Assembly (NCBI GenBank): GCA_050295575.1
Contig: JBNKPX010000004.1
Location: forward strand, 609-64,608
Source of the DNA: Gammaproteobacteria bacterium
GTDB lineage: Bacteria > Pseudomonadota > Gammaproteobacteria > GCA-001735895
Direction of reading: 5' to 3'
DNA length: 64,000 nucleotides
In this document: positions 1 through 64,000 of the stretch, piece by piece
Position numbering within the stretch: the first letter of the stretch is position 1
How the letters are laid out: every line of letters starts with the position of its first letter
The notes under the pieces: generated by a model
Seen by the model: only the letters and a program-made list of their open reading frames with translations
Database searches by the model: none
What the model was told of the DNA's origin: nothing
Position numbers and translations under genes: made by a program

Positions 1-1916
1 CTTGGGTCATAACGCAGGTTCTTTATTGTGCTGCTCGGGATACGGGTGCGCCCCCTGAACGATGTGGTTTCTGACGAAGAAGTACTCGATATTCTAACAC
101 CCACGCTGGTGTAGTCCTTGTCCATAAAAAATCCACGAATGGTATAGTCGCCAGAGATATAGATGTTATCAGTGGCATCTATCGCAGCAATGGCTGGTGT
201 CGTAGCGGTTGCAGCCGAAGCTTTAGTGGCCTCAATAGAGGATAGTGACAGGCTCACATAGATCTGACTAACGTCATCTATGAGGTAGGTTGAACCAGCG
301 AAAAAGTTAGTGCTTTTGCTGGTTCGATCTTCAGCCAGCTGGTAGATCTGGGCATTACTGAGACCTGTTTTGGATATTAATTCATCTAATGTTTCTACAC
401 CCTGAGCCTGTATAGCGTTGGTGGTAGTTAGCAGCGGTGAATTCCTGTGATCAAGCGTCAGGTTGAAGGATAATTTGTCAGTGTGACGATAGTTGGTAAT
501 GGCGGTGATATTGTTTAGATCATTATAGAACAGATCATAGTCAACGATTCCGTAGATAAAACCTCTCTTTGTACGGTACTGAAACTCAGTACCTATGGCC
601 TGTCTATCAGTGAGCCCGGCACTGTTCTGTTGAACCAGATAGTAATCCATATTGAATTCTTTGGAAAATTTAAGGCTTATGTCACCACCAAAAAATACAC
701 GATTAGTATCGATTGAGTCATAGGATGACTGAACCGGAAAACCGGTGAACAGGCTATATCCAAGATCAGGATTTGAAATGTCTTTGTAGACAAACCCATC
801 AAAACGACCCAATACTCCTTTTGCGGTACGACTTTGACGTCCACCGATGATCTGGTATTCACCCACATTATTGATGTAATTCACCATGGCTCGACTGATT
901 CTGGCCTGGTTATCACTGTCCAGAAAATCACTGACGATACCGCCATCGAACCTTAGAACCAGAGAGTCTGTATCCGTTTTTCTACGGGCGAACAGGTTGA
1001 TATCACTGACCAGAGCATTATTGACTTCTTCAGTACTTAGCGTATCTATAGCAAGGATATCATTTCGATAGTATTGAGAAGCAGAGCCCGACAGGTACCA
1101 GTCATCGGCGATGCCTTTGATTTTATCCTCGCTCATGCGTTTCCTGGGTTCGGCGCGCATGGTCTTAAGGCCTTGAAGACGGTTTTCGATTTTCGGAGCT
1201 CTTTCACTATCCGGGTAGAGCGCTAGAAATTTACTGTATACGGCGATAGCCTGAGGGATTTTCTGCTGTCTTTCCCGTGCAATACCGGAGTATTCCAGCG
1301 CCTGCTGTTGCTGTTCCAGATTGCCTATTTCAGCTACCTTTCCCGCTATCGCGAGCACTCGGCGGTAATTTCCATCGAGAAATTTCTGCTTGGCATCCTG
1401 CAGTAATTTCTCTGCAAGCTTTTCTTTTTTTGTGGCTGGTGGTCGTTTGAGATCAGGTTTAGTAGCACGTACTGCAGGAATGGGTGCCTTGACTGTTGCT
1501 GCAGGTTGCACAGCTCGTGGTTTTGTTTGTAATAGTTGTGACGTCAGAATGGATATTTCGGTTTTGCTACGGAAGTTTATCCAGGCACTAGGATAAGATT
1601 GTTTCAGCTTTTGCAGCTGATTATTGGCATCCTTTTGCGTGGGGTAGTTTCCCATTACGAGACGGTAGTAGGTTTTAGTATTCACCTCGACCATGTTTAG
1701 ATAAACCAGCTCATTGCTATCACGGGCCATGCCTTTAAGATCGTTTTTGGGTATTTTTCTGCCTGATGATGAAAGGTTTATGGAGTAGCTGTGGATAGTA
1801 CTTATCTGTGCTGGCTTAGAATAAATTGTATCCACGCCTAGATATTCGCTCTTTGCCGCGAATAACAGGTTTGGGATCAATACCAGCAAATATAGGTAAT
1901 TCTTTAAATAAGGCAT
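1..1916 (-). CDS. Outer-membrane protein: signal peptide + SPOR-like domain + TPR-like segment + beta-barrel region (C-terminus lies outside the window)
   Basis: Absent from the supplied track because it has no stop codon in the window. The minus-strand frame is open from the ATG at 1916-1914 to position 1 (638 codons). The N-terminus MPYLKNYLYLLVLIPNLLFAA looks like a signal peptide. YSINLSSS...YYRLVMGNYPTQKDANNQLQKLKQSYPSAWI resembles a SPOR fold. LLQDAKQKFLDGNYRRVL...AVYSKFLALYPDSERAP is TPR-like. The remainder shows alternating aromatic/polar strand patterns typical of OM barrels. Confidence 0.6.
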   Translation of the reverse strand, partial: MPYLKNYLYLLVLIPNLLFAAKSEYLGVDTIYSKPAQISTIHSYSINLSSSGRKIPKNDLKGMARDSNELVYLNMVEVNTKTYYRLVMGNYPTQKDANNQLQKLKQSYPSAWINFRSKTEISILTSQLLQTKPRAVQPAATVKAPIPAVRATKPDLKRPPATKKEKLAEKLLQDAKQKFLDGNYRRVLAIAGKVAEIGNLEQQQQALEYSGIARERQQKIPQAIAVYSKFLALYPDSERAPKIENRLQGLKTMRAEPRKRMSEDKIKGIADDWYLSGSASQYYRNDILAIDTLSTEEVNNALVSDINLFARRKTDTDSLVLRFDGGIVSDFLDSDNQARISRAMVNYINNVGEYQIIGGRQSRTAKGVLGRFDGFVYKDISNPDLGYSLFTGFPVQSSYDSIDTNRVFFGGDISLKFSKEFNMDYYLVQQNSAGLTDRQAIGTEFQYRTKRGFIYGIVDYDLFYNDLNNITAITNYRHTDKLSFNLTLDHRNSPLLTTTNAIQAQGVETLDELISKTGLSNAQIYQLAEDRTSKSTNFFAGSTYLIDDVSQIYVSLSLSSIEATKASAATATTPAIAAIDATDNIYISGDYTIRGFFMDKDYTSVGVRISSTSSSETTSFRGRTRIPSSTIKNLRYDP

Positions 1917-1943
1917 ACAAAAAATTCAATATTATTATAACAA

Positions 1944-1972
1944 CTCTGCAACTTACGCGTTAAGTTGCAGAG
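1944..1972 (-). other. Intercistronic perfect hairpin (12-bp stem, CGCG loop) between the 14-heme cytochrome gene and the OM protein gene
   Basis: ctctgcaactta-cgcg-taagttgcagag is a perfect palindrome. It is followed on the minus strand by only a weakly T-rich tract, so it could be a partial terminator or an mRNA-stability element. Confidence 0.4.
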
Positions 1973-1987
1973 ACTATCCAGTCTGGT

Positions 1988-3166
1988 TTATCGATCCCAA
2001 TCAGAGTCTGTAACCCTATGGTGAGAACTATCCTGGTGGCAGGAGCCACTACAATCAGCATTTTCTGCCACAGTCTCGTAGCCACCACTACCATTCTCAT
2101 GTTCTCTCTGGTCATAATCTCCATCATGACAGGCCGCACATTGTGGTGCATAAGCTGTATTCCATGATGGTATTTCATTGTTGCTGCCGTGGCAGTCGAT
2201 GCAGGCTGCATTATCATGCCGTCCCCCAGTTGGAACATTTGAGCTACTATGCACATATGGTTTTGCAGTCCAGTTAACCGTGGTATGACAGACGTCACAG
2301 GCTTCAGTAGTAACGAAATGACCTGTTGACTGTCCTGTTGCCGACACACCATTGTGGCAACTTTCACAGGGTTCTCCTCCCACATCCGCATGACTCCATG
2401 TGCTGTTAGACCAACTGACAGTGGTGTGGCAATTCTCACACTCCAGGATGGTTAGCATATGGGTTGAGTGTTTTCCTTGTGCCAGAATACCATTATGACA
2501 GCTGGAACAATTTCCAATGACGGAGATATGATCAACTTTATACACAGGGTCAAAAGTAATGGTTGTGTGGCAATCTTCGCAGCTGTCGGTAGAAAGAATA
2601 TGATTGGTATTTTTAGGGGTTGCTATCACACCATTGTGGCAGAGCTGACAGTTACCGGTAATCCCTTCGTGATCAAACACGGCATCATGCCAGGAATTTG
2701 TACGATGACAGTTATCGCAGACATCACTACTTTCGATGTGTCCCGGGTGTTTACCGACCGCGACTATGCCATTATGGCAGCTTTGACATTCCCCAGTGAC
2801 GGCAAAGTGGTCAACCCTGGCGACGTTTTCCCAGTTGCCGGTCTGGTGACAAAACTCACAGTCATTGGTGGTTCTCATGTGTTTGGCTGAAGGTGCGCTG
2901 GCCTGGATACGCCCCGAGTTAGAATGGCAACCACTACACTGGGTAGGGGTCCCTCTAAAAACGCCCTGGATATGGCAGGAATCGCATTTTTCTCTGGCAT
3001 GTACGATATCTAACGGGAAGTTAGTTTCATCGTGATCAAATTTCGCAGCATTAGCGGTATTGAACATACCTGTAGACAAAAACAACGAAAGCAGTATAAA
3101 GGATAAAAGATTTAGCCAGTTTTTGCGCAAACCAGTGATATTTGTTTTAGCTATATTCATTATCAT
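1988..3166 (-). CDS. Multiheme cytochrome c (13 CxxCH + 1 CxxxCH), doubled-CXXCH repeat type, secreted
   Basis: I counted 13 CxxCH motifs plus a C-terminal CSGSCH. The module C.SCHNG..A.GK..H......C..CH.T..W recurs. The N-terminus has a hydrophobic signal sequence ending in ANA-AK. Confidence 0.9.
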   Translation of the reverse strand: MIMNIAKTNITGLRKNWLNLLSFILLSLFLSTGMFNTANAAKFDHDETNFPLDIVHAREKCDSCHIQGVFRGTPTQCSGCHSNSGRIQASAPSAKHMRTTNDCEFCHQTGNWENVARVDHFAVTGECQSCHNGIVAVGKHPGHIESSDVCDNCHRTNSWHDAVFDHEGITGNCQLCHNGVIATPKNTNHILSTDSCEDCHTTITFDPVYKVDHISVIGNCSSCHNGILAQGKHSTHMLTILECENCHTTVSWSNSTWSHADVGGEPCESCHNGVSATGQSTGHFVTTEACDVCHTTVNWTAKPYVHSSSNVPTGGRHDNAACIDCHGSNNEIPSWNTAYAPQCAACHDGDYDQREHENGSGGYETVAENADCSGSCHQDSSHHRVTDSDWDR

Positions 3167-3184
3167 TAAATACTCCAGTGAGGC

Positions 3185-4768
3185 TTAACTTCCAAATCTT
3201 CGGCTATTTATGTCGATTTCCTGGAAGTCATCGATGGAATGGCAGTCATCACAGTAAGGGCCAAAGTTTCCTTCGTGTATATCGTCCCGGTTGTGGCAGT
3301 CGATACAACGGCTTTTCATTTTTCTGTCTTTTTCCAGTGGCTTGAAATGGCAGGCGTGGCAATGCAGCCCTTCATGTGCACCTCTAATCTTGAAGTCGGT
3401 TTCGTCATGATCAAATTCCCAGATCAGCCAGTCGTTGGGGTTATGGCACAGTTTGCAATCATCACCGAAAGCTTTTTCATGTACATCGTCTTCACGATGG
3501 CAATTTATACACTCAGACTTGGCATCCTTAAATTCGGATGTCAAATGACAGGATTCACAACCAACGACGGCATGCTGGCCAATCAGGGGGAAATTAGTCA
3601 GTTCGTGATCGAAGCGAACGTCTTCCATCCACCATGATTTGTCATTATGACAGTTATTACATTTCTTACCCTGTTGTTCCTTATGAGCATCTTGATGTTT
3701 ATGACAGCTGTAACAGGCTTTGTCGGTTTTTTTACCTTTCTGATCGGACTGATGACAGGATTGGCAGCTGGCTTTTTTATGTGCACCCTTTAATGGGAAA
3801 TCCGTCTTTTTATTATGATCAAAGCTGGAGTCTAGCCAACTGGTTTCGTTATGACATTGATCGCATTTTTTCTTATTTTTACCTTTATGCACATCATCCA
3901 GTCGATGGCAGCTATAACAGTTTCGAGTTGTTTTTTTACCCTTAGGCTTTTTCTTTTTACTGTCGGCTACGGTATGGCAGGTATGACAGGTGGTCGCTTT
4001 ATGCTTACCCTTCAATTTGAAGTCCGTATCCTGGTCATGGTCAAATTTTGTCTTATCCCACTTTTTCTCTGTGTGGCAACTCTGACATTTTTTACCGAAT
4101 CGATTTTGGTGCACATCCTTGATGGCGTGGCATGAGACACATTTTTTAGGGGTGTCTTTGTACTGGTTTTCAACGTGGCATAGGTCGCAGGCTACTTTTT
4201 TATGTGCATGTTTTAACTTGAAGTCTGTCTTGTCATGGTCAAACTGCTCACTACTCCAGCCTTTGGGGTTGTGACAGCTGTCACATTTTTTTCCAAGATT
4301 GGTTTCATGGGCATCATCCTCTTCATGACAGGAAAAGCACTTATGTGGAGCCTCTCTATATTTTTTTTCTTCTTTATGACAGCTTGAGCACTCTGCCTGT
4401 GTATGCTTGCCTTCAAGCGGGTAATCGGTCGATTTATGATTAAAACGGTCCTTATCCAGCCATATGATGCTGGCATCTCTACCCTTATGTTCGGTATGAC
4501 AGACCCTGCACTCAACGCCAATGACCTGTTTATTTAAGCCATGAAAACCATGCTTTGAGTTTACATCGTCTGCTACCTCTTCATGGCAATCCAGGCAAAG
4601 TTGTCGCTGAGTCGTTTCCTGTAATCGGACATGACAACTTTCACATTTTAATTCATATTCTGCATGCCCTTCTATGACCTTGCCGGGCATGAATAGCTTT
4701 TCAAAGTCCATAGCCTGCGCCATTTGTGGTAGCAGGGTTATAAAAAACAACGTGAGTAATAACTTCAT
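3185..4768 (-). CDS. 21-heme cytochrome c built from seven triheme (cytochrome c7-like) modules, secreted, very Lys-rich
   Basis: I counted 21 CxxCH motifs. The unit FDH..TDF.L.G.H...C..CH...C..CH...D.H....G..C..CH recurs seven times. Signal peptide is MKLLLTLFFITLLPQMAQA. The start lies 3 nt after the stop of the upstream membrane-protein gene. Confidence 0.9.
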   Translation of the reverse strand: MKLLLTLFFITLLPQMAQAMDFEKLFMPGKVIEGHAEYELKCESCHVRLQETTQRQLCLDCHEEVADDVNSKHGFHGLNKQVIGVECRVCHTEHKGRDASIIWLDKDRFNHKSTDYPLEGKHTQAECSSCHKEEKKYREAPHKCFSCHEEDDAHETNLGKKCDSCHNPKGWSSEQFDHDKTDFKLKHAHKKVACDLCHVENQYKDTPKKCVSCHAIKDVHQNRFGKKCQSCHTEKKWDKTKFDHDQDTDFKLKGKHKATTCHTCHTVADSKKKKPKGKKTTRNCYSCHRLDDVHKGKNKKKCDQCHNETSWLDSSFDHNKKTDFPLKGAHKKASCQSCHQSDQKGKKTDKACYSCHKHQDAHKEQQGKKCNNCHNDKSWWMEDVRFDHELTNFPLIGQHAVVGCESCHLTSEFKDAKSECINCHREDDVHEKAFGDDCKLCHNPNDWLIWEFDHDETDFKIRGAHEGLHCHACHFKPLEKDRKMKSRCIDCHNRDDIHEGNFGPYCDDCHSIDDFQEIDINSRRFGS

Positions 4769-4771
4769 AGA

Positions 4772-5563
4772 CTAATAAAAATGAACGACTACAACGTGGG
4801 TTATACCAGATAGTACCAGCATGATGAAAAGTGGAAAATGCAGAATGTGCCAATAAGAGAATAGTATCTCATTAATACCCAGAGTGCAGATTGAGCGCAG
4901 CCCCCAGGCTCGATCCAGAAAGTTTCTGCGATCATCAGAAGGCTTATATTCGTTCAGTATCCTGGCTTTTAACTTTTTCAGCTTCCGGCGGTTTGAAATG
5001 TAAAACCAGAGAGATCGGTTTATCCCCGTATGCTGGACCACAAGATCGTCTTCAATTTTTTTCAACTCGGCAGAGAGTTCAGGGGTTTGCTGAGTAATAA
5101 CCTCGAATTCATGGGTTTCATTGTCAAAACTACGGTACAGGTCTTTAAAGCGAATTTTTCCACCATATAATCCATAGTGTATTCTACGATACAGGTAGCG
5201 GCCAATGAGCCCACTAGATGCAACAATAAGCATGCAGGTAAAGGCGACTGTGCCGTTTAGAGAACCCAGTCGGTAGCCAGAATGATAGATGATCAGTACG
5301 GGACCAAGGATGCCCAGAATCATGTGAAAACGAAACCAGAACTTTATAGAGCCAAGAAAGGTCCAGTTAGATTTCTGCTTTCGCAACGGGTAAACAAGCA
5401 GCAGCAGCATCATAGACCCGCCGATAATACCGAGCCAGTAACCAATGCCAGTTTCAGCCACAAAGTAATGATGGTCGGAGATTGTCCAGCCAAAATAGAT
5501 AACGGCTACTACACTGATGTACCAGAGTAGTGCAAGAGTATTAAGTGCGAATCGTATAACCAT
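4772..5563 (-). CDS. Integral membrane protein, candidate di-heme cytochrome b (ferric-reductase-like / cytochrome-b-like helix pair)
   Basis: About 5 hydrophobic helices. His80/His94 (FHMILGILGPVLIIYH) and His242/His256 (HFPLFIMLVLSGITH) are each spaced 14 residues apart on two helices, which is the classic bis-His two-heme spacing. A ~95-aa charged loop separates helices 4 and 5. Confidence 0.55.
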   Translation of the reverse strand: MVIRFALNTLALLWYISVVAVIYFGWTISDHHYFVAETGIGYWLGIIGGSMMLLLLVYPLRKQKSNWTFLGSIKFWFRFHMILGILGPVLIIYHSGYRLGSLNGTVAFTCMLIVASSGLIGRYLYRRIHYGLYGGKIRFKDLYRSFDNETHEFEVITQQTPELSAELKKIEDDLVVQHTGINRSLWFYISNRRKLKKLKARILNEYKPSDDRRNFLDRAWGLRSICTLGINEILFSYWHILHFPLFIMLVLSGITHVVVVHFY

Positions 5564-5707
5564 GAATTCAATAAATAATGTTAATATAGGTTTAGCTTTT
5601 TTAATATATCAGATATGTGACTTTTATTGGGAATATATTACCATTTTTATGATAAAGTTCGCTTAAACAAACCTCTAACTTTACCACGGATTAACCCCTG
5701 ATTTCTC

Positions 5708-7009
5708 ATGGACACTATCTATTATTTTGTCCCTTTTATTCTATTCTTTCTTGGATATGTCTGGAGGGCGCATCGTCGTCAGCGACTGAACGAATTTGTT
5801 CGTCAGGAAGCTATTGAAACTGGCCTGGCTGAGCCTGCATCCTTACATCCCATTATTGATCGAAATAAATGCATAGGCTGTAAGTCCTGCGTTTATGTTT
5901 GCCCGCAGCAGCTTGGACATAACGTATTAGGCATCTTTCATGGCAAGGCTGAGTTACTTGAGCCTGCTAACTGCATAGGCCATGGTGCCTGTAAGAAGGT
6001 TTGCCCTGAAAATGCAATTACTCTTGTTTTTGGTACAGAGAAACGAGGTGTTGATATTCCCCTGGTCGATGATGACTTCGAAACCAATGTCAAAGGTATC
6101 TACATTGCGGGTGAATTGGGTGGTATGGGGCTGATCCGTAACGCTATCGAGCAGGGTAAGTCGGCGATGAAGTCAATTATTTCGTCCTTGCCAAAAAGTA
6201 GCAGTCATCAATATCAGGTGATCATAGTTGGAGCCGGCCCCGCAGGGCTTGCTTCTACGCTGGCTGCACAGGAGGCGAATCTAAAATACCTTGCTCTGGA
6301 TCAGGATTCTCTCGGCGGTACTGTTTTTCAGTACCCCAGAGGTAAAATTGTTATGACCCAGCCGGTCGACTTACCTATGGTTGGTAAGATGCATTTCAAG
6401 GAAACAACCAAGGAGGAGTTACTGGAATTCTGGCAAGGTGTTGAGCAAAAGACGGGTATTAAGGTTAGTTACCATGAGATTGTAGCTGGTGTAGAGACTT
6501 TGAATGGAGGGTTTAAGGTTAAGACTAACAAAGGTGAATATGAAACAGATACTGTGCTTCTCGCCATAGGTAGACGAGGTACTCCGCGTAAACTCGGTAT
6601 TCCTGGCGAGGAATTACCCAAGGTTGTGTATCGCCTGATTGACCCAGCACAGTATGCAAATCAAAAGGTTATGATAGTCGGGGGAGGTGATTCTGCCCTG
6701 GAAGCCGCATTAGCCATCGCTGATGAAGAAGGTAGTGAGGTTTCAATCTCCTACCGTAGTAATAGCTTTTCGCGTGCTAAAGCCAAAAATCGTGAACGGA
6801 TAGACAGCTATGCCAGTGAAGGAAAGATTACACTTTATCTCAGTTCAACCCCTAAGGAAGTCACTGAGCACAGTATTATTCTGAAATCAAATGATCAGGA
6901 TATAGAAGTTCCAAATGATGCTGTGATTATTAATGCAGGCGGCATCTTGCCAACGGGGTTTCTGAAACAGATTGGTATAGAAGTAGAGACCAAATTTGGA
7001 ACAGTTTAA
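5708..7009 (+). CDS. Membrane-anchored ferredoxin-domain / FAD-NAD(P)-binding pyridine nucleotide-disulfide-type oxidoreductase
   Basis: N-terminal TM helix followed by RAHRRQR. Fe-S motifs CIGCKSCVYVCP and CIGHGACKKVCP. Dinucleotide folds VIIVGAGPAGL and VMIVGGGDSALEAA. Transcribed divergently from the cytochrome operon. Confidence 0.8.
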   Translation: MDTIYYFVPFILFFLGYVWRAHRRQRLNEFVRQEAIETGLAEPASLHPIIDRNKCIGCKSCVYVCPQQLGHNVLGIFHGKAELLEPANCIGHGACKKVCPENAITLVFGTEKRGVDIPLVDDDFETNVKGIYIAGELGGMGLIRNAIEQGKSAMKSIISSLPKSSSHQYQVIIVGAGPAGLASTLAAQEANLKYLALDQDSLGGTVFQYPRGKIVMTQPVDLPMVGKMHFKETTKEELLEFWQGVEQKTGIKVSYHEIVAGVETLNGGFKVKTNKGEYETDTVLLAIGRRGTPRKLGIPGEELPKVVYRLIDPAQYANQKVMIVGGGDSALEAALAIADEEGSEVSISYRSNSFSRAKAKNRERIDSYASEGKITLYLSSTPKEVTEHSIILKSNDQDIEVPNDAVIINAGGILPTGFLKQIGIEVETKFGTV

Positions 7010-8985
7010 TGATTGACTTAAAGATATTAATAATTGCTTTTAGCCTGATTTTTATAATTACCCCGCCGTTACAGGCAGATAGTAAGCAGCAACTACAGGA
7101 TATTAGCCGATCGATACGTATCAGAGATTACAGCAAGGCTGTCAAGCAGCTGCAACCCCTGATCAGATCTGGTGATTCTGAAGCTCAATTCTTACTGGCA
7201 GGCCTGTACCGCTCAGGTAAAGGGGTGAAAAAGGATCTGGATAAAGCGATACAGCTGTATGAAAAATCCTCTAATAATGGGCATGCAGATGCTCAATATA
7301 CCCTGGCTTCCTTACTGGAAAAAAAGGGGGATATGACTCAGGCGTTATTCTGGTATCAGCAGGCTTCAGAGCAGGGGCATAGAAAAGCCCGGAAAAAACT
7401 GAAATCTGCCCAGAAGACTAGTGGATCATTTTGCAATAAAGATATTAATGCGGATGCCATATTTAGCTCGATTGTTCATAATGACATCAAGTTCATTCAA
7501 TCCTGTGTTGAGAATGGCTATAACTTTAATATTCAGGATAAGTCTTCTCGTTCACCACTTATAGCTGCTTTGCTAGCAGAGCATAAAGAGATTGCTGATC
7601 TATTGTTACCGGTTACACAAAACCTGAAACATGGTGACCAAAATAAGAATCAGGCTATTCATGTTGCCGCTTCAAACGGCTTTGCAGATATTGTTAAAAA
7701 GTTGCTCGATAAGAAAGTGGATATCAATGCACAGGATAACCTGGGCAATACACCGCTGTTAATTGCCGTGCGTCATGATGATGCGAAGCTAGCCCGCCTA
7801 CTTTTACAGAATAAAGCCAGTTACAGTTTACAAAATAAAAGAAAGGTTTCTGCCATAGAGTTGGCGCAAACCAGAGCTGATTCAGGCGTGTTAAAGGCTT
7901 TTTCCAGCCAGGGAATTAAGGTTGGTAAAAATGAGGATCAATATAACGATGTCAGTATTAAGGATTTTGAGAAATCTATAAAACAGTCGTCATCATTATA
8001 TAAAGGCTGGCCTATTTTAAGTATTGCCAGCCTGCTGGGTGAGAATGATATAGCCCGGCAATTGCTTAAACAGGGCGCTAAGGTTAATGCGGTGGATAGT
8101 TCTGGCTACGCTGCCCTGCATAGAGCGAGCGCTAAAGATCAGGTTAAAACAGTAGACCTGTTGCTTGCCTCCGGTGCGCTAATCAATAGTCAGAATAACA
8201 AAGATGAAACGCCTCTGTTTTTAGCTGCTGAAGCGGGTAGTTATAAAACGGTTAAGCGCTTACTTGAAAAAGGAGCTGATCCAACAATATTATCAGCGAA
8301 TAAAACGAGTGCTTTAGCTGTTGCCATAGCTAATCAGCGTAAGGATGTCGCCTTGTTGCTGGCTGAAAAAGAGCTGGATAATGATTCTATACACCTGGCA
8401 CTTTTCCTGGCTATCCAAAAAGATATGGAAGAGGTAGCTGTCAAGCTGGTAAAGCGTGATGCATTAATCAATGATGTGGATGGTAATAAACGTAGTGTTC
8501 TCTGGTTCAGTGCTGACAAGGGACTGGAAAAGATTACTGCCGCCTTATTATTAAATAAGTCTGTAGATATTGATCAGAAAGATGTAAAGGGTTACAGCCC
8601 TCTGGCCCGGTCAATTTTAAGGGGGCATAGTGTAGTTTCTAAATTATTAATTGGGGTTGGGGCGGATGTTAATACTCGAACGGCGGAAAAAAACACCCTG
8701 TTGATGCAATCGGTTCTATCAGGCAAAAAGGAAATGACAAAATTGCTTATCGATAAAAAAATCAATATAGATGCTAAAAATAACTCTGGTGAAACGGCCC
8801 TGATGTTAGCGGCGGGGGCAGGTAATAATGATCTGGTAGAAATACTGATTGAGGCGGGTGCTGATATACAGACAAGAAATCAGGATGACCTCAGTGCCTA
8901 TGAAATTGCATTAAATGCTGGAAAAAAAGATACCGCTGAGTTAATTCGTAATAAAAGCGGCAGGCTTTTTAAGCTGTTTAATTAG
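7009..8985 (+). CDS. Secreted Sel1-repeat + multi-ankyrin-repeat protein
   Basis: Signal peptide ending PPLQA-DS. Sel1-like AQFLLAGLYRSGKGVKKDLDKAIQLYEKSS and AQYTLASLL. Many ankyrin units (GNTPLLIAVRHDDAKLARLLL, ETPLFLAAEAGSYKTVKRLLEKGAD and others). The start overlaps the upstream stop (TAATG). Confidence 0.85.
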   Translation: MIDLKILIIAFSLIFIITPPLQADSKQQLQDISRSIRIRDYSKAVKQLQPLIRSGDSEAQFLLAGLYRSGKGVKKDLDKAIQLYEKSSNNGHADAQYTLASLLEKKGDMTQALFWYQQASEQGHRKARKKLKSAQKTSGSFCNKDINADAIFSSIVHNDIKFIQSCVENGYNFNIQDKSSRSPLIAALLAEHKEIADLLLPVTQNLKHGDQNKNQAIHVAASNGFADIVKKLLDKKVDINAQDNLGNTPLLIAVRHDDAKLARLLLQNKASYSLQNKRKVSAIELAQTRADSGVLKAFSSQGIKVGKNEDQYNDVSIKDFEKSIKQSSSLYKGWPILSIASLLGENDIARQLLKQGAKVNAVDSSGYAALHRASAKDQVKTVDLLLASGALINSQNNKDETPLFLAAEAGSYKTVKRLLEKGADPTILSANKTSALAVAIANQRKDVALLLAEKELDNDSIHLALFLAIQKDMEEVAVKLVKRDALINDVDGNKRSVLWFSADKGLEKITAALLLNKSVDIDQKDVKGYSPLARSILRGHSVVSKLLIGVGADVNTRTAEKNTLLMQSVLSGKKEMTKLLIDKKINIDAKNNSGETALMLAAGAGNNDLVEILIEAGADIQTRNQDDLSAYEIALNAGKKDTAELIRNKSGRLFKLFN

Positions 8986-9043
8986 AGCGCTTTTTGATCA
9001 AAAAAATCATGTCTTTCTATCTGCCAGATAATAAGCTTTAACA

Positions 9044-9514
9044 GTGGGTAATAGTCGACGCCAGCAATTGATCAGAGCGCTTAAGTTTTCAGTGCTGCTG
9101 GCATCGATATTTATTGCTTTTGTATTTATTGATTTTTCTTTTAATCAGCCGAAATTAGATAAGGAATATCGTTTTGAGGTTCCTGATTTAATCGATAATC
9201 AACCAGTAATACTGAATCAGGGATCTATGATTATTGTTGTCGCTCATTATAATAGCGATATAAGTGATCAGTTCTCTGCAAAACCTGCAAGCGCATCGCG
9301 CATCGATTCAGCAGGGTATTTTGTGGCACTGGCTTATGGGACAGATTTAGGTTGCCCTGTTCAGCTGGCCGAGGATCATTTTAAAGAAAGCTGTAGCCAG
9401 GCTATGTATGATTTACTCGGACAATCATTAGATCAGAATTCTTTTAAGAATCTTGAAATACCTCATTACCGTTGGAATAAAAACTTTTCTGCTTTAACCA
9501 TTTATCAGGAGTAA
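9044..9514 (+). CDS. Membrane-anchored Rieske-fold-like protein lacking the 2Fe-2S ligands (hypothetical)
   Basis: GTG start. N-terminal SRRQQL plus a hydrophobic helix resembles a Rieske Tat-type anchor. GTDLGCPV and ESCSQAMYDLLG align by eye with CTHLGC and CPCHGS.YD, but the Cys/His cluster ligands are replaced. Confidence 0.45.
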   Translation: MGNSRRQQLIRALKFSVLLASIFIAFVFIDFSFNQPKLDKEYRFEVPDLIDNQPVILNQGSMIIVVAHYNSDISDQFSAKPASASRIDSAGYFVALAYGTDLGCPVQLAEDHFKESCSQAMYDLLGQSLDQNSFKNLEIPHYRWNKNFSALTIYQE

Positions 9515-9516
9515 CT

Positions 9517-9999
9517 ATGCCTTCATTTGATACCGTATCTGAAATTGATCATCACGAATTAAAGAATGCCATCGATCAGGCGAATCGTGAGATCGGAACA
9601 CGTTATGACTTTAAGGGTGCTAATGCAAAAATTGAGCTGAATGAAAAGGAAATCATGTTTCATGCTGAATCACGCTTCCAGTTGCAACAGATGTTTCCCG
9701 TGCTGTTATCTAAAATGGGCAAACGAGGACTTGATATTGAATGCCTGAAAACGGGAGATGTTGTTGAGGCGGCAAAATCTGCGCGTCAACCGATCTCAAT
9801 ACAGGAAGGTATAGATAAAGAGACAGCTAAAAAAATCGTCAAGCTGATTAAAGAATCCAAATTGAAAGTACAGGCTTCCATTCAGGGAGAGCAGGTGCGC
9901 ATTACCGGTAAAAGTCGAGATGATTTACAGCAGGCTATGAAGTTCATGAAGGACGGTAATCTGGGTATTCCACTTCAATTTACAAATTTTCGCGATTAA
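9517..9999 (+). CDS. yajQ: YajQ-family (UPF0234) nucleotide-binding protein
   Basis: MPSFDTVSEIDHHELKNAIDQANREIGTRYDFKG is the characteristic YajQ N-terminus. At 160 aa the length fits. Confidence 0.9.
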   Translation: MPSFDTVSEIDHHELKNAIDQANREIGTRYDFKGANAKIELNEKEIMFHAESRFQLQQMFPVLLSKMGKRGLDIECLKTGDVVEAAKSARQPISIQEGIDKETAKKIVKLIKESKLKVQASIQGEQVRITGKSRDDLQQAMKFMKDGNLGIPLQFTNFRD

Positions 10000-10004
10000 G
10001 GAAC

Positions 10005-10028
10005 CTCTGATTAATTCAGAGCTTTCTT
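10005..10028 (+). terminator. Putative rho-independent terminator after yajQ
   Basis: The ctctga/tcagag stem is followed by ctttctt. Confidence 0.4.
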
Positions 10029-10038
10029 AATTCACTCG

Positions 10039-10764
10039 CTACGACCCAAGGTATACATCGAAGCGGATGGTTTTTTCCCGATAACTGATATCCGGCTTCA
10101 GGTCGTCAAGAAAAGGCGCATGCAGGGGGCGTTTAACCACCACTCGCTGAGCGCCTTTTTTGAGAGCCAACTGGAAGGTTTGCTCAATCGACTGATTTTC
10201 TGTAATGCGCTGTAAAAGCTGTAAATCTTTACCGGGTCTGGCGCTGGATTTATGTGCCGGGAACATTGGGTCGAGGTAAAAGCAATCGACCTCATCAATA
10301 GTCTCCTGTTTCAGATAGGTATAGCTGTCTGCCAGTTTTAATGACATTTGCTGGAATATCGGCTGATTACTTTCCTCCTGGGCAGATTTAAGCAGATAGT
10401 TGAGACAATGGTATACCAGTGGGTTATGTTCCAGCATCTGGATATGTCGACCCTGATGAGCGAGCAGATAGCTATCCTTACCCCATCCAGCAGTCAGATC
10501 AGTAATACTTCTAATCGTATTTTTTTTATTGCTGCAGGCCTTAAGCAGCCCCTGTTTTTTTTGCTGTGCTCGTTTTTGTAACCTGGTGTCGAGAAATGAA
10601 TGGGTGAAACAGGCGTTTTGATTGTTTAACTCACTACATAAGGTAATAGCGCAATCGTCAACCTGAATCCGGTATTCCTGATCCAGGGCTATCGACTTCA
10701 GGTTTTCTACCAGTTCCCTTGCGTAGGTTTTGTAATAATGAGCCTGATTAGAAATCTTTATCAT
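10039..10764 (-). CDS. rsmJ: 16S rRNA (guanine1516-N2)-methyltransferase RsmJ
   Basis: DLTAGWGKDSYLLA, YLDPMFP, RVVVKRP and RFDVY match remembered RsmJ (YhiQ) signatures. I chose the ATG at 10764, which lies 10 nt after the slyX stop, over the longer track ORF. Confidence 0.85.
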   Translation of the reverse strand: MIKISNQAHYYKTYARELVENLKSIALDQEYRIQVDDCAITLCSELNNQNACFTHSFLDTRLQKRAQQKKQGLLKACSNKKNTIRSITDLTAGWGKDSYLLAHQGRHIQMLEHNPLVYHCLNYLLKSAQEESNQPIFQQMSLKLADSYTYLKQETIDEVDCFYLDPMFPAHKSSARPGKDLQLLQRITENQSIEQTFQLALKKGAQRVVVKRPLHAPFLDDLKPDISYREKTIRFDVYLGS

Positions 10765-10774
10765 GGTATCAGGG

Positions 10775-10996
10775 TTAATAATGCGGAGGTCTTTCGTCGG
10801 TAGGGGCTTCGTTCTCTGGTACCATTTTCTTAACTTCTGTAAGTTGTAGCTTAAGCAATTCAATCTGCTGCTGTAGCAGGCTAATATCTTTATCCTGTCG
10901 AGTAATCACCGTATTGAGTGCTTCAATGGTATATTCCTGTTCAGAAAACATGATCTCTAGCTTACTAATGCGGGTGTTGTGATCGGTTGTGGTCAT
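10775..10996 (-). CDS. slyX: SlyX family protein
   Basis: Short coiled-coil protein: ISKLEIMFSEQEYTIEALNTVITRQDKDISLLQQQIELLKLQL. I preferred the internal ATG at 10996. Confidence 0.8.
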   Translation of the reverse strand: MTTTDHNTRISKLEIMFSEQEYTIEALNTVITRQDKDISLLQQQIELLKLQLTEVKKMVPENEAPTDERPPHY

Positions 10997-11097
10997 AAAG
11001 GGGTCTATCTGAAATAATGATTGATGCGGAGCATAACATCCGTAGCTCTGAAAAAATTTTAATTTTAACAAAGAAGGTTTGGTTTCGTCTTATAGTG

Positions 11098-11412
11098 ATG
11101 CAGGAATTACTGTATATTTTTATTCTGCTTGGCGTGCTCTGGTTGTGGCGAGACAGCAGTAATGCGCGTGAAAAGGCAACCTCTGCAGCACGAGCTGCCT
11201 GCAAGCAGATCAATGCACAGTTTCTGGACGAAACTGTCATGATGGTAAAGCTTCGTTTATGTCGCAGGAATACAGGAACTATGGCATTATGCAGATTGTA
11301 TAACTTTGATTTCACGCTGGATGGGTCACAACGTAGGTCTGGTGTTATACGAATGAAGGCGCAGATCATTGAAGAGCTATTGCTCGATATAGATCAGGCT
11401 ACCGCATTATAA
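11098..11412 (+). CDS. DUF3301-like small membrane protein
   Basis: MQELLYIFILLGVLWLWRDSSNAREKA is a TM helix followed by a basic region. I chose the ATG at 11098. Confidence 0.55.
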   Translation: MQELLYIFILLGVLWLWRDSSNAREKATSAARAACKQINAQFLDETVMMVKLRLCRRNTGTMALCRLYNFDFTLDGSQRRSGVIRMKAQIIEELLLDIDQATAL

Positions 11413-11437
11413 TAGATACAACAGTTTGAGGGTTACA

Positions 11438-11941
11438 ATGTCAGAATCTCAGATTCATACAATTAAAGAAGTTGCGCAGAAGCTTTCGAAAGAAAACGAC
11501 CGTAGAGTGCGAGTAACACATACCATTAATGAGTTACTCACCGAGCGTCAACAGGTACTTACCTGTTACTGTGAGCTTGCTGCCCTGGAAGCTTCCGGCT
11601 CCCCGCTGCAGTCCATACTGACTAAATTGAAAAGATTCAACCAGATGCTGGTCGATTATGCCGCTCTGGGGCATTTTGAGATATATCAACGGATTATGGA
11701 TGGCAAGGAACGTCGTGGTTCAATAAAAGCTATTGCTAACGAAACTTATCCGACCATAGTCAGGACAACCGATAATTTTGTTGAATTTAATGACAAGTAT
11801 GACGGCGCCGATGACGCAGACAGCATTATCCCTTTGCAGGATGATTTATCCCTGATCGGTGAAGCAATGGCTTCACGTATTGAGAAAGAAGATAAGTTGC
11901 TCAGAGAAATGGGTAACCAGATTCTATTTCGCAATAACTAG
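11438..11941 (+). CDS. rsd: Rsd/AlgQ family anti-sigma-70 regulator
   Basis: LVDYAALGHFEIYQRI and EDKLL resemble E. coli Rsd (LVDYLSAGHFSIYERI). Confidence 0.8.
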   Translation: MSESQIHTIKEVAQKLSKENDRRVRVTHTINELLTERQQVLTCYCELAALEASGSPLQSILTKLKRFNQMLVDYAALGHFEIYQRIMDGKERRGSIKAIANETYPTIVRTTDNFVEFNDKYDGADDADSIIPLQDDLSLIGEAMASRIEKEDKLLREMGNQILFRNN

Positions 11942-11973
11942 CCCAATGTAGCCCTTTATAAAGAGGTAAGGGC

Positions 11974-12348
11974 TTAGTGTTTAATTGCTGCTATCATCCA
12001 GCAGCACCAGCCAGTAAGAAAGGCTAGCCCTCCAAAGGGCGTTACGATCCCCAGCCAGCTCTGCCCAGAAAGAACCAGGGCATACAGACTGCCACAAAAT
12101 AAAATAATCCCGAGAATGAGACTGCCAGCGGCAGTCTTTATCCATCTGGTTATAGGTTTTTGTTCTGTCCATAATCCCAGTCCGATCAATCCAAGTGCGT
12201 GATAGACCTGATATTGCGCTGCGGTTTTCCAGGTCTGTAATAGATGTTCTGATATTTTGCTCTCTAAGCCATGTGCACCGAAAGCACCAAGAGCCACGGC
12301 ACAAAGCATGAAAAACGAGCCAGAGATGAGGAATAGGCGGGAGTTCAT
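11974..12348 (-). CDS. DUF423 (YgdD-like) membrane protein
   Basis: Four-TM 124-aa protein with the GAFGAHGL motif. Confidence 0.75.
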   Translation of the reverse strand: MNSRLFLISGSFFMLCAVALGAFGAHGLESKISEHLLQTWKTAAQYQVYHALGLIGLGLWTEQKPITRWIKTAAGSLILGIILFCGSLYALVLSGQSWLGIVTPFGGLAFLTGWCCWMIAAIKH

Positions 12349-13337
12349 AGGTATATTGATTGTATATGGCCTGCCTGATCTAGTGTTTCATCAAGGTAAG
12401 CACGCATGTTAGCAAAAGTACCATCGACTAGCCTTTGACGGGCTTCTACAGCACCCCAGGCATTATGCGGAGTGATGATAAGATTAGGCAGCTGGGCCTG
12501 GATGATGGGGTTAGCCGGGGAGGGCGGCTCCTGTTCTATGCTATCCATAGCAGCTCCAGCAATCTGGCCATTTTTTAATGCGTCGATCAAGTCGATTTCA
12601 TTCACTATTCCACCACGTGCAGTATTGATCAAGATGGCAGAGTCTTTCATCCATTCTAATTGTTGCGCAGAAATCAGGTTCCTGCTCAGCTCAGTCAAAG
12701 GGCAATGCAAGCTGACAATGTCAGATTGCATTAATAGCTTTTTTAATGGAAGCCGGTTTGATGGATGCGGTTGAGAAGAGGCCAGGCTTTGGGCAATGAG
12801 TACCTTCATATCAAAGGCCATGGCAATCTTTTCAACGGCTTTGGCAATGTGCCCATAGCCTACCAGCCCGATAGTCTTGCCCTTCAATTCCCTGATAGGG
12901 TGGTTCAACAGGCAGAATTGGTCCTGCGACTGCCATTTCCCCTGTCTGATGTCTGCCTGATAGTCTAGAAATCGGGTGTATAAAGCCAGGATTAGCATTA
13001 ATACATGCTGGCTGACTGCAGCAGCTGAGTAATCTTTTACATTACAGACCTTGATACCCAGTCTATTAGCGACGCCAATATCAATATTATTGGTGCCGGT
13101 CGCGATTACGCAGATCAACTTCAGTTTGGATAGCTGGCTTAGAATGTCCTCATCCAGCCTGACCTTGTTCACAATAACAATTTCAGCATTCCTTGTACGT
13201 TCAACGATCTGATCCCGGGGACATTGGTCATAAGCCTTATATAAGGTTAAGTCCTCAATGGCTGAAAAATCCAGATCATCCAGATCGATACTTAATCGAT
13301 CCAGAAAAACGCAGTTGGCACGATGTGTCTCAGTCAT
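12345..13337 (-). CDS. D-isomer-specific 2-hydroxyacid dehydrogenase (glycerate dehydrogenase-like)
   Basis: NAD fold GKTIGLVGYGHIAKAV, plus the catalytic-region motifs NTARGGIVNE and TPHNAW. Confidence 0.85.
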   Translation of the reverse strand: MTETHRANCVFLDRLSIDLDDLDFSAIEDLTLYKAYDQCPRDQIVERTRNAEIVIVNKVRLDEDILSQLSKLKLICVIATGTNNIDIGVANRLGIKVCNVKDYSAAAVSQHVLMLILALYTRFLDYQADIRQGKWQSQDQFCLLNHPIRELKGKTIGLVGYGHIAKAVEKIAMAFDMKVLIAQSLASSQPHPSNRLPLKKLLMQSDIVSLHCPLTELSRNLISAQQLEWMKDSAILINTARGGIVNEIDLIDALKNGQIAGAAMDSIEQEPPSPANPIIQAQLPNLIITPHNAWGAVEARQRLVDGTFANMRAYLDETLDQAGHIQSIYL

Positions 13338-13349
13338 GCGAAGCCTGGA

Positions 13350-14153
13350 CTACTTCGGGTTAAATTCGACCGTAGACTTTTCATGCAGTGCTTTCAGCAT
13401 AGAACGGATACTTTCAGCAGCCAGGGCATTGCTCAGCTGATCTTTCACTGTTTCAAAAGCGGGAGCTTCGATTTTCCGAGTTTCTTTCAACAGGATGACA
13501 TGCCATCCAAACTGGGTCTGGACAGGATCGGCAGAATAACTGCCAGGCTTTAACTTGCTGGCCGCTTCGAAAAAAGGTGCGACCATATCACCAGACTTGA
13601 ACCAGCCAAGAGCTCCACCGTTTTTACCACTAGGGCCGGTAGATTTTTCTTTTGCCAGCGCTTCAAAATCGCCGCCTTTATCCAGTTGTTTGATCAAGTC
13701 TCTGGCTTCTTCCTCGGTTTTTAGCAGAATATGATTCGCGTTATATTCTAGCCCCTGCTCACCTGACTCATACTCCTGCTTATAACGTTTTTGCAACTGA
13801 TCATCGGTTATCTCAAGCTTATTCAGGTAATTGTTCAGGTAATGAGATGCGATCAGGCCCTGGGTGTTGCGTTTAATTTCCAGAGTCAGGACCTCATCCT
13901 TCATTAGTCCTTCATTCTTCGCTGCCTGTGTCAGTAACTCAACATTGACCATTTCCATCAAGGCCTGTTGTGGTGTGACCTGCTTCTGCTGGCGCTCGAT
14001 AAAGTGCTTCACCTCCTGCATGGTGATATCGACACCATTCACACGGGCCATTACCGGGTTTTCAGCTTGGGTATCTGTTGCGGCGAAGCTTGCGCCGTAA
14101 TAGCAGATGGACAGGATAGTTAAACAATGCAGAATTCGTTTCATAGGAGTCAC
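13350..14153 (-). CDS. Periplasmic parvulin-type peptidyl-prolyl isomerase
   Basis: Signal peptide, followed by the PpiC motifs ANHILL...GGALGWF...FGWHVILL. Confidence 0.85.
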   Translation of the reverse strand: MTPMKRILHCLTILSICYYGASFAATDTQAENPVMARVNGVDITMQEVKHFIERQQKQVTPQQALMEMVNVELLTQAAKNEGLMKDEVLTLEIKRNTQGLIASHYLNNYLNKLEITDDQLQKRYKQEYESGEQGLEYNANHILLKTEEEARDLIKQLDKGGDFEALAKEKSTGPSGKNGGALGWFKSGDMVAPFFEAASKLKPGSYSADPVQTQFGWHVILLKETRKIEAPAFETVKDQLSNALAAESIRSMLKALHEKSTVEFNPK

Positions 14154-14203
14154 TTATAGTTCACTTAATTATGGGGGTTAATAGATGAGGTATTTAAATA
14201 GGT

Positions 14204-14503
14204 TCAGGGTAAGACCTTTATATAAGGTCTCACCTCAACTGATTGATACACAGAAGCTTTGATATAAGGATCATCGTTTGCCCATGCCTGGGCCTGCTCC
14301 AATGAATCAAATTCAGCAATAATGATGCTACCGCTAAAACCCGCCTCACCCGGGTCAGCGCTGTCTATAGCGGGATTCGGTCCGGCCAGGATCAGGCGGC
14401 CTTCTGCCTTCAGTGCCTGAAGGCGGGCGACGTGCTCAGGGCGAGCGGCCATTCTGATCTGCAGGCTATTGGGTACATCGATGCCAACAATACTGTATAA
14501 CAT
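14204..14503 (-). CDS. yciI: YciI family protein
   Basis: 99 aa. RPEHVARLQALKAEGRLILAGP is a typical YciI-like pattern, and the gene lies next to yciB. Confidence 0.8.
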   Translation of the reverse strand: MLYSIVGIDVPNSLQIRMAARPEHVARLQALKAEGRLILAGPNPAIDSADPGEAGFSGSIIIAEFDSLEQAQAWANDDPYIKASVYQSVEVRPYIKVLP

Positions 14504-14507
14504 GGTG

Positions 14508-15155
14508 TCAGGTATCCTCTTTCTCTGTGGTTTTGTTTATGGCTTCACTGGGAATAAACCGAGCCAGGTAAAATGCCTGCCCGATAACAAATAACAGGGT
14601 TAAGCCCATTAATCCGAATAATTTGAAATCTACCCAGATCTCTTCGCTGAAATTGAAGGCGACAATCAGATTGGCAATGCCCGAAAAGATAAAGAAGGTT
14701 ACCCAGGCCAGATTAAGGCGTTTCCACACCGAGCTATCATCGATCTCCAGAGCATGGCTCATCATGCGCTGTACCAGAGGCTTCTCTCCGATAAACTGAC
14801 TGCCCAGAAAAACGATAGCAAATAGCCAGTTAATGGCAGTAGGTTTCCACTTAATAAATACGGGGTCTTTTAAAAGGAGTGTTGCACCACCAAATACCAC
14901 CAGTAAAACCAGGGTGATGATATGCATCTTTTCGACACGCTTGCTAATCAATGCAGTGAAAGCAACCTGCAGGGCTGTTGCGATTATTGCGGTGAGTGTG
15001 GCGAGATAGATGGCATGCTTAGCCTCCCCGGGCTGAATCTGCATGAAAGGGAACATTGCATTTACCGACAGGATTAATTCATCGGGCAAATCCAGGAAAA
15101 ATTTATAGATAATAAAAAACAGTAGAATAGGGAAAAAATCGAAAAGTTGTTTCAT
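14508..15155 (-). CDS. yciB: Intracellular septation protein A (YciB)
   Basis: MKQLFDFFPILLFFIIYKF is the canonical YciB N-terminus. Polytopic membrane protein. I chose the ATG at 15155. Confidence 0.85.
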   Translation of the reverse strand: MKQLFDFFPILLFFIIYKFFLDLPDELILSVNAMFPFMQIQPGEAKHAIYLATLTAIIATALQVAFTALISKRVEKMHIITLVLLVVFGGATLLLKDPVFIKWKPTAINWLFAIVFLGSQFIGEKPLVQRMMSHALEIDDSSVWKRLNLAWVTFFIFSGIANLIVAFNFSEEIWVDFKLFGLMGLTLLFVIGQAFYLARFIPSEAINKTTEKEDT

Positions 15156-15497
15156 GCAAGTCAGGCTGTCAATAAGGAGGGCGAAGCATATCACAAAATT
15201 TATCGATGATAGATTACAGAGTGTTGCATGATTATCACTTCAAATATTTCTACCGCTTTTTTGCATAAAAATTACCATGAGGGTGGGTTATTGAAGTATG
15301 TGGGTAGTTTTTTTTATCAATATAAAATGAATAAGGTGTTGTATAAATGCATACGGCTTTAGCCGTTATAATCGAATTTCTTCCCAATTCATGGAGATTG
15401 GTTGCAAAATAACAACGAAAAAAAGGGTAAACTTGCGCTGGAACGAAATAAAATGGAGCCAGGTCACAAAAAATGTTGTTTTTTTGTATCTTAGGTG

Positions 15498-15525
15498 TTG
15501 CAAAAAACAAATCATTGTGTATCAT
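15498..15525 (+). promoter_or_regulatory. Candidate sigma70 promoter for the porin gene
   Basis: TTGCAA, a 16-nt spacer, then TATCAT. A TTGGTA-TTCG-TACCAA hairpin follows in the 5' UTR at 15538-15553. Confidence 0.3.
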
Positions 15526-15604
15526 CCTGCCTGTCGATTGGTATTCGTACCAACACGAAAGTAAATTAATTTATTTTTTAAAACATAATTATTGAGGGTA
15601 TCTC

Positions 15605-16483
15605 ATGAAAAAATTAGTAATCGCTTCTGCAGTAGCCGCAGCTTTAGCTTCAGGTTCTGTATTCGCAGAAAACACTGTTTACGGTAAAGTTGGTCTGTCT
15701 ATCGATCTGGCAACTAAAACTACTGGTGATGTGAAATCTAAAAGTGTTTCTAACGTGTCTTCACGTTTTGGTTTCAAAGGTAAAGAAGATCTGGGCAACG
15801 GTATGTCTTCTTTCTACCGTTATGAAGCTGGTACTAGTGATGAGCAAGGTGATGCAACTGGCACTCGTCTGTTATACGCTGGTCTGGAAGGCGATTTCGG
15901 TCAAGTAGGTGTTGGTAGTCAGTGGACTCCTACCTATACTCTGGTACGTAGCGCTCATGATCCTTTCAACTCTATTGGTGGTAACCTTGCTGGTGGTAAC
16001 TTCGCTGCTGGATTCCGTACATCTGATGCTATCTGGTACCTGAATTCTTTCGGTGACGTAACTTTTGCTGCAGCTTTAGTAGCTGATGAAGCTAGTGATA
16101 AAATCAATGATGCTACTGACGTTGCTGTTTCTGTACCAGTTGGTCCAGTTACTATCGGTGTTGCATTTCAACAAACCGATGCAGAGCGCACTTATTCTGA
16201 TGGTAACACCGGTGATTCACAGTCTGCTGTAAATATTGGCTATAAGGCTGATGACTTATCTGTAAATCTTGGTGTTTTCATGACTGATATGGAAGACGAC
16301 TGGACAGTTGTTACTGCTTCTTACATGGGCTTCACAGCTCAGTTCGAAGACAATGGTACTGACAACCAGACTAGCCTGGGTTACACTCATAAAATGGGTA
16401 AGCAAACTTCAGTATTTGTTGAAACCACTGCTGGTGACATCGCTTCAGATGAAACCAATGTTGGTATCGTAGTAACATTCTAA
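15605..16483 (+). CDS. Outer-membrane porin (Gram-negative porin family)
   Basis: Signal peptide ending VFA-EN. YGKVGLS start, acidic and Gly-rich strands, and a C-terminal ...VGIVVTF ending in Phe. Confidence 0.75.
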   Translation: MKKLVIASAVAAALASGSVFAENTVYGKVGLSIDLATKTTGDVKSKSVSNVSSRFGFKGKEDLGNGMSSFYRYEAGTSDEQGDATGTRLLYAGLEGDFGQVGVGSQWTPTYTLVRSAHDPFNSIGGNLAGGNFAAGFRTSDAIWYLNSFGDVTFAAALVADEASDKINDATDVAVSVPVGPVTIGVAFQQTDAERTYSDGNTGDSQSAVNIGYKADDLSVNLGVFMTDMEDDWTVVTASYMGFTAQFEDNGTDNQTSLGYTHKMGKQTSVFVETTAGDIASDETNVGIVVTF

Positions 16484-16512
16484 TCGGAAATATCACGATA
16501 TTTTTGTTACAG

Positions 16513-16539
16513 AAAGGGTGCCTTCGGGCACCCTTTTTT
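16513..16539 (+). terminator. Rho-independent terminator after the porin gene
   Basis: GGGTGCC-TTCG-GGCACCC stem-loop followed by TTTTTT. Confidence 0.85.
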
Positions 16540-16565
16540 GTGCTTCACTCTTTGATTTATAGACC

Positions 16566-17189
16566 ATGGCTCAATTCTTCGAAATACATCCTGATAATCC
16601 CCAAAAACGCTTAATCCAGCAGGCGGTGCGTATTATCGACGACGGTGGTCTGATTGTGTATCCTACAGATTCAAGCTATGCATTGGGCTGTCATATCGGC
16701 GATAAATCAGCCATGGAGCGGATGCAGCGCCTGCGCAAGCTGGATAATAAGCACCATTTCACGTTGGTATGCAGTGACCTGTCCGAGATCGGTACCTATG
16801 CCAAGGTTGATAATTCTTCCTATCGATTGATGAAAACCCTGGCCCCTGGTCCTTATACCTTTTTACTCAAGGCAACCTCTGAGGTGCCGCGTCGCCTGAT
16901 GAACCCAAAACGCAAGACTATTGGTGTGAGAGTACCTGATAACAATATTACCCGAGCAATCCTTGAGGAGCTTGGCCAGCCCATCATGAGCAGTACCCTG
17001 ATTCTTCCGGGTAAAAGCGTAGCGATGGATGATGCAGAAGCGATACGAGAGCAGTTTCAACACGAGATCGATCTGGTTATCGATGGCGGTGCCTGCGGTA
17101 TCGAGCCAACTACGGTGATCAACCTGATCGATGGCAATCCCGAGGTTTTAAGGTATGGCAAGGGCGATGCCGAATTCCTGGATTATTAG
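16566..17189 (+). CDS. yciO: YciO / Sua5-YrdC family protein (threonylcarbamoyl-AMP synthase-like)
   Basis: Motifs PTDSSYALGC, FTLVCSDLSE and IGVRVPD. 207 aa. Confidence 0.85.
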   Translation: MAQFFEIHPDNPQKRLIQQAVRIIDDGGLIVYPTDSSYALGCHIGDKSAMERMQRLRKLDNKHHFTLVCSDLSEIGTYAKVDNSSYRLMKTLAPGPYTFLLKATSEVPRRLMNPKRKTIGVRVPDNNITRAILEELGQPIMSSTLILPGKSVAMDDAEAIREQFQHEIDLVIDGGACGIEPTTVINLIDGNPEVLRYGKGDAEFLDY

Positions 17190-17206
17190 TTTTCCGTAAA
17201 GAAATT

Positions 17207-17287
17207 TTAACCACGAAGCACACGAAGGGCACGAAGAGTGTAAAGGTATTCTTTTTTCTTCATGATCTTCGTGTGCTTCGTGGTTAA
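17207..17287. repeat. Long inverted repeat made of 9-bp iterated cacgaag units
   Basis: ttaaccacgaagcacacgaag (17207-17227) is perfectly complementary to cttcgtgtgcttcgtggttaa (17267-17287). The cacgaag unit occurs 3 times at a 9-bp period in each arm. The loop contains a T-run. Confidence 0.8.
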
Positions 17288-17354
17288 TAATTATTTAAAC
17301 CATTCTCCTGTAGTTGAGAGTCGATCTTTCCCCTCGACATGCTTATAATGCCGG

Positions 17355-18599
17355 TTGTTTATTACCTTCAGGAAAATCTTTTTGAACACCTTAGTTAGTC
17401 AGAATCAACGCGTGCTTTCGGGTATGCGTCCTACCGGTTTATTACACCTTGGTCATTATCATGGTGTGCTCAAAAACTGGATTGAATTACAGCATAGCTA
17501 TGAATGCTTCTTTTTTGTTGCCGACTGGCATGCTTTAACTACGCATTACGAGAATCCTTCTAATATTGCACAAAGCAGTATCGATCTGGTTATCGACTGG
17601 CTGGCTGCTGGAGTAAACCCCGGAAGTGCGACAATTTTTATCCAGTCTCGGGTGCCTGAACACGCTGAATTGCATACCTTGTTGTCCATGATTACCCCGC
17701 TGGGCTGGCTGGAACGTGTACCCAGCTATAAAGATCAGCAGGATAGATTGAAGGATCGTGACCTGAGTACCTATGGTTTCCTTGGTTATCCATTATTGCA
17801 AAGTGCGGATATCCTGATGTACAAGGCTGGACATGTTCCCGTTGGTGAGGATCAGGTCGCGCATGTTGAATTAACCCGTGAAGTGGCGCGTCGCTTTAAT
17901 CATCTTTATGGTAAGGACGTTGATTTCGAAGAAAAGGCGCTTACCGCTATCAAAAAGATGGGTAAGAAGAATGCCAAAATCTACAACGATTTACTCAAGC
18001 GCTATCAGGAGCAGGGCGATGCATCTGCGTTGCCGGTAGGTCAGGCATTGCTGGATTCACAACAAAATATCAGTATTGGTGACCGTGAACGTCTATTGGG
18101 CTACCTGGAAGGTGGTGGTCGAATTATCCTGCCTGAGCCACAGTCCTTATTAACCAGGGCATCTAAAATGCCAGGGCTGGATGGACAGAAAATGTCCAAG
18201 TCCTATAACAATACCATTGCACTACGTGAGCCGCCTGAACAGATTGAAAAGAAGGTTAAAACCATGCCTACCGATCCAGCGCGTATACGTCGTACCGATG
18301 CGGGTAACCCTGAAAAATGTCCTGTCTGGGAGTTGCATCAGGTTTATTCTTCTGAAGATTTAAAGACATCAATTATTGAAGGTTGTACTACGGCAAATAT
18401 TGGTTGTATCGACTGTAAGCAGCATATCATCGATAGCATCAAGGCCGAGTTAATGCCTATCCAGCGGCGTGCGCAGGACTATCAGGAAGATATCGCCAGT
18501 GTAGAAAATATTATCAACGAGGGTTGTGAAGCTGCTCGTGATGTGGCGCGTGATACGATGGAAGAGGTTCGTAAATCAATGGGATTGACATTACGCTAA
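17355..18599 (+). CDS. trpS: Tryptophan--tRNA ligase
   Basis: RVLSGMRPTGLLHLGHYHG (HIGH region) and KMSKS. The start is uncertain: the track uses the TTG at 17355, and an alternative TTG lies at 17382. Confidence 0.9.
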   Translation: MFITFRKIFLNTLVSQNQRVLSGMRPTGLLHLGHYHGVLKNWIELQHSYECFFFVADWHALTTHYENPSNIAQSSIDLVIDWLAAGVNPGSATIFIQSRVPEHAELHTLLSMITPLGWLERVPSYKDQQDRLKDRDLSTYGFLGYPLLQSADILMYKAGHVPVGEDQVAHVELTREVARRFNHLYGKDVDFEEKALTAIKKMGKKNAKIYNDLLKRYQEQGDASALPVGQALLDSQQNISIGDRERLLGYLEGGGRIILPEPQSLLTRASKMPGLDGQKMSKSYNNTIALREPPEQIEKKVKTMPTDPARIRRTDAGNPEKCPVWELHQVYSSEDLKTSIIEGCTTANIGCIDCKQHIIDSIKAELMPIQRRAQDYQEDIASVENIINEGCEAARDVARDTMEEVRKSMGLTLR

Positions 18600-18633
18600 C
18601 CAGCGTAATCATCAAAACAGCCAGCAGGAAAAT

Positions 18634-19440
18634 ATGAGCGATTTATTTCAGGAAAATCAGTCCAATCAATCCGAGATGCCCTTCGCTCTGATTCAGGGTG
18701 AGCCATTGACGATGATCCCGCAGGATCTGTACATTCCACCAGATGCGCTGCAGATTTTTCTGGAAGCTTTTGAAGGCCCGCTGGACTTGCTGTTATATCT
18801 GATCAAGCGACAGAATATCGATATCCTGAATATTCCAATTGCTGATATTACCAAACAGTATATGCAGTATATTGATTTAATGGAAAATCTTGAGCTTGAG
18901 CTGGCTGCTGAGTATCTGGTGATGGCTTCCATGCTGGCTGAGATAAAATCACGTATGCTATTGCCTCGGCCTCCCAGTGACGATGACGAAGATGATCCGC
19001 GTGCCGAATTGATCCGTCGTTTACAGGAGTACGAACAGTTTAAAAAAGCGGCAGAAGATCTGGATGCCTTACCGCGTGAAGAGCGTGATATCTTTATGCC
19101 ACAACCAGAAAAGCCCGAGATGAGCAGTGAGATTCCCTTGCCAGATGTATCTATCAAGGATTTGCTGGCTGCATTTCGAGATGTGGTCAACCGTGCTGAG
19201 CAGTTTGCCAGTCATCATATTGAACGCGAGCCTTTATCCGTACGTGAGCGTATGACGATAGTTTTAGGCCGTTTAAGATCGAGTGGATATACTGAGTTCA
19301 AGGATTTTTTTGATGTAGAAGAAGGGCGCATGGGTGTCGTGGTTAGTTTTCTGGCAATTTTAGAACTGGTTAAGGAATCAATGATCGACCTGGTTCAGAA
19401 TGAACCCTATGCCCCTATCTATGTTAGAGCTAGAGCCTGA
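18634..19440 (+). CDS. scpA: Segregation and condensation protein A
   Basis: FEGPLDLLLYLIKRQNIDILNIPIADIT is the ScpA signature. Confidence 0.9.
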   Translation: MSDLFQENQSNQSEMPFALIQGEPLTMIPQDLYIPPDALQIFLEAFEGPLDLLLYLIKRQNIDILNIPIADITKQYMQYIDLMENLELELAAEYLVMASMLAEIKSRMLLPRPPSDDDEDDPRAELIRRLQEYEQFKKAAEDLDALPREERDIFMPQPEKPEMSSEIPLPDVSIKDLLAAFRDVVNRAEQFASHHIEREPLSVRERMTIVLGRLRSSGYTEFKDFFDVEEGRMGVVVSFLAILELVKESMIDLVQNEPYAPIYVRARA

Positions 19441-19471
19441 TAAATAACACATTGAAAAATCAAACATAAGC

Positions 19472-20326
19472 ATGACCCCTGAAAAATTAAAACCCATCAT
19501 AGAAGCGATACTGGGTGCCGCTGATCATCCTTTAACTGTTGAACAATTGTTTAATCTGTTTCATGGTGATATTGAGCAACCGGGCAAGGATGAAATCCGG
19601 CAGGTTTTACATGAACTGGTGGATGAATATCAGACACGAGGTCTGCAGATTAAACAGGTTGCCAGTGGTTTTCGCTTTCAGGCTAACTCGGATTACTCTG
19701 TGTGGATTTCTCGTCTATGGGAGCAGAAGCCGCCACGTTATTCCCGAGCTTTGCTAGAGACACTGGCCCTGATCGCTTACCGTCAGCCGATTACTCGTGG
19801 CGAGATTGAATCCATTCGCGGGGTGAGTGTGAGCTCGAATATCATAAAAACCCTGCAGGAGCGTGAATGGGTAAAAACGCTAGGACATAAAGACGTACCA
19901 GGTAAGCCCAGCCTGTATGGAACTACCAATACCTTCCTGGATTACTTCAACCTTAAATCTTTAAATGAGTTGCCCACGCTTTCAGAGCTAAAGGATCTGG
20001 ATAGTTTTCATCCTGAGCTGGCCTTTAATGAAGATAATGAGGCTTCAAGTGAACCGGGTGAAGAAGTTGAAACCGAAGCTGAAACCCTGATCGAAACAGA
20101 AGCCGAAACAGAAGCTGAAACAGAAGCTGAAACAGAAGCTGAAACAGAAGCTGAAACAGAAGCTGAAACAGAAGCTGAAACAGAGACCGAAACAGAAGCC
20201 GAAACAGAAGCCGAAACAGAAGCCGAAGCAGGGGCTGAGACAGAAGCCGAGATAAACCCGCTAGTGGATGGTGAAGATAAAAATGAAAATGATGCTATCC
20301 TGAAAGATGACCAGACAGCGCTATGA
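19472..20326 (+). CDS. scpB: Segregation and condensation protein B with a C-terminal acidic (ETEA)n tail
   Basis: IIEAILGAADHPLTVEQL and AYRQPITRGEIESIRGV are ScpB winged-helix motifs. The C-terminus is a run of ETEA repeats. Confidence 0.9.
   Translation: MTPEKLKPIIEAILGAADHPLTVEQLFNLFHGDIEQPGKDEIRQVLHELVDEYQTRGLQIKQVASGFRFQANSDYSVWISRLWEQKPPRYSRALLETLALIAYRQPITRGEIESIRGVSVSSNIIKTLQEREWVKTLGHKDVPGKPSLYGTTNTFLDYFNLKSLNELPTLSELKDLDSFHPELAFNEDNEASSEPGEEVETEAETLIETEAETEAETEAETEAETEAETEAETEAETETETEAETEAETEAEAGAETEAEINPLVDGEDKNENDAILKDDQTAL
20069..20251 (+). repeat. In-frame 12-bp tandem repeat (gaaacagaagcy, about 15 copies) encoding ETEA
   Basis: Read directly from the sequence: near-identical 12-mers with synonymous c/t and a/c variation. 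Confidence 0.9.
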
Positions 20327-21306
20327 TCAAACTCTCACACCTTGTGCGCCTGTTTTTACTGCTTTCCATTACAGCCTTTACCGGCTGTAGTGATAAGGGC
20401 AAGGAGTTAAAACACTGGTTGCACGAAGATACCGGATCATACGGAGCTGTTATCAGTGATGACAGTCGTTATCTGTTAACCGGCTCCATAGGCGGTTATG
20501 GACGCGTATGGGATGTGGATCAGGGCAAGGTGCTGTACAGCGTGCAGCATCAAGACAATGATGAAGGCGGTATTATCGCTGCTGATTTCTCAGCGGATAG
20601 TCAATACCTGGTCACTATCGAACAACAATCCATAGCGCGCTGGCGTGTATCTAACGGAAAACTGATGGGGTACTGGTCGTGGCCAGATCTGCGAGATGTC
20701 GCGATATCGGCTAATGGCCGTTATGCTCTGATCGCTATGAAAGCCAATCAGGCGATCTACTTTGATATGCAACAGGGTAAGATGGTGTATGTATTCCCAC
20801 ACCATGAAAAGGTTAACTCGGTTGCTCTTTCTCGCGATGGACGTTTTGCTTTGACAGGTTCCGACGACTGGCATGCTAGTCTGTGGGACCTCAAAACGGG
20901 TAAGCATATCTGGGCCAGGAATATGCAATACAAGATTGCTCATGTCGAATTATCCGATGACGGTAACATGGCTTTTGCGAATGCTTTTGTGGGGCAGGCA
21001 AGAATCTATGCGACGAATAAAGAAGGGGCACTGCTCAGTGAGCTGGATATTAAATCGCGTGGCATGACGGTTGTATCTGCAGATTTTTCTGATGATGGTA
21101 GTCTGCTCGCGACGGGCAGGGCATCTAAAGGTATTGATATCTGGAATATTAAAACCGGCAAGCTCCTGAAAACCTGGTTACCCGAGGTTAAGCACCTGGT
21201 GCAGCCAGACTCCGCCACTATTCTTGACTTGAAGATCAGTGCCGATAATACACAATTACTATCAGAATCGTCCGCCGGAATCGGTCAGCTCTGGTCTTTA
21301 AAATAA
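20323..21306 (+). CDS. WD40-like beta-propeller lipoprotein
   Basis: Lipobox LSITAFTGC. WD-like units GRVWDVDQGK, ASLWDLKTGK and IDIWNIKTGK. The start overlaps the scpB stop (ATGA). Confidence 0.8.
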   Translation: MIKLSHLVRLFLLLSITAFTGCSDKGKELKHWLHEDTGSYGAVISDDSRYLLTGSIGGYGRVWDVDQGKVLYSVQHQDNDEGGIIAADFSADSQYLVTIEQQSIARWRVSNGKLMGYWSWPDLRDVAISANGRYALIAMKANQAIYFDMQQGKMVYVFPHHEKVNSVALSRDGRFALTGSDDWHASLWDLKTGKHIWARNMQYKIAHVELSDDGNMAFANAFVGQARIYATNKEGALLSELDIKSRGMTVVSADFSDDGSLLATGRASKGIDIWNIKTGKLLKTWLPEVKHLVQPDSATILDLKISADNTQLLSESSAGIGQLWSLK

Positions 21307-21319
21307 TCTCTGGTAAAGC

Positions 21320-22105
21320 ATGCAACGTATTCAAAAATTACTCGCCCATAATGGTGTTGGCTCTCGCCGTGAAATTGATCGATTTCTGCAGGAAGGCCGT
21401 ATCAAGGTAAATGGTAAGCTGGCAAAGCCTGGCGATCAGATCAGTGGTGGAGAGAAGATTACTCTGGATGACAAGCCGGTACGACTATCCCGGCATGAAA
21501 TCAAGCCAAAGATATTGATGTACCATAAACCCATCGGATTAGTGTGCACACGCTCGGATCCGGAAGGACGGCCAGATGTTTACAGCGATCTGCCCAGACT
21601 ACAGCAGGGGAGGTGGATTGGAATTGGTCGTCTGGATATCAATACCTCGGGATTGCTGTTGTTTACAAACCATGGTGAGCTGGCTAATCGCCTTATGCAT
21701 CCTTCATTTGAGCTGGAGCGTGAGTATGCGGCACGCGTACGCGGTCAGGTGACGGAAGATGCGCTTAAACTGCTCACCACTGGAATAGAATTGGACGATG
21801 GCCCTGCTAAATTTGATTCTGTCACTGATGGTGGTGGTGAGGGTACCAACCACTGGTATCACGTGGTGCTGCGTGAAGGACGTAACCGAGAGGTAAGACG
21901 CCTGTGGGAAGCGGTGGGTGTAGAGGTTAGTCGTCTGGTTCGAGTGCGCTACCATGAGTTTACCCTGCCCAAGTGGTTAAAACCTGGAAAAAGCCGCTTT
22001 CTTGAGGATACGACGGTTAAGAGACTGTTTGATTCTCTGCAGATAGATTACGATCATAAGGTTACTCAACACGACCTGAAACGTCGCCATGGTCGCAGGA
22101 AATAA
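21320..22105 (+). CDS. rluB: 23S rRNA pseudouridine synthase RluB
   Basis: S4 domain RIQKLLAHNGVGSRREID, catalytic GRLDINTSGLLLFTN, and a basic C-terminal tail. Confidence 0.85.
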   Translation: MQRIQKLLAHNGVGSRREIDRFLQEGRIKVNGKLAKPGDQISGGEKITLDDKPVRLSRHEIKPKILMYHKPIGLVCTRSDPEGRPDVYSDLPRLQQGRWIGIGRLDINTSGLLLFTNHGELANRLMHPSFELEREYAARVRGQVTEDALKLLTTGIELDDGPAKFDSVTDGGGEGTNHWYHVVLREGRNREVRRLWEAVGVEVSRLVRVRYHEFTLPKWLKPGKSRFLEDTTVKRLFDSLQIDYDHKVTQHDLKRRHGRRK

Positions 22106-22751
22106 TTCTTTTCAACAGGTTTATCTCAGACTTCATGAGCATTACGGGCATCAGCACTGGTGGCCTGCTGAGGATGAGTTTGAAATCATAATCGGTGCCA
22201 TCCTTACGCAAAACACCAACTGGAGCAATGTAGAAAAAGCGATCGATAATCTGAAGCAGCAGGGCTGTTGCAGTGCACATGCTCTGCTTGAACTGGAGCT
22301 GGAGCAACTCGCCCAGTTAATCCGTAGCTCTGGATATTTCAACCAGAAAGCTCGGCGTTTGAAAACTATTGCTGGCTGGTATCTGGAGCAGGGCGGCCTA
22401 AGCGGCTTAAGACAACTTGATCAGAGTGAATTAAGACGGCAATTACTCAGCCTGAATGGCGTGGGCGATGAAACTGCGGATGATATCTGCCTGTATGCCT
22501 TCAATCATCCTCTGTTTGTGATCGATGCCTATACCCGCAGACTATTCTCGCGCCTTTCTCTATTAAACTCCGAACATAGCTATAGCAGCTTGCAGCAGTT
22601 GTTCCACCAGCATTTACCGGCAGATGCGGCTTGCTATCAACAGTACCATGCGCTGATTGTCGAGCATGCGAAACAGCATTGTCGCAAGAAGCCGGTATGC
22701 GCTCTGTGCCCACTACAGGTATCATGCGAGTATGGTCAGTCGCTACACTAA
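22089..22751 (+). CDS. Endonuclease III-domain (HhH-GPD) protein with a C-terminal 4Fe-4S loop
   Basis: ILTQNTNW, the HhH-type LNGVGDETADDI, and the Cys cluster CRKKPVCALCPLQVSC. Confidence 0.8.
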   Translation: MVAGNNSFQQVYLRLHEHYGHQHWWPAEDEFEIIIGAILTQNTNWSNVEKAIDNLKQQGCCSAHALLELELEQLAQLIRSSGYFNQKARRLKTIAGWYLEQGGLSGLRQLDQSELRRQLLSLNGVGDETADDICLYAFNHPLFVIDAYTRRLFSRLSLLNSEHSYSSLQQLFHQHLPADAACYQQYHALIVEHAKQHCRKKPVCALCPLQVSCEYGQSLH

Positions 22752-23232
22752 AAAAACATCCACTCAAACGAGGAAAAAAGGCAAAAGTAGCCCGTTACAG
22801 GTATCCAGACTGTTTGGGAAGATTCTGCCTGATGGCTTCCAGGCCAAAACTGCCTTAATCAATCAATACCAGCATTTTTTCAATTCGCTAGATTCTGATG
22901 CGGTGTTTCAAATGGTAAGGGTGGTGAGTGTGGAAGCTAATATACTGACTGTTTCACTACCTTCAGCAGGGCTGGTGAATTATCTGCGCCTGCATACCCA
23001 GCAGATAAGTAGAGAAATTGAGCATCAATTTGGACAGTTGATGGCGTTGAAAATTATCTCTAGTCCAACAGGGGCTCAGAATGAAATGCCACGTCCTCGC
23101 TTAAAACCTGCGCCACATTTTTCTGCAGAGGTTAGCGATAAAATCAAGATATCAGCCAAAGGCATAGAGGATGATGAGCTAAAACAATCGTTGCTAAGAC
23201 TGGCCGATGCAATAAAGAAAAAGGATGGTTAA
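22732..23232 (+). CDS. DUF721 / DciA-like protein
   Basis: VVSVEANILTVSLPSAGLVNYLRLHTQQISREI resembles the DUF721 core. I chose the ATG at 22732. Recognition is from memory only. Confidence 0.45.
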   Translation: MVSRYTKKTSTQTRKKGKSSPLQVSRLFGKILPDGFQAKTALINQYQHFFNSLDSDAVFQMVRVVSVEANILTVSLPSAGLVNYLRLHTQQISREIEHQFGQLMALKIISSPTGAQNEMPRPRLKPAPHFSAEVSDKIKISAKGIEDDELKQSLLRLADAIKKKDG

Positions 23233-24317
23233 GTGTTTTTGCCGAGATAGGTGGTACGACGATCATTGTATATATCAGAATACAGATTGTTCTGAATGAT
23301 CTTGATCGCAGCCATGGCAGGGATGGCAAGGATGACCCCGATGGTACCAAACAGATTTCCAAAAATAATAATACCTACGATTGCGAGTACCGGGTGTAAA
23401 TCCACCGCATTGGCGATCACGGAGGGGATGACTACAACGTTATCCACTACCTGCGCCACAATTACTACGGCTATCGCCATATAAATCATTGCTGGGTCGA
23501 ATGGGGTTACTGCAGCGGCCACTATGGTGGCAAGAAACATTGAGATTAATGGGCCTATATAGGGAATCAGATTGAGTAGCCCCGTCAATGTGCCTAGTAA
23601 TACCGGCATATCCAGTCCGACAATAAAATAACCTGTCGTTGCTACCGCTGCCATGATGAAGGATTGAATCATGACTCCACGGGTATACAGGATGAGCTGA
23701 TGAGTTACTCGGTGGTAGATCAGCCAGCCCAGCTCAAAACTTGAATTAGGCAGCCAGTTGAGGGCTTTATTGCGTACCTGTTTAAAGTCCTTGAGGATGA
23801 AGTAGGTTAATAAAGGTACCAGAATGAGGCTAAGGGTAATGGCAAAAACCTGTTCTGATATTTTGAGCAGTAAATCATTACCCAATGATGATGACTGAGC
23901 AAGGATAGATACCACTATATCTGAAACATTAAATTCTATGCCTGTGATATCAGCGAATTTCTGACTGTACACATTTAACAGGCCTTCAAGGTGATTGAAG
24001 ATACCCGGCATTTTATTCTTCAGGAAGGCTGCCTGCTCCAGTAATTGGGGCAGAGCAAAACTAATGGCTAAAATACTGGCTGTTAGCATGAGGATCAGCA
24101 TGAAAATAATGGCGACTGAATGATTAATATTTTTGCGCACCAGATAATTGGTGAATGGCTTCAACAGTGCGTAGAGGGTAAAGGAAATAATGATAGGCAG
24201 TAATACGGATGAAAGTAGATAAAAGGCTGCTAGAACAATTCCTCCAATAACCGATAAAACTTTGAAGCTATCCAGATACGCCGAGCTGGCCTGATTGGTT
24301 TCAAGGTGATGTCCCAT
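23229..24317 (-). CDS. AI-2E family (PerM/YhhT-like) transporter
   Basis: Polytopic 362-aa protein with LLNLIPYIGPLIS and GVILAIPAMA, motifs typical of AI-2E permeases. Confidence 0.85.
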   Translation of the reverse strand: MGHHLETNQASSAYLDSFKVLSVIGGIVLAAFYLLSSVLLPIIISFTLYALLKPFTNYLVRKNINHSVAIIFMLILMLTASILAISFALPQLLEQAAFLKNKMPGIFNHLEGLLNVYSQKFADITGIEFNVSDIVVSILAQSSSLGNDLLLKISEQVFAITLSLILVPLLTYFILKDFKQVRNKALNWLPNSSFELGWLIYHRVTHQLILYTRGVMIQSFIMAAVATTGYFIVGLDMPVLLGTLTGLLNLIPYIGPLISMFLATIVAAAVTPFDPAMIYMAIAVVIVAQVVDNVVVIPSVIANAVDLHPVLAIVGIIIFGNLFGTIGVILAIPAMAAIKIIQNNLYSDIYNDRRTTYLGKNT

Positions 24318-24318
24318 G

Positions 24319-24810
24319 TTAGCGCCCAGCTTTATCGGCTAATAGCAGGTTAGCCTGATGTAGGCGCTGTGCCAGGGTAGAAGCAAGGTTTCTTAGAAAG
24401 ACCAACCCCAGATAATGCTCTACTTCAATCCATTCCTCGAGGTCCTGTTTCAAAAAAAATACCAGTCGGCAGTTTTTGGAGCAGACGGCATCGGCGGTCC
24501 GTTTGTCATTTTCAGCCAGTGCAATTTCACCAAAAAAGTCTCCCTGGTCGAGTACCGAAATTGGGGTGTCCAGTGCCATAATTTTTACCTGGCCTTCAAG
24601 AACCAGAACGACGCCAGCGCCCTGGTCACCTTCACGGAATACGATTTCATCCCGCTGATAGTTGCGGATATGCATGTTTTCGCTTAATGCGATAATGTGG
24701 CGCAGCGGGATATCCTTAAATAGCGGGGTATTGCTCCAGTAGTCTGCAATGGTGTTGATCTCGCTATCCTTTTGTTTGAACAGATTTGACCAGAAGAAAT
24801 TGTTCATCAA
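24319..24810 (-). CDS. Cyclic-nucleotide-binding domain protein
   Basis: The cNMP-binding beta-roll motifs GDQGAGVVLVLEGQV and GDFFGEIAL...RTADAV. Confidence 0.85.
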   Translation of the reverse strand: MMNNFFWSNLFKQKDSEINTIADYWSNTPLFKDIPLRHIIALSENMHIRNYQRDEIVFREGDQGAGVVLVLEGQVKIMALDTPISVLDQGDFFGEIALAENDKRTADAVCSKNCRLVFFLKQDLEEWIEVEHYLGLVFLRNLASTLAQRLHQANLLLADKAGR

Positions 24811-24890
24811 TATTTGCCGATTCTAAATAGCTAGCAGCATAGCAAAGCGTAAAACGGATTAACAATAAAGAAAGGGAAACAGGAGAATAA

Positions 24891-24927
24891 TTTTAAAGCT
24901 CACGAGTCAGTGTTAGTGACTCGTGAG
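24891..24927 (-). terminator. Hairpin downstream of tRNA-Asn
   Basis: 11-bp stem ctcacgagtca / tgactcgtgag, with a moderately T-rich tail on the minus strand. Confidence 0.5.
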
Positions 24928-24935
24928 TTTAGAGA

Positions 24936-25011
24936 TGGCTCCCCGGCCCGGGCTCGAACCAGGGACCCAATGATTAACAGTCATTTGCTCTACCAACTGA
25001 GCTACCGGGGA
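24936..25011 (-). tRNA. tRNA-Asn (GTT)
   Basis: Hand-folded cloverleaf: acceptor TCCCCGG/CCGGGGA, anticodon loop CTGTTAA, T arm CCTGG-TTCGAGC-CCGGG, encoded CCA. Confidence 0.95.
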
Positions 25012-25058
25012 ATTGCGGAGCGTATGGTAATGGAAAAGAAACCAATCAGCAATAGTAT

Positions 25059-26252
25059 TTAAATGTTTTTTTCAAAAACTTTTCCAATCCTTTGCAATGC
25101 CCTTTCAAGGTTCTGCATTGAGGTTGCAAAAGATAGTCTCATATAGCCTGGAGCGCCAAATGCTGAGCCCGGCACCACGGCAATACCTGCCGTGTCCAGT
25201 AGATGATTCGCTACAGCTACATCGTCCGCCAAATCAGGACGGCTATCGATAAATGATTGAATATTAGCAAAGCTGTAAAAGGTGCCATCAGAAGGTATAC
25301 ATTGAATATGAGCAATGGAGTTTAGCGTCTGCACCACATAATCATGACGCTGTTTGAAAGCAGCAAGCATATCCACAATGCAGTGTTGATCACCATTTAA
25401 AGCAGCTACGGCAGCGGCCTGGGAGATAGAGGCTGGATTTGAGGTGCTTTGCGACTGAATTTTTTTCATCGCCCGGATGATATCAACGGGTCCTGCTGCA
25501 TACCCTATACGCCATCCTGTCATAGAGTAGGCTTTGGATACGCCATTGAGTACCATGCAGCGATCATATAAGTCCGCATTTGCATTTAGAATATTGCTGA
25601 AGCCTTCATTATTCCAGATGATATGCTCGTACATATCGTCGCTAGCTATCAGGATTTCGGGGTGCTGGATTAATACGTCGGCAATGTCCTTTAATTCTTT
25701 GCGGGAATAGGCGATACCGGTGGGGTTGGAGGGGCTGTTAATAACCACTATACGGGTTTTAGGGGTGATAGCGGCCTGCAGTTTTTCGGCGCTCATTTTA
25801 AAACTTTCTGCTAACGTGGTTTCAACCACCACGGGTACTGCATCAGCCAGAAGTACCATGTCAGGATAAGAAACCCAGTAAGGGGCAGGGATGATGACTT
25901 CATCACCTTTATTCAGGTGTGCCTGACAAAGGTTGTAAAAGCTTTGCTTGCCGCCACTGGAAACCAGTATTTGCTCGGCTGTATAGTCGAGAACGTTGTC
26001 TCGTTTAAATTTATTAATAATCGCCTGTTTCAGTTCTGCTGTTCCATCAACGGCGGTATACTTGGTCTGGCCGTTATTAATGGCATCTATAGCTGCCTGT
26101 TTAATATGCTGCGGGGTATCGAAGTCGGGTTCGCCTGCGCCCAGCCCGATGACGTCACGTCCCTGAGCTCGAAGTTGACTGGCCAGGTTGGTCACTGCCA
26201 GGGTTGGGGAAGGTTTGATAGCATTGACACGGTCAGATAGTCGGTATTTCAA
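25059..26252 (-). CDS. PLP-dependent class I aminotransferase (aspartate/aromatic type)
   Basis: SKAYSMTGWRIGY (PLP lysine region), NPSNPTG, and 397 aa. Confidence 0.9.
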   Translation of the reverse strand: MKYRLSDRVNAIKPSPTLAVTNLASQLRAQGRDVIGLGAGEPDFDTPQHIKQAAIDAINNGQTKYTAVDGTAELKQAIINKFKRDNVLDYTAEQILVSSGGKQSFYNLCQAHLNKGDEVIIPAPYWVSYPDMVLLADAVPVVVETTLAESFKMSAEKLQAAITPKTRIVVINSPSNPTGIAYSRKELKDIADVLIQHPEILIASDDMYEHIIWNNEGFSNILNANADLYDRCMVLNGVSKAYSMTGWRIGYAAGPVDIIRAMKKIQSQSTSNPASISQAAAVAALNGDQHCIVDMLAAFKQRHDYVVQTLNSIAHIQCIPSDGTFYSFANIQSFIDSRPDLADDVAVANHLLDTAGIAVVPGSAFGAPGYMRLSFATSMQNLERALQRIGKVFEKNI

Positions 26253-26390
26253 ATCGAGAGCCCTTACTTTAATTAATCACGAAAGGCTTTAGCATACAGC
26301 CTGATTCAGGACTGATAAAGTGTTACCGTGAGCCTGGAAAGTTAAATTGTAATTGTGTTCGAATAAAATGAATGTGGAAGTTATTTCAGT

Positions 26391-28397
26391 ATGTCAAAAC
26401 CGTTCCAACTGGTAACCAATTATCAGCCCGCGGGTGACCAGCCTCAGGCCATCGCCGGTCTGATTGAGGGGATTAATGATGGCTTGATGCATCAGACCCT
26501 GCTGGGTGTTACCGGCTCGGGTAAAACCTTTACCATGGCTAATGTGATTGCTGGTTTACAACGCCCGGCTATTATCATGGCACATAATAAAACACTTGCT
26601 GCCCAGCTCTATGGCGAGATGAAAGAGTTTTTCCCTAATAACTCGGTGCAATACTTTGTCTCCTATTACGACTATTACCAGCCAGAAGCTTATGTGGCGG
26701 CTTCGGATACCTTCATAGAAAAGGATGCATCTATAAATGAGCATATCGAGCAGATGCGTCTGTCAGCAACCAAGTCTCTGTTTGAACGTAAAGATACGGT
26801 TATTGTGGCGTCTGTGTCTGCTATCTATGGTTTAGGTGACCCTGAATCCTATCTTAAGATGTTGCTGCATGTAGTGCAGGGCGACCAGATCGATCAGCGT
26901 AGAATACTGCGCCGACTGGCTGAGCTGCAGTACACCCGTAACGATATCGAGCTCAAACGGGGTACTTACCGAGTGCGCGGAGATGTTATCGAAATTCACC
27001 CGGCTGATAGTGAGCGCGAAGCGGTGCGTATAGAGCTCTTTGATAATGAGGTCGAACAACTCAGCATGTTTGATCCCCTAACCGGGGAGATACTGGAGCG
27101 GGTTAAGCGTATTACTGTCTATCCGAAAACGCACTACGTGACCCCACGCGAAACCATTGTGGCGGCGCTGGAAGATATTAAGGTTGAATTACAGCAGCGT
27201 CTGGCGCAGCTGACCGAATTGAACAAACTAGTTGAAGCGCAACGTCTGGAGCAGCGTGTCAATTACGATATTGAGATGATGCTGGAGCTGGGTTATTGCA
27301 GTGGTATAGAAAACTACTCACGCTATCTATCGGGCAGGCAACCTGGTGAACCACCACCGACATTATTTGATTACCTGCCTAAAGACTGTCTGTTATTTAT
27401 CGATGAAAGCCATGTCAGTGTGCCGCAGATTGGTGGCATGTATAAAGGTGATCGTTCGCGTAAGGAAACGCTGGTTGAGTATGGGTTTCGGCTTCCATCT
27501 GCGCTGGATAATCGTCCCCTGCGTTTTGAGGAATTTGAGCGGCTTTCTCCGCAGACGATATTTGTTTCTGCCACGCCCGGAAAATATGAAGATGAGAATG
27601 CTGCTGCTGTGATCGAGCAGGTGGTGCGCCCGACCGGACTGGTTGATCCCGTTATTGAGATTAAACCGGCCACCTCTCAGGTTGATGATCTGCTTTCAGA
27701 AATCAATGCCCGGGTTAATTTATCTGAGCGGGTGCTGGTTACTACGCTAACCAAGCGTATGGCTGAGGATTTGACCGACTATCTGATGGAGCATGGGATT
27801 AAGGTTCGTTATCTGCATTCGGATATAGATACGGTAGAGCGCATGGAAATCATTCGTGATTTACGTCTGGGTGAATTCGACGTACTGGTTGGCATCAATC
27901 TGCTGCGTGAAGGGCTGGACATGCCCGAGGTTTCACTGGTGGCCATACTGGACGCTGATAAGGAAGGTTTTTTGAGATCAGACCGAGCCTTGATACAGAC
28001 TATAGGTAGAGCAGCAAGAAACCTTAGCGGTAAAGCGATACTTTATGCAGACCGAATAACGGGTTCCATGCAGCGAGCAATCGATGAAACTCAAAGACGT
28101 CGAGACAAGCAGTTAGCCTTTAATAAGGAACATAATATTACACCTGTAGGCATCAGTAAGCAGATAACCGATGTGATGGATATGGGGCAGGGACGGGCTA
28201 CGCAGGGACTTCGTAAAATTGCTGAAGCTGAAGGCCTGTATCACCATAAAATGTCACCGGCAGAGTTGAAAAAGCGTCTGTCCGATATGGAAAAGAAGAT
28301 GTATGAACATGCTAACAACCTGGAGTTTGAACAGGCTGCACAGCTTAGGGATGAGATGGAAACACTGAAAAATAAATATTATATAGCTGAGGCTTAA
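26391..28397 (+). CDS. uvrB: Excinuclease ABC subunit B
   Basis: GVTGSGKTF Walker [11 protein letters not shown], and the C-terminal UVR motif [11 protein letters not shown]. Confidence 0.97.
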
Positions 28398-28674
28398 GTC
28401 TCTATGTTGACAGTTTAGTACCGATTTAATGGCTGCTAAAGTTGCTCTATATCAATTCTTTACCCTATAACCCCTCAGCGAATAAAAAAGTTTCCATATT
28501 TCACATACTTATAAGAAGGGTAAAGATAGATTAAATAAAATAAATGGATTAGTATTCCTGTGGTTAAATTAAGAAATCTCTGCATATTTTGATATGAATT
28601 GATTACATGTATGGATTTATGCAAAGGTTTTTTGAGGAAACCGATAATCAAAAATTAAAAAATAATCAATTTAG

Positions 28675-29955
<1,281 letters not shown>

Positions 29956-29974
29956 CACCCTACGATAGTAATTT

Positions 29975-30000
29975 AAAACCCCATTCGTGGGGTTTTTTTT
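29975..30000 (+). terminator. Rho-independent terminator after sqr
   Basis: AAAACCCCA-TTCG-TGGGGTTTT stem-loop ending in a T8 run. Confidence 0.85.
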
Positions 30001-30072
30001 ACTCGAGATATTTAAGTTGTCATTTGAAGCAGTTTGCTTCATTATTTGTAAAAGCTTTTGCTGTGATAAGGC

Positions 30073-30101
30073 TTGACAACAGGCGATTTTTAACTTTCAA
30101 T
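30073..30101 (+). promoter_or_regulatory. Candidate sigma70 promoter for the small PEP-CTERM gene
   Basis: TTGACA, a 17-nt spacer, then TTCAAT, about 65 nt upstream of the ATG at 30167. Confidence 0.35.
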
Positions 30102-30166
30102 GTTCTGGTTGCTATCCAGGTGCCTTCTGGATTGGATTTATCAATACAATATAACGGATTAACATT

Positions 30167-30379
30167 ATGAATAGATTATATACATCACTGTGCATTTTCC
30201 TTATCGGGCTCCAGAATTCGGCCTTTGCTTCTTCAGATTTACCTGGTGGCTCCTGTGGGATGCCAGGTGCCCCAGCGTGCCCCCCATCAACTCCGGTTCC
30301 AGAACCATCTATGCTTTGGCTCATGATTGCCGGTATTGCCAGTCTTGGTGTGGTGCGTTATTTAAAAAGCAGAAGGTGA
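30167..30379 (+). CDS. Very small (70 aa) PEP-CTERM sorting-signal protein
   Basis: Signal peptide ending AFA-SS and a short Pro/Cys-rich core. The C-terminal VPEPSMLWLMIAGIASLGVVRYLKSRR has the PEP motif, a TM helix and a basic tail. Confidence 0.7.
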   Translation: MNRLYTSLCIFLIGLQNSAFASSDLPGGSCGMPGAPACPPSTPVPEPSMLWLMIAGIASLGVVRYLKSRR

Positions 30380-30406
30380 CTGGTTGTTTTGTGTATTAGT
30401 CAGGTG

Positions 30407-30514
30407 CCCTTATACGAAAAATATCCTGAAGATAGTGGGTATAGATAAGCTGTATGATTAATACCTGCTGCAGGTAATTTAAAAAAGCCCCTTTTACGGG
30501 GCTTTTTTTATTTT
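30407..30514 (+). pseudogene. Decayed duplicate of the sqr 3' end plus its terminator
   Basis: cccttatacgaaaaatatcctgaagatagtgggtatagataagctgtatgattaa...aagcccc-ttttac-ggggcttttttt aligns with 29899-30000. It differs by point changes and a 2-nt deletion that breaks the reading frame. Confidence 0.75.
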
Positions 30515-30578
30515 CGATTTCATGCACTTGGTGATTGATTATTTACTTGTCTGATGTAGAATACCCGACCTGATTTAC

Positions 30579-30655
30579 AGGCGCGTAGCTCAGTTGGTTA
30601 GAGCACCACCTTGACATGGTGGGGGTCGGTGGTTCGAATCCACTCGCGCCTACCA
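30579..30655 (+). tRNA. tRNA-Val (GAC)
   Basis: Hand-folded: acceptor AGGCGCG/CGCGCCT, D arm GCTC-AGTTGGTTA-GAGC, anticodon loop TTGACAT, T arm GGTGG-TTCGAAT-CCACT, encoded ACCA. Confidence 0.95.
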
Positions 30656-30656
30656 A

Positions 30657-30787
30657 ATTATATTTTTGGTAGGAAGAGTTGGTGAGAACTTGTTCGACAA
30701 ATTTGCCGGGAGCAGATTTGATCGCACGCAGTGCGCCCCGAAGGGGTGAGGGCATGGAGCCCGAAATAATCCACTCGCGCCTACCAA
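30657..30787 (+). other. Structured element flanked by a 20-bp repeat of the tRNA-Val 3' end (candidate ncRNA or miniature integrative element)
   Basis: aatccactcgcgcctaccaa occurs at 30637-30656 and again at 30768-30787. Four consecutive hairpins lie between them (30698-30720, 30723-30735, 36-46, 50-62 of the 307xx block). They are homologous to the element at tRNA-Pro. Confidence 0.5.
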
Positions 30788-30880
30788 TATATTTGGTAGT
30801 ACTTCCCCGATTTTAATTTAATTGTTTTTTTTGATTAACACGTGGCCTTTGGTAGGGGTCACCACTGAAACAGGATCAAT

Positions 30881-32794
30881 ATGCCTCAAGTTACACTTCC
30901 CGATGGTTCTATACGCTCATTCGATCAAGCGGTATCAATAATTGATATAGCTAGCGATATTGGCCCCGGCCTGGCTAAAGCCACATTGGCTGGAAAGGTT
31001 AATGGTCAACTGGTCGATGCTTCTTTCATTGTTAATGATGATGCTGAGATTTCAATTATTACCAGCCGTGATGAAGAAGCGCTGGAATTAATGCGGCATG
31101 ATGCAGCTCATGTCATGGCTCAGGCCGTTCAGGAGTTATTCCCAGGAACCCAGGTTACTATTGGGCCAGCGATTGAGGATGGCTTCTATTACGATTTTTA
31201 TCGTGATGAGGCGTTTACGCCAGATGATTTAATCCTGATCGAACAGCGTATGCATGAGATCGTCAAACGAGACCTCCCTATTGTGCGAGAAGTCATAGAT
31301 CGGGGTCAGGCGGTTACTACCTTTGCTGAGCTGGGCGAAGACTACAAGGTCGAGATTATTAAAGACATTATCCCGGAAGGCGAAGAGGTATCTATCTATC
31401 GTCAGGGTGACTGGTTTGATGTTTGCCGAGGGCCTCATTTACCCTCTACTGGTAAACTAGGGCAGGGCTTTAAATTGATGAAGCTTGCGGGTGCTTACTG
31501 GCGGGGTGATTCAAACAATGTAATGCTGCAACGTATCTACGGAACAGCCTGGAGCGATAAAAAACAGTTAAAGGCTTACCTGCATCGTCTGGAAGAGGCT
31601 GAAAAGCGTGATCATAGGCGTATAGGTAAGAAGCTTGACCTGTTTCATATACAGGAAGAAGCGCCGGGCGAGGTTTTCTGGCATGAAAAAGGCTGGTCTA
31701 TCTATCAGGCTGTTCAGCAATATATGCGTAAGAAACAGTTGCAGTACGGTTATAAAGAGATCAATACACCCCAGCTAGTGGATTTTTCTTTGTGGGAAAA
31801 ATCAGGCCATGCAGCGAAGTTCAGTGCAGACATGTTTACCCTGGAGTCTGAAGAGAGACAGTTTGCTATCAAACCTATGAATTGTCCCTGCCATATTCAG
31901 GTTTTTAATCAGGGCTTGAAAAGCTACCGAGATTTACCTTTAAGACTTGCTGAATTCGGTTCCTGCCATCGCAATGAAATGTCTGGAGCATTACATGGGC
32001 TGATGCGTGTAAGGGCGTTTGTTCAGGATGATGCACATATCTTCTGTACTGAGGAGCAGATTCAATCCGAAGTAGCTGATTTCATTGACTTCCTGCACGT
32101 GGTTTATAAGGACTTTGGTTTCAATGAAGTGATCTATAGATTGTCCACCCGCCCTGAAAACCGCGTAGGTAGTGACGAAGTCTGGGATAAAGCAGAAAAA
32201 GCTCTGGCCGAAGCAATGGATGCCAAGCAACTGGATTGGGACGAGTTACCTGGAGAAGGTGCTTTTTATGGGCCTAAAATTGAATTTACCCTGAAAGATT
32301 GTATAGGACGCGAGTGGCAATGTGGTACGATTCAGGTCGACTTTTCTATGCCGGGTCGTCTGAATGCACAATATGTGGATGAAGATGGTTCGCGCCAAAC
32401 TCCTGTTATGCTGCATCGCGCTATTTTGGGGTCGTTTGAGCGCTTTATTGGAATTCTGATCGAGCAACATGAAGGTAAAATGCCGCTGTGGTTGTCACCG
32501 GTACAGGCTGTGTTGATGAATATCACCGATAAACAGGCTCCTTATGTGCAAGATGTTGAAAAAAGTCTTAAAAATCAGGGTTTCAGAGTGATTTCTGACT
32601 TGAGAAACGAGAAGATCGGTTTTAAAATTCGCGAGCATACAATGCAGCGCGTTCCTTACCTCCTTGTGGTTGGTGACAGGGAGATGGAGCAGGGTGAGGT
32701 TGCTGTGCGTAGTTTGTCTGGTGAAGATCTGGGAAGCATGAAAATAGATGCTTTTATATCCAGGGTTCAGACCCAGATGCAAAACTACGAATAG
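30881..32794 (+). CDS. thrS: Threonine--tRNA ligase
   Basis: N-terminal TGS domain ([10 protein letters not shown]), the editing-domain motif [11 protein letters not shown], and the class II core. Confidence 0.97.
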
Positions 32795-32813
32795 CTTTTC
32801 AGTTTTATGAACA

Positions 32814-33350
32814 ATTGCGAGGAATAATCCAATCGCTGATGATAAACAAAGTCGTTTAAATGACGAGATTACAGTTCCTGAAGTTAGATTAATCGACCAG
32901 GATGGTGAACAGAAAGGTATTGTTACAATACAGGAAGCCTTACAGGCAGCGGCTGATGCCGAGCTAGATCTGGTAGAAATTGTACCTAATAGTAAGCCTC
33001 CAGTATGTCGCCTGATGGATTTTGGAAAGTTCAGGTTTCAGCAAAAGAAAAAATTGCATGACCAGCGCAAAAAACAGCGCCAGATACAGATAAAGGAAAT
33101 TAAATTCCGTCCTGGTACTGAGCTGGGTGACTATCAGGTTAAGTTGAGAAAATTGACCGAATTCATAGAGGCAGGAGATCGAGCCAAGGTGACAGTACGT
33201 TTCCGAGGACGAGAAATGGCTCATATGGAGTTGGGAAGAAAATTACTCAAGCGTATCGAAGAAGATATGAATGAGGTAGCGACAGTGGATCAATATCCGC
33301 AGTCGGAAGGTCGCCAGATGACGATGTTACTGGTACCTAAAAAGAAATAA
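32814..33350 (+). CDS. infC: Translation initiation factor IF-3 (non-AUG start)
   Basis: The frame is open from 32811 after a [40 protein letters not shown]...[13 protein letters not shown] matches IF-3 well upstream of the track's ATG at 33015. Candidate starts are the ATT at 32814 or the ATC at 32832, which follows GAGGA. Confidence 0.88.
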
Positions 33351-33467
33351 TCAGCATTACTGCTTTTGCAGTAATCGGTTATACAGTCGAAAGGCTGGAA
33401 GTTTACCCGAACACGCAGACTCCGGCGTGCAGGGTTTTTATTAATATTTATCGAACGGGAGTTTGAA

Positions 33468-33665
33468 ATGCCTAAAATCAAATCGAGTCGAGGCGCTGCC
33501 AAGCGCTTCAAACGTAATGCGGCAGGTAACTATAAACGTGGCCAGTCTCATTTACGTCATATCCTCACCAAAAAGAGCAGTAAGCGTAAACGCCATCTGG
33601 GCGATATGCTTGAAGTTAATGCTAATGATGTACGTCAGGTACGTCGTCTTTTACCCTATTCATAG
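33468..33665 (+). CDS. rpmI: 50S ribosomal protein L35
   Basis: [15 protein letters not shown] is the canonical L35 sequence. Confidence 0.95.
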
Positions 33666-33676
33666 GAAGGTGAGAA

Positions 33677-34042
33677 ATGCCTAGAGTTAAACGCGGTGTA
33701 ACCGCACACGCACGTCATAAAAAAATACTGGATAAAGCTAAAGGTTATCGTGGTGCACGCAGTAAGGTGTTCCGGGTAGCCAAACAGGCCGTCACAAAAG
33801 CAGGTCAATATGCATACCGTGACCGTAAGCAGAGAAAACGTCAGTTTCGTGCCTTATGGATTGCACGTATTAATGCTGCTGCACGTGAAAATGGTATGTC
33901 TTATAGCGTATTCATGAATGGTCTGAAAAAAGCTGCAATTGAAGTTGATCGCAAGGTTCTTGCTGACATCGCAGTTTTTGATAAGCCAGCCTTTACAGTC
34001 CTGGTTGAAAAAGCCAAGGCTGGTCTACAAGCTACAGCTTAA
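33677..34042 (+). CDS. rplT: 50S ribosomal protein L20
   Basis: [18 protein letters not shown] is the canonical L20 sequence. Confidence 0.97.
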
Positions 34043-35116
<1,074 letters not shown>

Positions 35117-35131
35117 TATCCGGTTGTTAAC

Positions 35132-37501
35132 ATGAAAATAAGTGAAAATTGGCTGAGAGAATGGGCTAATCCCGAATTGACCAGTGCACAACTGGTTGCT
35201 CAATTGACTATGGCCGGTCTGGAAGTGGATTCAGTGGAGGCAGCATCTCCAGCCCTTGATAAAGTGGTTGTTGCTGAAGTCCTAAGCTGTACTCAACATC
35301 CTGATGCAGATCGTTTAAACCTTTGTACAGTGAATGACGGTACAGGGGAACCTGTGCAGGTTGTATGCGGTGCGAAAAATGTTAAGCAGGGATTGAAGGT
35401 AGTATTTGCACAGGTGGGTGCTGAACTACCGGGTTTTAAGATCAAGAAAGCTAAACTCCGTGGTGTCGAATCCAATGGCATGATTTGTTCTGAATCTGAA
35501 TTGAAGATGGCTGAATCATCTGACGGAATTCTGGTGCTGCCTGAGGATGCGCCTGTCGGCACTCCTATAGTCAATTACCTGGAGCTTGATGATACACTGA
35601 TCGAAATCGATCTTACGCCTAATCGAGGTGATTGTTTAAGTATTGCTGGTATTGCCAGGGAAGTAGTGGCAAATAATGGTGTACCGATTACGCCTCCAGA
35701 AGAGCATAAGTTAGCCGATACTATTCAGGATGCTTTCTCAGTCGAACTGATCAATGCTGAAGCCTGTCCTCATTATGCTGGGCGAATAATCCGTGGCGTA
35801 AAAGCTGATGCCGAATCACCTTTATGGATGAAAGAAAAACTCAGACGCTGTGGATTACGTTCTATCAGTCCGGTGGTTGATGTTACCAATTACGTGATGA
35901 TGGAGCTTGGTCAGCCGATGCATGGCTTTGACCTTAATAAGCTCAGTGGCGGTATTCGAGTGCGAAATGCTCATTCAGGCGAAAAAATTGAATTACTTGA
36001 TGGCACAGAGGTTGAGTGTCGAGATGATACTCTGGTCATAGCAGACCATGAAAAAGCCCTTGCCCTGGCTGGGATCATGGGTGGCCAGGACTCATCTGTT
36101 CAAGATGATACTACTGATGTTTTGCTTGAAGCAGCCTTTTTTACTCCCCGGCATATTGCAGGGAAGGCTCGTAGCTATGGCTTACATACTGATTCATCAC
36201 ACCGTTTTGAGCGTGGAGTCGATCCTGAACTACAGGTGAGAGCAATCCATCGTGCGAGTGAACTGTTAATCGATATCGTTGGTGGAGAGGCTGGACCTGT
36301 TTTCGAACAAACAGTAACTGAACATTTACCAGTAACACCTGAGATTTTATTACGGCATGCACGCATTGAACGTCTACTGGGCATAAAGGTTAGTCATCAA
36401 CAGGTTGAGAAAATACTCAAAGATCTGGATATTGAGTCTATTCAGCAGGCTGATGACTGGCTCGTAAAAGCGCCAAGCTATCGCTTTGATATTAATATCG
36501 AAGCTGACCTGATAGAGGAAATAGGTCGCATAATCGGTTATGACAACATACCTGGCACTCAGGAAGCTGTGCACGCGAGAATGAGTTCTTTCTCTGAATC
36601 CAGAGTCGGTGTTGATCGGATGCGCAATTTACTGGTTGATCGAGGCTATTACGAAGCAATTACCTATTCATTTGTTTCTCCGGAAATTCAGGAAATCCTG
36701 CATCCAGGACAGAAAACGCTTTCACTCAGTAACCCAATCTCTTCAGATATGTCTGAAATGCGTACTCAACTGTTACCGGGCCTTATTCAGGTGGCCAGAC
36801 ATAATCTTAACAGGCAGCAATCACGCATTAGGCTGTTTGAGACAGGTTTGTGCTTTATACCAGAGGGTGATGAGCTGATTCAAAAGTCTCATATCTCTGC
36901 TGTCATATCTGGTAGTAGTCAGGCTGAATGCTGGACAGGCGAAAATAAATCGGTCGATTTTTATGATATTAAAGGTGATTTGCAGTCTCTGATGCAAATG
37001 GCCAATGCACAGGATTTTGAGTTTAGGAAAACTCAAAATCCAATCATGCATCCTGGGCAGGCGGCGGATATCTATTTTCAGGATGAGCTGGTTGGATTTG
37101 TAGGAGCCTTGCATCCGACTGTATTGAAAGCTCTTGATATCGATCAAAAACTATTTGTGTTTGAAATTGAATTAGACGTCCTGCAGTCTCGTCATATCAC
37201 TGAGTTCCAGGGGTTATCTAAATTCCCTTCTATCAGGCGTGATTTAGCGTTAATGGTAGCTGAAGATGTGCCCGTTCAGGCGATGATCGATAGCGTAAAT
37301 TCTCTAAAGTCCAAAATAATTCAGGACGTTTTTGTATTTGATGTCTATACTGGTAAAGAACTTATAAATTTTCGAAAAAGTGTCGCTTTAGGCTTGATTT
37401 TACAGGACTTTTCCCGCACTCTAACGGATCAGGAAGTCGAGAAAACGGTATCGGATGTTCTGCAGATACTAGAAAAACAACAAAATGCTGTCTTGAGGTA
37501 A
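35132..37501 (+). CDS. pheT: Phenylalanine--tRNA ligase beta subunit
   Basis: MKISENWLREW, a tRNA-binding domain, the B3/4 and B5 domains, and 789 aa. Confidence 0.97.
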   Translation: MKISENWLREWANPELTSAQLVAQLTMAGLEVDSVEAASPALDKVVVAEVLSCTQHPDADRLNLCTVNDGTGEPVQVVCGAKNVKQGLKVVFAQVGAELPGFKIKKAKLRGVESNGMICSESELKMAESSDGILVLPEDAPVGTPIVNYLELDDTLIEIDLTPNRGDCLSIAGIAREVVANNGVPITPPEEHKLADTIQDAFSVELINAEACPHYAGRIIRGVKADAESPLWMKEKLRRCGLRSISPVVDVTNYVMMELGQPMHGFDLNKLSGGIRVRNAHSGEKIELLDGTEVECRDDTLVIADHEKALALAGIMGGQDSSVQDDTTDVLLEAAFFTPRHIAGKARSYGLHTDSSHRFERGVDPELQVRAIHRASELLIDIVGGEAGPVFEQTVTEHLPVTPEILLRHARIERLLGIKVSHQQVEKILKDLDIESIQQADDWLVKAPSYRFDINIEADLIEEIGRIIGYDNIPGTQEAVHARMSSFSESRVGVDRMRNLLVDRGYYEAITYSFVSPEIQEILHPGQKTLSLSNPISSDMSEMRTQLLPGLIQVARHNLNRQQSRIRLFETGLCFIPEGDELIQKSHISAVISGSSQAECWTGENKSVDFYDIKGDLQSLMQMANAQDFEFRKTQNPIMHPGQAADIYFQDELVGFVGALHPTVLKALDIDQKLFVFEIELDVLQSRHITEFQGLSKFPSIRRDLALMVAEDVPVQAMIDSVNSLKSKIIQDVFVFDVYTGKELINFRKSVALGLILQDFSRTLTDQEVEKTVSDVLQILEKQQNAVLR

Positions 37502-37508
37502 ATAATTA

Positions 37509-37805
37509 ATGTCTTTGACCAAAGCTGATATGGCCGAAATGCTGTTTGATGAGCTTGGTCTCAATAAACGCGAAGCCAAAGAGATCGTAGAGCATTTTTT
37601 CGAAGAAGTTAAAGTGGCACTGGAGACCGGGCATCAGGTCAAGCTTTCAGGGTTTGGAAATTTTTTAACTCGATCAAAAGCTGAACGACCAGGACGTAAC
37701 CCAAAAACAGGGGAAGAGATTCCAATCTCAGCCCGTAAAGTCGTCACTTTTAGACCTGGACAAAAGTTAAAAATTAGAGTTGAGGCATATGCTGGAAGCG
37801 AGTAA
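37509..37805 (+). CDS. ihfA: Integration host factor alpha subunit
   Basis: LTKADMAE...GFGNF...[12 protein letters not shown]. Confidence 0.95.
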
Positions 37806-38145
37806 CAATAACGAATTACCAGTTATCCCTGGTAAACGTTACTTCACCATTGGTGAGGTCGCTGAATTATGTGATGTGAAGCCACATGTTCTTCGTTATT
37901 GGGAGCAGGAGTTTCCACAGCTGAAGCCTGTAAAACGTCGCGGTAATCGACGTTATTATCAACGCCATGATGTTTTGCTGATTCGTCAGATACGTTCTTT
38001 ATTGTACGATGAAGGATTTACTATAGGCGGAGCAAGACAAAGACTTGAAGGTGTTGATGCAAAAGAAGATAATAACCAGAGTCAGCAAATCATCAAGCAA
38101 ACTCTGATTGAACTGGAAGAATTACTCCACATTCTAAAGCGGTAG
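37789..38145 (+). CDS. MerR-family transcriptional regulator
   Basis: The HTH motif [25 protein letters not shown]. The ATG at 37789 overlaps the ihfA 3' end. Confidence 0.8.
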
Positions 38146-38170
38146 TTCGATCAATTCACAATTATTTATT

Positions 38171-38247
<77 letters not shown>

Positions 38248-38250
38248 TTT

Positions 38251-38417
38251 TTAAACTCTCGTTATTGTAGAAGTCTCGTTGTAGATCGAAGCATAGGCGA
38301 GAGGTTTTGAACCGATAGAGGTTCATAAAATCGCCGGGAGCGATTTTAAACAGCCACAGGCTGGCCCGAAGGGCGGAGGGCAGGAGCCCGCAGTAAATCC
38401 TCTCGCCCCGACCATTT
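38251..38417 (+). other. Structured element flanked by a 23-bp repeat of the tRNA-Pro 3' end (homologue of the tRNA-Val element)
   Basis: aaatcctctcgccccgaccattt occurs at 38228-38250 and at 38395-38417. Hairpins lie at 38309-38324, 38327-38347, 38351-38363, 38364-38374 and 38378-38389. Confidence 0.5.
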
Positions 38418-38676
38418 AAAACCGGCTTAGAAGAAGGAACTTCTAAACTGCTGGTCTGCATTAAGAATGGTTATAGATGTTATTCTGCTTTTTATTTAAC
38501 ATAATTCTTATTAGCATTACCTGCCTAAGCATATTGATAATCAATCATGATAAGACTTTTAGGTTTTAGTCCGGGCTTCAAGGGCATTTATAGGGTTAAA
38601 AACGAGGGTTAAGGGTGCTTCCTGAAATCATCTACAACAAATACCAGTCCTTTATTAGCCATTCAATAGAATAACT

Positions 38677-39741
38677 ATGACGAAATCCATACATATTATT
38701 GGCAGCCGTTCGCTGGGCGGAGCCGAAAGTTTTTATATGCGCCTGATCAAGGCGTTACAACAATCAGGTGATCAAAGCATCGCGATTAATCGTCCACATA
38801 GCCTGGTTGCGCAAGAGCTTCCAGACAGTGTGCCTCAATATCATTGCAAGATGAGAAGCCAGTGGGATTTTTTATCACGTATGGCTATCAGTAAGGTCAT
38901 TAAGCAGGAGAAGCCAGATATCGTACAAACCTATATGACTCGGGCAACGATACTTACCCATGTCCCATCGGGTAAAGGTCCTGTACATATCGCCAGGTTG
39001 GGCGGCTATTACAATATCAACAGGTTTCAGCACGCTCATGCCTGGGTTGGTAATACTAAAGGGATTTGTGATTATCTCATTGAGTACGGATTACCTTCGA
39101 ATAAGGTTTTTTATATCGGTAATTTTGTTGGTGAAGTAAAGTCACCAGAGCAGAGTAAAATCAGCTCGCTTCGGCAACAATATGGCATTGATGCTGATGC
39201 ATTGGTGATTTTTGCATTGGGGAGATTGGTATATAAAAAAGGATTTGATACGCTGATTCATGCTTTTGACCAATTACCCAGAGAGATTAATACTCGTCCA
39301 TTACATCTAATCATTGCTGGTGATGGGCCGATGTCTGATGATTTACTCTCAAAAACTCAAGAATTAACAAGTAGAGATCGAATTCACTGGGCTGGGTGGC
39401 AGACTGATGCGAGTCATTATTTTCATACGGCAGATTTGTTTGTCTGTCCGTCTCGTGAAGAGCCGCTAGGGAATGTTATTCTCGAAGGTTGGGCTTATGG
39501 TAAGGCTGTGGTCTCAACTAGCAGTATGGGTGGACAGGAGTTAATTACCGATAATCAGGATGGTTTATTAGTCCCCATTGATCATTCGGCTGAGATGGCA
39601 ACAGCAATAAAAAGGGTGCTAGAGGATGATTCGTTTCGAGAGTCTATAGCTCAGCAAGGAACTGCTAGAGTAAATACTGAATTTACTCAGCAAGTCATCG
39701 TGTCACAATATCAGGATTTATATCAACAGTTACTGGGGTAA
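38677..39741 (+). CDS. Glycosyltransferase (GT4 / GT-B fold)
   Basis: The E-x7-E region EPLGNVILEGWAYGKAVVSTSSMGGQELI, and 354 aa. Confidence 0.85.
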   Translation: MTKSIHIIGSRSLGGAESFYMRLIKALQQSGDQSIAINRPHSLVAQELPDSVPQYHCKMRSQWDFLSRMAISKVIKQEKPDIVQTYMTRATILTHVPSGKGPVHIARLGGYYNINRFQHAHAWVGNTKGICDYLIEYGLPSNKVFYIGNFVGEVKSPEQSKISSLRQQYGIDADALVIFALGRLVYKKGFDTLIHAFDQLPREINTRPLHLIIAGDGPMSDDLLSKTQELTSRDRIHWAGWQTDASHYFHTADLFVCPSREEPLGNVILEGWAYGKAVVSTSSMGGQELITDNQDGLLVPIDHSAEMATAIKRVLEDDSFRESIAQQGTARVNTEFTQQVIVSQYQDLYQQLLG

Positions 39742-39919
39742 TTCACTCATTTTTCAGAAGCTATTTGACTAGAGGATAATCTTCTAAAGATTTAACTGTT
39801 TCGGGTAAGCGTTGGGTGGGTGCTAGCGCCAAGTTGAAAAATATTAAACTTGATTAATTAACATATGTTAATTATTATTCGGGAGCTTAATCTACTTAAG
39901 TTGATGGATTTGTTTATTG

Positions 39920-39947
39920 CCGTAGTGCTTGCACTACGGTTTTTTTT
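39920..39947 (+). terminator. Rho-independent terminator (plus-strand orientation)
   Basis: ccgtagtgc-tt-gcactacgg followed by T8. Confidence 0.65.
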
Positions 39948-40230
39948 ATCCATAAAGCATAAAAGTTAGTACAATTGCTGCTATCAAGCCCAGAATTATG
40001 ATGATCCAGTCCGAAGAAGAGTAGGACTTGTTGGTGGATAGCTCTCCAGTATCCTGATGGATTTGCATAAAATTTCTTAGTTCCTCATGCGTCACACTTC
40101 CCTGTAAAGCAATTTTTTTTAATACCTGAGACCTGACCTCTAGATATTGAGCCCGGGTTAATAAGCCATTGCTGTAACTTTTGACAAGTAGACGTAAGGG
40201 GCTGGTTGTGTTGTCAAGCTGCTCATGCAT
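39946..40230 (-). CDS. Small C-terminally anchored membrane protein, last gene of the phosphatase-kinase operon
   Basis: The start lies 1 nt after the kinase stop. C-terminal TM helix WIIIILGLIAAIVLTFMLYG. The N-terminal motif SYSNGLLTRAQYLEV recurs in the kinase N-terminus. Confidence 0.6.
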   Translation of the reverse strand: MHEQLDNTTSPLRLLVKSYSNGLLTRAQYLEVRSQVLKKIALQGSVTHEELRNFMQIHQDTGELSTNKSYSSSDWIIIILGLIAAIVLTFMLYG

Positions 40231-40231
40231 G

Positions 40232-42253
40232 TCAGTTGCTGTTCTGTGCGTTAATTTGCTTGTTCAGACTCTGCAGGCGTGGATGGTCAGGGAAGAATCT
40301 AAGGCCTGTTTGTATGTACTCGGTTGCCTTGACAAAATCACTTTTTGCCAGACTTCTTTCGGCTTCTGACAGGTATAGCTCCGCAAGCTTCGGGTCTTTC
40401 AGTAGATAATGTTTGGGGTCAACGCGTTTCAGCAGAGGAAGCACCGTGGTCAAGTCTTCACCAGTTTCAGATTTGGTTAATAGTTTATTCTTTACATAAA
40501 GGTTATACAGGGCAATCAGGCTGCTCATCAGGCGGTCTTTCTGTTCCTTGATATTATCCTCGGTAGTCGATAGAGCAACAGAGTCGGGATAATGATGTTT
40601 CGCCTGGTTAAGCAGGCTGATTGCCTGAGGATAATCATACAGGCCTTCCTTGGGTCTAAATACAGTTTTAATTCTGTCCTGATAGAAGGTAATGATCTCA
40701 CGTCTGAGGCCAACAGATAAAATTTGTTGGTGCTCTGGACTCATTTGCTCCAGGCCCCAGATGGTTTCTATCATTAAGGCTTTATCACCATTTTTGATGC
40801 GTTCAATCTTTTCGTATATAGACTGTTCCTCACGAAATGTCATCAGTGGTTCATATCCTGCACCTGCACCAATGATTGAAAGAAAGAGCGCTCCTAGTAT
40901 GATTTGTTTACTGTGAGATTTTCTTAGGCGTATGCCCTCCTGAAATTTTTCTACGGAAGGGATCCTGTCTTCTCTGTTCACTGATAGTGCTTTAACCAGA
41001 GTACGCTGCTGGCGACGATCCAGACCTTTTATAGGTTTTGGCTTTATACCAAGCTCCTTGATCTTGGGAGAAGCGACTTTATTATAAGGGTGCTTCCCTC
41101 CTGCAAGTAACTGATAGGCAACACAGGCCAGACCATAGATATCATCTCTCGGGTCGGGGCTCATACCTGCAAACATTTCAGGTGTAGCATAGGCTGGGGT
41201 AACCGCACTTAGTTTGCCGGGGTCAAACATGGTTTGTTCTTTTTCTTCTCCGGCAATAGTGCCTGCACGTGCGATACCAAAATCTAGTAATTTGACACTG
41301 CCATCGTTAAGCAAAAAGCAGTTGCCCGGCTTGAAATCTGAATGGATCAGATTTTTCTCGTGTGCATAAGCCAGTCCCAGACAAAGTTGGTCAATAATGT
41401 GTAGTGCCTGTTCTATTTTCAGGGGTTTCTTTGTGAGATCCTTAATCAGTCGATTTAACGGTTTACCCTGCAGATATTCCATCGTCATAAAGACGGTATC
41501 ACCATCACGGTCAAAATCGTAAACCGTAGCAATATTGGGGTGTGCAAGACGTTGCGCCTTACTGGCTTCTCGTTGCAGGGCTATAAATGAACCAGAATAC
41601 TTTTTAAATGCATCGGTTAGTACCTTTATTGCGACATAGGGATCCTTGTCTTTGGCTTCTACTTTGAGTAGATCCTTAGCCTTGAATACGACGCCCATAC
41701 CTCCCTGGCCAAGTCTTTCGAGTAAAACGAAACGGTTTTTTAAAGTGACCCCGGGCCCCAGATTTTCATGTTTAACAGGAGTCTGAGGGTAAGTGGGAGA
41801 GGTATTCGTTGGCTGACTAGCTGATATGTCTGGGTCGATACTGAAATCGCCAGTGATATCCAGGGTTTCTGGAGGTGTAGCCCGACTTACAGGCATTGCG
41901 GTATCGGTCCGAATTATTACGGTTTGGTCGGCACTAGCGTCACCTGCTACATAGGAATCTGGTAAATCAGTTAGATGTAGTGTTTTATCTTCATTAAAGT
42001 AGGATAAATCGGTAGATGCCTGACTGTTGGATAAGGTAGCCTGTATACTTAGCTGAGATACGGTTTCTGAGAGAAATTTGAATTGTTCATCATTAATCCT
42101 ATTCTGAGTGTAAAGCTGCTTAAGATAGGTAAGAGTTTGCGGGCTACTACTATGAGAAGCATGGAAAATGGAAGTTAGACCTTCTTCCATGTCTTTTCGA
42201 CTTAATGTACCTGTCAGGAAGTCATTAATGATTGATTCACAAATTTCAGACAT
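40232..42253 (-). CDS. Hanks-type Ser/Thr protein kinase with a TM helix and a periplasmic TPR-like domain
   Basis: LGQGGMGVVFKA...VAIKVL, HSDFKPGN, DFGIA, TM helix IILGALFLSIIGAGAG, and a helical-repeat C-terminus. Confidence 0.9.
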   Translation of the reverse strand: MSEICESIINDFLTGTLSRKDMEEGLTSIFHASHSSSPQTLTYLKQLYTQNRINDEQFKFLSETVSQLSIQATLSNSQASTDLSYFNEDKTLHLTDLPDSYVAGDASADQTVIIRTDTAMPVSRATPPETLDITGDFSIDPDISASQPTNTSPTYPQTPVKHENLGPGVTLKNRFVLLERLGQGGMGVVFKAKDLLKVEAKDKDPYVAIKVLTDAFKKYSGSFIALQREASKAQRLAHPNIATVYDFDRDGDTVFMTMEYLQGKPLNRLIKDLTKKPLKIEQALHIIDQLCLGLAYAHEKNLIHSDFKPGNCFLLNDGSVKLLDFGIARAGTIAGEEKEQTMFDPGKLSAVTPAYATPEMFAGMSPDPRDDIYGLACVAYQLLAGGKHPYNKVASPKIKELGIKPKPIKGLDRRQQRTLVKALSVNREDRIPSVEKFQEGIRLRKSHSKQIILGALFLSIIGAGAGYEPLMTFREEQSIYEKIERIKNGDKALMIETIWGLEQMSPEHQQILSVGLRREIITFYQDRIKTVFRPKEGLYDYPQAISLLNQAKHHYPDSVALSTTEDNIKEQKDRLMSSLIALYNLYVKNKLLTKSETGEDLTTVLPLLKRVDPKHYLLKDPKLAELYLSEAERSLAKSDFVKATEYIQTGLRFFPDHPRLQSLNKQINAQNSN

Positions 42254-43076
42254 CTTTTTCTTCGATCTTCGCTTTTACCAGCACTACCGTGCAATTATCA
42301 CTGCCGCCCATCTCCAGAGCTGCATCTATCAACTGTTGATTGGTTTGTTCAAGAGTTGATTCTACATTATCCAGAATCTGTATAATTTTCTCATCGCTTA
42401 AGTCTTTATAAAGGCCATCTGAACAGAGTAAAAATAGATCGTTATTGTGAATTTCATAATAATCCATGTCGACGATAAGCTCAGCTTCGATTCCTACAGC
42501 ATTTAACACGACATTTGCTGCGGGGTGAGATTCAGCCTGCGAAGCATCAATCTTACCCATCCTGACCAGTTCTTCAACAAAACTATGGTCTTCTGTTAAA
42601 CGTTGAAGTTTTTTTTCACGGTATCGGTAGACTCTACTGTCACCTGCCCACAGTACGAATGCAAGGTTTTTCCAGTTGAACATGCAGGCAACAGTGCTAC
42701 CAATGGTGGACTGTTTACCGATCTTGAGTGCTTTTTGCTGAATAAGCTCATTACTGTGTATTAGATTTTCTTCAAGTAGCAGGATTGAAGCATCTAGCGT
42801 GGGTTGCTTAATAAATTTATTCGCTTGTTGGGTAATAGTAGAACTGGCGAAGTCACCCGAGTCATGGCCGCCCATACCATCGGCAACCATCCAGAGACTT
42901 TGTTCAGGAAGGCAGCTAAAGCTATCCTCATTACGAGTCCTGACCAGTCCGGTATGAGTGAGGCCAGAATACGAAAAGCTAAAACTGGCTCGATCCGGAG
43001 ATTTATGGTTATACAGTGACAAATTATGCCTAAATATTATTAAGTTATCCTGCCTAAATAATATCATGCCTGACAA
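42246..43076 (-). CDS. PP2C-family Ser/Thr phosphatase
   Basis: RTRNEDSF, MVADGMGGHDSGDFAS and GGSDNCTVVLV. Overlaps the kinase start by 8 nt. Confidence 0.9.
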   Translation of the reverse strand: MSGMILFRQDNLIIFRHNLSLYNHKSPDRASFSFSYSGLTHTGLVRTRNEDSFSCLPEQSLWMVADGMGGHDSGDFASSTITQQANKFIKQPTLDASILLLEENLIHSNELIQQKALKIGKQSTIGSTVACMFNWKNLAFVLWAGDSRVYRYREKKLQRLTEDHSFVEELVRMGKIDASQAESHPAANVVLNAVGIEAELIVDMDYYEIHNNDLFLLCSDGLYKDLSDEKIIQILDNVESTLEQTNQQLIDAALEMGGSDNCTVVLVKAKIEEKDV

Positions 43077-43173
43077 GAAAACGAGTTAAAAAAATGGAGA
43101 ACCAGGTTTTCTGTAGAAAGAATACTAATCCTTACTATACTCATCCAAACAATCAATAAATTCTGGAGGTTAC

Positions 43174-43872
43174 ATGAAGATTGCAGCAACTATTGCCGGG
43201 CTGGGATTATTAGCAACGACATCTGTACAGGCGTATGATTTTGGTGTAGGTGTAAAAGCGGGTACTGTCGGTTACGGAGCCGATATTAGTGTCGCGTTGA
43301 CTCAAACCATTAATGCTCGATTAAGTTTGACTAGTATTAATATTGATGACCTAAACGAATCTATTACGATTGGTGACAGTGTCAATGAAGGAACTGTTGA
43401 TACGACGATGAAATTAGATTTTGGTGCTAACGCATTGTTATTTGACTGGTATGTCTTCGATGGAACCTTTCATGTAACGGGCGGTATGATGAAAAATAAT
43501 GGGAAGGTAAGCTTCTCAGGTATTTTACAGGATTCAGTGACGATCAATGGACAAGATTTCGATGCTTCTGATATCGATGGTGCTATTAGTGGCAGTGTCA
43601 GTTTAGGTGACTCTTATCAACCCTATCTGGGGATTGGATGGGGACGAAAGGCTAGTAATGATCCAGGTCTATCACTCTCAGTCGAAGTAGGAGTTGCATT
43701 ACTTGACCCTAAAGCAAACCTTTCCGCCACTGTAAATAGCACAGGTACTAATACTTTGAGTCAATCTGAATTGGATGCAAGAATTAATGATGCTGAGAAA
43801 GATATAAATTCAGAATTATCCGTTTTTGAAGCCTGGCCAGTACTGTCCATCGGCTTAAATTACGCATTCTGA
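43174..43872 (+). CDS. Small outer-membrane beta-barrel protein
   Basis: Signal peptide ending VQA-YD, Gly and aromatic strands, and a C-terminal LSIGLNYAF. Confidence 0.7.
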   Translation: MKIAATIAGLGLLATTSVQAYDFGVGVKAGTVGYGADISVALTQTINARLSLTSINIDDLNESITIGDSVNEGTVDTTMKLDFGANALLFDWYVFDGTFHVTGGMMKNNGKVSFSGILQDSVTINGQDFDASDIDGAISGSVSLGDSYQPYLGIGWGRKASNDPGLSLSVEVGVALLDPKANLSATVNSTGTNTLSQSELDARINDAEKDINSELSVFEAWPVLSIGLNYAF

Positions 43873-43895
43873 TTCATATAAAAAAATGCTAATAT

Positions 43896-43925
43896 AGCGG
43901 CTGTTTTAATCAGCCGCTTTTTTTT
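43896..43925 (+). terminator. Rho-independent terminator
   Basis: agcggctg-ttttaat-cagccgct followed by T8. Confidence 0.8.
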
Positions 43926-43936
43926 GAGTTTAAGAT

Positions 43937-44215
43937 ATGTCTAGATTGGTAATGTGTAGTGTTTTAAAGCGTGAAGCCCCAGCGCTGGATCGGGTTCCTT
44001 ATCCTGGTGATTTAGGACAGAGAATCTTTAATTCTGTTTCTGCAGAAGGCTGGCAGCAATGGATAACACAGCAAACCATGATCATCAATGAAAATGGACT
44101 GTCGACCATGGATCCAACCAGTCTTCAATTACTGGAAAAGCACATGATCAGTTTTCTGTTTGGGGAAGGTGAGCTGGCAAATCAACCTTTCAAGCCACCT
44201 GCAGCTAAAAAGTAG
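43937..44215 (+). CDS. yggX: Fe(2+)-trafficking / oxidative-damage protection protein YggX
   Basis: MSRLVMCSVLKREAP...YPGDLGQRIFN...W..W...QTMIINE parallels E. coli YggX. Confidence 0.9.
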   Translation: MSRLVMCSVLKREAPALDRVPYPGDLGQRIFNSVSAEGWQQWITQQTMIINENGLSTMDPTSLQLLEKHMISFLFGEGELANQPFKPPAAKK

Positions 44216-44229
44216 TTAACACACCCTGT

Positions 44230-45489
44230 TTATCTGACGCTCAGATCCCATTTCTCGCTGGTGATGAAGTTAAGTGCTTGATGGGATTGTTTGAGTGCGT
44301 TAAAAGTAGCGTCAAAATCAGGTGCCTGAGCAAAGATGAAACCCAGGTAACTAGATCCTCTGGGTAGAGGAATCAATTCGTAACCCGGCTGGATATGAAT
44401 TTCGACACTACTGATATATTTGATCTGTTGCGCTTTGGTCAGGCCTTCAACTCGCTTTAATACCCCTTTATTCTGTATTGGTATCATCAGGACACCGGCG
44501 TAAAGCTGTGTACGCTCGATCTCTACAAGCGGTTCGCAAGCTAATTTTATTATGATTTCTTCAAGCTTTACGCCTAGTACATACTCGATGGTTTGTGCGC
44601 ATTGCCCACCGATCGTCCTGGAAGCCATTTCTATTAAATAAGGCCCCGTCTCAGTAATTCTTACCTCAGCATGAATCGGCCCGTGAATTAGTCCATAGGC
44701 ATCACAACAGTTTTCAATTTCTCCGATAATCTGTTGTTGTGTGTGATCGGGCAGAATACTGGGCGTTATGTAGTAACTCTCTTCAAAGTAGGGGCCATTC
44801 AAGGGCTCCGGTTTGTCAAACATTGCCAGTGGGATGATTCGACCCTCTTTTACAAAACCGTCAAAAGCAATTTCTTTCCCAGCAAGAAATGACTCAACCA
44901 TAAAATGGGTTTTCTCGAACTCAGTTCCATTTTCATGCAGTAAAATCTGTCTAATGGTTTCGGCGGCCTGGGTAAATTCAATGACGCTATCGGCCCTGAT
45001 CACACCGCGACTTCCCGACAGCATTAATGGTTTAAGGACAACCGGGTAGGTCTGGTTTTGTGCAACTGTTTCTACATTTGAAAATGGGTAAACCTGAAAC
45101 TCAGGTACATTACAGCCGTGTTGTTTGAGACATTCTCTAGCCAGATCCTTACGGTAGGTAAGTAGGGATGACTGAGGGTCATTGTGGGGCAGCTTGAGGG
45201 CATGTGCAATGCGACTGGCAATGGTGGCAACAGAGTCATCGGTAGCTATTACCGTTTTAATATCGAGCGTTTTGGCCGCGTTCAGGACAGTTTGAATCGC
45301 TGTTTCGGGCTGTGAAAAATCTACAGTAATTCCGCTTGCGATGTGAGAGATTAAAGAATGTTTACTGTTGGAAACGACCAGCAGTTGATAATTTAACTGT
45401 TGTACTGCATTGATATAGCTAGCTACACGGTAACTTAATGCAGGTGCAATTAATAAAACAAACCCTGAGTGTGAGTCAGGGCCTGTCAT
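44230..45489 (-). CDS. ATP-grasp domain protein (carboxylate-amine ligase-like)
   Basis: YPVVLKPLMLSGSRGV, the FMVESFLAGKEIAFDG pattern, and IEMASRTIGG. 419 aa. Confidence 0.7.
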   Translation of the reverse strand: MTGPDSHSGFVLLIAPALSYRVASYINAVQQLNYQLLVVSNSKHSLISHIASGITVDFSQPETAIQTVLNAAKTLDIKTVIATDDSVATIASRIAHALKLPHNDPQSSLLTYRKDLARECLKQHGCNVPEFQVYPFSNVETVAQNQTYPVVLKPLMLSGSRGVIRADSVIEFTQAAETIRQILLHENGTEFEKTHFMVESFLAGKEIAFDGFVKEGRIIPLAMFDKPEPLNGPYFEESYYITPSILPDHTQQQIIGEIENCCDAYGLIHGPIHAEVRITETGPYLIEMASRTIGGQCAQTIEYVLGVKLEEIIIKLACEPLVEIERTQLYAGVLMIPIQNKGVLKRVEGLTKAQQIKYISSVEIHIQPGYELIPLPRGSSYLGFIFAQAPDFDATFNALKQSHQALNFITSEKWDLSVR

Positions 45490-45528
45490 AGAAGAGTTTA
45501 TTGGTGAAAACCTGGGCGGTATTCGTAA

Positions 45529-45966
45529 TCAGGCGCAACCGCCGCCAGCAGCGCCACAGGAACCACAGGTACCTGAGCCTCCAGTTTCGGCGAATACATT
45601 ATTGAATACAAAACGCTCGCGTCCCACTTCTTCGATATAGTCGATTTGAGCACCACGCAGATAGTTAAGTGCGACTACATCAACCATTACCTTGAAGCCA
45701 TCAAATTCCTGAACGGTATCAAATTCGCTAATCTCATCAGTAAAGGTCATACCATAAGACATGCCGCCACAACCGCCGCCACCGACGTATATACGGATGC
45801 CTGCGACATCATCTTCAGATTGACCCACAATTTCAGCCAGTTTGGATTGAGCTGATGCCGTCACTTCAAGATCGCTAGCGGTCAATTGAGAACTGAATAT
45901 ATCCGAACTAGAGGCTTCGGATGCATTGCTTGCTGCTGGTGGGGTATAGATTCCAACTTCTGACAT
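45529..45966 (-). CDS. IscA/HesB/ErpA-family iron-sulfur cluster insertion protein with an atypical Cys/Gly-rich C-terminus
   Basis: IRIYVGGGGCGGMSYGMTF matches the ErpA-like core. The C-terminus GGSGTCGSCGAAGGGCA replaces the usual CGCG.SF. There is an N-terminal Ser-rich extension. Confidence 0.8.
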   Translation of the reverse strand: MSEVGIYTPPAASNASEASSSDIFSSQLTASDLEVTASAQSKLAEIVGQSEDDVAGIRIYVGGGGCGGMSYGMTFTDEISEFDTVQEFDGFKVMVDVVALNYLRGAQIDYIEEVGRERFVFNNVFAETGGSGTCGSCGAAGGGCA

Positions 45967-46236
45967 AATAATTTACCTAACTCTATGTGTTTGAACGGAT
46001 ATTAGCATCTTTACAGGGGTATATTGTATCGGAAATTTGTATCAATATTCCCTGAAAACTGTAGTGGTAGTATATGTTGGGTTGAAATTAGTCATTTCAA
46101 GCATTGTCTATGGACAGCGCTATAGTGCAATGGCCTGATCTGTTTTACAATACGGCGCATTCTCATTCGCGGCCACAGCTACTTTTAACAGTATTGATGT
46201 GGCCACCTGCTTACCAGAATTAATTGATACGATAAT

Positions 46237-46740
46237 ATGAAATGCCCTTTTTGCGGCACACCGGATACCCGTGTAGTCGACTCGCGCCTGGCGCATGAAT
46301 CCAACCAGGTTCGAAGACGACGCGAATGTGTTTCCTGTGAAGCGCGCTTTACCACCTATGAATCACCCATGTTGAATATGCCTATGGTGATCAAGAATGA
46401 TGGCAGCCGCGATACCTTTGATGAGCAAAGAGTGCGTAATGGTATGCTGCGCGCGCTGGAAAAACGTCCGGTTTCAGCAGAACAGATTGAAGATGCGATG
46501 AGCCATATTAAACGACAGCTTGCCGCTCTTGATGCCCGAGAAATCGCTTCGCGCAAGATTGGTGAGTTGGTTATGCATGAATTACAGGCACTGGATCATG
46601 TCGCTTATATCCGATTTGCTTCGGTATATTTAAGCTTCGAGGACATTACTGCATTTGAAGAAGTGATACAAAGACTGGCTGCTGAGCCCACACCGGAGAT
46701 GCAAAAACGCCAGGTTCCGTTAATCGACGATAGCGATTAA
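46237..46740 (+). CDS. nrdR: Transcriptional repressor NrdR
   Basis: MKCPFCGTPDTRVVDSR zinc ribbon and an ATP-cone domain. Confidence 0.95.
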   Translation: MKCPFCGTPDTRVVDSRLAHESNQVRRRRECVSCEARFTTYESPMLNMPMVIKNDGSRDTFDEQRVRNGMLRALEKRPVSAEQIEDAMSHIKRQLAALDAREIASRKIGELVMHELQALDHVAYIRFASVYLSFEDITAFEEVIQRLAAEPTPEMQKRQVPLIDDSD

Positions 46741-46746
46741 TAATTC

Positions 46747-47862
46747 ATGATTCAAAAATACCCACATGAATACTGGATGGCCAAAGCGATTCAGCAAGCT
46801 GAAAAAGGGCGTTATTCAACGCATCCTAACCCGCGAGTTGGCTGTGTAATCGTTAAAGATGATTGCTTAGTCGCCAGTGGTTTTCATGAATACGCCGGTG
46901 GTCCGCATGCGGAGATTAATGCGCTGTCACAGCTAAAAGGGCAGGCGCAGGGTTGTACCGTGTATGTGACTCTGGAGCCCTGTTCGCATAGTGGAAAAAC
47001 CCCGCCCTGCGCCGAAGCGCTAATCAAAGCACAGCCTGATATGGTTGTGTTAGCTATGCAGGATCCTAATCCCTTAGTGGCTGGAGATGGCATAAAGCGA
47101 TTACAACAGGCCTGGATTGAGGTCATAACCGGGGTGATGCAGCAACAGGCTATGCAGCTTAATCGAGGTTTTATCAAACGCATGCTGCACCAGCGACCCT
47201 GGCTACGAGTTAAGATGGCTTCTAGTCTGGACGGCAGAACAGCCCTGTCCAATGGGGTCAGTCAGTGGATTACGGGAGCTGAGGCCCGTAACGATGTACA
47301 ACTGCTGCGCGCTCAAAGTTCGGCAATTTTATCTACAGCTGAGACAGTCATTGCAGATGATGCCTCGCTGAATGTCCGTCTGGATAAACATTTGCTCAAT
47401 CAGGATATTGATGTTCGACAACCCATCCGCATTATTCTCGATAGCAGCTTGAGTTTAAGCGGTAAAGAGAGCCTGTTTTCGATCCAGTCACCCATCTGGG
47501 TAATTACCACCGAGCGCGATCAGTCTGAGCGTTTTGCTAAATTTCCTCATGTACAGGTATTTGAGACTATTGAGGATGATCAGGGCAGGATCAATTTACC
47601 GGTATTGATGGGGTTACTGGCTCAGCAGGAAATTAACGAGATCCATACGGAATGTGGGGCTGCACTGGCGGGTGCATTGTTTAAGCAGGGACTGGTCGAT
47701 GAATTGATTTTATATATGGCTCCCAGTCTACTGGGGAATAGCGCCCGGGGACTGTTTGATCTGGATGAAATCAGTATCATGTCGGACAAATTGAAATTAC
47801 ACATTCAGGATGTACGCCAGATTGGCGATGACATCAAACTAACTGCAATTCCGGAGAGCTAA
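46747..47862 (+). CDS. ribD: Bifunctional riboflavin biosynthesis deaminase/reductase RibD
   Basis: HAEINAL and PCSHSGKTPPC deaminase zinc site, followed by a reductase domain. Confidence 0.95.
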   Translation: MIQKYPHEYWMAKAIQQAEKGRYSTHPNPRVGCVIVKDDCLVASGFHEYAGGPHAEINALSQLKGQAQGCTVYVTLEPCSHSGKTPPCAEALIKAQPDMVVLAMQDPNPLVAGDGIKRLQQAWIEVITGVMQQQAMQLNRGFIKRMLHQRPWLRVKMASSLDGRTALSNGVSQWITGAEARNDVQLLRAQSSAILSTAETVIADDASLNVRLDKHLLNQDIDVRQPIRIILDSSLSLSGKESLFSIQSPIWVITTERDQSERFAKFPHVQVFETIEDDQGRINLPVLMGLLAQQEINEIHTECGAALAGALFKQGLVDELILYMAPSLLGNSARGLFDLDEISIMSDKLKLHIQDVRQIGDDIKLTAIPES

Positions 47863-48440
47863 TGTCTACCATAGTCGTGGCACAGAAAAACAATACTGTC
47901 TGTATCGCAGCAGATAGCTTAACCAGCTTTGGTGATACCAAGCAATCCGCGGAATTTGTTGCTGACTCCAGCAAGATTATCCAGTTTGGTGATTTTTATC
48001 TGGGCGTTGTGGGTAGTGCAGCGCATCAACTGGTGCTCAAATCCTTACTGTTGCATCATGCCGACAAGATTGATTTCAGCAGTCAGATGGCGATATTTGA
48101 AAGTCTTAAAAATATCCATCCGGTGCTCAAGGAGGAATATTTTCTAAATAGCAAGGATGAGGATGAAGATGCTTATGAAACCTCACGCATAGATGCTCTA
48201 CTGATCAACCCTCAGGGCATGTTTGGTATCTACTCTCTACGTGAAGTAGATCAATACACTAAATTCTGGGCGGTGGGATCGGGCGCAGAATATGCACTGG
48301 GTGCGATGCATGCGATCTATGAACACAGCGATACGGCTGAACAGGTAGCCAAGGCAGGTGTGATGGCGGGGGCAACATTCGATAATGCCTCGGCTTTACC
48401 GATGCAGAGCATTTCACTTAATTTAAAAAGTAAATCTTAA
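47862..48440 (+). CDS. Proteasome/HslV-like Ntn-hydrolase family protein (hypothetical)
   Basis: MSTIVVAQKNNTVCIAAD parallels the HslV N-terminus TTIVSVRRNG..IAGD. A Lys sits near position 38 (SSKIIQFGD) and a GSG motif occurs later (WAVGSGAEYALGAM). The start overlaps the ribD stop. Confidence 0.5.
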   Translation: MSTIVVAQKNNTVCIAADSLTSFGDTKQSAEFVADSSKIIQFGDFYLGVVGSAAHQLVLKSLLLHHADKIDFSSQMAIFESLKNIHPVLKEEYFLNSKDEDEDAYETSRIDALLINPQGMFGIYSLREVDQYTKFWAVGSGAEYALGAMHAIYEHSDTAEQVAKAGVMAGATFDNASALPMQSISLNLKSKS

Positions 48441-48451
48441 GCGAGTCCAAT

Positions 48452-49108
48452 ATGTTTACAGGAATTATTCAGGCCATTGGTAGCATACAGGCGATACAAC
48501 AGAAAGGCGGGGATGTGCGCTTGACATTAGACGCTAATGGATTGCTGCTCAACGATTCAGATCTGGGTGACAGTATTGCTGTTAATGGTGTCTGCCTTAC
48601 TGCCGTCGAATATACCGACAATGGCTTTTGCGCAGACGTATCACGCGAGACCCTGAATCTAACCAGCCTTGGCTTTCTTAAGCAGGGCAGTCGTGTCAAT
48701 CTGGAAAAGGCACTTACTCTGAACACGGCTCTGGGTGGCCACATCGTCAGTGGGCATGTGGATGGGCTGGGTACTCTGGTCAGTGAACGCAATGATGGCC
48801 GATCAATCCGCTATGAATTTACTGTACCGCAGAACCTTGCGCACTATATTGCCGAAAAAGGTTCGATAACCATCGATGGAACCAGTCTGACCGTTAACCA
48901 TGTCGATAATAATCGCTTCGGGGTTAATATCGTGCCCCACACTCGTGATAACACTGTATTTCAATTTTATGAAATCAATACGCAGGTCAACATAGAAGTT
49001 GATATAATCGCACGTTACCTGGAACGCCTGCTTACCGGTCAATCATCGGAGCAGAGCGATAATCAATTGCTGGCCAAGCTGGCAGAGTCTGGATTTATTA
49101 AGTCCTGA
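48452..49108 (+). CDS. ribE: Riboflavin synthase
   Basis: MFTGIIQAIG and an internal duplication with GHIVSGHVDG. Confidence 0.93.
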   Translation: MFTGIIQAIGSIQAIQQKGGDVRLTLDANGLLLNDSDLGDSIAVNGVCLTAVEYTDNGFCADVSRETLNLTSLGFLKQGSRVNLEKALTLNTALGGHIVSGHVDGLGTLVSERNDGRSIRYEFTVPQNLAHYIAEKGSITIDGTSLTVNHVDNNRFGVNIVPHTRDNTVFQFYEINTQVNIEVDIIARYLERLLTGQSSEQSDNQLLAKLAESGFIKS

Positions 49109-49133
49109 GTGAACAACAGAGAAATAGATAAGA

Positions 49134-50234
49134 ATGGCTTTAAGTTCAACAGAAGAAATTATTGAAGATATCAAGGCTGGCAAGATGGTCATCATTATTG
49201 ATGATGAGGGCCAGGAAAGTGAGGGTGACCTGCTGATGGCGGCTGAGGCAGTAAAGCCTGATGATATCAATTTCATGGCGCGTTATGCTCGTGGTCTGAT
49301 ATGTTTAACCCTGTCTCAGCAACGCTGCCAGCAATTACGCCTGCCATTGATGGTTAGTGATAATACTCAGGCCACAGAAACTCATTTTACGGTTTCTGTA
49401 GAAGCAGCAGAAGGCGTCACTACAGGAATATCCGCAGCGGATCGTGCGGTCACTGTACGCGCAGCTGTGAAAGCCGATGCATCTCCTGCTGATCTGGTTC
49501 AGCCGGGGCATGTATTCCCTGTTATGGCACGCAGCGGTGGGGTACTTGCTCGTGCGGGTCATACCGAAGCGGGTTGTGACCTGGCAGGTCTGGCCGGATT
49601 TGAACCAGCATCGGTTATCGTAAAAATTCTGGATGAAGATGGCAGCATGGCCAAATGCCCTGATCTGTTAAAGTTTGCCAAACAGCATGGTCTGAAAATT
49701 GGGACCATAGAGGATCTGATCCGTTATCGCATAGAAAATGAAAAAACGCTGGAACGTATCGTTGAAACTCACTTTCCCACCGATTTTGGTGATTTTAGAT
49801 TAGTGGCTTATGAAGATGCCATTGATCAGGAATTGCATCTGGCTCTGGTTAAGGGCGAGGTTAAGCCTGATGACATCACCCCGGTACGGGTTCATGTACA
49901 GAATACACTGTATGATTCCCTGTATGGAACCGTTGGCCGTGGCTGGCCTCTGGGCAATGTGATGCAAAAGATCAATGAATTAGGCCATGGCGTCATCGTT
50001 TTTTTACGGCAGTCAGAAACCCCTCGACAGATGGTTCAACATATAGAAGCCGTTATTCGTGAAGAGCAGGGCAGGCAGGATGAAGCTAGCGGTGATGATT
50101 TGCGTACCTACGGTATTGGTGCTCAAATTCTGGCTGATCTGGGCGTACATAAGATGAGCCTGTTATCTGCACCGAAAAAATTTCATGCATTGGCCGGGTT
50201 TGGACTCGAAGTTGTAGAGTATATTTCCGACTAA
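49134..50234 (+). CDS. ribB: 3,4-dihydroxy-2-butanone-4-phosphate synthase fused to a GTP-cyclohydrolase-II-like domain lacking the zinc Cys motif
   Basis: The DHBP synthase motifs DDEGQESEGDL and GHTEAG are present. In the C-terminal domain, the region aligning to RibA SECLTGD...CDCG reads VQNTLYDSLYGTVGRG and contains no Cys. Confidence 0.9.
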   Translation: MALSSTEEIIEDIKAGKMVIIIDDEGQESEGDLLMAAEAVKPDDINFMARYARGLICLTLSQQRCQQLRLPLMVSDNTQATETHFTVSVEAAEGVTTGISAADRAVTVRAAVKADASPADLVQPGHVFPVMARSGGVLARAGHTEAGCDLAGLAGFEPASVIVKILDEDGSMAKCPDLLKFAKQHGLKIGTIEDLIRYRIENEKTLERIVETHFPTDFGDFRLVAYEDAIDQELHLALVKGEVKPDDITPVRVHVQNTLYDSLYGTVGRGWPLGNVMQKINELGHGVIVFLRQSETPRQMVQHIEAVIREEQGRQDEASGDDLRTYGIGAQILADLGVHKMSLLSAPKKFHALAGFGLEVVEYISD

Positions 50235-50272
50235 ATGTATAAAATCTGAATTATTTAAAAAGAGATACAAAC

Positions 50273-50749
50273 ATGACTCAAATTAGAACCATAAACGGTG
50301 ATATCAGTGTTAGTAACGCTAAAATTGCCATCGTTGTCGGCCGCTTCAATGGCTTTATCGTAGACAGTTTACTGACTGGTGCACTGGATACACTGAATCG
50401 CTCTGGTGTTACTCCTTCTGACATTACTGTCAGTCATGTACCCGGTGCATTTGAAATGCCTTTGGTGATTCAAAAGTATGCCGAAAGTGGACAATTTGAT
50501 GCCATCATCGGTTTAGGTGCGGTAATTCGTGGATCGACACCGCATTTTGATTTTGTTGCGGGTGAGAATGCCAAGGCCCTGGCGAGTCTTGCACTTAAAT
50601 TTAATCTACCGGTTATCAATGGTGTCCTAACCACTGATACTATCGAACAGGCTATAGAACGCGCAGGTACCAAGGCTGGTAATAAGGGTGCAGAAGCAGC
50701 AATGGCGGCTATGGAAATGATCAGTCTACTTAGCAAAATCGGCGCATAA
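50273..50749 (+). CDS. ribH: 6,7-dimethyl-8-ribityllumazine synthase
   Basis: [15 protein letters not shown] and [14 protein letters not shown]. Confidence 0.95.
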
Positions 50750-50754
50750 AGCTT

Positions 50755-51228
50755 ATGTCAAAATCAAACACGCCCGAACAACAAGAGCGGGCGCGTGCCA
50801 TAAAAAAGCGCAAGCATGCACGAGATAAGGTGCTGCAGGCGTTATATCAGTGGCAGGTATCTGGCGAAGACCTGGACTGGATTCGTGATATGTATTTGCA
50901 GGAACAGGGGGTTTCATCGGGTGATGAAGCTTATTTTCTAGAACTGCTGTACAAGATCCCTTCTGCTGTGGTTGAACTGGATGCGCTTTATAGCGAATAC
51001 ATTACTCAATTCAAGGATCATGTTGATCCAATTGAAGCCAATATCCTGCGTATTGCTACCTACGAATTCCAGCAGCATCTGGAAATTCCCTATAAGGTAG
51101 TGATTAATGAAGCCGTTAATCTGGCTAAAACCTATGGCGCGGATGACAGCCACAAGTTTATCAATGGTGTGCTTGATCCGCTGGCTCAGCAAATGCGCTC
51201 GTTGGAAACTCAGGCTGACAGATCCTGA
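50755..51228 (+). CDS. nusB: Transcription antitermination factor NusB
   Basis: [12 protein letters not shown] and [12 protein letters not shown]. Confidence 0.95.
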
Positions 51229-51240
51229 CAGGAATAAGCG

Positions 51241-52203
51241 ATGGCGGAGGGTGAATTTTCACTGATACAGCGGTATTTTGCCCATTCGTCTGCGCGTTCC
51301 ATCAATGACTCCGTATTACTGGGTATAGGCGATGATGCTGCTGTTATGCAGATCCCTGACAATCGCCTGCTGGTCCAGACCATGGATACATTGATCGCTG
51401 GCAGGCATTTCCCCGCATCAACCTCTGCCCGCGATATTGCTTACAAGAGCCTGGCGGTAAATGTTAGTGATCTTGCTGCGATGGCAGCGACACCCTGGTG
51501 TTATCTATTATCGTTGACCCTGCCAGAGATTAATCATGATTTTCTACGTGAGTTCTCTAGCTCCTTATTTGATGCTTCTGCAGAATTTGGAATCCAGCTT
51601 ATCGGTGGTGATACCTGTAAAGGTCCGCTCTCTATATCTATCCAGGCCAGTGGTCACGTAGCTACAGAGGGCTATGTGACTCGTAAGGGGGCCAGGGTAG
51701 GTGACAGGGTGCTGTTAAGTGGGAATATTGGCTCTGCTGCCTTAGGGCTATCCTCTCTGCTCGATCGATGCGAGCTGGATTCGGATACTCAGGATGAATG
51801 TTTACAGGCGTTAAACAGGCCTGTGCCCCGTGTCGATTTGATTCCTTTACTTGGACGTTATGCGACTTCGGCTATCGATATATCTGATGGTCTTGCCAGT
51901 GATCTGGGGCATATTCTCGAGCAAAGCGAGGTTGGTGCTCTAATACAGCAGAATGCTTTACCCGTTTTGCAGTGGATACGAAACCACAATGAGTATCAAT
52001 ATGCGCTTGGAGGAGGTGATGATTATCAGATTGTCTTCACGGTTTCACCGTCGCACTATGATGAGTTTATCGATGAGGTGAGAAAACAAAACCTGGATAT
52101 CACAGAAATCGGAGAGATTACTGGGCAGGGCTACTGGTTGCAAACCCCATTTGAGCAGATCAATTTAAAGCAATATCAGGGGTTCAATCACTTTGTCGAA
52201 TAA
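51241..52203 (+). CDS. thiL: Thiamine-monophosphate kinase
   Basis: EFSLIQRYF and GIGDDAAV, with an AIR-synthase-like fold. Confidence 0.9.
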   Translation: MAEGEFSLIQRYFAHSSARSINDSVLLGIGDDAAVMQIPDNRLLVQTMDTLIAGRHFPASTSARDIAYKSLAVNVSDLAAMAATPWCYLLSLTLPEINHDFLREFSSSLFDASAEFGIQLIGGDTCKGPLSISIQASGHVATEGYVTRKGARVGDRVLLSGNIGSAALGLSSLLDRCELDSDTQDECLQALNRPVPRVDLIPLLGRYATSAIDISDGLASDLGHILEQSEVGALIQQNALPVLQWIRNHNEYQYALGGGDDYQIVFTVSPSHYDEFIDEVRKQNLDITEIGEITGQGYWLQTPFEQINLKQYQGFNHFVE

Positions 52204-52672
52204 AAAAATACCGATAAGTTATCTTAAAAACCCTTTGCATTTTCTATCTCTGGGATTTGGCAGTGGTCTTGCGCCTTTTGCCCCCGGGACTTTTGGTACA
52301 CTGGCCGCTATTCCGCTCTACTGGTGCGCGAGTCAGCTCTCGCTGACTGCATTTCTTGTCACCATCGTGCTGGGTTTTGCAGTGGGAGTCTATCTATGTG
52401 GGTATACCTCAAAAGCACTCGGTGTACACGATCATTCGGGCATAGTGTGGGACGAGATAGTCGGCTATTTCATCACCATGATTGCTGTGCCCTTAGACTG
52501 GCGCTGGATGCTTGCGGGCTTTGTACTATTCAGGGTTTTCGATATCGCCAAACCCTGGCCTATACGTTGGGTGGACAAACAGCTGCAGGGTGGTTTTGGC
52601 ATTATGTTTGATGATGTTTTGGCGGGCATTTTTGCGCTGATTGCACTACACTTTTTAATCTACCTCATTTAA
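52193..52672 (+). CDS. pgpA: Phosphatidylglycerophosphatase A
   Basis: GFGSGLAPFAPGTFGT, VWDEIVG and FDIAKPWP. Confidence 0.9.
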   Translation: MSNKKIPISYLKNPLHFLSLGFGSGLAPFAPGTFGTLAAIPLYWCASQLSLTAFLVTIVLGFAVGVYLCGYTSKALGVHDHSGIVWDEIVGYFITMIAVPLDWRWMLAGFVLFRVFDIAKPWPIRWVDKQLQGGFGIMFDDVLAGIFALIALHFLIYLI

Positions 52673-52677
52673 CTATC

Positions 52678-53325
52678 ATGATGAAAACTTTGATCTGGAT
52701 GTCACTGTTTATTTACCTGCTGTTATATCCTGCAATGGCTCAGCAGGATTCAGTGAAAGTGATTGCCCTGTTTAATAATAAAGCCCTGCTGATGGTCAAT
52801 GGGGAACAAAAGATTGTACGAAAGGGAGAGAGTTTTAATGGAATTAAGCTTATTTCTTCTTCCTCAAGGGGGGCTTTGGTTGGCTTTTCAGATGGGCAGC
52901 AAAAGTTGCTGAATATCAACCAGTCTATTAGTCATGGATTTGCTGTACCCGATAAAAGTAAGGTCACTGTTTATGCTAATCATTCTGGTATGTTCATGAT
53001 TCAGGGGCGGATCAATGGGCATAAAACTCAATTTTTGCTGGACACGGGTGCTACCTCGGTGGCTATTAGTCAAACCGAGGCGGATAGACTTGGCCTGCCT
53101 TATGAATCTTCACAGCGTAAATATGTCAGTACTGCCAGTGAGGTGGTCCCGGTATGGAATATAATGCTCGATCACGTTACAGTGGGTGATATTCGTGTAG
53201 CTAATGTAGATGCTGTTGTGTTCGAAGGATCACAACCACGTACCCCTTTACTGGGAATGTCTTTTCTGCAGCATTTGAAGTTGAAAAGAAATGGTTCAGT
53301 GATGACGCTGGAACAAAAATACTGA
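52678..53325 (+). CDS. Membrane-anchored retropepsin-like (clan AA) aspartic protease
   Basis: N-terminal hydrophobic helix and the catalytic FLLDTGATSVAIS motif. Confidence 0.75.
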   Translation: MMKTLIWMSLFIYLLLYPAMAQQDSVKVIALFNNKALLMVNGEQKIVRKGESFNGIKLISSSSRGALVGFSDGQQKLLNINQSISHGFAVPDKSKVTVYANHSGMFMIQGRINGHKTQFLLDTGATSVAISQTEADRLGLPYESSQRKYVSTASEVVPVWNIMLDHVTVGDIRVANVDAVVFEGSQPRTPLLGMSFLQHLKLKRNGSVMTLEQKY

Positions 53326-53411
53326 ATAAATTAATTACACCCTCCGGCTTCTATCCCGTTACGGTTTTGATAGAATAGCGCGCTTTTCCTATTTAGCCCT
53401 GAGTATTCAAC

Positions 53412-54812
53412 ATGATAAGAACACGTTTTGCCCCCAGCCCTACCGGTTACCTTCATATTGGCGGTGCCAGAACTGCGTTATTCTGCTGGTTATTCAGTAA
53501 GAAAATGGGCGGTAAGTTAATCCTTAGAATTGAAGACACAGACCTGGAACGCTCTACTGAAGCTTCGGTTCAGGCCATATTACAGGCGATGGACTGGCTT
53601 GATATGGATTATGACGAGGGACCTTTTTATCAGACTGATCGTTTTGATCGCTATGCTGAAGTCATTCAGCAACTGCTTGATGATGGACATGCCTACTATT
53701 GTTCCTGCTCAAAGCAGCGCCTGGAAGATTTACGTGCTGAACAAATGGCGAACAAGCAAAAACCCCGCTACGATGGCTGCTGCCGTGATAAGGGCCTGGC
53801 TGCCGCCGAAAACCATGTCATCCGGTTTAAAAACCCGCAATCAGGCAGTGTGGTGATTAAGGACCTGGTAAAAGGGGACATCGAAGTGAGTAATCAGGAG
53901 CTGGACGATCTGGTTATTGCGCGTTCAGATGGTTCACCAACCTATAATCTAACCGTGGTAGTAGACGATCTTGATATGCAGGTCAGCCATGTTATTCGTG
54001 GAGATGATCATGTTAATAATACCCCGAGACAGATCAATATCTTCAAGGCTCTAGGCGCAGAGTTACCTCAATTTGCACATGTACCCATGATACTCGGTAG
54101 TGATGGTAAAAGGTTATCCAAGCGACACGGTGCGGTAAGTGTTATGCAGTATTATGAAGATGGTTATCTTCCCGAAGCACTGCTTAATTATCTGGTTCGT
54201 TTAGGATGGTCTCATGGAGATCAAGAGGTGTTTACTCGTGAAGAGATGATTGATAACTTCTCTCTTGAGGGTATTAATCGAGCAGCAGGCACGTTTAATC
54301 CCGAAAAACTGCAATGGATGAATCAACAGTACCTCAAATCAAGTGACCTTCAGTATATTGTTACCCTGGTGTTAGATAAGCTGAAAAGGTTGGGCGTCGA
54401 GGTTGATCCGGCTCAGGATATTTCATCAATCGTAGATTTGTATCGCGAACGATGTAAAACTCTGAATGAGTTGGCGGAAGGAATTTTATACTTCTTTCAG
54501 GACTTTACAGAGTATGATGCTAAGGCAGCAAAAAAGAATCTGAAACAGGCAGCACTGGAACCTTTGAATTTATTACTGCAACAGCTTGCTGAGTTGGCTG
54601 AATGGAGCGCGCCAGCAATACACCAGATTGTGGCTAATGTAACCGAGCAATTGGGTGTTAATATGGGCAAGGTGGGGCAACCATTAAGAGTTGCAGTTAC
54701 CGGTGGGTCGTTTTCTCCACCGATTGATCAAACTGTGGAATTCATAGGTCAGAGAAATACTCTTAACAGAATTCAGCAGGCGATTGATTTTATTCAGCAA
54801 AATAATCACTAG
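53412..54812 (+). CDS. gltX: Glutamate--tRNA ligase
   Basis: [19 protein letters not shown] (HIGH region) and KLSKR. Confidence 0.97.
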
Positions 54813-54889
54813 TTTACGTTAAATTTATTTACAAAAAATGCTATAACAGCTTAACGTAAAAATAAATATCGGGTACAGGAATCAGCCGA

Positions 54890-55795
54890 ATGACGGGAAA
54901 GCCACTTCAATGTATTGTCATGTTTGCGGATGTCGCTGGAAGCACTGCAATCTATGAGAATCTAGGCGATGTTGAAGCTAGAGATAGAATCTCAAAGGCG
55001 CTGAATACACTGATCTCTATTTGCAAGCGCCATAAGGGGGTGCTGGTAAAAACGATAGGCGATGAAATCCTTGTCTATTTCCATGATGTAGACCTTTCTA
55101 TCCTGGCAGCATCCGCTATCCAGGAAACCATGGAGGATGGCCGTTCTCCTGAAACTGTAGGCATATCCATTCGTATTGGTATGCACTATGGTTCAGTTAT
55201 CTATGAGGGTAACGATATATTTGGTGATACCGTTAATGTAGCTGCTCGTGTCGTTGCAATGACTAAAGCGCGACAAATTCTCTTTACCAGTGAGTTGGCT
55301 AACCGGATCAGTTCATCCGAATTAAGCTATAAAACTCGACAATATGACCGTATTCGAGTTAAAGGCAAGGAAGAATCACTTGATGTTTACCTTTATTCCT
55401 GGGAGGAAGAGTCTGATATCACCAATATGGCAACTGCCAGCAGTTTTACTAACCCCTCCAAATTTGATCAGGCAGATGGTTTAACACTGACTTATGGTGA
55501 TACAGTTATCAAGCTGGATTTTAAAAGTTCTGGTATTAATATTGGTCGCGGCAAGGATTGCGATTTAATTGTGAGTGGAGATTTGATTTCTCGATTTCAT
55601 GCCAGGATTGAGGTGAGAAGGGGCAAGTTTGTGCTTATTGACCAGAGCACGAATGGTACTTATCTGCGAACTAGAGATGGACAAAACTTCTTTTTGCGAC
55701 AGGAAGATCTGGCCCTGTTTGGAAATGGGATGATCAGCCTTGGTAAAAATATTGATAAAGGCCCAGAAAATCTAATTGCCTATAGCTGTGATTAG
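54890..55795 (+). CDS. Class III adenylate/guanylate cyclase fused to a C-terminal FHA domain
   Basis: VMFADVAGST, GDEILVYF and GDTVNVAARV form the cyclase core. IGRGKDCDLIVSGDLISRFHARIE...STNGTYL is the FHA signature. Confidence 0.85.
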   Translation: MTGKPLQCIVMFADVAGSTAIYENLGDVEARDRISKALNTLISICKRHKGVLVKTIGDEILVYFHDVDLSILAASAIQETMEDGRSPETVGISIRIGMHYGSVIYEGNDIFGDTVNVAARVVAMTKARQILFTSELANRISSSELSYKTRQYDRIRVKGKEESLDVYLYSWEEESDITNMATASSFTNPSKFDQADGLTLTYGDTVIKLDFKSSGINIGRGKDCDLIVSGDLISRFHARIEVRRGKFVLIDQSTNGTYLRTRDGQNFFLRQEDLALFGNGMISLGKNIDKGPENLIAYSCD

Positions 55796-55800
55796 GTTTT

Positions 55801-57099
55801 TTAATTTTTAGCTATAGGTGGTTTCTCTGCATCCAGAAAGCTATCCGCAAGTGCCCTGTACAAAGGCCTGGGACAGATCAATGACGAGACACCCGACCCT
55901 AGAAAAGCGGTTACCATCAAGGGGAAGATCATATTCTGGTTAGAGGTCATCTCCAGTACGATTACCATGGCGGTGATCGGAGCCTGAATCACCCCGGAGA
56001 AATAGGCAACCATACCCACTAGTACCATAAAAGATTGAGGCGCAAGTGGTATGAAGTGAGCCAGGTTTTGTCCAATACCGGCTCCTGTCGCCAGAGATGG
56101 GGCAAAGATACCTCCAGGAATACCCGTAAAATAAGAGCCTAGAGTGGCTAGAAACTTGTAAACAGGGAATAGCTGGTCTACCTGTCCCTCGCCGGAAACA
56201 ATTTGATAGGCAGCACTGTAACCGGTACCAAAGCTGGTATGCCCTGAAAGATGTCCTATGTATGCTATAAACAGACCCAGCATGCAGGTGATTCTCATAG
56301 GGTAACGTCGCAGCCAGGGCTGGATGAGTCTATTCCCCGTAATCAGGGTTTGACTGAATACTCCCCCTAGAAAGCCACCAAGCACTCCGCAGATTAGCAT
56401 GCTGGCAATGAGTGAAATATCCATGCTAAAAACCACCTGACTCACCCCGAAGTATCTATAGTTACCCACCAGGGCAATGGCTGTCATGCCAGCAAAAATG
56501 ACAGCCGTAAGTATAATTCCATTGGTTTTCTGCACCATCGACTTACTGATTTCTTCCAGCGCGAAAACTATTCCAGCAAGCGGTGTATTAAAAGCGGCTG
56601 CTATACCGGCGGCCCCACCGGCAGCTATCATGCCGTGTTGATAATAGTGGGCAGGGAATTTAGCAAACCTTCCTAATGAATACATGATAGATGCACCAAT
56701 ATGGACGGTTGGACCTTCACGGCCGATAGATGCTCCTGAGAATAATCCCATTGTAGTAAGCAGCAGTTTACCAATGGCGATGCGAAACGATAATACAGAT
56801 TGTTTATTCTGTAGATCCAGAGCGGCTATGGTCTGGGGTATGCCGCTTCCATTGGCTCCGGGAAAATATTTGCGCATGAGCCAGGAGATCAGCATAAGAC
56901 CTGCCGGGGTTAGAATAAAAGGTAGCAGTGGATAGTCATCAAGTAAGCGCGTAAAACTATGATCAGCAAGGTCAGCCATTTTTGCAAATATTACAGCCAC
57001 AATGCCAACGATCAAGGCTCCAACCCAGAATACAAGACGTAGGCGCCAGGCTTTGAATGAGAATAGTCTACGTCGTGATCGTCGGATATGTTTGCGCAT
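55801..57099 (-). CDS. ClC-family chloride channel / H+-Cl- antiporter
   Basis: The selectivity-filter motifs GSGIP, GREGP and GIFAP are all present. Confidence 0.9.
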   Translation of the reverse strand: MRKHIRRSRRRLFSFKAWRLRLVFWVGALIVGIVAVIFAKMADLADHSFTRLLDDYPLLPFILTPAGLMLISWLMRKYFPGANGSGIPQTIAALDLQNKQSVLSFRIAIGKLLLTTMGLFSGASIGREGPTVHIGASIMYSLGRFAKFPAHYYQHGMIAAGGAAGIAAAFNTPLAGIVFALEEISKSMVQKTNGIILTAVIFAGMTAIALVGNYRYFGVSQVVFSMDISLIASMLICGVLGGFLGGVFSQTLITGNRLIQPWLRRYPMRITCMLGLFIAYIGHLSGHTSFGTGYSAAYQIVSGEGQVDQLFPVYKFLATLGSYFTGIPGGIFAPSLATGAGIGQNLAHFIPLAPQSFMVLVGMVAYFSGVIQAPITAMVIVLEMTSNQNMIFPLMVTAFLGSGVSSLICPRPLYRALADSFLDAEKPPIAKN

Positions 57100-57199
57100 A
57101 GTTAGTTAGTTAGGTTTGTTACTACTTGGTTATCGATATAATAAATTGCCTAAATTCAGGAAGTTGCCTGTATGAATAATAATCAATCTATGCACCCCG

Positions 57200-57510
57200 T
57201 CATCATGAGTATATTGAGCTGGGGTGTTATCCTGATTTTAGCAATCTGTACCAGAGCCTCGGTTTCAGGTTGTTATCATGCCATCAATGCGTAAAGCGAT
57301 AAAATTTATTAAAAACCATCATATTAATCTTATCGTCGCAGAGCTTAATTTTCAGTCTGATTTGAGGGACCGAAGTTCTCAGCTTGAGACAATGATGGCA
57401 AGTATCGCATAAGTATCTGATGTTAAGGTGACTGTATAATTTTAGTTTTCTCGAAACCCAGGCTTATCCAGTGGATGAGCAATGTCTGAGGCTGGTGCTG
57501 GAAAATCTAA
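57200..57510 (+). pseudogene. Possible decayed response-regulator receiver domain
   Basis: Fragments in three frames resemble successive REC segments: VILILA...SGCYH, then AIKFIKNHHINLIVAELNF, then FLETQAYPVDEQCLRLVLENL. Stops and frameshifts interrupt them. The pattern match is weak. Confidence 0.25.
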
Positions 57511-57514
57511 AAAA

Positions 57515-57865
57515 CTAAACATTACCCATCGTAAACTTTGTACCGGGTGGTCTATGCGCCCTTATTTTTTGACCTCTTAGCGCCAGAATCCTGTGTTGGT
57601 CGAGCAAAAGCTGATACAGGAACATTAGCTCCTCCTGGGCTTCAACTGGAAACCCCTCACGTCTTTTGCCGCCCTCAACAAGAATGAGCTCTTCCAGATA
57701 CTTTTGACCCTCGCTATATCGCCATAGGCTGCTGATTGTTTTAATCACTCTTGGGAATGATTCAAGTGCAGCGGGTTTTCCCGCTCTCATGCGCTTTAAT
57801 TGCTCACTTTTTTTGAACAACTGCTGAGCAATCTCAGGACTAATCACTCTGTTATTGATGGCCAT
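57515..57865 (-). CDS. Hypothetical protein (116 aa), no recognised family
   Basis: An intact ORF with plausible amino-acid composition. I recognised no motif. Confidence 0.45.
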   Translation of the reverse strand: MAINNRVISPEIAQQLFKKSEQLKRMRAGKPAALESFPRVIKTISSLWRYSEGQKYLEELILVEGGKRREGFPVEAQEELMFLYQLLLDQHRILALRGQKIRAHRPPGTKFTMGNV

Positions 57866-58069
57866 ACCGGTTAGGCGCTCGTATTGGTTAATAGCTTAAT
57901 GTTAGGAGGTGAATCATATATTACCACGCTTAATTATAAAGAGAATACGCATGCAAATATGAAAATAAAAAGCTGCTAAAAACGCAATATTCTCAGTTTA
58001 ATCTGCCAAGAATCATAGCATTGTACATTGTTTATAGTAAATTACTTGATAAATGCCAGCTAACTTATT

Positions 58070-58243
58070 GAATTAACATGGGCTTGGTGTCTGGATGAAG
58101 CTTCTATAATGGGATTGAAATTCCACTATCAGGTACATGTTGATGTACGTAGCTAACGCAAGCGATCCAATAATTAGCATAGCAGCTAAAAATATTAGAG
58201 TGCTATCAAGCCAGTTGCTAAGATTTTCAGAAATTATATTCAT
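58070..58243 (-). CDS. Candidate small membrane protein (57 aa, below the track cutoff)
   Basis: GGAGGA lies 5 nt upstream of the ATG at 58243. Encodes MNIISENLSNWLDSTLIFLAAMLIIGSLALATYINMYLIVEF..., with one clear TM helix. Confidence 0.35.
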
Positions 58244-58314
58244 AATAATCCTCCAGCCAGAATGCTCTGTTTAACTATCTGATAGCCCAAATTACAGGAA
58301 GAAACGACTTTATA

Positions 58315-59406
58315 ATGAAACCATCCAGTAAGTATGAAGAGTTTTTGCGGCAATCTGGTTTTCATCAGGATATTGCTCAACAACATGCCATATTTTTACT
58401 GGATAGTTTACAGGAGCAGCTACAACCTGTTGAGCAGAGCATTATTCAAAGAATTACCAGCGCTTTATCCAGCAGAAAAGGGAGCAACCCAGAAATTAAG
58501 GGACTTTACTTCTGGGGAGGGGTAGGTAGAGGTAAAACCTTTTTGATGGACATATTCTTTGAAACCCTGCCGGTTAAGCAGAAAAAAAGAGTCCATTTCC
58601 ATAAGTTCATGAAACAGATCCATGATGAATTGACACTTGCGAAACAAGGCCTGGATCCTCTAAGGAAGATAGCCTCTAAAGTTACTGATAATTGTAAGGT
58701 GTTGTGTCTGGATGAGTTTGTAGTGACTGATATCGGCGATGCTATGTTGATTGGTCGTTTACTATCCTTTTTATTTGAACAGGGCACCATTCTAGTTACT
58801 ACCTCTAATACACCGCCTGATGATCTGTACAAAGAGGGCTTGCAGCGAGCGAATTTCCTTCCAGCAATCGATTTAATAAAAAAACACTGTGATATCTGCA
58901 ACCTGGATGGCGGCAAGGATTATCGCATGCTGGGGTTGAAAGATACCGATTTATATCACTTCCCGCACGATGAAGATGCTTTATCCAGTATAAAGAAATT
59001 CATCCAGCTGCACCTTGTATCAGGTGAGTATCATCAAACCATAGAAATCAATAATAGACCGCTGCGCTATGAATACTGTGGTGAGGATACCATCTGGTTT
59101 AGCTTTGACGAACTGTGTAAAACTGCCCGTAGTCAGCTGGATTTTCTGGAAATCGCTCAACTTTTTGGAACGGTAATAGTGACGGGGATTGAACAGATGG
59201 GGAATGGTTCGAATGATTCTGCACGGCGATTTATTTCCCTGGTCGATGTTTTATACGACCATAGAGTTAAATTGATCTGTACCGCAGAGGTTTCTCATCA
59301 TGAGCTCTACACAGATGGCTTTCTATCTTTTGAATTTCAGCGCACAGTGAGCCGATTGCAGGAAATGCAAAGTCATAATTATATGCACGAGTCTCATATA
59401 ATTTAA
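58315..59406 (+). CDS. zapE: ZapE / AFG1-like ATPase
   Basis: GLYFWGGVGRGKTFLMD Walker A and LCLDEF Walker B. 363 aa. Confidence 0.85.
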   Translation: MKPSSKYEEFLRQSGFHQDIAQQHAIFLLDSLQEQLQPVEQSIIQRITSALSSRKGSNPEIKGLYFWGGVGRGKTFLMDIFFETLPVKQKKRVHFHKFMKQIHDELTLAKQGLDPLRKIASKVTDNCKVLCLDEFVVTDIGDAMLIGRLLSFLFEQGTILVTTSNTPPDDLYKEGLQRANFLPAIDLIKKHCDICNLDGGKDYRMLGLKDTDLYHFPHDEDALSSIKKFIQLHLVSGEYHQTIEINNRPLRYEYCGEDTIWFSFDELCKTARSQLDFLEIAQLFGTVIVTGIEQMGNGSNDSARRFISLVDVLYDHRVKLICTAEVSHHELYTDGFLSFEFQRTVSRLQEMQSHNYMHESHII

Positions 59407-60362
59407 TTTCTGTTCACCAGCTCTATCTCAGCAATCAGGGCGGCATGGTCCGAAAATCTGTAATCTATACTGGTGAACTTAAGGTTTTTTAGTTTGTGAT
59501 TTTTGCTATTACCGATGAGTAAATAATCGAGCTGTTGTTTGTGCTTTTTATAGATAAAGGAATAGCGTTGTTTTGCTGGAATGGATCGAGTCAGGTCGAT
59601 CAAATCCCTTTCTATAAGGTCTGTGCTTTTATATCCAGGCCGGACCTGATCAGGTTTACCTCGGATGATACCGGTTACATCTACAAACTTGTCTGACAAG
59701 GGCAGGGCGTTAAAGTCACCTACTATGACTAATCTGTGCTGAGGGTGAGAAAGCTGAAATTGATTGACCCATTTTGCAAGAGTTTCCGCCTGTTGTTTTC
59801 TTTTTGTTGCAACACGTTTACCCTGTTTTTTACTCCTAAGCTTGCGCATAGATCGTAGATGTACGTTAATTATCGTCACGCACTCAGCGATACAGACTTC
59901 AATGAGTAGTGGCGGTCTTGAAAAAAGGTAGCTATCAGAACTGCCAGAATGAAGGTTTTTAAATAGCTGCCTTTGTTGAGTAATTCGGTAACGTGTATTA
60001 ACTAGAAAACCGACATCAATTCCTGACATGTCATTACCTTCCATTAAAACAGCTTGATAATCTGAACCCTTCTTCTTAAGAGCCTCAGCTACATCCTTGA
60101 GTATATTCAGGTTTTCAACCTCCTGGAGGGCAATAATATCCGCCCTTTCAAAGCTGGTTGATATCTTCTCCGACAGCTTTTTAATACGTTTTAGATAGGT
60201 TTTGTGTGTTACAACTTTTTCGTGATTCCCGTCATCTTTGTCGTCGAAAAAGCGATTCATATTCTGAGATGCCAGAGTTAGTGCCTGTCCCGCATATAGT
60301 GGCACGCAGGCAAAGGTAGTGAGTAGCAGTAATATCTGAAAAGTGGTGACAATCTTAATCAT
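59403..60362 (-). CDS. Secreted endonuclease/exonuclease/phosphatase (EEP) family protein
   Basis: Signal peptide, LQEVEN, VIVGDFNA, and the C-terminal SDHAAL. Confidence 0.85.
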   Translation of the reverse strand: MIKIVTTFQILLLLTTFACVPLYAGQALTLASQNMNRFFDDKDDGNHEKVVTHKTYLKRIKKLSEKISTSFERADIIALQEVENLNILKDVAEALKKKGSDYQAVLMEGNDMSGIDVGFLVNTRYRITQQRQLFKNLHSGSSDSYLFSRPPLLIEVCIAECVTIINVHLRSMRKLRSKKQGKRVATKRKQQAETLAKWVNQFQLSHPQHRLVIVGDFNALPLSDKFVDVTGIIRGKPDQVRPGYKSTDLIERDLIDLTRSIPAKQRYSFIYKKHKQQLDYLLIGNSKNHKLKNLKFTSIDYRFSDHAALIAEIELVNRN

Positions 60363-60423
60363 TGATAGAATAAGTATCAGCTAATATACTAATGTGAATT
60401 CGGGTCATTATCAGGGGAATAAG

Positions 60424-61140
60424 ATGTTCAAGCTCATACAACAAAAAGGGTCATCCAGCGCCGGGCTACTCACAGCAACGGCTATTTTTATCGGCTTGCT
60501 GGTATATGCCAATCAGTTTGCATTTAATAATAGCGAAAACAGTTTCTTATCTTTATTAATTGATAAGACCTTCAATACTCATAAGAGCAGCGACAACGTT
60601 GCTGATCCATCCGTTGAAGTCCTATCCAGTGTGGATACTGATACAATTCAACCTTCTACACAAGGGATCTTTGAAACCCCAACACTGGCGCCGGAAGACA
60701 AAAAAGTGGATGTGAATTCTACGAGATCTGCAGAGCTAGAAAAACTGACTCCAGAGACTTCGACTGACATTGAGTTAGCGGCTAATCCGGCTTTGTCTCA
60801 GCCAGGCATAATGTCGGTAAATTATGTATCAGGGCATTGGTATGGTAAGCAGAGTTATGATGACCAGGCTGCTTTGGCCGCATATCATAATGCCTGGTTT
60901 AATACTGGCCAGCAATACTATTCAACGACCAGAGCCAATGGCCGAGGTAACGGTCGTGGGAAAATGAATGGAGATGGTGAATTTAACTTTTCAATGAAAT
61001 TTAAAGCCCGTGGTCGAATGGATGCGGACAGCGATTTTGATAGCAATCTGGTCGCTGATGGTAATGTCTATCAACAGAACCTATACAATGTGAATGCCTT
61101 CTACAACCCAGCTTATAGATATAACTACTACAGCTATTAG
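60424..61140 (+). CDS. Secreted or anchored low-complexity protein with a Gly/Asn/Tyr-rich C-terminus
   Basis: The ATG at 60424 follows AGGGGA. N-terminal hydrophobic helix. The C-terminus reads RANGRGNGRGKMNGDGEFNFSMKFKARGRMD...FYNPAYRYNYYSY. Confidence 0.6.
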   Translation: MFKLIQQKGSSSAGLLTATAIFIGLLVYANQFAFNNSENSFLSLLIDKTFNTHKSSDNVADPSVEVLSSVDTDTIQPSTQGIFETPTLAPEDKKVDVNSTRSAELEKLTPETSTDIELAANPALSQPGIMSVNYVSGHWYGKQSYDDQAALAAYHNAWFNTGQQYYSTTRANGRGNGRGKMNGDGEFNFSMKFKARGRMDADSDFDSNLVADGNVYQQNLYNVNAFYNPAYRYNYYSY

Positions 61141-61156
61141 GGCCTGTTAACAGGTC

Positions 61157-61957
61157 CTAAATAATATCGGTTAAATAGTCCTGCCATTGTTGATGTAAAA
61201 ACTCATCACTGGCGGCTATAACCTGTCTTGGTGTGAGAGAATGATTGAAGACAGGCTCTCCAGGCATTGAGCAACTTATACCTCCGGCAGATTCAAGCAG
61301 CAGGCAGCCAGCAGCATAATCCCAGAGCTTTTCTCCTCCATGCAGTAATAACTGTAACCTGCCTGCCGCTAGCCAGGCCCATTCTAGAGCACAGGTTCCT
61401 ATGTTGCGTTGTGACTTGAAGGGGATAGACCCAACAATATGCTGACTCACTGCTGGATCTAGTCTTTTGAAGTCTATACTAGCCAGACAGTCTTTCAGGT
61501 TTTTTGGCTGGGCTGGTTTTATCGCAGGGATGCCATTGATGCATAATGGTTCATCTTTAAGCGCGCTAAAGCACTCCTTCCTGACCGGGTCATAGATAAC
61601 CCCCAGGACTACTTCTCCATCTTCCACAAGTGCCAGTGAAACTGCAAATAGTGGTACGCCGTGATAAAAATTATTGGTGCCATCTACCGGATCCAGGCAC
61701 CAGAAAGCCTCGCCACCCTCAATGATTGTCTGCTGCTGAGAGTGAGTCATTTCTTCACCAAGCATAAGTATGTCAGGTATTAGTTTTAAAAGATCAGATG
61801 TAATACCACGTTGCATTCGGGTATCGATCTCTGTCACCAGGCTACCATCCAGTTTTATCTCTGCGCTTACCTGTCCAGAATACTGCGTTAATAAAGCGTC
61901 TGCATGTTCACAGACGATTTTTTCTATTGAGGGGAGTAATCTATTTACAGGTTTCAT
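61157..61957 (-). CDS. Inositol monophosphatase family protein
   Basis: WCLDPVDGTNNF and WDYAAG motifs. Confidence 0.85.
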   Translation of the reverse strand: MKPVNRLLPSIEKIVCEHADALLTQYSGQVSAEIKLDGSLVTEIDTRMQRGITSDLLKLIPDILMLGEEMTHSQQQTIIEGGEAFWCLDPVDGTNNFYHGVPLFAVSLALVEDGEVVLGVIYDPVRKECFSALKDEPLCINGIPAIKPAQPKNLKDCLASIDFKRLDPAVSQHIVGSIPFKSQRNIGTCALEWAWLAAGRLQLLLHGGEKLWDYAAGCLLLESAGGISCSMPGEPVFNHSLTPRQVIAASDEFLHQQWQDYLTDII

Positions 61958-62058
61958 AATTTTATTTTGTATTCCAATGGCTAATGCTTCTGATGAGAAG
62001 ATTATGTTGCTATAGTCAAATATCCTAGTTTACAGCTATTGGTCATTAAATATTCAAT

Positions 62059-63426
62059 ATGAACGCTCCAGCGTCCTTTAACAATCCCTTTTTTATTACT
62101 CGCCCAAGCGCAAACCTGATGGAAGACCTGCACCGACAGATCTCGACTGCTGGAGCGATTTGCCTGCTATATGGTGTTGAAGGTGTTGGTAAGACGCGAC
62201 TGATCAGACAGTTTATATCGACAAGGCTTGCGGGCCGTAAAGTCAAGTTTTGCAGACTCGACACAGATGGTTTTTTTCTGGATGATGATTCTCAATTACA
62301 TGCCTTTGATAGTCTGATGCAGACCCTACTTGACTCACCTTCAAGTAATACTATTTGGGTCATTGACCAGCTTGAGTTAGCCTCTTGCACGTTTATACAG
62401 CAACTGCTTCAATTCTGGTCACTACATGCGACTAAGCTAAATTGTGCTTTAATTCTTGGCTGTAGACCCAGGTATCTCGGTACTGTCTATAAGATATCAC
62501 AACAGCTTAAACTCAAGATCCCCAGTGTTGAGCTGAAACCTTTATCTAAAAGTGAAAGCCTGCAATATCTTTCAGCCCAGCTATGTCCAGATACAGATTC
62601 AGTTGCCTTATTATCCAGAGAATTAAGCAAAGAGTTCAAGGTAGCCTGTGGGGTTCCTGGGCTGTTAGACCAGATTATCCAGCAACATGCTGGTTTAATT
62701 GAATGTAGGCCGAAAACTTTGCATAACAGGAAGGTAAAGATCCTTTTATTATTAGCTGCTTCGATACTGATATTTAGTCCAGGTATATATTTAAATACGA
62801 GTAAATTTGATTTTATTGAGAAGCAAGCGACACTGCTAACAGATGCAGTAAAGGGGGATGAACCCCAGAGGCAGGAAATTAAGCAAACGGAAAAATCTGT
62901 AATTTCTGGCCTCGTTGAGTCTGTGATATTTGAACGGGAAGCGTTAATAACGGTAGATAAGGAAGCTGAGCTAGTCGTCTCTGCTGAAGATACAGGCCGC
63001 CCACTACAGGAGGAGGCCGAAGCAGTAGATCGGGTAGCTATAGAAAACAAAAAAATTGAACAAATACCAAGGCCACAGAATGTTTTAATGGAGCGATTAT
63101 CGGCTACAGATGAGTGGTTAAAGCTATCTCCAGATGAAACGGCAAGTATTCAGATTATGAGCCTGGTGTTAGGGAAGGAGCTACAAAACTCCCTGCTGGT
63201 TTTTTTACGCAGGTTAGCTACTGATGGTATCAATTTGCAGCAAATCTATATTTACGAGATGAATAAAGCTGGCGATCATATTTATGTGGTTTTGTTTGGT
63301 AGCTATGTAGACCGTTCTGAAGCCCGTAAAAAGATCAATGCTTTGCCATCCCCTCTAAAGGCCAATTCACCCATTGTTCGAACTGTCCTGGGCATTAAAA
63401 ATGAAATTGAAGAAGGTGAAAATTAA
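62059..63426 (+). CDS. ExeA-like AAA ATPase - TM helix - C-terminal SPOR domain protein
   Basis: Walker A GVEGVGKTRL, TM helix ILLLLAASILIFSPGIY, and the C-terminal IQIMSL...HIYVVLFGSYVDRSEARKKINALP (SPOR-like). Confidence 0.7.
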   Translation: MNAPASFNNPFFITRPSANLMEDLHRQISTAGAICLLYGVEGVGKTRLIRQFISTRLAGRKVKFCRLDTDGFFLDDDSQLHAFDSLMQTLLDSPSSNTIWVIDQLELASCTFIQQLLQFWSLHATKLNCALILGCRPRYLGTVYKISQQLKLKIPSVELKPLSKSESLQYLSAQLCPDTDSVALLSRELSKEFKVACGVPGLLDQIIQQHAGLIECRPKTLHNRKVKILLLLAASILIFSPGIYLNTSKFDFIEKQATLLTDAVKGDEPQRQEIKQTEKSVISGLVESVIFEREALITVDKEAELVVSAEDTGRPLQEEAEAVDRVAIENKKIEQIPRPQNVLMERLSATDEWLKLSPDETASIQIMSLVLGKELQNSLLVFLRRLATDGINLQQIYIYEMNKAGDHIYVVLFGSYVDRSEARKKINALPSPLKANSPIVRTVLGIKNEIEEGEN

Positions 63427-63586
63427 CTGTCGCCTGAATATATAGAGCAACAAAAAACAGCATAAATAATATTATGAGTCGATTGATTTGAATCAATAAA
63501 CAGGAATTAAGCAGACTAAATAGTTTATTAGTGTTTCATTATATAGCATAATGACCAAACCACTTAACTATAGGAAGGGGACAATA

Positions 63587-64000
63587 ATGTTTAACTATAT
63601 AAAAACTTTAATTGTAGGGCTGATGCTAATATTTTCTTACAGCGCCAATGCTTCTGATTTCTTTGGCGGCAACGATTGTCCACCCTGGGCATATGACTGT
63701 AATGATTGGCCAGAATGGACTCCAATGTACTGGATGGAAGAGATGAGCGACGAATTTGATAATGACAATGATTATTATGGATACGGCGGCCCAGGTCCAT
63801 ACGGCGGTATGCCTTACGGCGGACCTATGCCATACGGTGGCCCAGCTCCATACGGTGCTCCAATGCCTTACGGTGCTCCAATGCCATACGGTGGTCCAGC
63901 TCCATACGGTGCTCCAATGCCATACGGCGGCCCAGCTCCATACGGTGCTCCAATGCCTTATGGTGGCCCCGGACCATACGGTGCTCCTAGACCACCTCAG
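63587..64000 (+). CDS. Secreted protein with PYG(G/A)P(A/M) tandem repeats (3' end outside the window)
   Basis: Absent from the track because it has no stop in the window. AGGAAGGGG lies upstream of the ATG at 63587. Signal peptide MFNYIKTLIVGLMLIFSYSANA. A Trp/Cys-rich segment is followed by GPGPYGGMPYGGPMPYGGPAPYGAPMPYGAPMPYGGPAPYGAPM... Confidence 0.7.
   Translation, partial: MFNYIKTLIVGLMLIFSYSANASDFFGGNDCPPWAYDCNDWPEWTPMYWMEEMSDEFDNDNDYYGYGGPGPYGGMPYGGPMPYGGPAPYGAPMPYGAPMPYGGPAPYGAPMPYGGPAPYGAPMPYGGPGPYGAPRPPQ
63778..64000 (+). repeat. In-frame tandem repeat (18/36-bp period) encoding PYGGPAPYGAPM units
   Basis: Read directly from the sequence: ccagctccatacggtgctccaatgccatacggtggt recurs with synonymous variation. 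Confidence 0.85.

Follow-up and report, generated by a model that had tools for sequence, protein, structure and literature searches.

A PCC3-type porin-cytochrome gene cluster with conserved flavoprotein and ankyrin-protein partners in an uncultured marine gammaproteobacterium

To which system do the multiheme cytochromes, membrane proteins and flavoprotein encoded at this gammaproteobacterial locus belong, and where might electrons enter it? The locus lies in a 64,000-nt stretch of DNA (the window), and all its open reading frames and junctions agree almost to the base with an earlier note that read it as a complete, uncharacterised trans-envelope electron conduit (Table 1). On the minus strand, 3 nt separate the stop of the inner-membrane protein (IMP) gene from the start of the 21-heme cytochrome gene and 18 nt the two cytochrome genes, and the hairpin (12-bp stem, 5-nt loop, read 1972-1944) possibly serves as an attenuator or mRNA-stability element. 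On the plus strand, the TAA stop of the flavoprotein gene overlaps the ATG of the ankyrin-protein gene (TAATG). The divergent region is presumed to hold the promoters of both strands; within it, promoter-like matches showed no excess over shuffled sequences, and no Fur, FNR, ArcA or IscR boxes were found beyond shuffled controls. The parts list and the placing of one component in each compartment are borne out, and the reading as a porin-cytochrome module for extracellular electron transfer (EET) is reasonable. The proposed link to sqr turned out weak, as the SQR-like ORF of the window reaches 122 bits where the cut-off is 525.

Table 1. Features of the locus, in window coordinates
Feature	Position	Strand	Remarks
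Outer-membrane protein gene	1..1916	-	Runs past window edge; PCC3 'porin'
Hairpin	1944..1972	-	Terminator-like scan; between second cytochrome gene and outer-membrane protein gene
Multiheme cytochrome c, 392 aa	1988..3166	-	13 CXXCH + 1 CX3CH
21-heme cytochrome c, 527 aa	3185..4768	-	21 CXXCH, seven triheme units
Inner-membrane protein (IMP), 263 aa	4772..5563	-	Five TM helices, two His-pair motifs
Divergent intergenic region, 144 bp, 27% GC	5564..5707		Both promoters presumed here
Fe-S flavoprotein, 433 aa	5708..7009	+	Fer4 dicluster + Pyr_redox_3
Sel1/TPR + ankyrin-repeat protein, 658 aa	7009..8985	+	Signal peptide
Degenerate Rieske-like protein, 156 aa	9044..9514	+	RR motif/TM N-terminus, weak Rieske matches

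The four minus-strand genes are a PCC3 cluster, as matched on published hallmarks and on annotations of Sideroxydans lithotrophicus ES-1 rather than on the Slit sequences themselves. PCC3 is a porin-cytochrome c gene cluster described by He et al. 2017 (Front Microbiol 8:1584; PMC5566968), in which a beta-barrel outer-membrane protein, an extracellular and a periplasmic multiheme cytochrome (MHC) and a conserved IMP are encoded together; the open reading frames and the barrel model described below give the same set of four. The founding clusters are those of ES-1 (Slit_0867-0870) and Leptothrix cholodnii, and PCC3 occurs in iron oxidisers, where its four genes were put forward as a candidate Fe(II) oxidase coupled to quinones (PMC5566968). 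The ES-1 porin Slit_0867 is annotated as 'Sporulation domain-containing protein', in likeness to the SPOR-bearing protein here, and the adjacent Slit_0866 is annotated as an FAD-dependent oxidoreductase, while a second PCC3 cluster of ES-1 (Slit_1446-1449) has no flavoprotein adjacent. The earlier statement that the b-type membrane protein and the SPOR barrel match no described system therefore did not hold, because both fit PCC3 (PMC5566968). 'Uncharacterised' remains correct in the experimental sense, since papers of 2025-2026 still call PCC3 untested, but not for the gene cluster, which had already been described (PMC5566968). In contrast to the PCC3 iron oxidisers, the host here is an uncultured marine gammaproteobacterium that is not a known iron oxidiser.

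The window covers the N-terminal 638 of the 705 residues of the outer-membrane protein, with the C-terminal 67 aa outside, and the full-length sequence was taken from P0121 (100% identical). A signal peptide, a SPOR match (PF05036, E = 1.9e-6), a weak TPR match and the AlphaFold2 model (mean pLDDT 86.6) agree with the SPOR/TPR/beta-barrel protein that had been proposed; the model places SPOR at residues 23-128, the TPR helices at 163-264 and, at 274-704, a barrel of 22 strands with a helical insert. Foldseek searches with the barrel model returned generic porin matches only.

Both cytochromes carry signal peptides, and their motif counts (Table 1) confirm the predicted secreted 21-heme and ~14-heme proteins. 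By chance, a sequence of 527 aa would have far fewer CXXCH motifs than the 21 present here. These are arranged in seven tandem c7-type triheme units of ~66-70 aa each, or 25.1 aa per heme (PF14522, E = 7.6e-22), and a count of 21 hemes recurs in about 70 of the 78 related loci. [quoted passage not shown] Tandem triheme c7-type units are also shared with the polymeric nanowire cytochromes (GSU1996 type; TIGR04257), but these have four units and 12 hemes, whereas the gene here encodes seven units and belongs to a porin module. The 14 hemes of the second cytochrome are ~23 aa apart in a sequence rich in T, S, G and N (T 8.9%, S 9.4%, G 7.7%, A 6.6%), which agrees in composition with the T/S/A/G-rich PCC3 extracellular MHC of variable heme number (PMC5566968). 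It probably sits at the cell surface, a location taken from the PCC3 literature. Its homologues in other loci have 7-68 hemes, with 67-68 in PCC3 second cytochromes of sulfur-oxidising lucinid-clam symbionts, and PCC3 includes some of the highest heme counts on record.

MtrCAB, MtoAB and PioAB are built on the same logic: a periplasmic multiheme cytochrome sits inside a barrel of the outer membrane, and a surface cytochrome may be added. However, these systems have an MtrA-family decaheme, whereas the TIGR03508 (MtrA/DmsE family) scores obtained here, 38 and 17 bits, fall short of the cut-off of 192. Unlike MtrB, the barrel has 22 strands and SPOR/TPR domains, and the IMP is of another type than the CymA/NapC-type inner-membrane partner of Mtr-like systems. 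Membership of MtrAB/MtoAB was rejected on the TIGR03508 scores and on the lack of MtrB among the top Foldseek matches of the barrel model.

PCC3 IMPs are described as ~300-aa proteins with five TM helices, WX3HX13H on TM3 and TM5 and SGXXG on TM4 (PMC5566968). In the IMP studied here, a hydropathy scan gives five hydrophobic segments, with W76FRFH80-X13-H94 on TM3, S117-G-L-I-G121 on TM4 and W238HILH242-X13-H256 on TM5. Among 22 aligned sequences, H80, H94, H242 and H256, the W76 and W238 motifs and SGLIG are invariant, and no Cys pair is conserved. Of the proposed di-heme-b membrane protein, the five helices and four invariant His thus stand, whereas the heme assignment comes from motifs only: two b hemes are predicted, and the positive-inside rule would place one near each membrane face. 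The NOX/FRE/MsrQ family likewise has two bis-His pairs, on TM3 and TM5 at 13-residue spacing; its members have six TM helices and PF01794, while the IMP has five and gave no PF01794 match at E <= 10 in any of 22 members. Four of the 22 weakly touch DUF4405 (E 0.65), and the IMP has no Pfam, PDB-sequence or Foldseek match and a mediocre AlphaFold2 model (pLDDT 70). The family comprises 3278 clusters at 50% identity. Between TM4 and TM5 lies a conserved, confidently helical cytoplasmic insert of ~100 aa, which would be superfluous for a quinol site and may support input from the flavoprotein.

The flavoprotein begins with a hydrophobic helix and R/K residues, an order that places its cofactor domains in the cytoplasm, followed by CxxCxxCxxxCP, CIGHGACxxxCP and a YpdA/TrxR-like FAD and NAD(P)H fold (Fer4 dicluster at residues 47-106, with Fer4 family matches above cut-offs; Pyr_redox_3, E = 6.7e-46). 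The membrane-tethered, cytoplasmic Fe-S flavoprotein of the earlier note is therefore upheld in anchor, Fer4 domain and NAD(P)/FAD fold, but not in its eight cysteines, as the Fe-S domain has seven Cys and a conserved His (CIGHGAC). This His replaces Cys2 of the second motif in 71 of 76 loci, and the second cluster could be a His-ligated [4Fe-4S] or a [3Fe-4S]. All seven Cys are in the Fer4 domain and none elsewhere, so the flavoprotein lacks a redox disulfide. The motifs GAGPAG, GGGDSALEAA and SYR..F.RAK are all invariant, and the C-terminal FAD motif seems to have shifted to a place ahead of the Rossmann fold. FAD and NADPH Rossmann motifs are shared with the bacillithiol-disulfide reductase YpdA/Bdr and with TrxR-like ferredoxin-NADP+ reductases, and among solved structures 7a76 and 7a7b (E 1e-25) and 3lzw come nearest to the flavin part. 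However, compared with YpdA/Bdr the protein adds the N-terminal membrane anchor and the Fer4 dicluster domain. An assignment to YpdA/Bdr was rejected, because the score against TIGR04018 (179 bits) is below the equivalog cut-off of 339.9; the relation is at fold level only.

The overlapping start, signal peptide and Sel1/ankyrin repeats of the next gene product agree with the scaffold protein that had been described as coupled to the flavoprotein, and it is predicted to be periplasmic. The 156-aa protein beyond it combines an RR motif with a single hydrophobic helix, and its only matches are weak but consistent (TIGR01416, E 0.0015; the top seven PDB profile matches are all Rieske subunits, E 0.09-1.3). 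At the cluster-ligand positions it has G99, D101, E115 and S118, so that both Cys and both His of the Rieske CxH...CxxH ligands are replaced, as had been noted, while the disulfide Cys104 and Cys117 are kept. Only 12 homologues were found among 5.8 billion proteins. The gene is present in 5 of 80 loci, the closest relatives (L001-L005); it and yajQ are lineage-specific.

Gene linkage was compared in 80 genome loci anchored on the IMP and in metagenome loci anchored on the flavoprotein. The four minus-strand genes have the same order in the 80 related loci, and the barrel is kept together with both cytochromes in 64 of these, most of the others being without flank. The flavoprotein gene is found in 76 of the 80, and three of the four exceptions have no flank; with sufficient flank it is present in 76 of 77 (locus L039 lacks it). 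Conversely, the flavoprotein-anchored metagenome loci contain the IMP in 55/58 and the 21-heme cytochrome in 51/53 cases. The linkage of flavoprotein and IMP is thus near-obligate and reciprocal. That of the ankyrin gene is looser: it lies 3' of the flavoprotein gene in 72 of 80 genome loci, with one further locus cut after the first 57 residues, and occurs in 51 of 65 metagenome loci. Across Gamma- and Alphaproteobacteria the genes occur in at least four arrangements, including the divergent one and a co-directional flavoprotein-ankyrin-IMP order in Alphaproteobacteria; in L057 the flavoprotein gene comes behind the porin gene, and in L067 the ankyrin and flavoprotein genes follow the porin gene but lie on the other strand. 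Of all members the flavoprotein shows the strongest conservation, with 54-60% identity where the IMP has ~40%; a search of 150 representative homologues gave no fusion of flavoprotein and IMP ('Rosetta stone'). These ~130 independent loci strongly support the notion that the plus-strand flavoprotein and ankyrin genes are functionally tied to the minus-strand genes, which indicates shared function and not a direct electron path. Of the seven genes expected to co-occur, six are conserved and form the core, because the Rieske-like gene is confined to the closest relatives. The PCC3 literature has four genes, to which our comparison adds the flavoprotein and ankyrin genes as near-universal partners; we found no mention of the flavoprotein linkage in the searchable PCC3 literature.

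The near-universal linkage suggests that the heme wire is linked to NAD(P)H rather than, or besides, the quinone pool. We give roughly even chances to the joint reading that the locus is a PCC3-type module with a six-gene core, in which a split NAD(P)H input like that of NOX or Fre-MsrQ feeds the 21-heme wire. The membrane-anchored cytoplasmic flavoprotein would oxidise NAD(P)H at FAD, and single electrons would cross the two Fe-S clusters, the second of which, with His for Cys2, would resemble surface 'exit' clusters. They would pass to the cytoplasmic-side b heme of the IMP (H80/H242) and then to the periplasmic-side b heme (H94/H256). The 21-heme cytochrome, with seven triheme units probably long enough, would cross the periplasm; through the 22-strand barrel, anchored by SPOR/TPR, the electrons would reach the 14-heme cytochrome on the cell surface. 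The periplasmic Sel1/ankyrin solenoid may assist the heme wire as scaffold or chaperone. The inner end would then be a two-component NOX/FRE-like device (cf. Fre-MsrQ), not a quinol oxidase, and sending electrons outward from NAD(P)H to an acceptor outside the cell would be thermodynamically favoured and aided by the membrane potential. Fre and MsrQ mimic NOX, and SpNOX reduces cytochrome c; both pair a cytoplasmic NAD(P)H flavoprotein donor with a periplasmic redox-protein acceptor. However, their donor is of the FNR fold or Fre, whereas here it is of the TrxR/YpdA fold with two predicted Fe-S clusters and the acceptor would be the 21-heme wire. That PCC3 itself is a trans-envelope 'split NOX', which dumps cytoplasmic reducing power on extracellular acceptors, bypasses quinones and is not primarily an iron oxidase, we propose only tentatively.

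In the published PCC3 model, electrons move inward from extracellular Fe(II) or minerals through a quinone-reactive di-heme IMP, with the flavoprotein and ankyrin protein as accessories in regulation or stress protection, away from the main route of electrons. It has the authority of the original proposal (He 2017; PMC5566968), the occurrence of PCC3 in iron oxidisers and the Slit_1446-1449 cluster without a neighbouring flavoprotein on its side, but we consider it doubtful in view of the near-obligate, reciprocal linkage to a cytoplasmic NAD(P)H-type Fe-S flavoprotein, the conserved cytoplasmic domain of the IMP and a family devoid of a known quinone-site motif. Moreover, the PCC3 genes of ES-1 are down-regulated on Fe(II), which counts against a dedicated Fe(II)-oxidase role, and the hosts in this survey are mostly sulfur oxidisers or heterotrophs rather than iron oxidisers. 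Many of them are chemolithoautotrophic sulfur oxidisers (Ca. Thiodiazotropha, Thiohalomonadaceae, Chromatiaceae) in need of reductant, which would suit inward flow over the same wiring, from low-potential donors such as sulfide minerals, cathodes or partner cells through the flavoprotein to NAD(P)+. The analogy would be to Hmc/Tmc of sulfate reducers, where a high-heme cytochrome in the periplasm is joined across the inner membrane, by a cytochrome b, to an Fe-S protein in the cytoplasm, without an outer-membrane part. A weak HmcA-like signal in the 21-heme protein (30 bits against a cut-off of 400) speaks for this analogy. Yet the subunit families differ and a flavin/NAD(P)H domain is present here; reduction would run uphill to -320 mV against the membrane potential, and no proton- or ion-coupling subunit is conserved in the module, so we regard inward flow as unlikely.

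Instead of electron input, the flavoprotein, IMP and ankyrin protein might form a dedicated maturation or maintenance system, which exports reducing power so that the 35 heme-binding motifs or the hemes stay reduced while the giant cytochromes are assembled. A CycH/CcmI-like cytochrome-biogenesis gene adjoins the IMP gene in 18 of 80 loci, the nearest solved flavoprotein relatives are thiol-disulfide-type reductases, and TPR, Sel1 and ankyrin repeats are common in chaperones. However, the four invariant His and missing Cys pair of the IMP and the absence of redox-active Cys beyond the Fe-S domain of the flavoprotein make such a role quite unlikely, and the 3-nt spacing of the IMP and 21-heme genes fits a structural partner. 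It is highly improbable that the locus encodes no conduit at all but an exopolysaccharide-type exporter, with ordinary periplasmic carrier cytochromes adjacent by chance: TPR plus barrel recalls PgaA, BcsC and AlgK/E, but AlgE, although among the Foldseek matches, is no better than generic porins (TM 0.3-0.5), no glycosyltransferase or polymerase genes are conserved nearby, and the barrel is co-conserved with two cytochromes.

The PCC3 four-gene cluster was known already; its near-universal flavoprotein and ankyrin partners come from the present comparison. PCC3 is among the most widespread predicted porin-cytochrome systems, and the travelling flavoprotein and ankyrin protein give a concrete, testable hypothesis for its missing inner-membrane step; a flavoprotein input could also account for PCC3 not responding to Fe(II) in Sideroxydans. 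Our survey also points to a potential for PCC3-type EET among sulfur-oxidising symbionts and in Gammaproteobacteria of sediments. If the split NOX is true, diverse Proteobacteria, including lucinid-clam symbionts, would shed reducing power extracellularly.

The four minus-strand genes at the start of the window appear to constitute a porin-cytochrome gene cluster of the PCC3 type, an assignment made on the features that define PCC3 in the literature, every one of which is found here, with the founding clusters compared by description. [quoted passage not shown] 2017, PMC5566968). The membrane protein of the window (IMP) carries SGXXG and both WX3HX13H motifs (W76-x3-H80-x13-H94, S117-G-L-I-G121 and W238-x3-H242-x13-H256), which are invariant across 22 homologues with identity as low as 51%. 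The 21-heme cytochrome is built of seven tandem triheme units, each ~66-70 aa (25 aa per heme), and resembles the periplasmic PCC3 cytochrome of the Riftia symbiont with its seven repeats of 66 aa and ratio of 26. The second cytochrome is rich in T, S, G and N with a heme spacing of ~23 aa, and its composition matches that of published PCC3 extracellular cytochromes (PMC5566968). The ORFs, their junctions, the hairpin and the divergent region were described correctly in the earlier note, and all are recovered here (Table).

Table. Features of the module and its flank in the window
Feature	Position	Strand	Description
Outer-membrane protein gene (porin)	start at 1916, continues beyond window edge	-	ORF translation
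Hairpin	1972-1944	-	12-bp stem; between second cytochrome and outer-membrane genes
Second cytochrome	1988-3166	-	392 aa; 13 CXXCH and one CX3CH; preceded by 18-nt gap
21-heme cytochrome	3185-4768	-	527 aa; exactly 21 CXXCH; start 3 nt past IMP stop
IMP gene	4772-5563	-	263-aa hydrophobic protein
Divergent intergenic region			144 bp, 27% GC; between minus- and plus-strand genes
Flavoprotein	5708-7009	+	433 aa; Fer4 dicluster; Pyr_redox_3, E 6.7e-46
Sel1 and ankyrin-repeat protein	7009-8985	+	658 aa, signal peptide; directly after flavoprotein, ATG overlaps its TAA stop
Rieske-like ORF	9044-9514	+	156 aa; after ankyrin gene
YajQ-family cyclic-di-GMP-binding protein gene	9517-9999	+	starts 2 nt past Rieske-like ORF; last in row

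The porin is 705 aa at full length in an identical public copy (P0121, MAG GCA_050290825.1) and has a SPOR domain match (E 1.9e-6). Its AlphaFold2 model (mean pLDDT 86.6) shows a SPOR-like region at 23-128, a disordered linker, TPR helices at 163-264 and a 22-strand beta-barrel at 274-704 that includes a helical insert (499-530); the SPOR domain presumably attaches the barrel to peptidoglycan. In Sideroxydans lithotrophicus ES-1, for which gene annotations come from proteome tables only, the PCC3 porin Slit_0867 is annotated as 'Sporulation domain-containing protein', and therefore a SPOR-bearing barrel is a PCC3 trait rather than a novelty. The cluster names of ten representatives added nothing on orthology to ES-1. 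The earlier note held that this barrel and the b-type membrane protein match nothing described; given the Slit_0867 annotation and the IMP motifs, both fit PCC3. An Mtr/Mto identity was rejected, as the decaheme model reaches 38 bits where 192 are required and the barrel finds only generic porins, ushers and AlgE by Foldseek (TM 0.3-0.5). The earlier interpretation is right in outline, but the core belongs to a system that had already been described, purely by bioinformatics. One distant porin homologue (P0237, on a 3.6-kb contig) is labelled Kaarinaea lacus, a cyanobacterium, and this contig is probably a contaminant from a non-axenic culture.

An IMP-anchored scan with one genome per species gave 252 relatives, and the gene of the Fe-S flavoprotein occurs in 76 of the best 80 loci among these. 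In three of the four others the flank is missing, leaving a single locus (L039) truly without it. The ankyrin gene was recognised in 72 of the 80, and one further locus is cut after the first 57 ankyrin residues. When metagenomes were scanned from the flavoprotein instead (patterns CIGHGAC[KQR] and AGELGGMG), the IMP gene was found in 55 of the 58 loci whose upstream DNA was long enough, the 21-heme gene in 51/53 and the ankyrin gene in 51/65. The flavoprotein is also the best-conserved member, with 54-60% identity where IMP has ~40%, the ankyrin protein ~28% and the porin ~27%. Some 70 of 78 loci encode a periplasmic cytochrome with exactly 21 hemes, and the second cytochrome carries between 7 and 68. 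The Fe-S flavoprotein is therefore a near-obligate partner of PCC3 across Alpha- and Gammaproteobacteria, joined in most loci by the periplasmic ankyrin protein.

The gene arrangement varies while the linkage persists. Most Gammaproteobacteria examined have the divergent order, among them Ca. Thiodiazotropha, Thiohalomonadaceae, Chromatiaceae, Paraglaciecola, Thalassolituus, Methylococcaceae and Steroidobacteraceae. Emcibacter and Sphingomonadales possess a co-directional series of flavoprotein, ankyrin, IMP, cytochromes and porin, and one locus (L067) has its ankyrin and flavoprotein genes past the porin on the opposite strand. In another (L057) the flavoprotein gene lies 3' of the porin, an arrangement comparable to that of ES-1, in which an FAD oxidoreductase gene (Slit_0866) is located beside Slit_0867; the flavoprotein is thus probably a PCC3 partner in Sideroxydans as well. 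All-against-all clustering of the neighbourhood ORFs in the 80 loci revealed no further universal family, and the optional neighbours are CycH/CcmI-like proteins (18 loci), DUF6502 (12) and DUF5666 (8-9). In the divergent region of the window, Fur, FNR, ArcA and IscR boxes do not outscore those of shuffled sequence, and promoter-like and terminator-like counts show no excess over shuffles.

The earlier note proposed a unit of seven genes. Six of them co-occur, and the seventh, the Rieske-like ORF, is confined together with yajQ to the five closest of the 80 loci examined, so that the conserved unit comprises six genes; only 12 homologues of this ORF were found in a collection of 5.8 billion proteins, and it was rejected as a module member. 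Its description as a Rieske-like protein devoid of cluster ligands is plausible but not strongly established. The matches are weak but consistent (TIGR01416, E 0.0015; top seven PDB matches of a nine-sequence profile all Rieske proteins, E 0.09-1.3), and the alignment shows other residues at the two Cys and two His ligand positions, with the two disulfide Cys invariant. The ankyrin/Sel1 protein evolves fast, and every homologue carries a signal peptide; we can only guess that the protein serves as a periplasmic scaffold or chaperone.

Several side observations concern the cytochromes and the rest of the window. The public gene call of the 21-heme cytochrome (L081:7194-8732) gives 512 aa with a start inside the signal peptide, and the 527-aa start, 3 nt past the upstream stop, brings back MKLLLTLFFITLLPQMAQA. 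In Ca. Thiodiazotropha, a lucinid-clam symbiont, the second cytochrome contains 67-68 CXXCH within about 1650-1710 aa (L034, L038, L049, L059, L062, L068, L070, L074 and L076, at about 12.3-17.4 kb in locus coordinates), which ranks among the highest heme counts reported for a single protein. The gene taken for sqr in the earlier note (28684-29955, plus strand) encodes a flavoprotein that is only weakly SQR-like (122 bits with the type III SQR model, cut-off 525) and lies 19 kb from the module among the housekeeping genes uvrB, thrS and pheT. A 673-aa Ser/Thr protein kinase (40232-42253, minus strand) and a 301-aa protein whose matches are adenylate-cyclase-like and FHA-like (54890-55795, plus strand) seem unrelated to the module.

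In the flavoprotein, an N-terminal hydrophobic helix and basic residues precede a Fer4 dicluster domain and a fold of the pyridine-nucleotide-disulfide-oxidoreductase type. The basic residues follow the helix in all homologues and none of these has a Tat motif, indicating that the Fe-S and flavin domains are cytoplasmic. The Fe-S domain has seven cysteines, and its second motif, CIGHGACxxxCP, shows a His-for-Cys substitution in 71 of 76 homologues, suggesting that the second cluster is His-ligated or [3Fe-4S]. The closest solved relatives of the flavin part are YpdA/Bdr and TrxR-like ferredoxin-NADP reductases, and identity with YpdA was rejected because the score falls under the YpdA equivalog cut-off. 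The invariant AGELGGMGLIRN (aa 120-150) pairs in the alignment with residues 279-298 of 7a76, the C-terminal FAD motif of YpdA, and sits ahead of the GAGPAG Rossmann fold (aa 170-430), and hence the flavin domain looks circularly permuted relative to YpdA/TrxR.

In IMP, the TM2-TM3 loop (four K/R) and a ~100-aa insert between TM4 and TM5 are basic and thus predicted to be cytoplasmic, which would place H80/H242 near the cytoplasmic and H94/H256 near the periplasmic face, the stacked two-heme geometry of NOX/FRE/MsrQ domains. The insert is the most confidently modelled region of the AF2 model (22 sequences, pLDDT 70) and has invariant H129, G131, L132, G134, F139 and R183; the flavoprotein could plausibly dock there. 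Searches with IMP gave no Foldseek match in the PDB under E 0.2, no profile match among PDB sequences and nothing meaningful in Pfam at E <= 10. A fusion of IMP to the flavoprotein was sought among ten homologues of exceptional length from the representative search and was not found, as none has a Fer4 or flavin domain; these proteins bear N-terminal SPOR or TPR domains or no recognisable domain. In P0290, P0302 and P0313 of the representative library, the N-terminal SPOR or TPR corresponds to the accessory domains of the porin.

On the simplest path, electrons would pass from NAD(P)H through FAD, the [4Fe-4S] cluster and the His-ligated cluster to the inner and then the outer heme b, and from there over the 21 c hemes and the barrel to the 14-heme surface cytochrome. 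Fre and MsrQ, described as a two-protein NOX mimic, offer a precedent for such a flavoprotein-IMP pair, and bacterial SpNOX reduces cytochrome c directly. Outward flow would be downhill from -320 mV and aided by the inside-negative membrane potential. Inward flow of the Hmc/Tmc type would be uphill to NAD(P)+ on both counts, and we consider it quite improbable. The published model of quinone-coupled electron uptake could account for the one ES-1 PCC3 cluster (of Slit_0867-0870 and Slit_1446-1449) that has no flavoprotein, but both clusters are down-regulated on Fe(II), as would be expected of a function different from Fe(II) oxidation, and this model seems rather unlikely.

Service of the flavoprotein-IMP pair in cytochrome maturation is hinted at by the CycH-like neighbour in 18 loci. 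However, the flavoprotein has no cysteine outside its Fe-S domain and its flavin part hence cannot be a disulfide reductase, which argues against maturation, and we hold such a role to be very improbable. The CycH/CcmI-like cytochrome c biogenesis protein itself (PF23892, E 7e-38, and PF23914; e.g. L029:5827-6740, plus strand, L041, L064 and L072) is encoded directly upstream of IMP in L029 and is absent from the window.

In papers up to June 2026, PCC3 is still a system of four genes whose function is without experimental test. He et al. (2017) make no mention of ankyrin, pyridine nucleotide, 4Fe-4S or FAD, ankyrin is unmentioned in Hoover (2023), and our literature search found nothing relevant that ties ankyrin to PCC3 or to porin-linked multiheme cytochromes in extracellular electron transfer. 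Beyond the first reading, the unit is pruned from seven genes to six and PCC3 gains a near-obligate Fe-S flavoprotein; through this partnership, the inner-membrane step of PCC3 becomes a directly testable hypothesis.

Follow-up and report, generated by a model that had tools for sequence, protein, structure and literature searches.

Gene organization at the locus

The window analysed here, a 64,000-nt stretch of DNA from an uncultured gammaproteobacterial metagenome-assembled genome whose assembly is 74% complete, contains an open reading frame of 527 aa at positions 3185–4768 on the minus strand, which encodes a c-type cytochrome with 21 CxxCH motifs. All 42 cysteines of the protein (42/42) sit in these motifs, corresponding to 25.1 residues per heme; by chance, an estimated ~0.001 CxxCH would be expected per 527 residues on the basis of ~1% Cys and ~2% His. 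The initial annotation, which had counted 21 CxxCH in 527 aa and about one heme per 25 residues, was exact in this respect. Through reading the sequence directly, we identified a Sec signal peptide (residues 1–19, MKLLLTLFFITLLPQMAQA; 4712–4768, minus strand) with an AxA site and without a lipobox Cys, and no membrane anchor was found in the protein, the mature form of which is ~508 aa long with a mass of ~72 kDa including hemes. Comparison of 70 homologues revealed 42 invariant His, that is, 21 proximal and 21 distal ones, and no conserved Met, with just 4 Met being present in the mature protein. The family-wide invariance of the 42 His indicates that every heme of the cytochrome can be bis-His ligated.

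The cytochrome is the second gene of a minus-strand operon with the order inner-membrane protein (IMP), 21-heme multiheme cytochrome (MHC), 14-heme MHC and outer-membrane protein (OMP), the gaps being 3, 18 and 71 nt. The IMP gene (263 aa, 4772–5563) has its stop 3 nt ahead of the cytochrome start, and its product carries WX3HX13H at residues 76 and 238, SGxxG (as SGLIG) at residue 117, and five hydrophobic segments as judged by eye. Downstream of the 21-heme cytochrome, the second MHC (392 aa, 1988–3166) contains 13 CxxCH and one CxxxCH. It is followed by a predicted OMP that matches SPOR and TPR models and presumably forms a beta-barrel (1–1916), the gene of which extends 201 nt past the window start; in locus L009 it is complete, encoding 705 aa with an aromatic C-terminus (...YTYQF). 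In the divergent direction, a membrane-anchored 2x[4Fe-4S] flavoprotein (Pfam Pyr_redox_3; 5708–7009, plus strand) is co-transcribed with a Sel1/ankyrin-repeat protein that has a signal peptide (Pfam; 7009–8985, plus strand). Of 71 related loci, 57 have a gene of the flavoprotein type no more than 6 kb away, which makes it a conserved neighbour, and the Sel1/ankyrin-repeat protein is found even in distant loci (L026, L045 and L074, among others).

Triheme modules and homology to PCC3 clusters

The 21 heme motifs are arranged in seven triheme repeats of ~67 aa each, starting at about residues 20, 101, 168, 235, 309, 378 and 444, with the consensus W-x4-FDHD-x-TDF-x-L-x-G-x-H-x4-CxxCH-x11/12-CxxCH-xxDDVH-x4-G-xx-CxxCH-N. 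This agrees with the seven-copy unit of ~70 aa noticed before, in which FDH..TDF.L.G.H precedes three CxxCH, except that module 1 (residues 20–100, 4469–4711; H35, C42, C58, H76, C87, H94) is a variant without FDH. On the same minus strand, it is followed by module 2 (residues 101–167, 4268–4468), module 3 (168–234, 4067–4267), module 4 (235–308, 3845–4066), module 5 (309–377, 3638–3844), the acidic module 6 (378–443, 3440–3637) and the likewise acidic module 7 with the C-terminal tail (444–527, 3188–3439). Identities of modules 2–7 to module 3 were 37–48%, and module 4 is the least conserved one by sequence. Among the best 120 homologues, the heme counts were nearly all multiples of three (21, 24, 27, 30, 33, 36 and 39) with a mode of 21. 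The longer relatives keep the terminal modules 1–2 and 6–7 and have extra modules inserted centrally, module 1 being N-terminal in all of them and module 7 staying C-terminal. Within the 71 related loci, the cytochrome is fixed at 21 hemes in 69, as against a range of 5 to 63 hemes for the partner cytochrome.

The organization of the locus corresponds to that of PCC3, which was put forward from genome data as an electron conduit across the cell envelope (He et al., 2017, Front Microbiol 8:1584, PMC5566968) and has been termed ‘functionally unverified’ in the literature as of 2025, published examples of which are Amphritea atlantica DSM 18887, Sideroxydans lithotrophicus ES-1 and Leptothrix cholodnii SP-6. 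The PCC3 IMP is defined as a protein of ~300 aa that has five TM helices, of which TM3 and TM5 each carry WX3HX13H and TM4 carries SGxxG; these motifs define the IMPs of PCC3/PCC4, and the PCC3 OMP is described as a large beta-barrel (He et al., 2017). The periplasmic MHC, which is the ‘MMseqs2 cluster 20’ of Hoover et al. (2023, PMC9900912), is reported to have a median of 21 hemes, with 21, 24 or 27 in Gallionellaceae, and few residues per heme, and was modelled as a long, linear protein proposed to span the periplasm (He et al., 2017; Hoover et al., 2023). The present locus shares with PCC3 the four-gene cluster, the 21 hemes at ~25 residues per heme and the IMP motifs, and nothing essential differs; its extracellular partner is short, with 14 hemes versus a reported median of 34.

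For a direct comparison with a published example, the A. atlantica DSM 18887 locus (L075) was used, in which our counts of 21 and 63 CxxCH reproduced the figures printed in He et al. (2017). The 21-heme cytochrome is colinear with and 48% identical to the A. atlantica 21-heme PCC3 protein (E 1e-172), the IMPs are 34% identical (E 2e-48), and the OMP is 29% identical to the PCC3 porin (E 5e-84), while the second MHC matches the 63-heme protein with 45% identity to its C-terminal part and 42% to its N-terminal part (E 9e-89). The PCC3 gene order was also found in L001, L003, L006, L007, L074, L075 and most of the 71 related loci, where the IMP gene lies upstream in 63 of 69 cases and the second MHC downstream in 53 of 59. 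Judged from sequence, the gene is therefore the periplasmic MHC of a PCC3 cluster, an ordinary member that introduces no new principle. The excerpts of He et al. (2017) and Hoover et al. (2023) available to us do not discuss the grammar of the triheme modules, the ligand set with bis-His hemes throughout or the charge polarity of the protein.

Relatives of the cytochrome were found in at least 547 stretches of species-representative genomes and in >6,000 metagenome protein clusters, and occur in Gamma-, Alpha- and Betaproteobacteria, Nitrospirota, Myxococcota and others. Within the genus, the cluster is patchily distributed (8 of 13 genomes) and is therefore accessory.

Relation to cytochrome c7 and the charge pattern

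Pfam Cytochrome_C7 (PF14522) matched the whole protein with 77.3 bits (cut-off 24.8) over five stretches, and GSU1996 (3OV0) was the best PDB sequence match of the module profile (E 1.5e-5). Both are consistent with the c7-type modules ‘as in GSU1996’ that the initial annotation had put forward, and with a true membership of the Geobacter c7-polymer family (GSU1996, GSU0592, GSU2210), in which the protein would comprise seven homologous c7 domains. Like GSU1996 and GSU2210, the cytochrome is a single polypeptide of tandem triheme units, predicted to be periplasmic and sharing their Pfam family and clan, and like PpcA (PDB 1OS6/2LDO) its modules have three bis-His hemes in ~70 residues and are rich in Lys. 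Single units scored 24.4, 30.4 and 23.9 bits against PF14522 in a register shifted by one heme, compared with 15.8, 21.0 and 15.8 bits in the register assumed before. In the shifted register, BLASTP also aligned a module weakly with PpcA, including H20, H47 and three CxxCH (E 6e-4), although hhalign of the module against PpcA gave a probability of just 67%.

Against such a membership, the ligand order of the modules is H,H,CxxCH,CxxCH,H,CxxCH, whereas that of PpcA is H,H,CxxCH,H,CxxCH,CxxCH (H17, H20, C27, H47, C51, C65; sequence checked as 1OS6_A), and no cyclic permutation yields the c7 order. The curated Geobacter models TIGR04257 (at most 20 bits versus a cut-off of 40) and NF043011 (CytC7_Geobact; 11 bits versus 120) were not matched. 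The order also differs from that of GSU1996, each domain of which has one His-Met heme (PMC10138318) in contrast to the all-bis-His set here, and the present gene, unlike those of the Geobacter nanowire cytochromes, is encoded in a porin-cytochrome operon. Thus, the likeness to GSU1996 is weakly supported, and we regard membership of the Geobacter c7-polymer family as improbable. The sequence features place the repeats in the c3/c7 (class III) superfamily and probably not among Geobacter-type c7 domains. The related statement that the protein is longer than known c7 polymers fails because GSU2210 has 27 hemes (PMC10138318) and relatives of the cytochrome reach 39.

A phmmer search with the whole protein against PDB sequences gave no match at E ≤0.01, and nothing significant was returned by fold searches, 3OV0 being the top non-significant Foldseek match and 6HR0 alone being retrieved (E 8) with the full-length AF2 model, which is weak (pLDDT 66, pTM 0.31) and lacks hemes. 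The module profile also aligned over three hemes with Shewanella STC/CctA (PDB 1M1P, 6HR0) in the order H, CxxCH, CxxCH, D-x-H, CxxCH at 17–20 bits per domain; STC, however, is a single 91-aa tetraheme shuttle, the E-values are marginal, and NF047727 gave 16 bits versus 180. MtrA-like (DmsE-family decaheme) and HmcA hexadecaheme memberships were rejected, with 17.4 bits for TIGR03508 (cut-off 192) and 30.5 bits for NF045713 (cut-off 400), respectively.

The lysine content of the cytochrome is 13.5%, a level reached by 0.1% of the stop-to-stop frames of ≥250 aa in the same genome (median 4.7%), while within the family the protein lies at the 88th percentile for K and the 75th for K+R, and PpcA contains 24% Lys by sequence count. 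Its lysine richness, described previously as unusual, is thus extreme for the genome, yet usual among family members and c7 cytochromes. As a whole the protein is not basic (pI 7.26; K+R 16.7% versus D+E 16.9%); module 4 has a net charge of +12, and module 6 as well as module 7 with the tail have −8 each. Module 4 contains a polybasic loop between hemes 10 and 11 (residues 266–283, TVADSKKKKPKGKKTTRN; 3920–3973, minus strand), with the strings SKKKKPKGKKTTR at 271–283 and, beyond it, KGKNKKK at 295–301.

These strings had been called unusual and taken to suggest that the protein binds an anionic partner, for which polysulfide, polyphosphate, nucleic acid and polymers of the envelope come into question; on this reading, such binding would be the special function of the protein. 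The strings are real, and module 4 is net-positive in 90% of the 21-heme homologues, modules 6–7 are acidic in all of them (module 6 net-negative in 100%), and the cluster encodes an OMP with a SPOR domain, which binds peptidoglycan, all of which would suit such a partner. Nevertheless, the loop varies in length and sequence across the 70 homologues, with 4–15 K/R in segment 261–306; K and R contents are inversely related within the family (r = −0.66), which tracks genome composition; and the charge pattern is missing from relatives with 8–13 modules. The latter are mildly basic throughout, so that the idea of a basic module lying equally far from one end whatever the length of the protein was rejected. 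Moreover, basic residues near hemes are a general c3/c7 trait, exemplified by PpcA, and offset 42 propionate charges here, and the overall pI is 7.3. We therefore consider polyanion binding as the special function very improbable.

Proposed role in electron transfer across the periplasm

We consider it probable that the gene, as the periplasmic MHC of PCC3, encodes a rod of 21 bis-His hemes bridging the IMP and the outer-membrane porin-cytochrome across the periplasm, and a heme wire between these two would be its most likely role. This agrees with the plausible suggestion of a periplasmic heme wire in the initial annotation, an idea already published for the family (He et al., 2017; Hoover et al., 2023). 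In the model that we infer for the loading with hemes, the shape and length of the rod, its docking and the electron flow, the protein would be exported by Sec and then receive its hemes from the cytochrome c maturation (Ccm) system, the genes of which are present in the host genome, giving a 508-aa mature protein whose seven tandem triheme modules carry 21 bis-His c-type hemes in an elongated, closely packed chain of roughly 20 nm (scaled from GSU1996 and MtrA). One end of the rod would dock on the di-heme-b-like IMP encoded 3 nt upstream, and the other would bind to, or be inserted in, the 705-aa OMP, which would also hold the 14-heme extracellular cytochrome, contacts suggested by the gene order. 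Electrons would then cross the entire periplasm within one polypeptide.

As an alternative, the 21 hemes may buffer fluctuating acceptors or donors in a periplasmic electron store (capacitor) or mobile shuttle, as proposed for GSU1996. The cytochrome is devoid of a membrane anchor, GSU1996-type ‘nanowire’ cytochromes are thought to be capacitors (PMC10138318), and a capacitor role was also raised for PCC3 (Hoover et al., 2023). However, the constancy of 21 hemes beside a highly variable partner, the conservation of specific end modules around an extensible middle, and the tight coupling to the IMP gene argue against it. Since a defined-length spacer fits the fixed heme count and the conserved ends better than a store does, we hold the capacitor reading to be unlikely. 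An extension of the wire reading would be that the 21-heme rod is a polarised molecular ruler, the basic mid-section and the SPOR-domain OMP pinning the wire in peptidoglycan and thereby setting the orientation and register of a static conduit fed by a NOX-like inner-membrane module. The seven modules in 69 of 71 loci, the conserved ends, the extensible middle, and the basic module 4 with acidic modules 6–7 in the 21-heme clade underlie this proposal, which is speculative and rather unlikely.

With respect to the direction of flow through the proposed wire, we lean towards export of cytoplasmic reducing equivalents because a membrane-anchored FeS flavoprotein is encoded next to the cluster, the hemes are predicted to be bis-His ligated throughout and RuBisCO seems to be missing from the 74%-complete assembly, uptake from Fe(II) or other donors being the alternative. 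A lithoautotrophic sulfur- or iron-oxidising host was set aside, neither the RuBisCO large subunit nor dsrA being found in that incomplete assembly, which also encodes two heme-copper oxidases.

The proposed role is the same as that of the MtrA/MtoA decahemes of MtrCAB/MtoAB, which form a heme wire on the periplasmic side that joins, or lies inside, an outer-membrane barrel adjoining an extracellular MHC. These, however, have half the hemes, whereas the present protein would need no shuttle to reach the inner membrane, and the inner-membrane partner of the Mtr system is CymA in place of the NOX/FRD-like di-heme protein here. If true, a single polypeptide that connects the two membranes would set PCC3, one of the most widespread uncharacterised candidates for extracellular electron transfer, apart from the Mtr and Pcc systems, which rely on shuttles. 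The strict triheme modularity, the all-bis-His ligation, the conserved ends with an extensible centre, and the constant 21 hemes beside a variable partner are family regularities that offer experimental handles on it.

Operon and cluster identity

The 21-heme cytochrome gene (3185-4768, minus strand) is the second of four closely packed minus-strand genes. Upstream lies the gene of a 263-aa membrane protein of the inner-membrane (IMP) type (4772-5563), with its stop 3 nt ahead of the cytochrome start, and 18 nt downstream follows a second secreted cytochrome (1988-3166) having 13 CxxCH motifs and one CxxxCH. At 71 nt beyond the second cytochrome, the gene of an outer-membrane protein (OMP) with SPOR and TPR regions was found (705 aa, complete in the contig), which ends in ...YTYQF, as is typical of outer-membrane barrels. 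The 263-aa protein carries two WX3HX13H motifs and one SGxxG, which He et al. (2017, PMC5566968) give as the defining IMP motifs of the “PCC3” (a proposed cross-envelope electron conduit) and “PCC4” clusters.

When species-representative genomes were scanned with a profile, the relatives recovered included Amphritea atlantica DSM 18887, with one 21-CxxCH and one 63-CxxCH cytochrome at its locus (L075), and the same 21 and 63 are printed for it by He et al. (2017, PMC5566968). All four operon proteins were homologous to the A. atlantica cluster, with identities of 48% for the 21-heme cytochrome (E 1e-172, colinear), 34% for the IMP (E 2e-48) and 29% for the OMP (E 5e-84), while the second cytochrome (14 hemes; E 9e-89) matched the C-terminal and N-terminal parts of the 63-heme protein (L075:8540-13285) at 45% and 42%, respectively. 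By these comparisons the operon is assigned to PCC3 and the 21-heme protein is its periplasmic cytochrome, a further member of a kind already described. The literature to 2025 holds no experiments on any PCC3 component, and the periplasmic-cytochrome family as a whole is a good target for them.

Around the cytochrome start (4766-4776, minus strand), the IMP stop, a TAG, lies 3 nt upstream of the ATG and no Shine-Dalgarno-like sequence precedes the latter, which together suggests that the IMP and the 21-heme protein are translationally coupled. The 71-nt gap before the OMP gene contains a hairpin with a 12-bp stem (1944-1972, minus strand), overlapping a promoter-like TTAACG-18-TATAAT (10/12 matches), and may hold an attenuator or an internal promoter setting porin stoichiometry.

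Heme repeats and their relation to cytochromes c7

The open reading frame runs through 527 codons without interruption. Its N-terminus, MKLLLTLFFITLLPQMAQA/MD..., has by eye the look of a Sec signal peptide, in which an AxA site is present and a lipobox absent, so the product should be soluble and periplasmic, with a calculated mass of ~59 kDa, or ~72 kDa with 21 hemes. Motif counting gave exactly 21 CxxCH, which include all 42 Cys, along with 49 His and 25.1 residues per heme. Cutting at each third heme motif yielded seven units (M1-M7) of 66-84 residues, among which M2-M7 are 37-48% identical to M3 and, aligned from eight family members, give the consensus W-x4-FDHD-x-TDF-x-L-x-G-x-H-x4-CxxCH-x11/12-CxxCH-xxDDVH-x4-G-xx-CxxCH-N; M1 is a variant lacking FDH and having an extra His past the third heme motif. 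The initial annotation was right in its 21 hemes and its description of a seven-fold repeat. Across 70 aligned homologues with 21 hemes (52-88% identical), the invariant His number exactly 42, or six in each module, which is the count required if every heme is to have bis-His ligation. None of the Met is conserved, and only four occur in the mature protein.

The same annotation had also read the modules as c7 units of the kind in GSU1996, the Geobacter sulfurreducens “nanowire” cytochrome. By sequence, the protein is a member of the class III (c3/c7) superfamily of multiheme cytochromes: among Pfam models, Cytochrome_C7 matched it with 77 bits, spread over five stretches, and Cytochrom_c3_2 with 63 bits, and the best PDB match of the module profile was GSU1996 (3OV0; E 1.5e-5). 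Close behind came ActA, STC, the nine-heme cytochrome, NrfH and c3; single GSU1996 domains gave at most 15 bits against the module profile, and the cytochrome c7 PpcA appeared only at E 0.5-1.5. When single units were scanned against Pfam in three registers (c7 cut-off 24.8 bits), the best full-length fit came from the unit beginning at DDxH (24.4, 30.4 and 23.9 bits), which joins the third heme of one module to the first two of the following one, compared with 15.8, 21.0 and 15.8 bits in the annotated register. BLASTP to PpcA (sequence checked identical to 1OS6_A) found the same shifted register, aligning H20, H47 and three CxxCH (E 6e-4), and hhalign gave the module profile a 66.6% probability against PpcA. 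The curated Geobacter models, however, stayed below acceptance, TIGR04257 (nanowire_3heme) at no more than 20 bits (cut-off 40) and CytC7_Geobact at 11 (cut-off 120). Ligands and heme motifs run H,H,C,C,H,C in the 21-heme modules but H,H,C,H,C,C in PpcA, and no rotation of the repeat yields the PpcA order. Moreover, each GSU1996 domain has one His-Met heme (PMC10138318), whereas the 21-heme protein has none. These three results speak against Geobacter-type c7 domains, so that membership in a c7 polymer of that type is not supported; the modular heme wire is the part of the earlier interpretation that stands.

Lysine content and charge

Lysine makes up 13.5% of the protein, a level reached by only 0.1% of long frames in its own genome (median 4.7%), where it is thus an outlier. 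Within the family, it lies at the 88th percentile for K and the 75th for K+R and is not an outlier; homologues richer in K tend to be poorer in R (r = -0.66), a pattern that genome composition would be expected to produce. Acidic residues offset the basic ones (pI 7.26), and PpcA has 24% Lys; basic residues near hemes would be a class trait countering the 42 propionate charges. Among homologues, the loop that joins hemes 10 and 11 (KKKKPKGKKTTR) differs in both length and sequence, with 4-15 K/R in the segment. With such a variable loop and family-normal K/R, the proposal that the polybasic stretches bind an anionic partner finds no support. Within the 21-heme clade, M4 is net-positive in 90% (mean +7.5; +12 in this protein), and M6 and M7 are net-negative in 100% and 94%, a polarity absent in relatives with 8-13 modules.

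Family variation and the proposed electron route

Counted across 71 related loci by one crude, uniform script using simple motif heuristics, 21 CxxCH were found in 69, an IMP directly upstream in 63/69, a second multiheme cytochrome downstream in 53/59 (5-63 motifs), and, no more than 6 kb away, an FeS flavoprotein with a membrane anchor in 57/71. Among the 120 best homologues, heme counts were 21 (69 proteins), 24 (18), 27 (18), 30 (3), 33 (6), 36 (3) and 39 (1), with only two not multiples of three, in agreement with the 21/24/27 hemes given for Gallionellaceae by Hoover (2023, PMC9900912). Longer relatives keep M1-M2 and M6-M7 at both ends and add modules centrally, and in the fetched loci the periplasmic protein nearly always has 21 hemes versus 5-63 in the extracellular partner. 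The triheme steps, kept ends and constant 21 hemes are consistent with a spacer whose two ends are specialised for docking. Judging from the 14-heme neighbour, which matches the 63-heme A. atlantica protein at its N-terminal as well as its C-terminal end, the extracellular cytochromes seem to differ in the number of internal doubled-CxxCH repeats, while the periplasmic partner stays at 21.

The best-supported reading, already a published hypothesis, is that the 21-heme protein would act as a heme wire connecting the di-heme-b-like IMP with a porin and its extracellular cytochrome, so that electrons could move through the periplasm. GSU1996 spans ~12 nm with 12 hemes. Decaheme MtrA is put at roughly 10 nm by He et al. 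(2017, PMC5566968). Scaling from both, the wire would be ~20 nm long. As to the direction of flow, three observations would tentatively favour the export of reducing power from the cytoplasm: the conserved divergent FeS flavoprotein, the bis-His ligation of all hemes, a type typically of low potential, and a host with two heme-copper oxidases in whose 74% complete assembly RuBisCO and dsrA were not detected. Cytochrome c maturation genes are present.

The divergent pair of genes (5708-8985, plus strand), in which the stop of the first overlaps the start of the second, encodes a 2x[4Fe-4S] flavoprotein with a membrane anchor and a secreted protein of Sel1/ankyrin repeats. The pair accompanies PCC3 even in phylogenetically distant carriers, among them Thermodesulfobacteriota (locus L026), Emcibacter (L045) and Thiotrichales (L074).

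PCC3 is accessory, being present in 8/13 congeneric genomes, 3/11 from the family's remaining genera and 2/16 from other families; 5/13 congeners lack the 21-heme gene. One congener (G001) has two or three copies, 88-90% identical to the window copy (C21:28574-30154, C159:2412-3992 and C341:6-743), for which strain mixing could account (estimated contamination 6%). The source genome encodes outside the window (contig C27:21609-25343, minus strand) a second giant cytochrome, with no IMP or 21-heme gene nearby. It is a T/S/G-rich 1244-aa lipoprotein (lipobox ...VAGC) with 38 CxxCH and CxxCHNG...GK motifs as in PCC3 extracellular cytochromes, and is adjoined by an 893-aa lipoprotein.

Follow-up and report, generated by a model that had tools for sequence, protein, structure and literature searches.

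Two divergent genes in the window (the whole 64,000-nucleotide stretch of gammaproteobacterial DNA analyzed here) are predicted, from their sequences and neighborhood, to encode the inner-membrane end of PCC3, a putative porin-cytochrome electron conduit known from the literature. One encodes a 263-aa membrane protein (4772-5563, minus strand), corresponding to the PCC3 inner-membrane protein (IMP) and a putative di-heme b transmembrane electron carrier, and the other a 433-aa membrane-anchored iron-sulfur flavoprotein (5708-7009, plus strand), the two reading frames being divergent and located as originally described. The anatomy of both proteins, their conservation, the permuted fold of the flavoprotein, and the linkage of the two genes are established here. 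The original prediction read the pair as a split NOX-like input module; its account of the anatomy and of the permutation holds and the His pairs prove to be conserved, homology to NOX could not be shown, and the part concerning the membrane protein had already been published (PMC5566968). That paper describes the family with its H-x13-H motifs and its resemblance to FRD/NOX; the linkage to the flavoprotein is new as far as could be found.

Relation of the window genes to PCC3

He et al. 2017 (Front Microbiol 8:1584, PMC5566968) described PCC3 as a porin-cytochrome cluster of four genes that couples to the quinone pool, for example at Slit_0867-0870 and Slit_1446-1449 of Sideroxydans lithotrophicus ES-1. 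It occurs in Fe(II) oxidizers and chemolithoautotrophic symbionts and has been treated as an electron-uptake (Fe(II) oxidation) system (PMC5566968). Its inner-membrane protein has about 300 aa, five TM helices, an SGXXG motif on TM4, and WX3HX13H on TM3 and TM5, from which two hemes b were predicted; the authors likened it to FRD/NOX, yet took the cytochromes b of bc1 and of [NiFe]-hydrogenase as the analogues from which they proposed a quinone-active role (PMC5566968). The published periplasmic multiheme cytochrome (MHC) has 21, 24, or 27 hemes (median 21) and the second, extracellular MHC 10-35 or more (median 34), and an Fe-S protein gene likewise neighbors the genes for the related membrane proteins of PCC4 (PMC5566968).

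The window IMP displays these hallmarks, with five hydrophobic helices predicted to span the membrane, W76-x3-H80-x13-H94 on TM3 (5279..5347, minus strand; H80 codon 5324-5326, H94 codon 5282-5284), S117-G118-x-x-G121 on TM4 (5201..5215, minus strand), which is the SGXXG of He et al. 2017, and W238-H239-x2-H242-x13-H256-x4-H261, hence W238x3H242x13H256, on TM5 (4778..4867, minus strand; H242 codon 4838-4840, H256 codon 4796-4798). The two His pairs noticed at the outset, each 14 positions apart, are therefore real and lie on TM3 and TM5. Directly downstream, with a start codon 3 nt past the stop of the membrane-protein gene, a 527-aa periplasmic cytochrome c (3185..4768, minus strand) has a signal peptide and 21 CXXCH motifs forming seven c7-type triheme modules, and a homologue of it occupies this position in 75 of 76 genome loci. 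It is followed by a second multiheme cytochrome c of 392 aa (1988..3166, minus strand), the counterpart of the MHC predicted to be extracellular in PCC3, with a signal peptide, 13 CXXCH motifs and 1 CX4CH motif about 23 residues apart (so at least 10 hemes, as in PCC3), and Pfam matches to Cytochrome_C7 and c3. In the porin position, a reading frame starting at 1916 runs off the edge of the window (1..1916, minus strand; 638 aa visible) and encodes an outer-membrane porin candidate with a signal peptide, a SPOR-like segment, and TPR, whose long C-terminal region is taken to be a predicted beta-barrel. Homologues occupy the same position in most loci, and two at full length (704 aa in locus L001, 680 aa in L003) match only SPOR and TPR_6. 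The original prediction did not recognize these downstream genes and the porin candidate as a complete trans-envelope porin-cytochrome cluster. Homologous clusters are present in Methylotenera (L066, L068, L069) and Methylococcaceae (L042), both of which are named PCC3 carriers (PMC5566968).

The 263-aa family is large, with 2345 related 50%-identity clusters, and its conservation was assessed in an alignment of 270 relatives, 149 of which represent 50%-identity clusters. H80 and H94 are kept in all 270, and H242 and H256 in 263, the remainder being gaps or truncations; W76 is kept in 265 and W238 in 263, and S117, G118, and G121 are invariant (270/270). The window protein has His at positions 31, 32, 80, 94, 129, 151, 178, 239, 242, 256, and 261, of which the non-motif residues H31, H32, H151, and H178 vary among relatives and so provide an internal control against chance for the conserved pairs. 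No Cys is conserved in distant relatives. The AF2 model is all-helical (pLDDT 80.9), and the TM4-TM5 loop of about 100 residues (126-232) is helical and conserved; it is probably cytoplasmic and may be a docking surface. According to the positive-inside rule, H80 would be near an R/K-rich cytoplasmic loop and H94 near a short periplasmic loop, placing H80/H242 at one membrane face and H94/H256 at the other.

Membership of this protein in PF01794 (NOX, FRE, MsrQ, STEAP) was considered and rejected, with no Pfam, profile, or fold match and five TM helices versus six. The protein has no match to PF01794 even at E<=1, only 2 of 39 relatives reach it, at E 1.3-5.4, and the hhalign alignment with MsrQ has a probability of 0.3%, with a template alignment of low diversity. 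A Foldseek search of the AF2 model against the PDB gave a best E of 0.74, with no NOX, STEAP, or FRD chain in the best 50 matches. The segment YPLRK...FWFRFHMILG...YH, which had been said to recall ferric reductases, is present, but homology to them was not detected by any of these comparisons. Because this homology is undetectable, "NOX-like" can denote an analogy of logic and not family membership. The 263-aa protein likewise has no Pfam or NCBIfam match above threshold, nor any PDB match by sequence. Below threshold, the recurrent Pfam matches of the 39 relatives are to two-heme cytochrome b families only, chiefly DUF4405 (PF14358) in 14 of them (best E 0.0017, the window protein itself having no match; best score 16.7 bits against a cut-off of 26.7 among ten relatives checked individually) and Ni_hydr_CYTB in 7, with PepSY_TM and Ferric_reduct also touched. 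DUF4405 has been experimentally shown to bind heme b (PMC11334425).

The iron-sulfur flavoprotein and its linkage to the membrane protein

The 433-aa protein begins with a hydrophobic helix (residues ~5-21) followed by RAHRRQR (5720..5770, plus strand), which is the single N-terminal TM helix described initially and a predicted membrane anchor. The hydrophobic-then-basic (R/K-rich) pattern is found in 66 of 68 reconstructed homologues, although the sequence itself diverges; in the remaining two the predicted N-terminus is short, which may reflect start-codon choice. This helix would anchor the protein and leave the rest in the cytoplasm. A two-cluster ferredoxin domain follows (5846..6031, plus strand; CxxCxxCxxxCP + CxxHxxCxxxCP), with a complete first motif, C55-x2-C58-x2-C61-x3-C65-P, and a second, C89-x2-H92-x2-C95-x3-C99-P, in which H92 (codon 5981-5983) replaces the second Cys. 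Both motifs and this substitution had been spotted before, and H92 proves to be kept in 68 of 69 sequences; the second cluster may be a His-ligated 4Fe or a 3Fe cluster. Fer4_10 matches the domain with 40.6 bits (cut-off 25.5), and its AF2 confidence is low (<50).

The remainder is a circularly permuted thioredoxin-reductase (TrxR) fold, as the order of its motifs had suggested. The C-terminal FAD-binding strand-helix unit of this fold, bearing GIYIAGELGG (residues 130-139), has been relocated (6059..6202, plus strand) ahead of the FAD Rossmann motif GAGPAG (175-180) and the NAD(P)H Rossmann motif GGGDSA (325-330) (both within 6203..7006, plus strand). When residues 166-431 were placed before residues 118-165, the rearranged sequence was collinear with residues 5-298 of YpdA/Bdr 7a76 and scored 107.7 bits, against 93.1 bits for the native order and 93.0 bits for a control with the tail reversed; with six further TrxR and TrxR-type FNR templates, the gain over the native order was 9-15 bits. 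G135-E-L-G-G139 is invariant in 69/69 sequences, as are GAGPAG and GGGDSA, and Y349, R350, and R356 are conserved. Pfam assigns Pyr_redox_3 (157.3 bits, cut-off 30) and Pyr_redox_2 (95.3 bits, cut-off 26.1), and among solved structures YpdA/Bdr, TrxR, and TrxR-type FNR come closest (Foldseek E 4.6e-20 for 7a76). The fold is of the TrxR type and differs from the FNR-type dehydrogenase domain of NOX.

It is also neither a low-Mr thioredoxin reductase (TrxB), with no CxxC and 87.5 bits for TIGR01292 (cut-off 343), nor a member of the YpdA/Bdr family, with 179.1 bits for TIGR04018 (cut-off 339.9) and a permuted order. All 7 Cys lie within the ferredoxin motifs (residues 55-99), and the redox-active Cys pair of the NADPH domain of TrxB is absent from the 433-aa protein. 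Because the FAD and NAD(P)H motifs are intact and there is no Cys outside the ferredoxin domain, the flavoprotein would be an electron-transfer enzyme and not a disulfide reductase.

The flavoprotein gene adjoins the membrane-protein gene in 56 of the 58 genomes whose loci have enough flanking sequence, across Alpha-, Beta-, and Gammaproteobacteria, and 54 of these 56 loci have the divergent arrangement (median 492 bp start-to-start). In a reciprocal scan starting from the flavoprotein, the membrane protein was found in 44 of 47 metagenome loci. One partner is missing in three to four loci, within the sequence available. The linked pair is found amid unrelated flanking genes across these three classes. 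With the His residues conserved and the genes co-occurring, the original hypothesis survives both of the tests that could be computed. Gene linkage shows shared function and not direct electron transfer. Given the almost constant presence of the flavoprotein beside the membrane protein, cytoplasmic NAD(P)H, and not quinones, may feed the conduit.

In the window, the two operons are separated by an AT-rich spacer of 144 bp (5564..5707), which has a single promoter-like match, no more than expected by chance. The flavoprotein stop overlaps the start (ATGA) of a gene for a 658-aa Sel1 + ankyrin repeat protein with a signal peptide (7009..8985, plus strand), whose homologues are neighbors of the flavoprotein in most genome loci and, in metagenomes, in 33 of 45 loci. 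In three loci (L036, L148, L150), a single strand carries the cytochrome and membrane-protein genes together with those for the flavoprotein and the ankyrin protein. Alphaproteobacterial clusters have ccm-like genes between the membrane-protein and flavoprotein genes, and many other clusters have a gene for a CcmI-like TPR protein there. No published mention of the flavoprotein linkage to PCC3 was found: none of the top-ranked literature results paired "PCC3" with flavoprotein or ankyrin terms, and the words thioredoxin, FAD, 4Fe-4S, ankyrin, and pyridine nucleotide are absent from the text of He et al. 2017 (PMC5566968). It is of note that an NAD(P)H partner fits the published electron-uptake direction of PCC3 poorly.

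Proposed electron path and competing readings

The reading we prefer, to which we would give an even chance, is that the pair forms the cytoplasmic/inner-membrane end of a PCC3-type conduit fed by NAD(P)H through the flavoprotein and the di-heme b protein. Here, the flavoprotein, held by its single helix in the same membrane, would accept on its FAD a hydride that NAD(P)H (NADPH is the likelier donor) delivers. Single electrons would then pass through its two Fe-S clusters, of which the second would be His-ligated or 3Fe, to the heme on the cytoplasmic side of the membrane protein. The latter most likely holds, between TM3 and TM5, a pair of b hemes that would make a transmembrane wire about 20 A long, with H80 and H242 as ligands near the cytoplasmic face and H94 and H256 near the periplasmic face. 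The heme on the periplasmic side would hand electrons to the 21-heme periplasm-spanning cytochrome, from which they would move on, then to the 13-14-heme cytochrome with the porin, and finally to an extracellular acceptor. Outward flow would be downhill and aided by the membrane potential, and the role of the system would be that of an NAD(P)H:extracellular-acceptor reductase or an electron valve and not of a proton-pumping respiration. This path is a prediction as regards the bound hemes, the contact of the flavoprotein with the membrane protein, the cofactor used, the direction in which electrons flow, and the acceptor.

More tentatively, PCC3 at large may be a quinone-independent NAD(P)H:extracellular-acceptor oxidoreductase, a two-membrane "bacterial NOX", and not a quinone-linked iron oxidase. 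The flavoprotein would then dock on a new five-helix di-heme cytochrome b family, its anchor helix perhaps completing a six-helix bundle with the membrane protein, and the two together would send electrons along the 21-heme periplasmic wire to the cell surface. If true, such a "bacterial NOX" would be present in hundreds of aerobic and facultative Proteobacteria, where it could serve to acquire Fe/Mn reductively, to balance redox state, or to form extracellular superoxide.

Coupling to quinones, as proposed by He et al. 2017 (PMC5566968), deserves consideration but appears unlikely to us. The membrane protein would be a quinol/quinone-active di-heme cytochrome b joining the quinone pool to the periplasmic cytochromes, and the flavoprotein would be accessory or would feed a local quinone pool in the manner of NDH-2, without touching the hemes directly. 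The weak matches to Ni_hydr_CYTB, a quinone-reactive family, point in this direction, and our data are compatible with a quinone site or with a quinone step between the two proteins. On the other hand, this explanation leaves the flavoprotein, a neighbor kept in nearly all genome and metagenome loci across three proteobacterial classes, unaccounted for; NDH-2-type enzymes require no ferredoxin domain, a quinone-site motif was not identified in the membrane protein, and the likeness of the conserved 126-232 loop to a docking surface would also argue against it.

The same wiring could run inward, from an extracellular donor (Fe(II), minerals, cathodes, or partner cells) through the cytochromes, the di-heme protein, and the Fe-S flavoprotein to NAD(P)+, whose reduction would bypass reverse electron transport via bc1 and complex I; this we hold to be improbable. 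TrxR-type FNRs are reversible, which counts in favor of such flow, as does the occurrence of PCC3 in organisms that oxidize Fe(II) or live as chemolithoautotrophic symbionts. However, the reaction would be uphill for Fe(II)-type donors, movement from the positive to the negative side would be opposed by the membrane potential, and an energy-coupling element is not visible. Moreover, many hosts are heterotrophs, e.g. Paraglaciecola, Roseovarius, and Steroidobacteraceae, and both PCC3 clusters of Sideroxydans ES-1 are downregulated on Fe(II) (PMC8788666).

It is very improbable that the two proteins serve to mature or maintain the very large cytochromes, for example by supplying reducing power for apocytochrome thiols or for handling heme, and stand outside the working electron path; the TrxR fold and the ccm-like or CcmI-like genes between the two genes would suit it, whereas the flavoprotein lacks a redox-active Cys pair, the conserved residues of the membrane protein are His pairs at heme-ligand spacing, and, with all flavoprotein Cys in ferredoxin motifs and no conserved Cys in the membrane protein, a DsbD/CcdA-type thiol relay is impossible. 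We find it equally hard to credit that the membrane protein is not a cytochrome and that its His residues ligate a different metal or belong to a channel or transporter: homology to solved heme proteins is indeed undetectable, and seven His are conserved in the family where two hemes need four, but the two W-x3-H-x13-H pairs, each on its own helix, match in their depth within the membrane, and the gene shares an operon with multiheme cytochromes in 75/76 genome loci. H-x13-H pairs on two helices are the known arrangement of bis-His di-heme b proteins such as cytochrome b and FRD.

Comparison with known systems

The NAD(P)H-fed conduit that we favor shares with NOX and ferric reductases the proposed path from NAD(P)H via FAD and two stacked b hemes to an acceptor across the membrane, as well as His pairs on TM3 and TM5 with the same H-x13-H spacing, although bis-His pairs about 13 residues apart are a trait also seen in unrelated cytochromes b. 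It differs in its flavoprotein, which is TrxR-type with two dinucleotide-binding domains in permuted order where NOX has an FNR-type dehydrogenase, in the interposed Fe-S domain and the separate polypeptides, and in its acceptor, a multiheme cytochrome chain and not O2 or Fe(III) directly. MsrQ (YedZ), annotated as a "membrane-bound flavocytochrome" and a true PF01794 member, pairs in E. coli with Fre, a cytosolic flavin reductase, to give a NOX-like system of two components. That system is likewise split, its heme b membrane protein taking NAD(P)H-derived electrons via a separate flavoprotein to a periplasmic partner; Fre, however, is soluble, devoid of Fe-S, and not genetically linked, and the periplasmic partner is a molybdoenzyme, not cytochromes.

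The Hmc/Tmc transmembrane redox complexes of sulfate reducers also provide a quinone-optional electron path across the membrane, built from a multiheme cytochrome c in the periplasm, a cytochrome b in the membrane, and an Fe-S protein in the cytoplasm. Their components are nevertheless unrelated to those of the window (HmcA similarity 30.5 bits, cut-off 400), their cytoplasmic subunit is HdrD-like without a flavin or NAD(P)H site, and they have no outer-membrane porin. YpdA/Bdr and the TrxR-type ferredoxin-NADP+ reductases (7a76, 7a7b, 3lzw, 5ygq) are the best sequence and fold matches of the window flavoprotein, with the same FAD + NAD(P)H two-Rossmann fold and no CxxC, but the window protein is permuted and has a membrane anchor and a two-cluster ferredoxin domain in the same chain. 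Comparable trans-envelope conduits are MtrCAB-CymA of Shewanella and MtoAB-CymA/MtoD, which also combine a porin and multiheme cytochromes with an entry point in the inner membrane; their entry point, however, is a quinol dehydrogenase of the NapC/NirT family, and the window proteins are not members, the DmsE/MtrA match of the 392-aa cytochrome being weak (38 bits, cut-off 192).

DUF4405 proteins, PepSY-type FoxB, and FezC are, like the 263-aa protein, small membrane proteins with four central His; they have been shown to bind heme b and move electrons across the cytoplasmic membrane, the role predicted for the 263-aa protein, but they have six TM helices and are partnered with flavinylated extracytosolic proteins or siderophores (PMC11334425), the gene partners of the window protein being cytochromes c and an NAD(P)H flavoprotein. 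The closest relative remains PCC3 itself, whose published descriptions match the IMP, the 21-heme periplasmic MHC, the second MHC, and the porin candidate, and whose distribution over Alpha-, Beta-, and Gammaproteobacteria, including Methylotenera and Methylococcaceae, is the same. The window cluster departs from these descriptions in its small second cytochrome, with 13-14 hemes against a median of 34, and in two further conserved genes, encoding the anchored Fe-S flavoprotein and, less strictly conserved, the periplasmic Sel1/ankyrin protein.

Locus organization and gene linkage

The two genes lie at the heads of back-to-back operons, the minus-strand one opening with the gene of the 263-aa membrane protein (4772-5563) and the plus-strand one with that of the 433-aa flavoprotein (5708-7009); a promoter scan of the divergent spacer returned nothing above chance level. 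On the minus strand, 3 nt separate the membrane-protein gene from the next, which encodes a 527-aa cytochrome c with 21 CXXCH sites in seven c7-type triheme modules. The third gene specifies another cytochrome c, of 392 aa, with 13 CXXCH sites and a single CX4CH, and the last is that of a porin candidate (1-1916, start at 1916, continuing beyond the window), in which a signal peptide, a SPOR-like segment and TPR were seen. Complete homologues of the porin candidate, as in the homologous loci L001 (13647-15761) and L003 (13886-15928), are 680-704 aa long. On the plus strand, the flavoprotein gene is translationally coupled, through a one-base overlap (ATGA), to a gene (7009-8985) whose 658-aa product carries Sel1 repeats and many ankyrin repeats behind a signal peptide. 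Ankyrin proteins are unusual for a periplasmic electron-transfer cluster, and this one may be a scaffold or chaperone of the 21-heme cytochrome. The ORF of 156 aa after it (9044-9514, plus strand) begins with a single hydrophobic helix and belongs to no Pfam family; a counterpart is confined to L001, the closest relative (6032-6532), and missing from the 60%-identity cluster L003.

The original prediction had staked itself in part on the two genes occurring together in other genomes, and they do so almost without exception. Relatives of the 263-aa protein form 2345 protein clusters at 50% identity, and 484 stretches encoding such relatives were found in GTDB species-representative genomes; the genome scan was run with an alignment of closer relatives (A1), the alignment of distant relatives (A3) being too diverse. 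For the linkage counts, 80 loci were retrieved from the 484, of which 58 have at least 5 kb upstream. The flavoprotein is encoded in 56 of these 58, a 57th giving a partial match, and its gene is divergent in 54 of the 56, with a median start-to-start distance of 492 bp; all cluster genes lie on one strand in L036, L148 and L150. A homologue of the 21-heme cytochrome is encoded directly downstream of the membrane-protein gene in 75 of 76 loci. The reciprocal scan from the flavoprotein, with the motifs IAGELGGM and ANCIGHGA, gave more than 591 metagenome loci, and the membrane protein and cytochrome were present in 44 of the 47 with enough upstream sequence. At least one exception is a rearranged cluster: L098 retains a porin homologue, and L099 and L115 share its gene order of flavoprotein, ankyrin and reversed porin. 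The Sel1/ankyrin gene follows the flavoprotein gene in 33/45 metagenome loci and in most genome loci. The hosts, whose flanking genes are unrelated, include Gammaproteobacteria (Woeseiaceae, Steroidobacteraceae, Thiodiazotropha, Paraglaciecola and Methylococcaceae), Alphaproteobacteria (Roseovarius, Hyphomicrobiaceae and Phenylobacterium) and, among Betaproteobacteria, Methylotenera. Culturable carriers include Paraglaciecola sp. MB-3u-78 (L052) and strain LSUCC0057 (L053).

Some clusters hold further genes. In three alphaproteobacterial loci (L048, 3523-7535; L062, 3662-7831; L073, 3384-7625), putative genes for cytochrome c maturation, judged by eye, stand between the flavoprotein and membrane-protein genes, namely a CcmF-sized ORF of 645-662 aa, a TPR ORF of about 400 aa and a roughly 160-aa ORF that contains LRCxVCQNQ(S/T)(I/L)DDS, as CcmH does. 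Directly upstream of the membrane-protein gene and on its strand, many clusters (34 of 163 loci by tblastn) carry an ORF of about 295 aa (for example L052, 7042-7929, and L035, 6985-7884), reminiscent of CcmI/NrfG in its single N-terminal TM helix and TPR-like 'GWLLLAKSY' segment; it is absent from the lineage of the window.

The five-helix membrane protein

Hydropathy and the secondary structure of an AF2 model give the 263-aa protein five membrane helices, TM4 and TM5 being joined by a helical loop of some 100 residues. Its His residues are at positions 31, 32, 80, 94, 129, 151, 178, 239, 242, 256 and 261. The R/K-rich loops 59-74 and 122-136 are probably cytoplasmic by the positive-inside rule, a topology in which H80 and H242 would sit towards the cytoplasm and H94 and H256 towards the periplasm. 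Conservation of the two His pairs, another point on which the prediction could have failed, was examined in a family alignment of 270 members, of which 149 each represent a 50%-identity cluster. H80 and H94 occur in 270/270, H242 and H256 in 263/270 (the rest being gaps), W76 in 265/270, W238 in 263/270 and S117-G118-x-x-G121 in all 270. H31, H32, H151 and H178, on the other hand, vary, and the motif pattern is therefore one of selection and not of chance. H129, H239 and H261 (5177-5179, 4847-4849 and 4781-4783), which go beyond the four His needed for two hemes, are kept in 257-262 of the 270.

No Pfam or NCBIfam model matched the 263-aa protein, and the hits of a 39-relative profile in PDB sequences were all spurious, coming from coiled-coils and BRIL fusions that matched the cytoplasmic loop. 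Foldseek against the PDB with the AF2 model (pLDDT 80.9) returned nothing below E 0.7, which is weak negative evidence because such searches are difficult for all-helical membrane models that lack cofactors. When the 39 diverse relatives were scanned singly, the sole recurrent sub-threshold Pfam matches were to two-heme cytochrome b families: DUF4405 in 14/39 (best E 0.0017) and Ni_hydr_CYTB in 7/39, with PepSY_TM and Ferric_reduct also among them. DUF4405 has been purified and shown to bind heme b, and its arrangement was described as like that of MsrQ and PepSY-type proteins (PMC11334425). Together with the conserved His motifs, these matches make di-heme b binding by the 263-aa protein well motivated. 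An hhalign comparison with E. coli-type MsrQ was negative; its template profile was poor because the MsrQ sequences, all at least 77% identical, gave a nearly invariant alignment. The proposed likeness to the ferric-reductase/NOX family found no match above threshold in Pfam, nor any in the PDB-profile, Foldseek (E < 0.7) or MsrQ hhalign comparisons, and membership of the 263-aa protein in that domain family is not demonstrated.

Relatives of 430-690 aa (P0146, P0193, P0161 and P0189) owe their length to N-terminal extensions that are Ala/Pro/Lys-rich and of low complexity or contain TPR or SPOR, and could be genuine fusions or artefacts of merged gene calls. No Rosetta-stone fusion to the flavoprotein was found among the longer homologues, whose N-termini are TPR, SPOR, low-complexity or without anything recognisable.

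A circularly permuted ferredoxin-flavoprotein

A hydrophobic helix followed by basic residues stands at the N-terminus of 66 of 68 homologues of the flavoprotein, despite sequence drift. The first ferredoxin motif is C55xxC58xxC61xxxC65P and the second C89xxH92xxC95xxxC99P, in which H92 (codon 5981-5983) replaces the second Cys and is present in 68 of 69 sequences. This pattern implies a His-ligated [4Fe-4S] or a [3Fe-4S] cluster, which may be the exit cluster towards heme. All seven Cys of the protein lie within the ferredoxin motifs; it therefore has no redox-active disulfide and does not qualify as a thioredoxin or disulfide reductase.

The flavoprotein proves to be circularly permuted, as the order of its Rossmann motifs had suggested: GIYIAGELGG is at 130-139, ahead of GAGPAG at 175-180 and GGGDSA at 325-330. 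In native order, residues 170-431 aligned to residues 5-274 of the bacillithiol-disulfide reductase YpdA/Bdr (7a76) with 93.1 bits, the alignment ending there, and residues 120-139 aligned weakly to the C-terminal FAD motif of the template (279-298). When the canonical order was rebuilt (residues 166-431 followed by 118-165), the score rose to 107.7 bits in a single collinear alignment to residues 5-298, whereas a control with the moved piece reversed scored 93.0 bits and ended at about residue 275. The rearranged order also gained 9-15 bits over the native one with six more thioredoxin reductase (TrxR) and TrxR-type ferredoxin-NADP+ reductase templates. Foldseek with the AF2 model (mean pLDDT 68.6, good in the Rossmann parts and poor in the ferredoxin domain) retrieved YpdA, TrxR and TrxR-type ferredoxin-NADP+ reductases at E 1e-20 to 1e-13. 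E. coli TrxR has an HRRxxxR motif, and by analogy the conserved Y349, R350 and R356 downstream of the second Rossmann motif suggest NADPH as the cofactor. The description on which the prediction was built, from coordinates and His pairs to Cys motifs and motif order, was correct throughout.

Proposed electron path and relation to published porin-cytochrome clusters

The cluster in the window matches a published type, PCC3, a porin-cytochrome gene cluster defined by four genes in He et al. 2017 (PMC5566968), a definition retained in later work. The PCC3 membrane protein was described there as having five TM helices, SGXXG on TM4 and WX3HX13H on TM3 and TM5, and was likened to the ferric-reductase transmembrane domain (FRD) of FRE/NOX and to cytochrome b; two b hemes were predicted and a quinone-active role was proposed (PMC5566968). 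The 263-aa protein bears exactly the same marks, so the di-heme, ferric-reductase-like half of the present finding is an already published hypothesis.

The most likely mechanism, which we hold with about even confidence, is a path from NAD(P)H to the outside through the flavoprotein and the membrane protein. Electrons would pass from NAD(P)H to FAD in the permuted TrxR fold, to the two Fe-S clusters, to a cytoplasmic-side heme b (H80/H242) and a periplasmic-side heme b (H94/H256), and from there to the 21-heme periplasmic cytochrome, the 13-14-heme cytochrome at the porin and an external acceptor. Contact would be made by the flavoprotein's anchor helix and the membrane protein's long conserved loop; that five TM helices and the anchor helix make six, as in FRD domains, is speculation. 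Of the split NOX-like module originally proposed, the flavoprotein/Fe-S/di-heme logic survives both computable tests, the NOX resemblance being an analogy only, and the interpretation as a whole is partly supported.

The published quinone-coupled model is the main competitor; under it, the flavoprotein would be an accessory or a local NAD(P)H:quinone enzyme. With the flavoprotein recognized as part of the cluster, the working model becomes one of a cytoplasm-coupled path and no longer of quinone-coupled uptake. Inward flow, in which external donors would supply the electrons for NAD(P)H, is disfavoured by thermodynamics and by expression data: outward flow would be exergonic and run with the membrane potential, so that the device would dispose of or deliver reducing power without energy conservation, and transcripts of both PCC3 clusters of Sideroxydans ES-1 (Slit_0867-0870 and Slit_1446-1449) are down on Fe(II) (PMC8788666), at odds with the iron-oxidase role proposed for PCC3. 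A maturation role for the pair is unlikely because the thiol chemistry of a DsbD/CcdA-like relay is impossible, the flavoprotein offering no thiol-relay CxxC and the distant membrane-protein relatives no conserved Cys.

PCC3 clusters are widespread and encode some of the largest cytochromes known. If true, the NAD(P)H-to-outside path would be a new route, free of the quinone pool, from cytoplasmic reductant to the outside of Gram-negative cells, and would define two unannotated families, one of five-helix di-heme b proteins and one of ferredoxin-flavoproteins with a permuted TrxR fold. A direct biochemical test is possible, since two proteins and NAD(P)H suffice.

As for known systems, the clusters reported for extracellular electron transfer in Methylobacter (PMC13322032) and for Woeseiaceae (PMC12175321) are of Mtr/Mto type and do not match this cluster. 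He et al. 2017 (PMC5566968) does not contain the words thioredoxin, FAD, 4Fe-4S, ankyrin or pyridine nucleotide, and the top-ranked hits of a combined search of full texts included none joining 'PCC3' with flavoprotein, thioredoxin reductase, 4Fe-4S or ankyrin. In the related PCC4 clusters, an Fe-S protein gene was noted beside the membrane-protein gene (PMC5566968), which fits a general pairing of such membrane proteins with Fe-S partners. In the porin candidate, the SPOR-like segment, of peptidoglycan-binding type, and then the TPR precede the presumed barrel, a start not known from MtrB/PioB-type porins. The new element is a conserved membrane-anchored, circularly permuted ferredoxin-flavoprotein in PCC3 conduits, often accompanied by a periplasmic Sel1/ankyrin protein.
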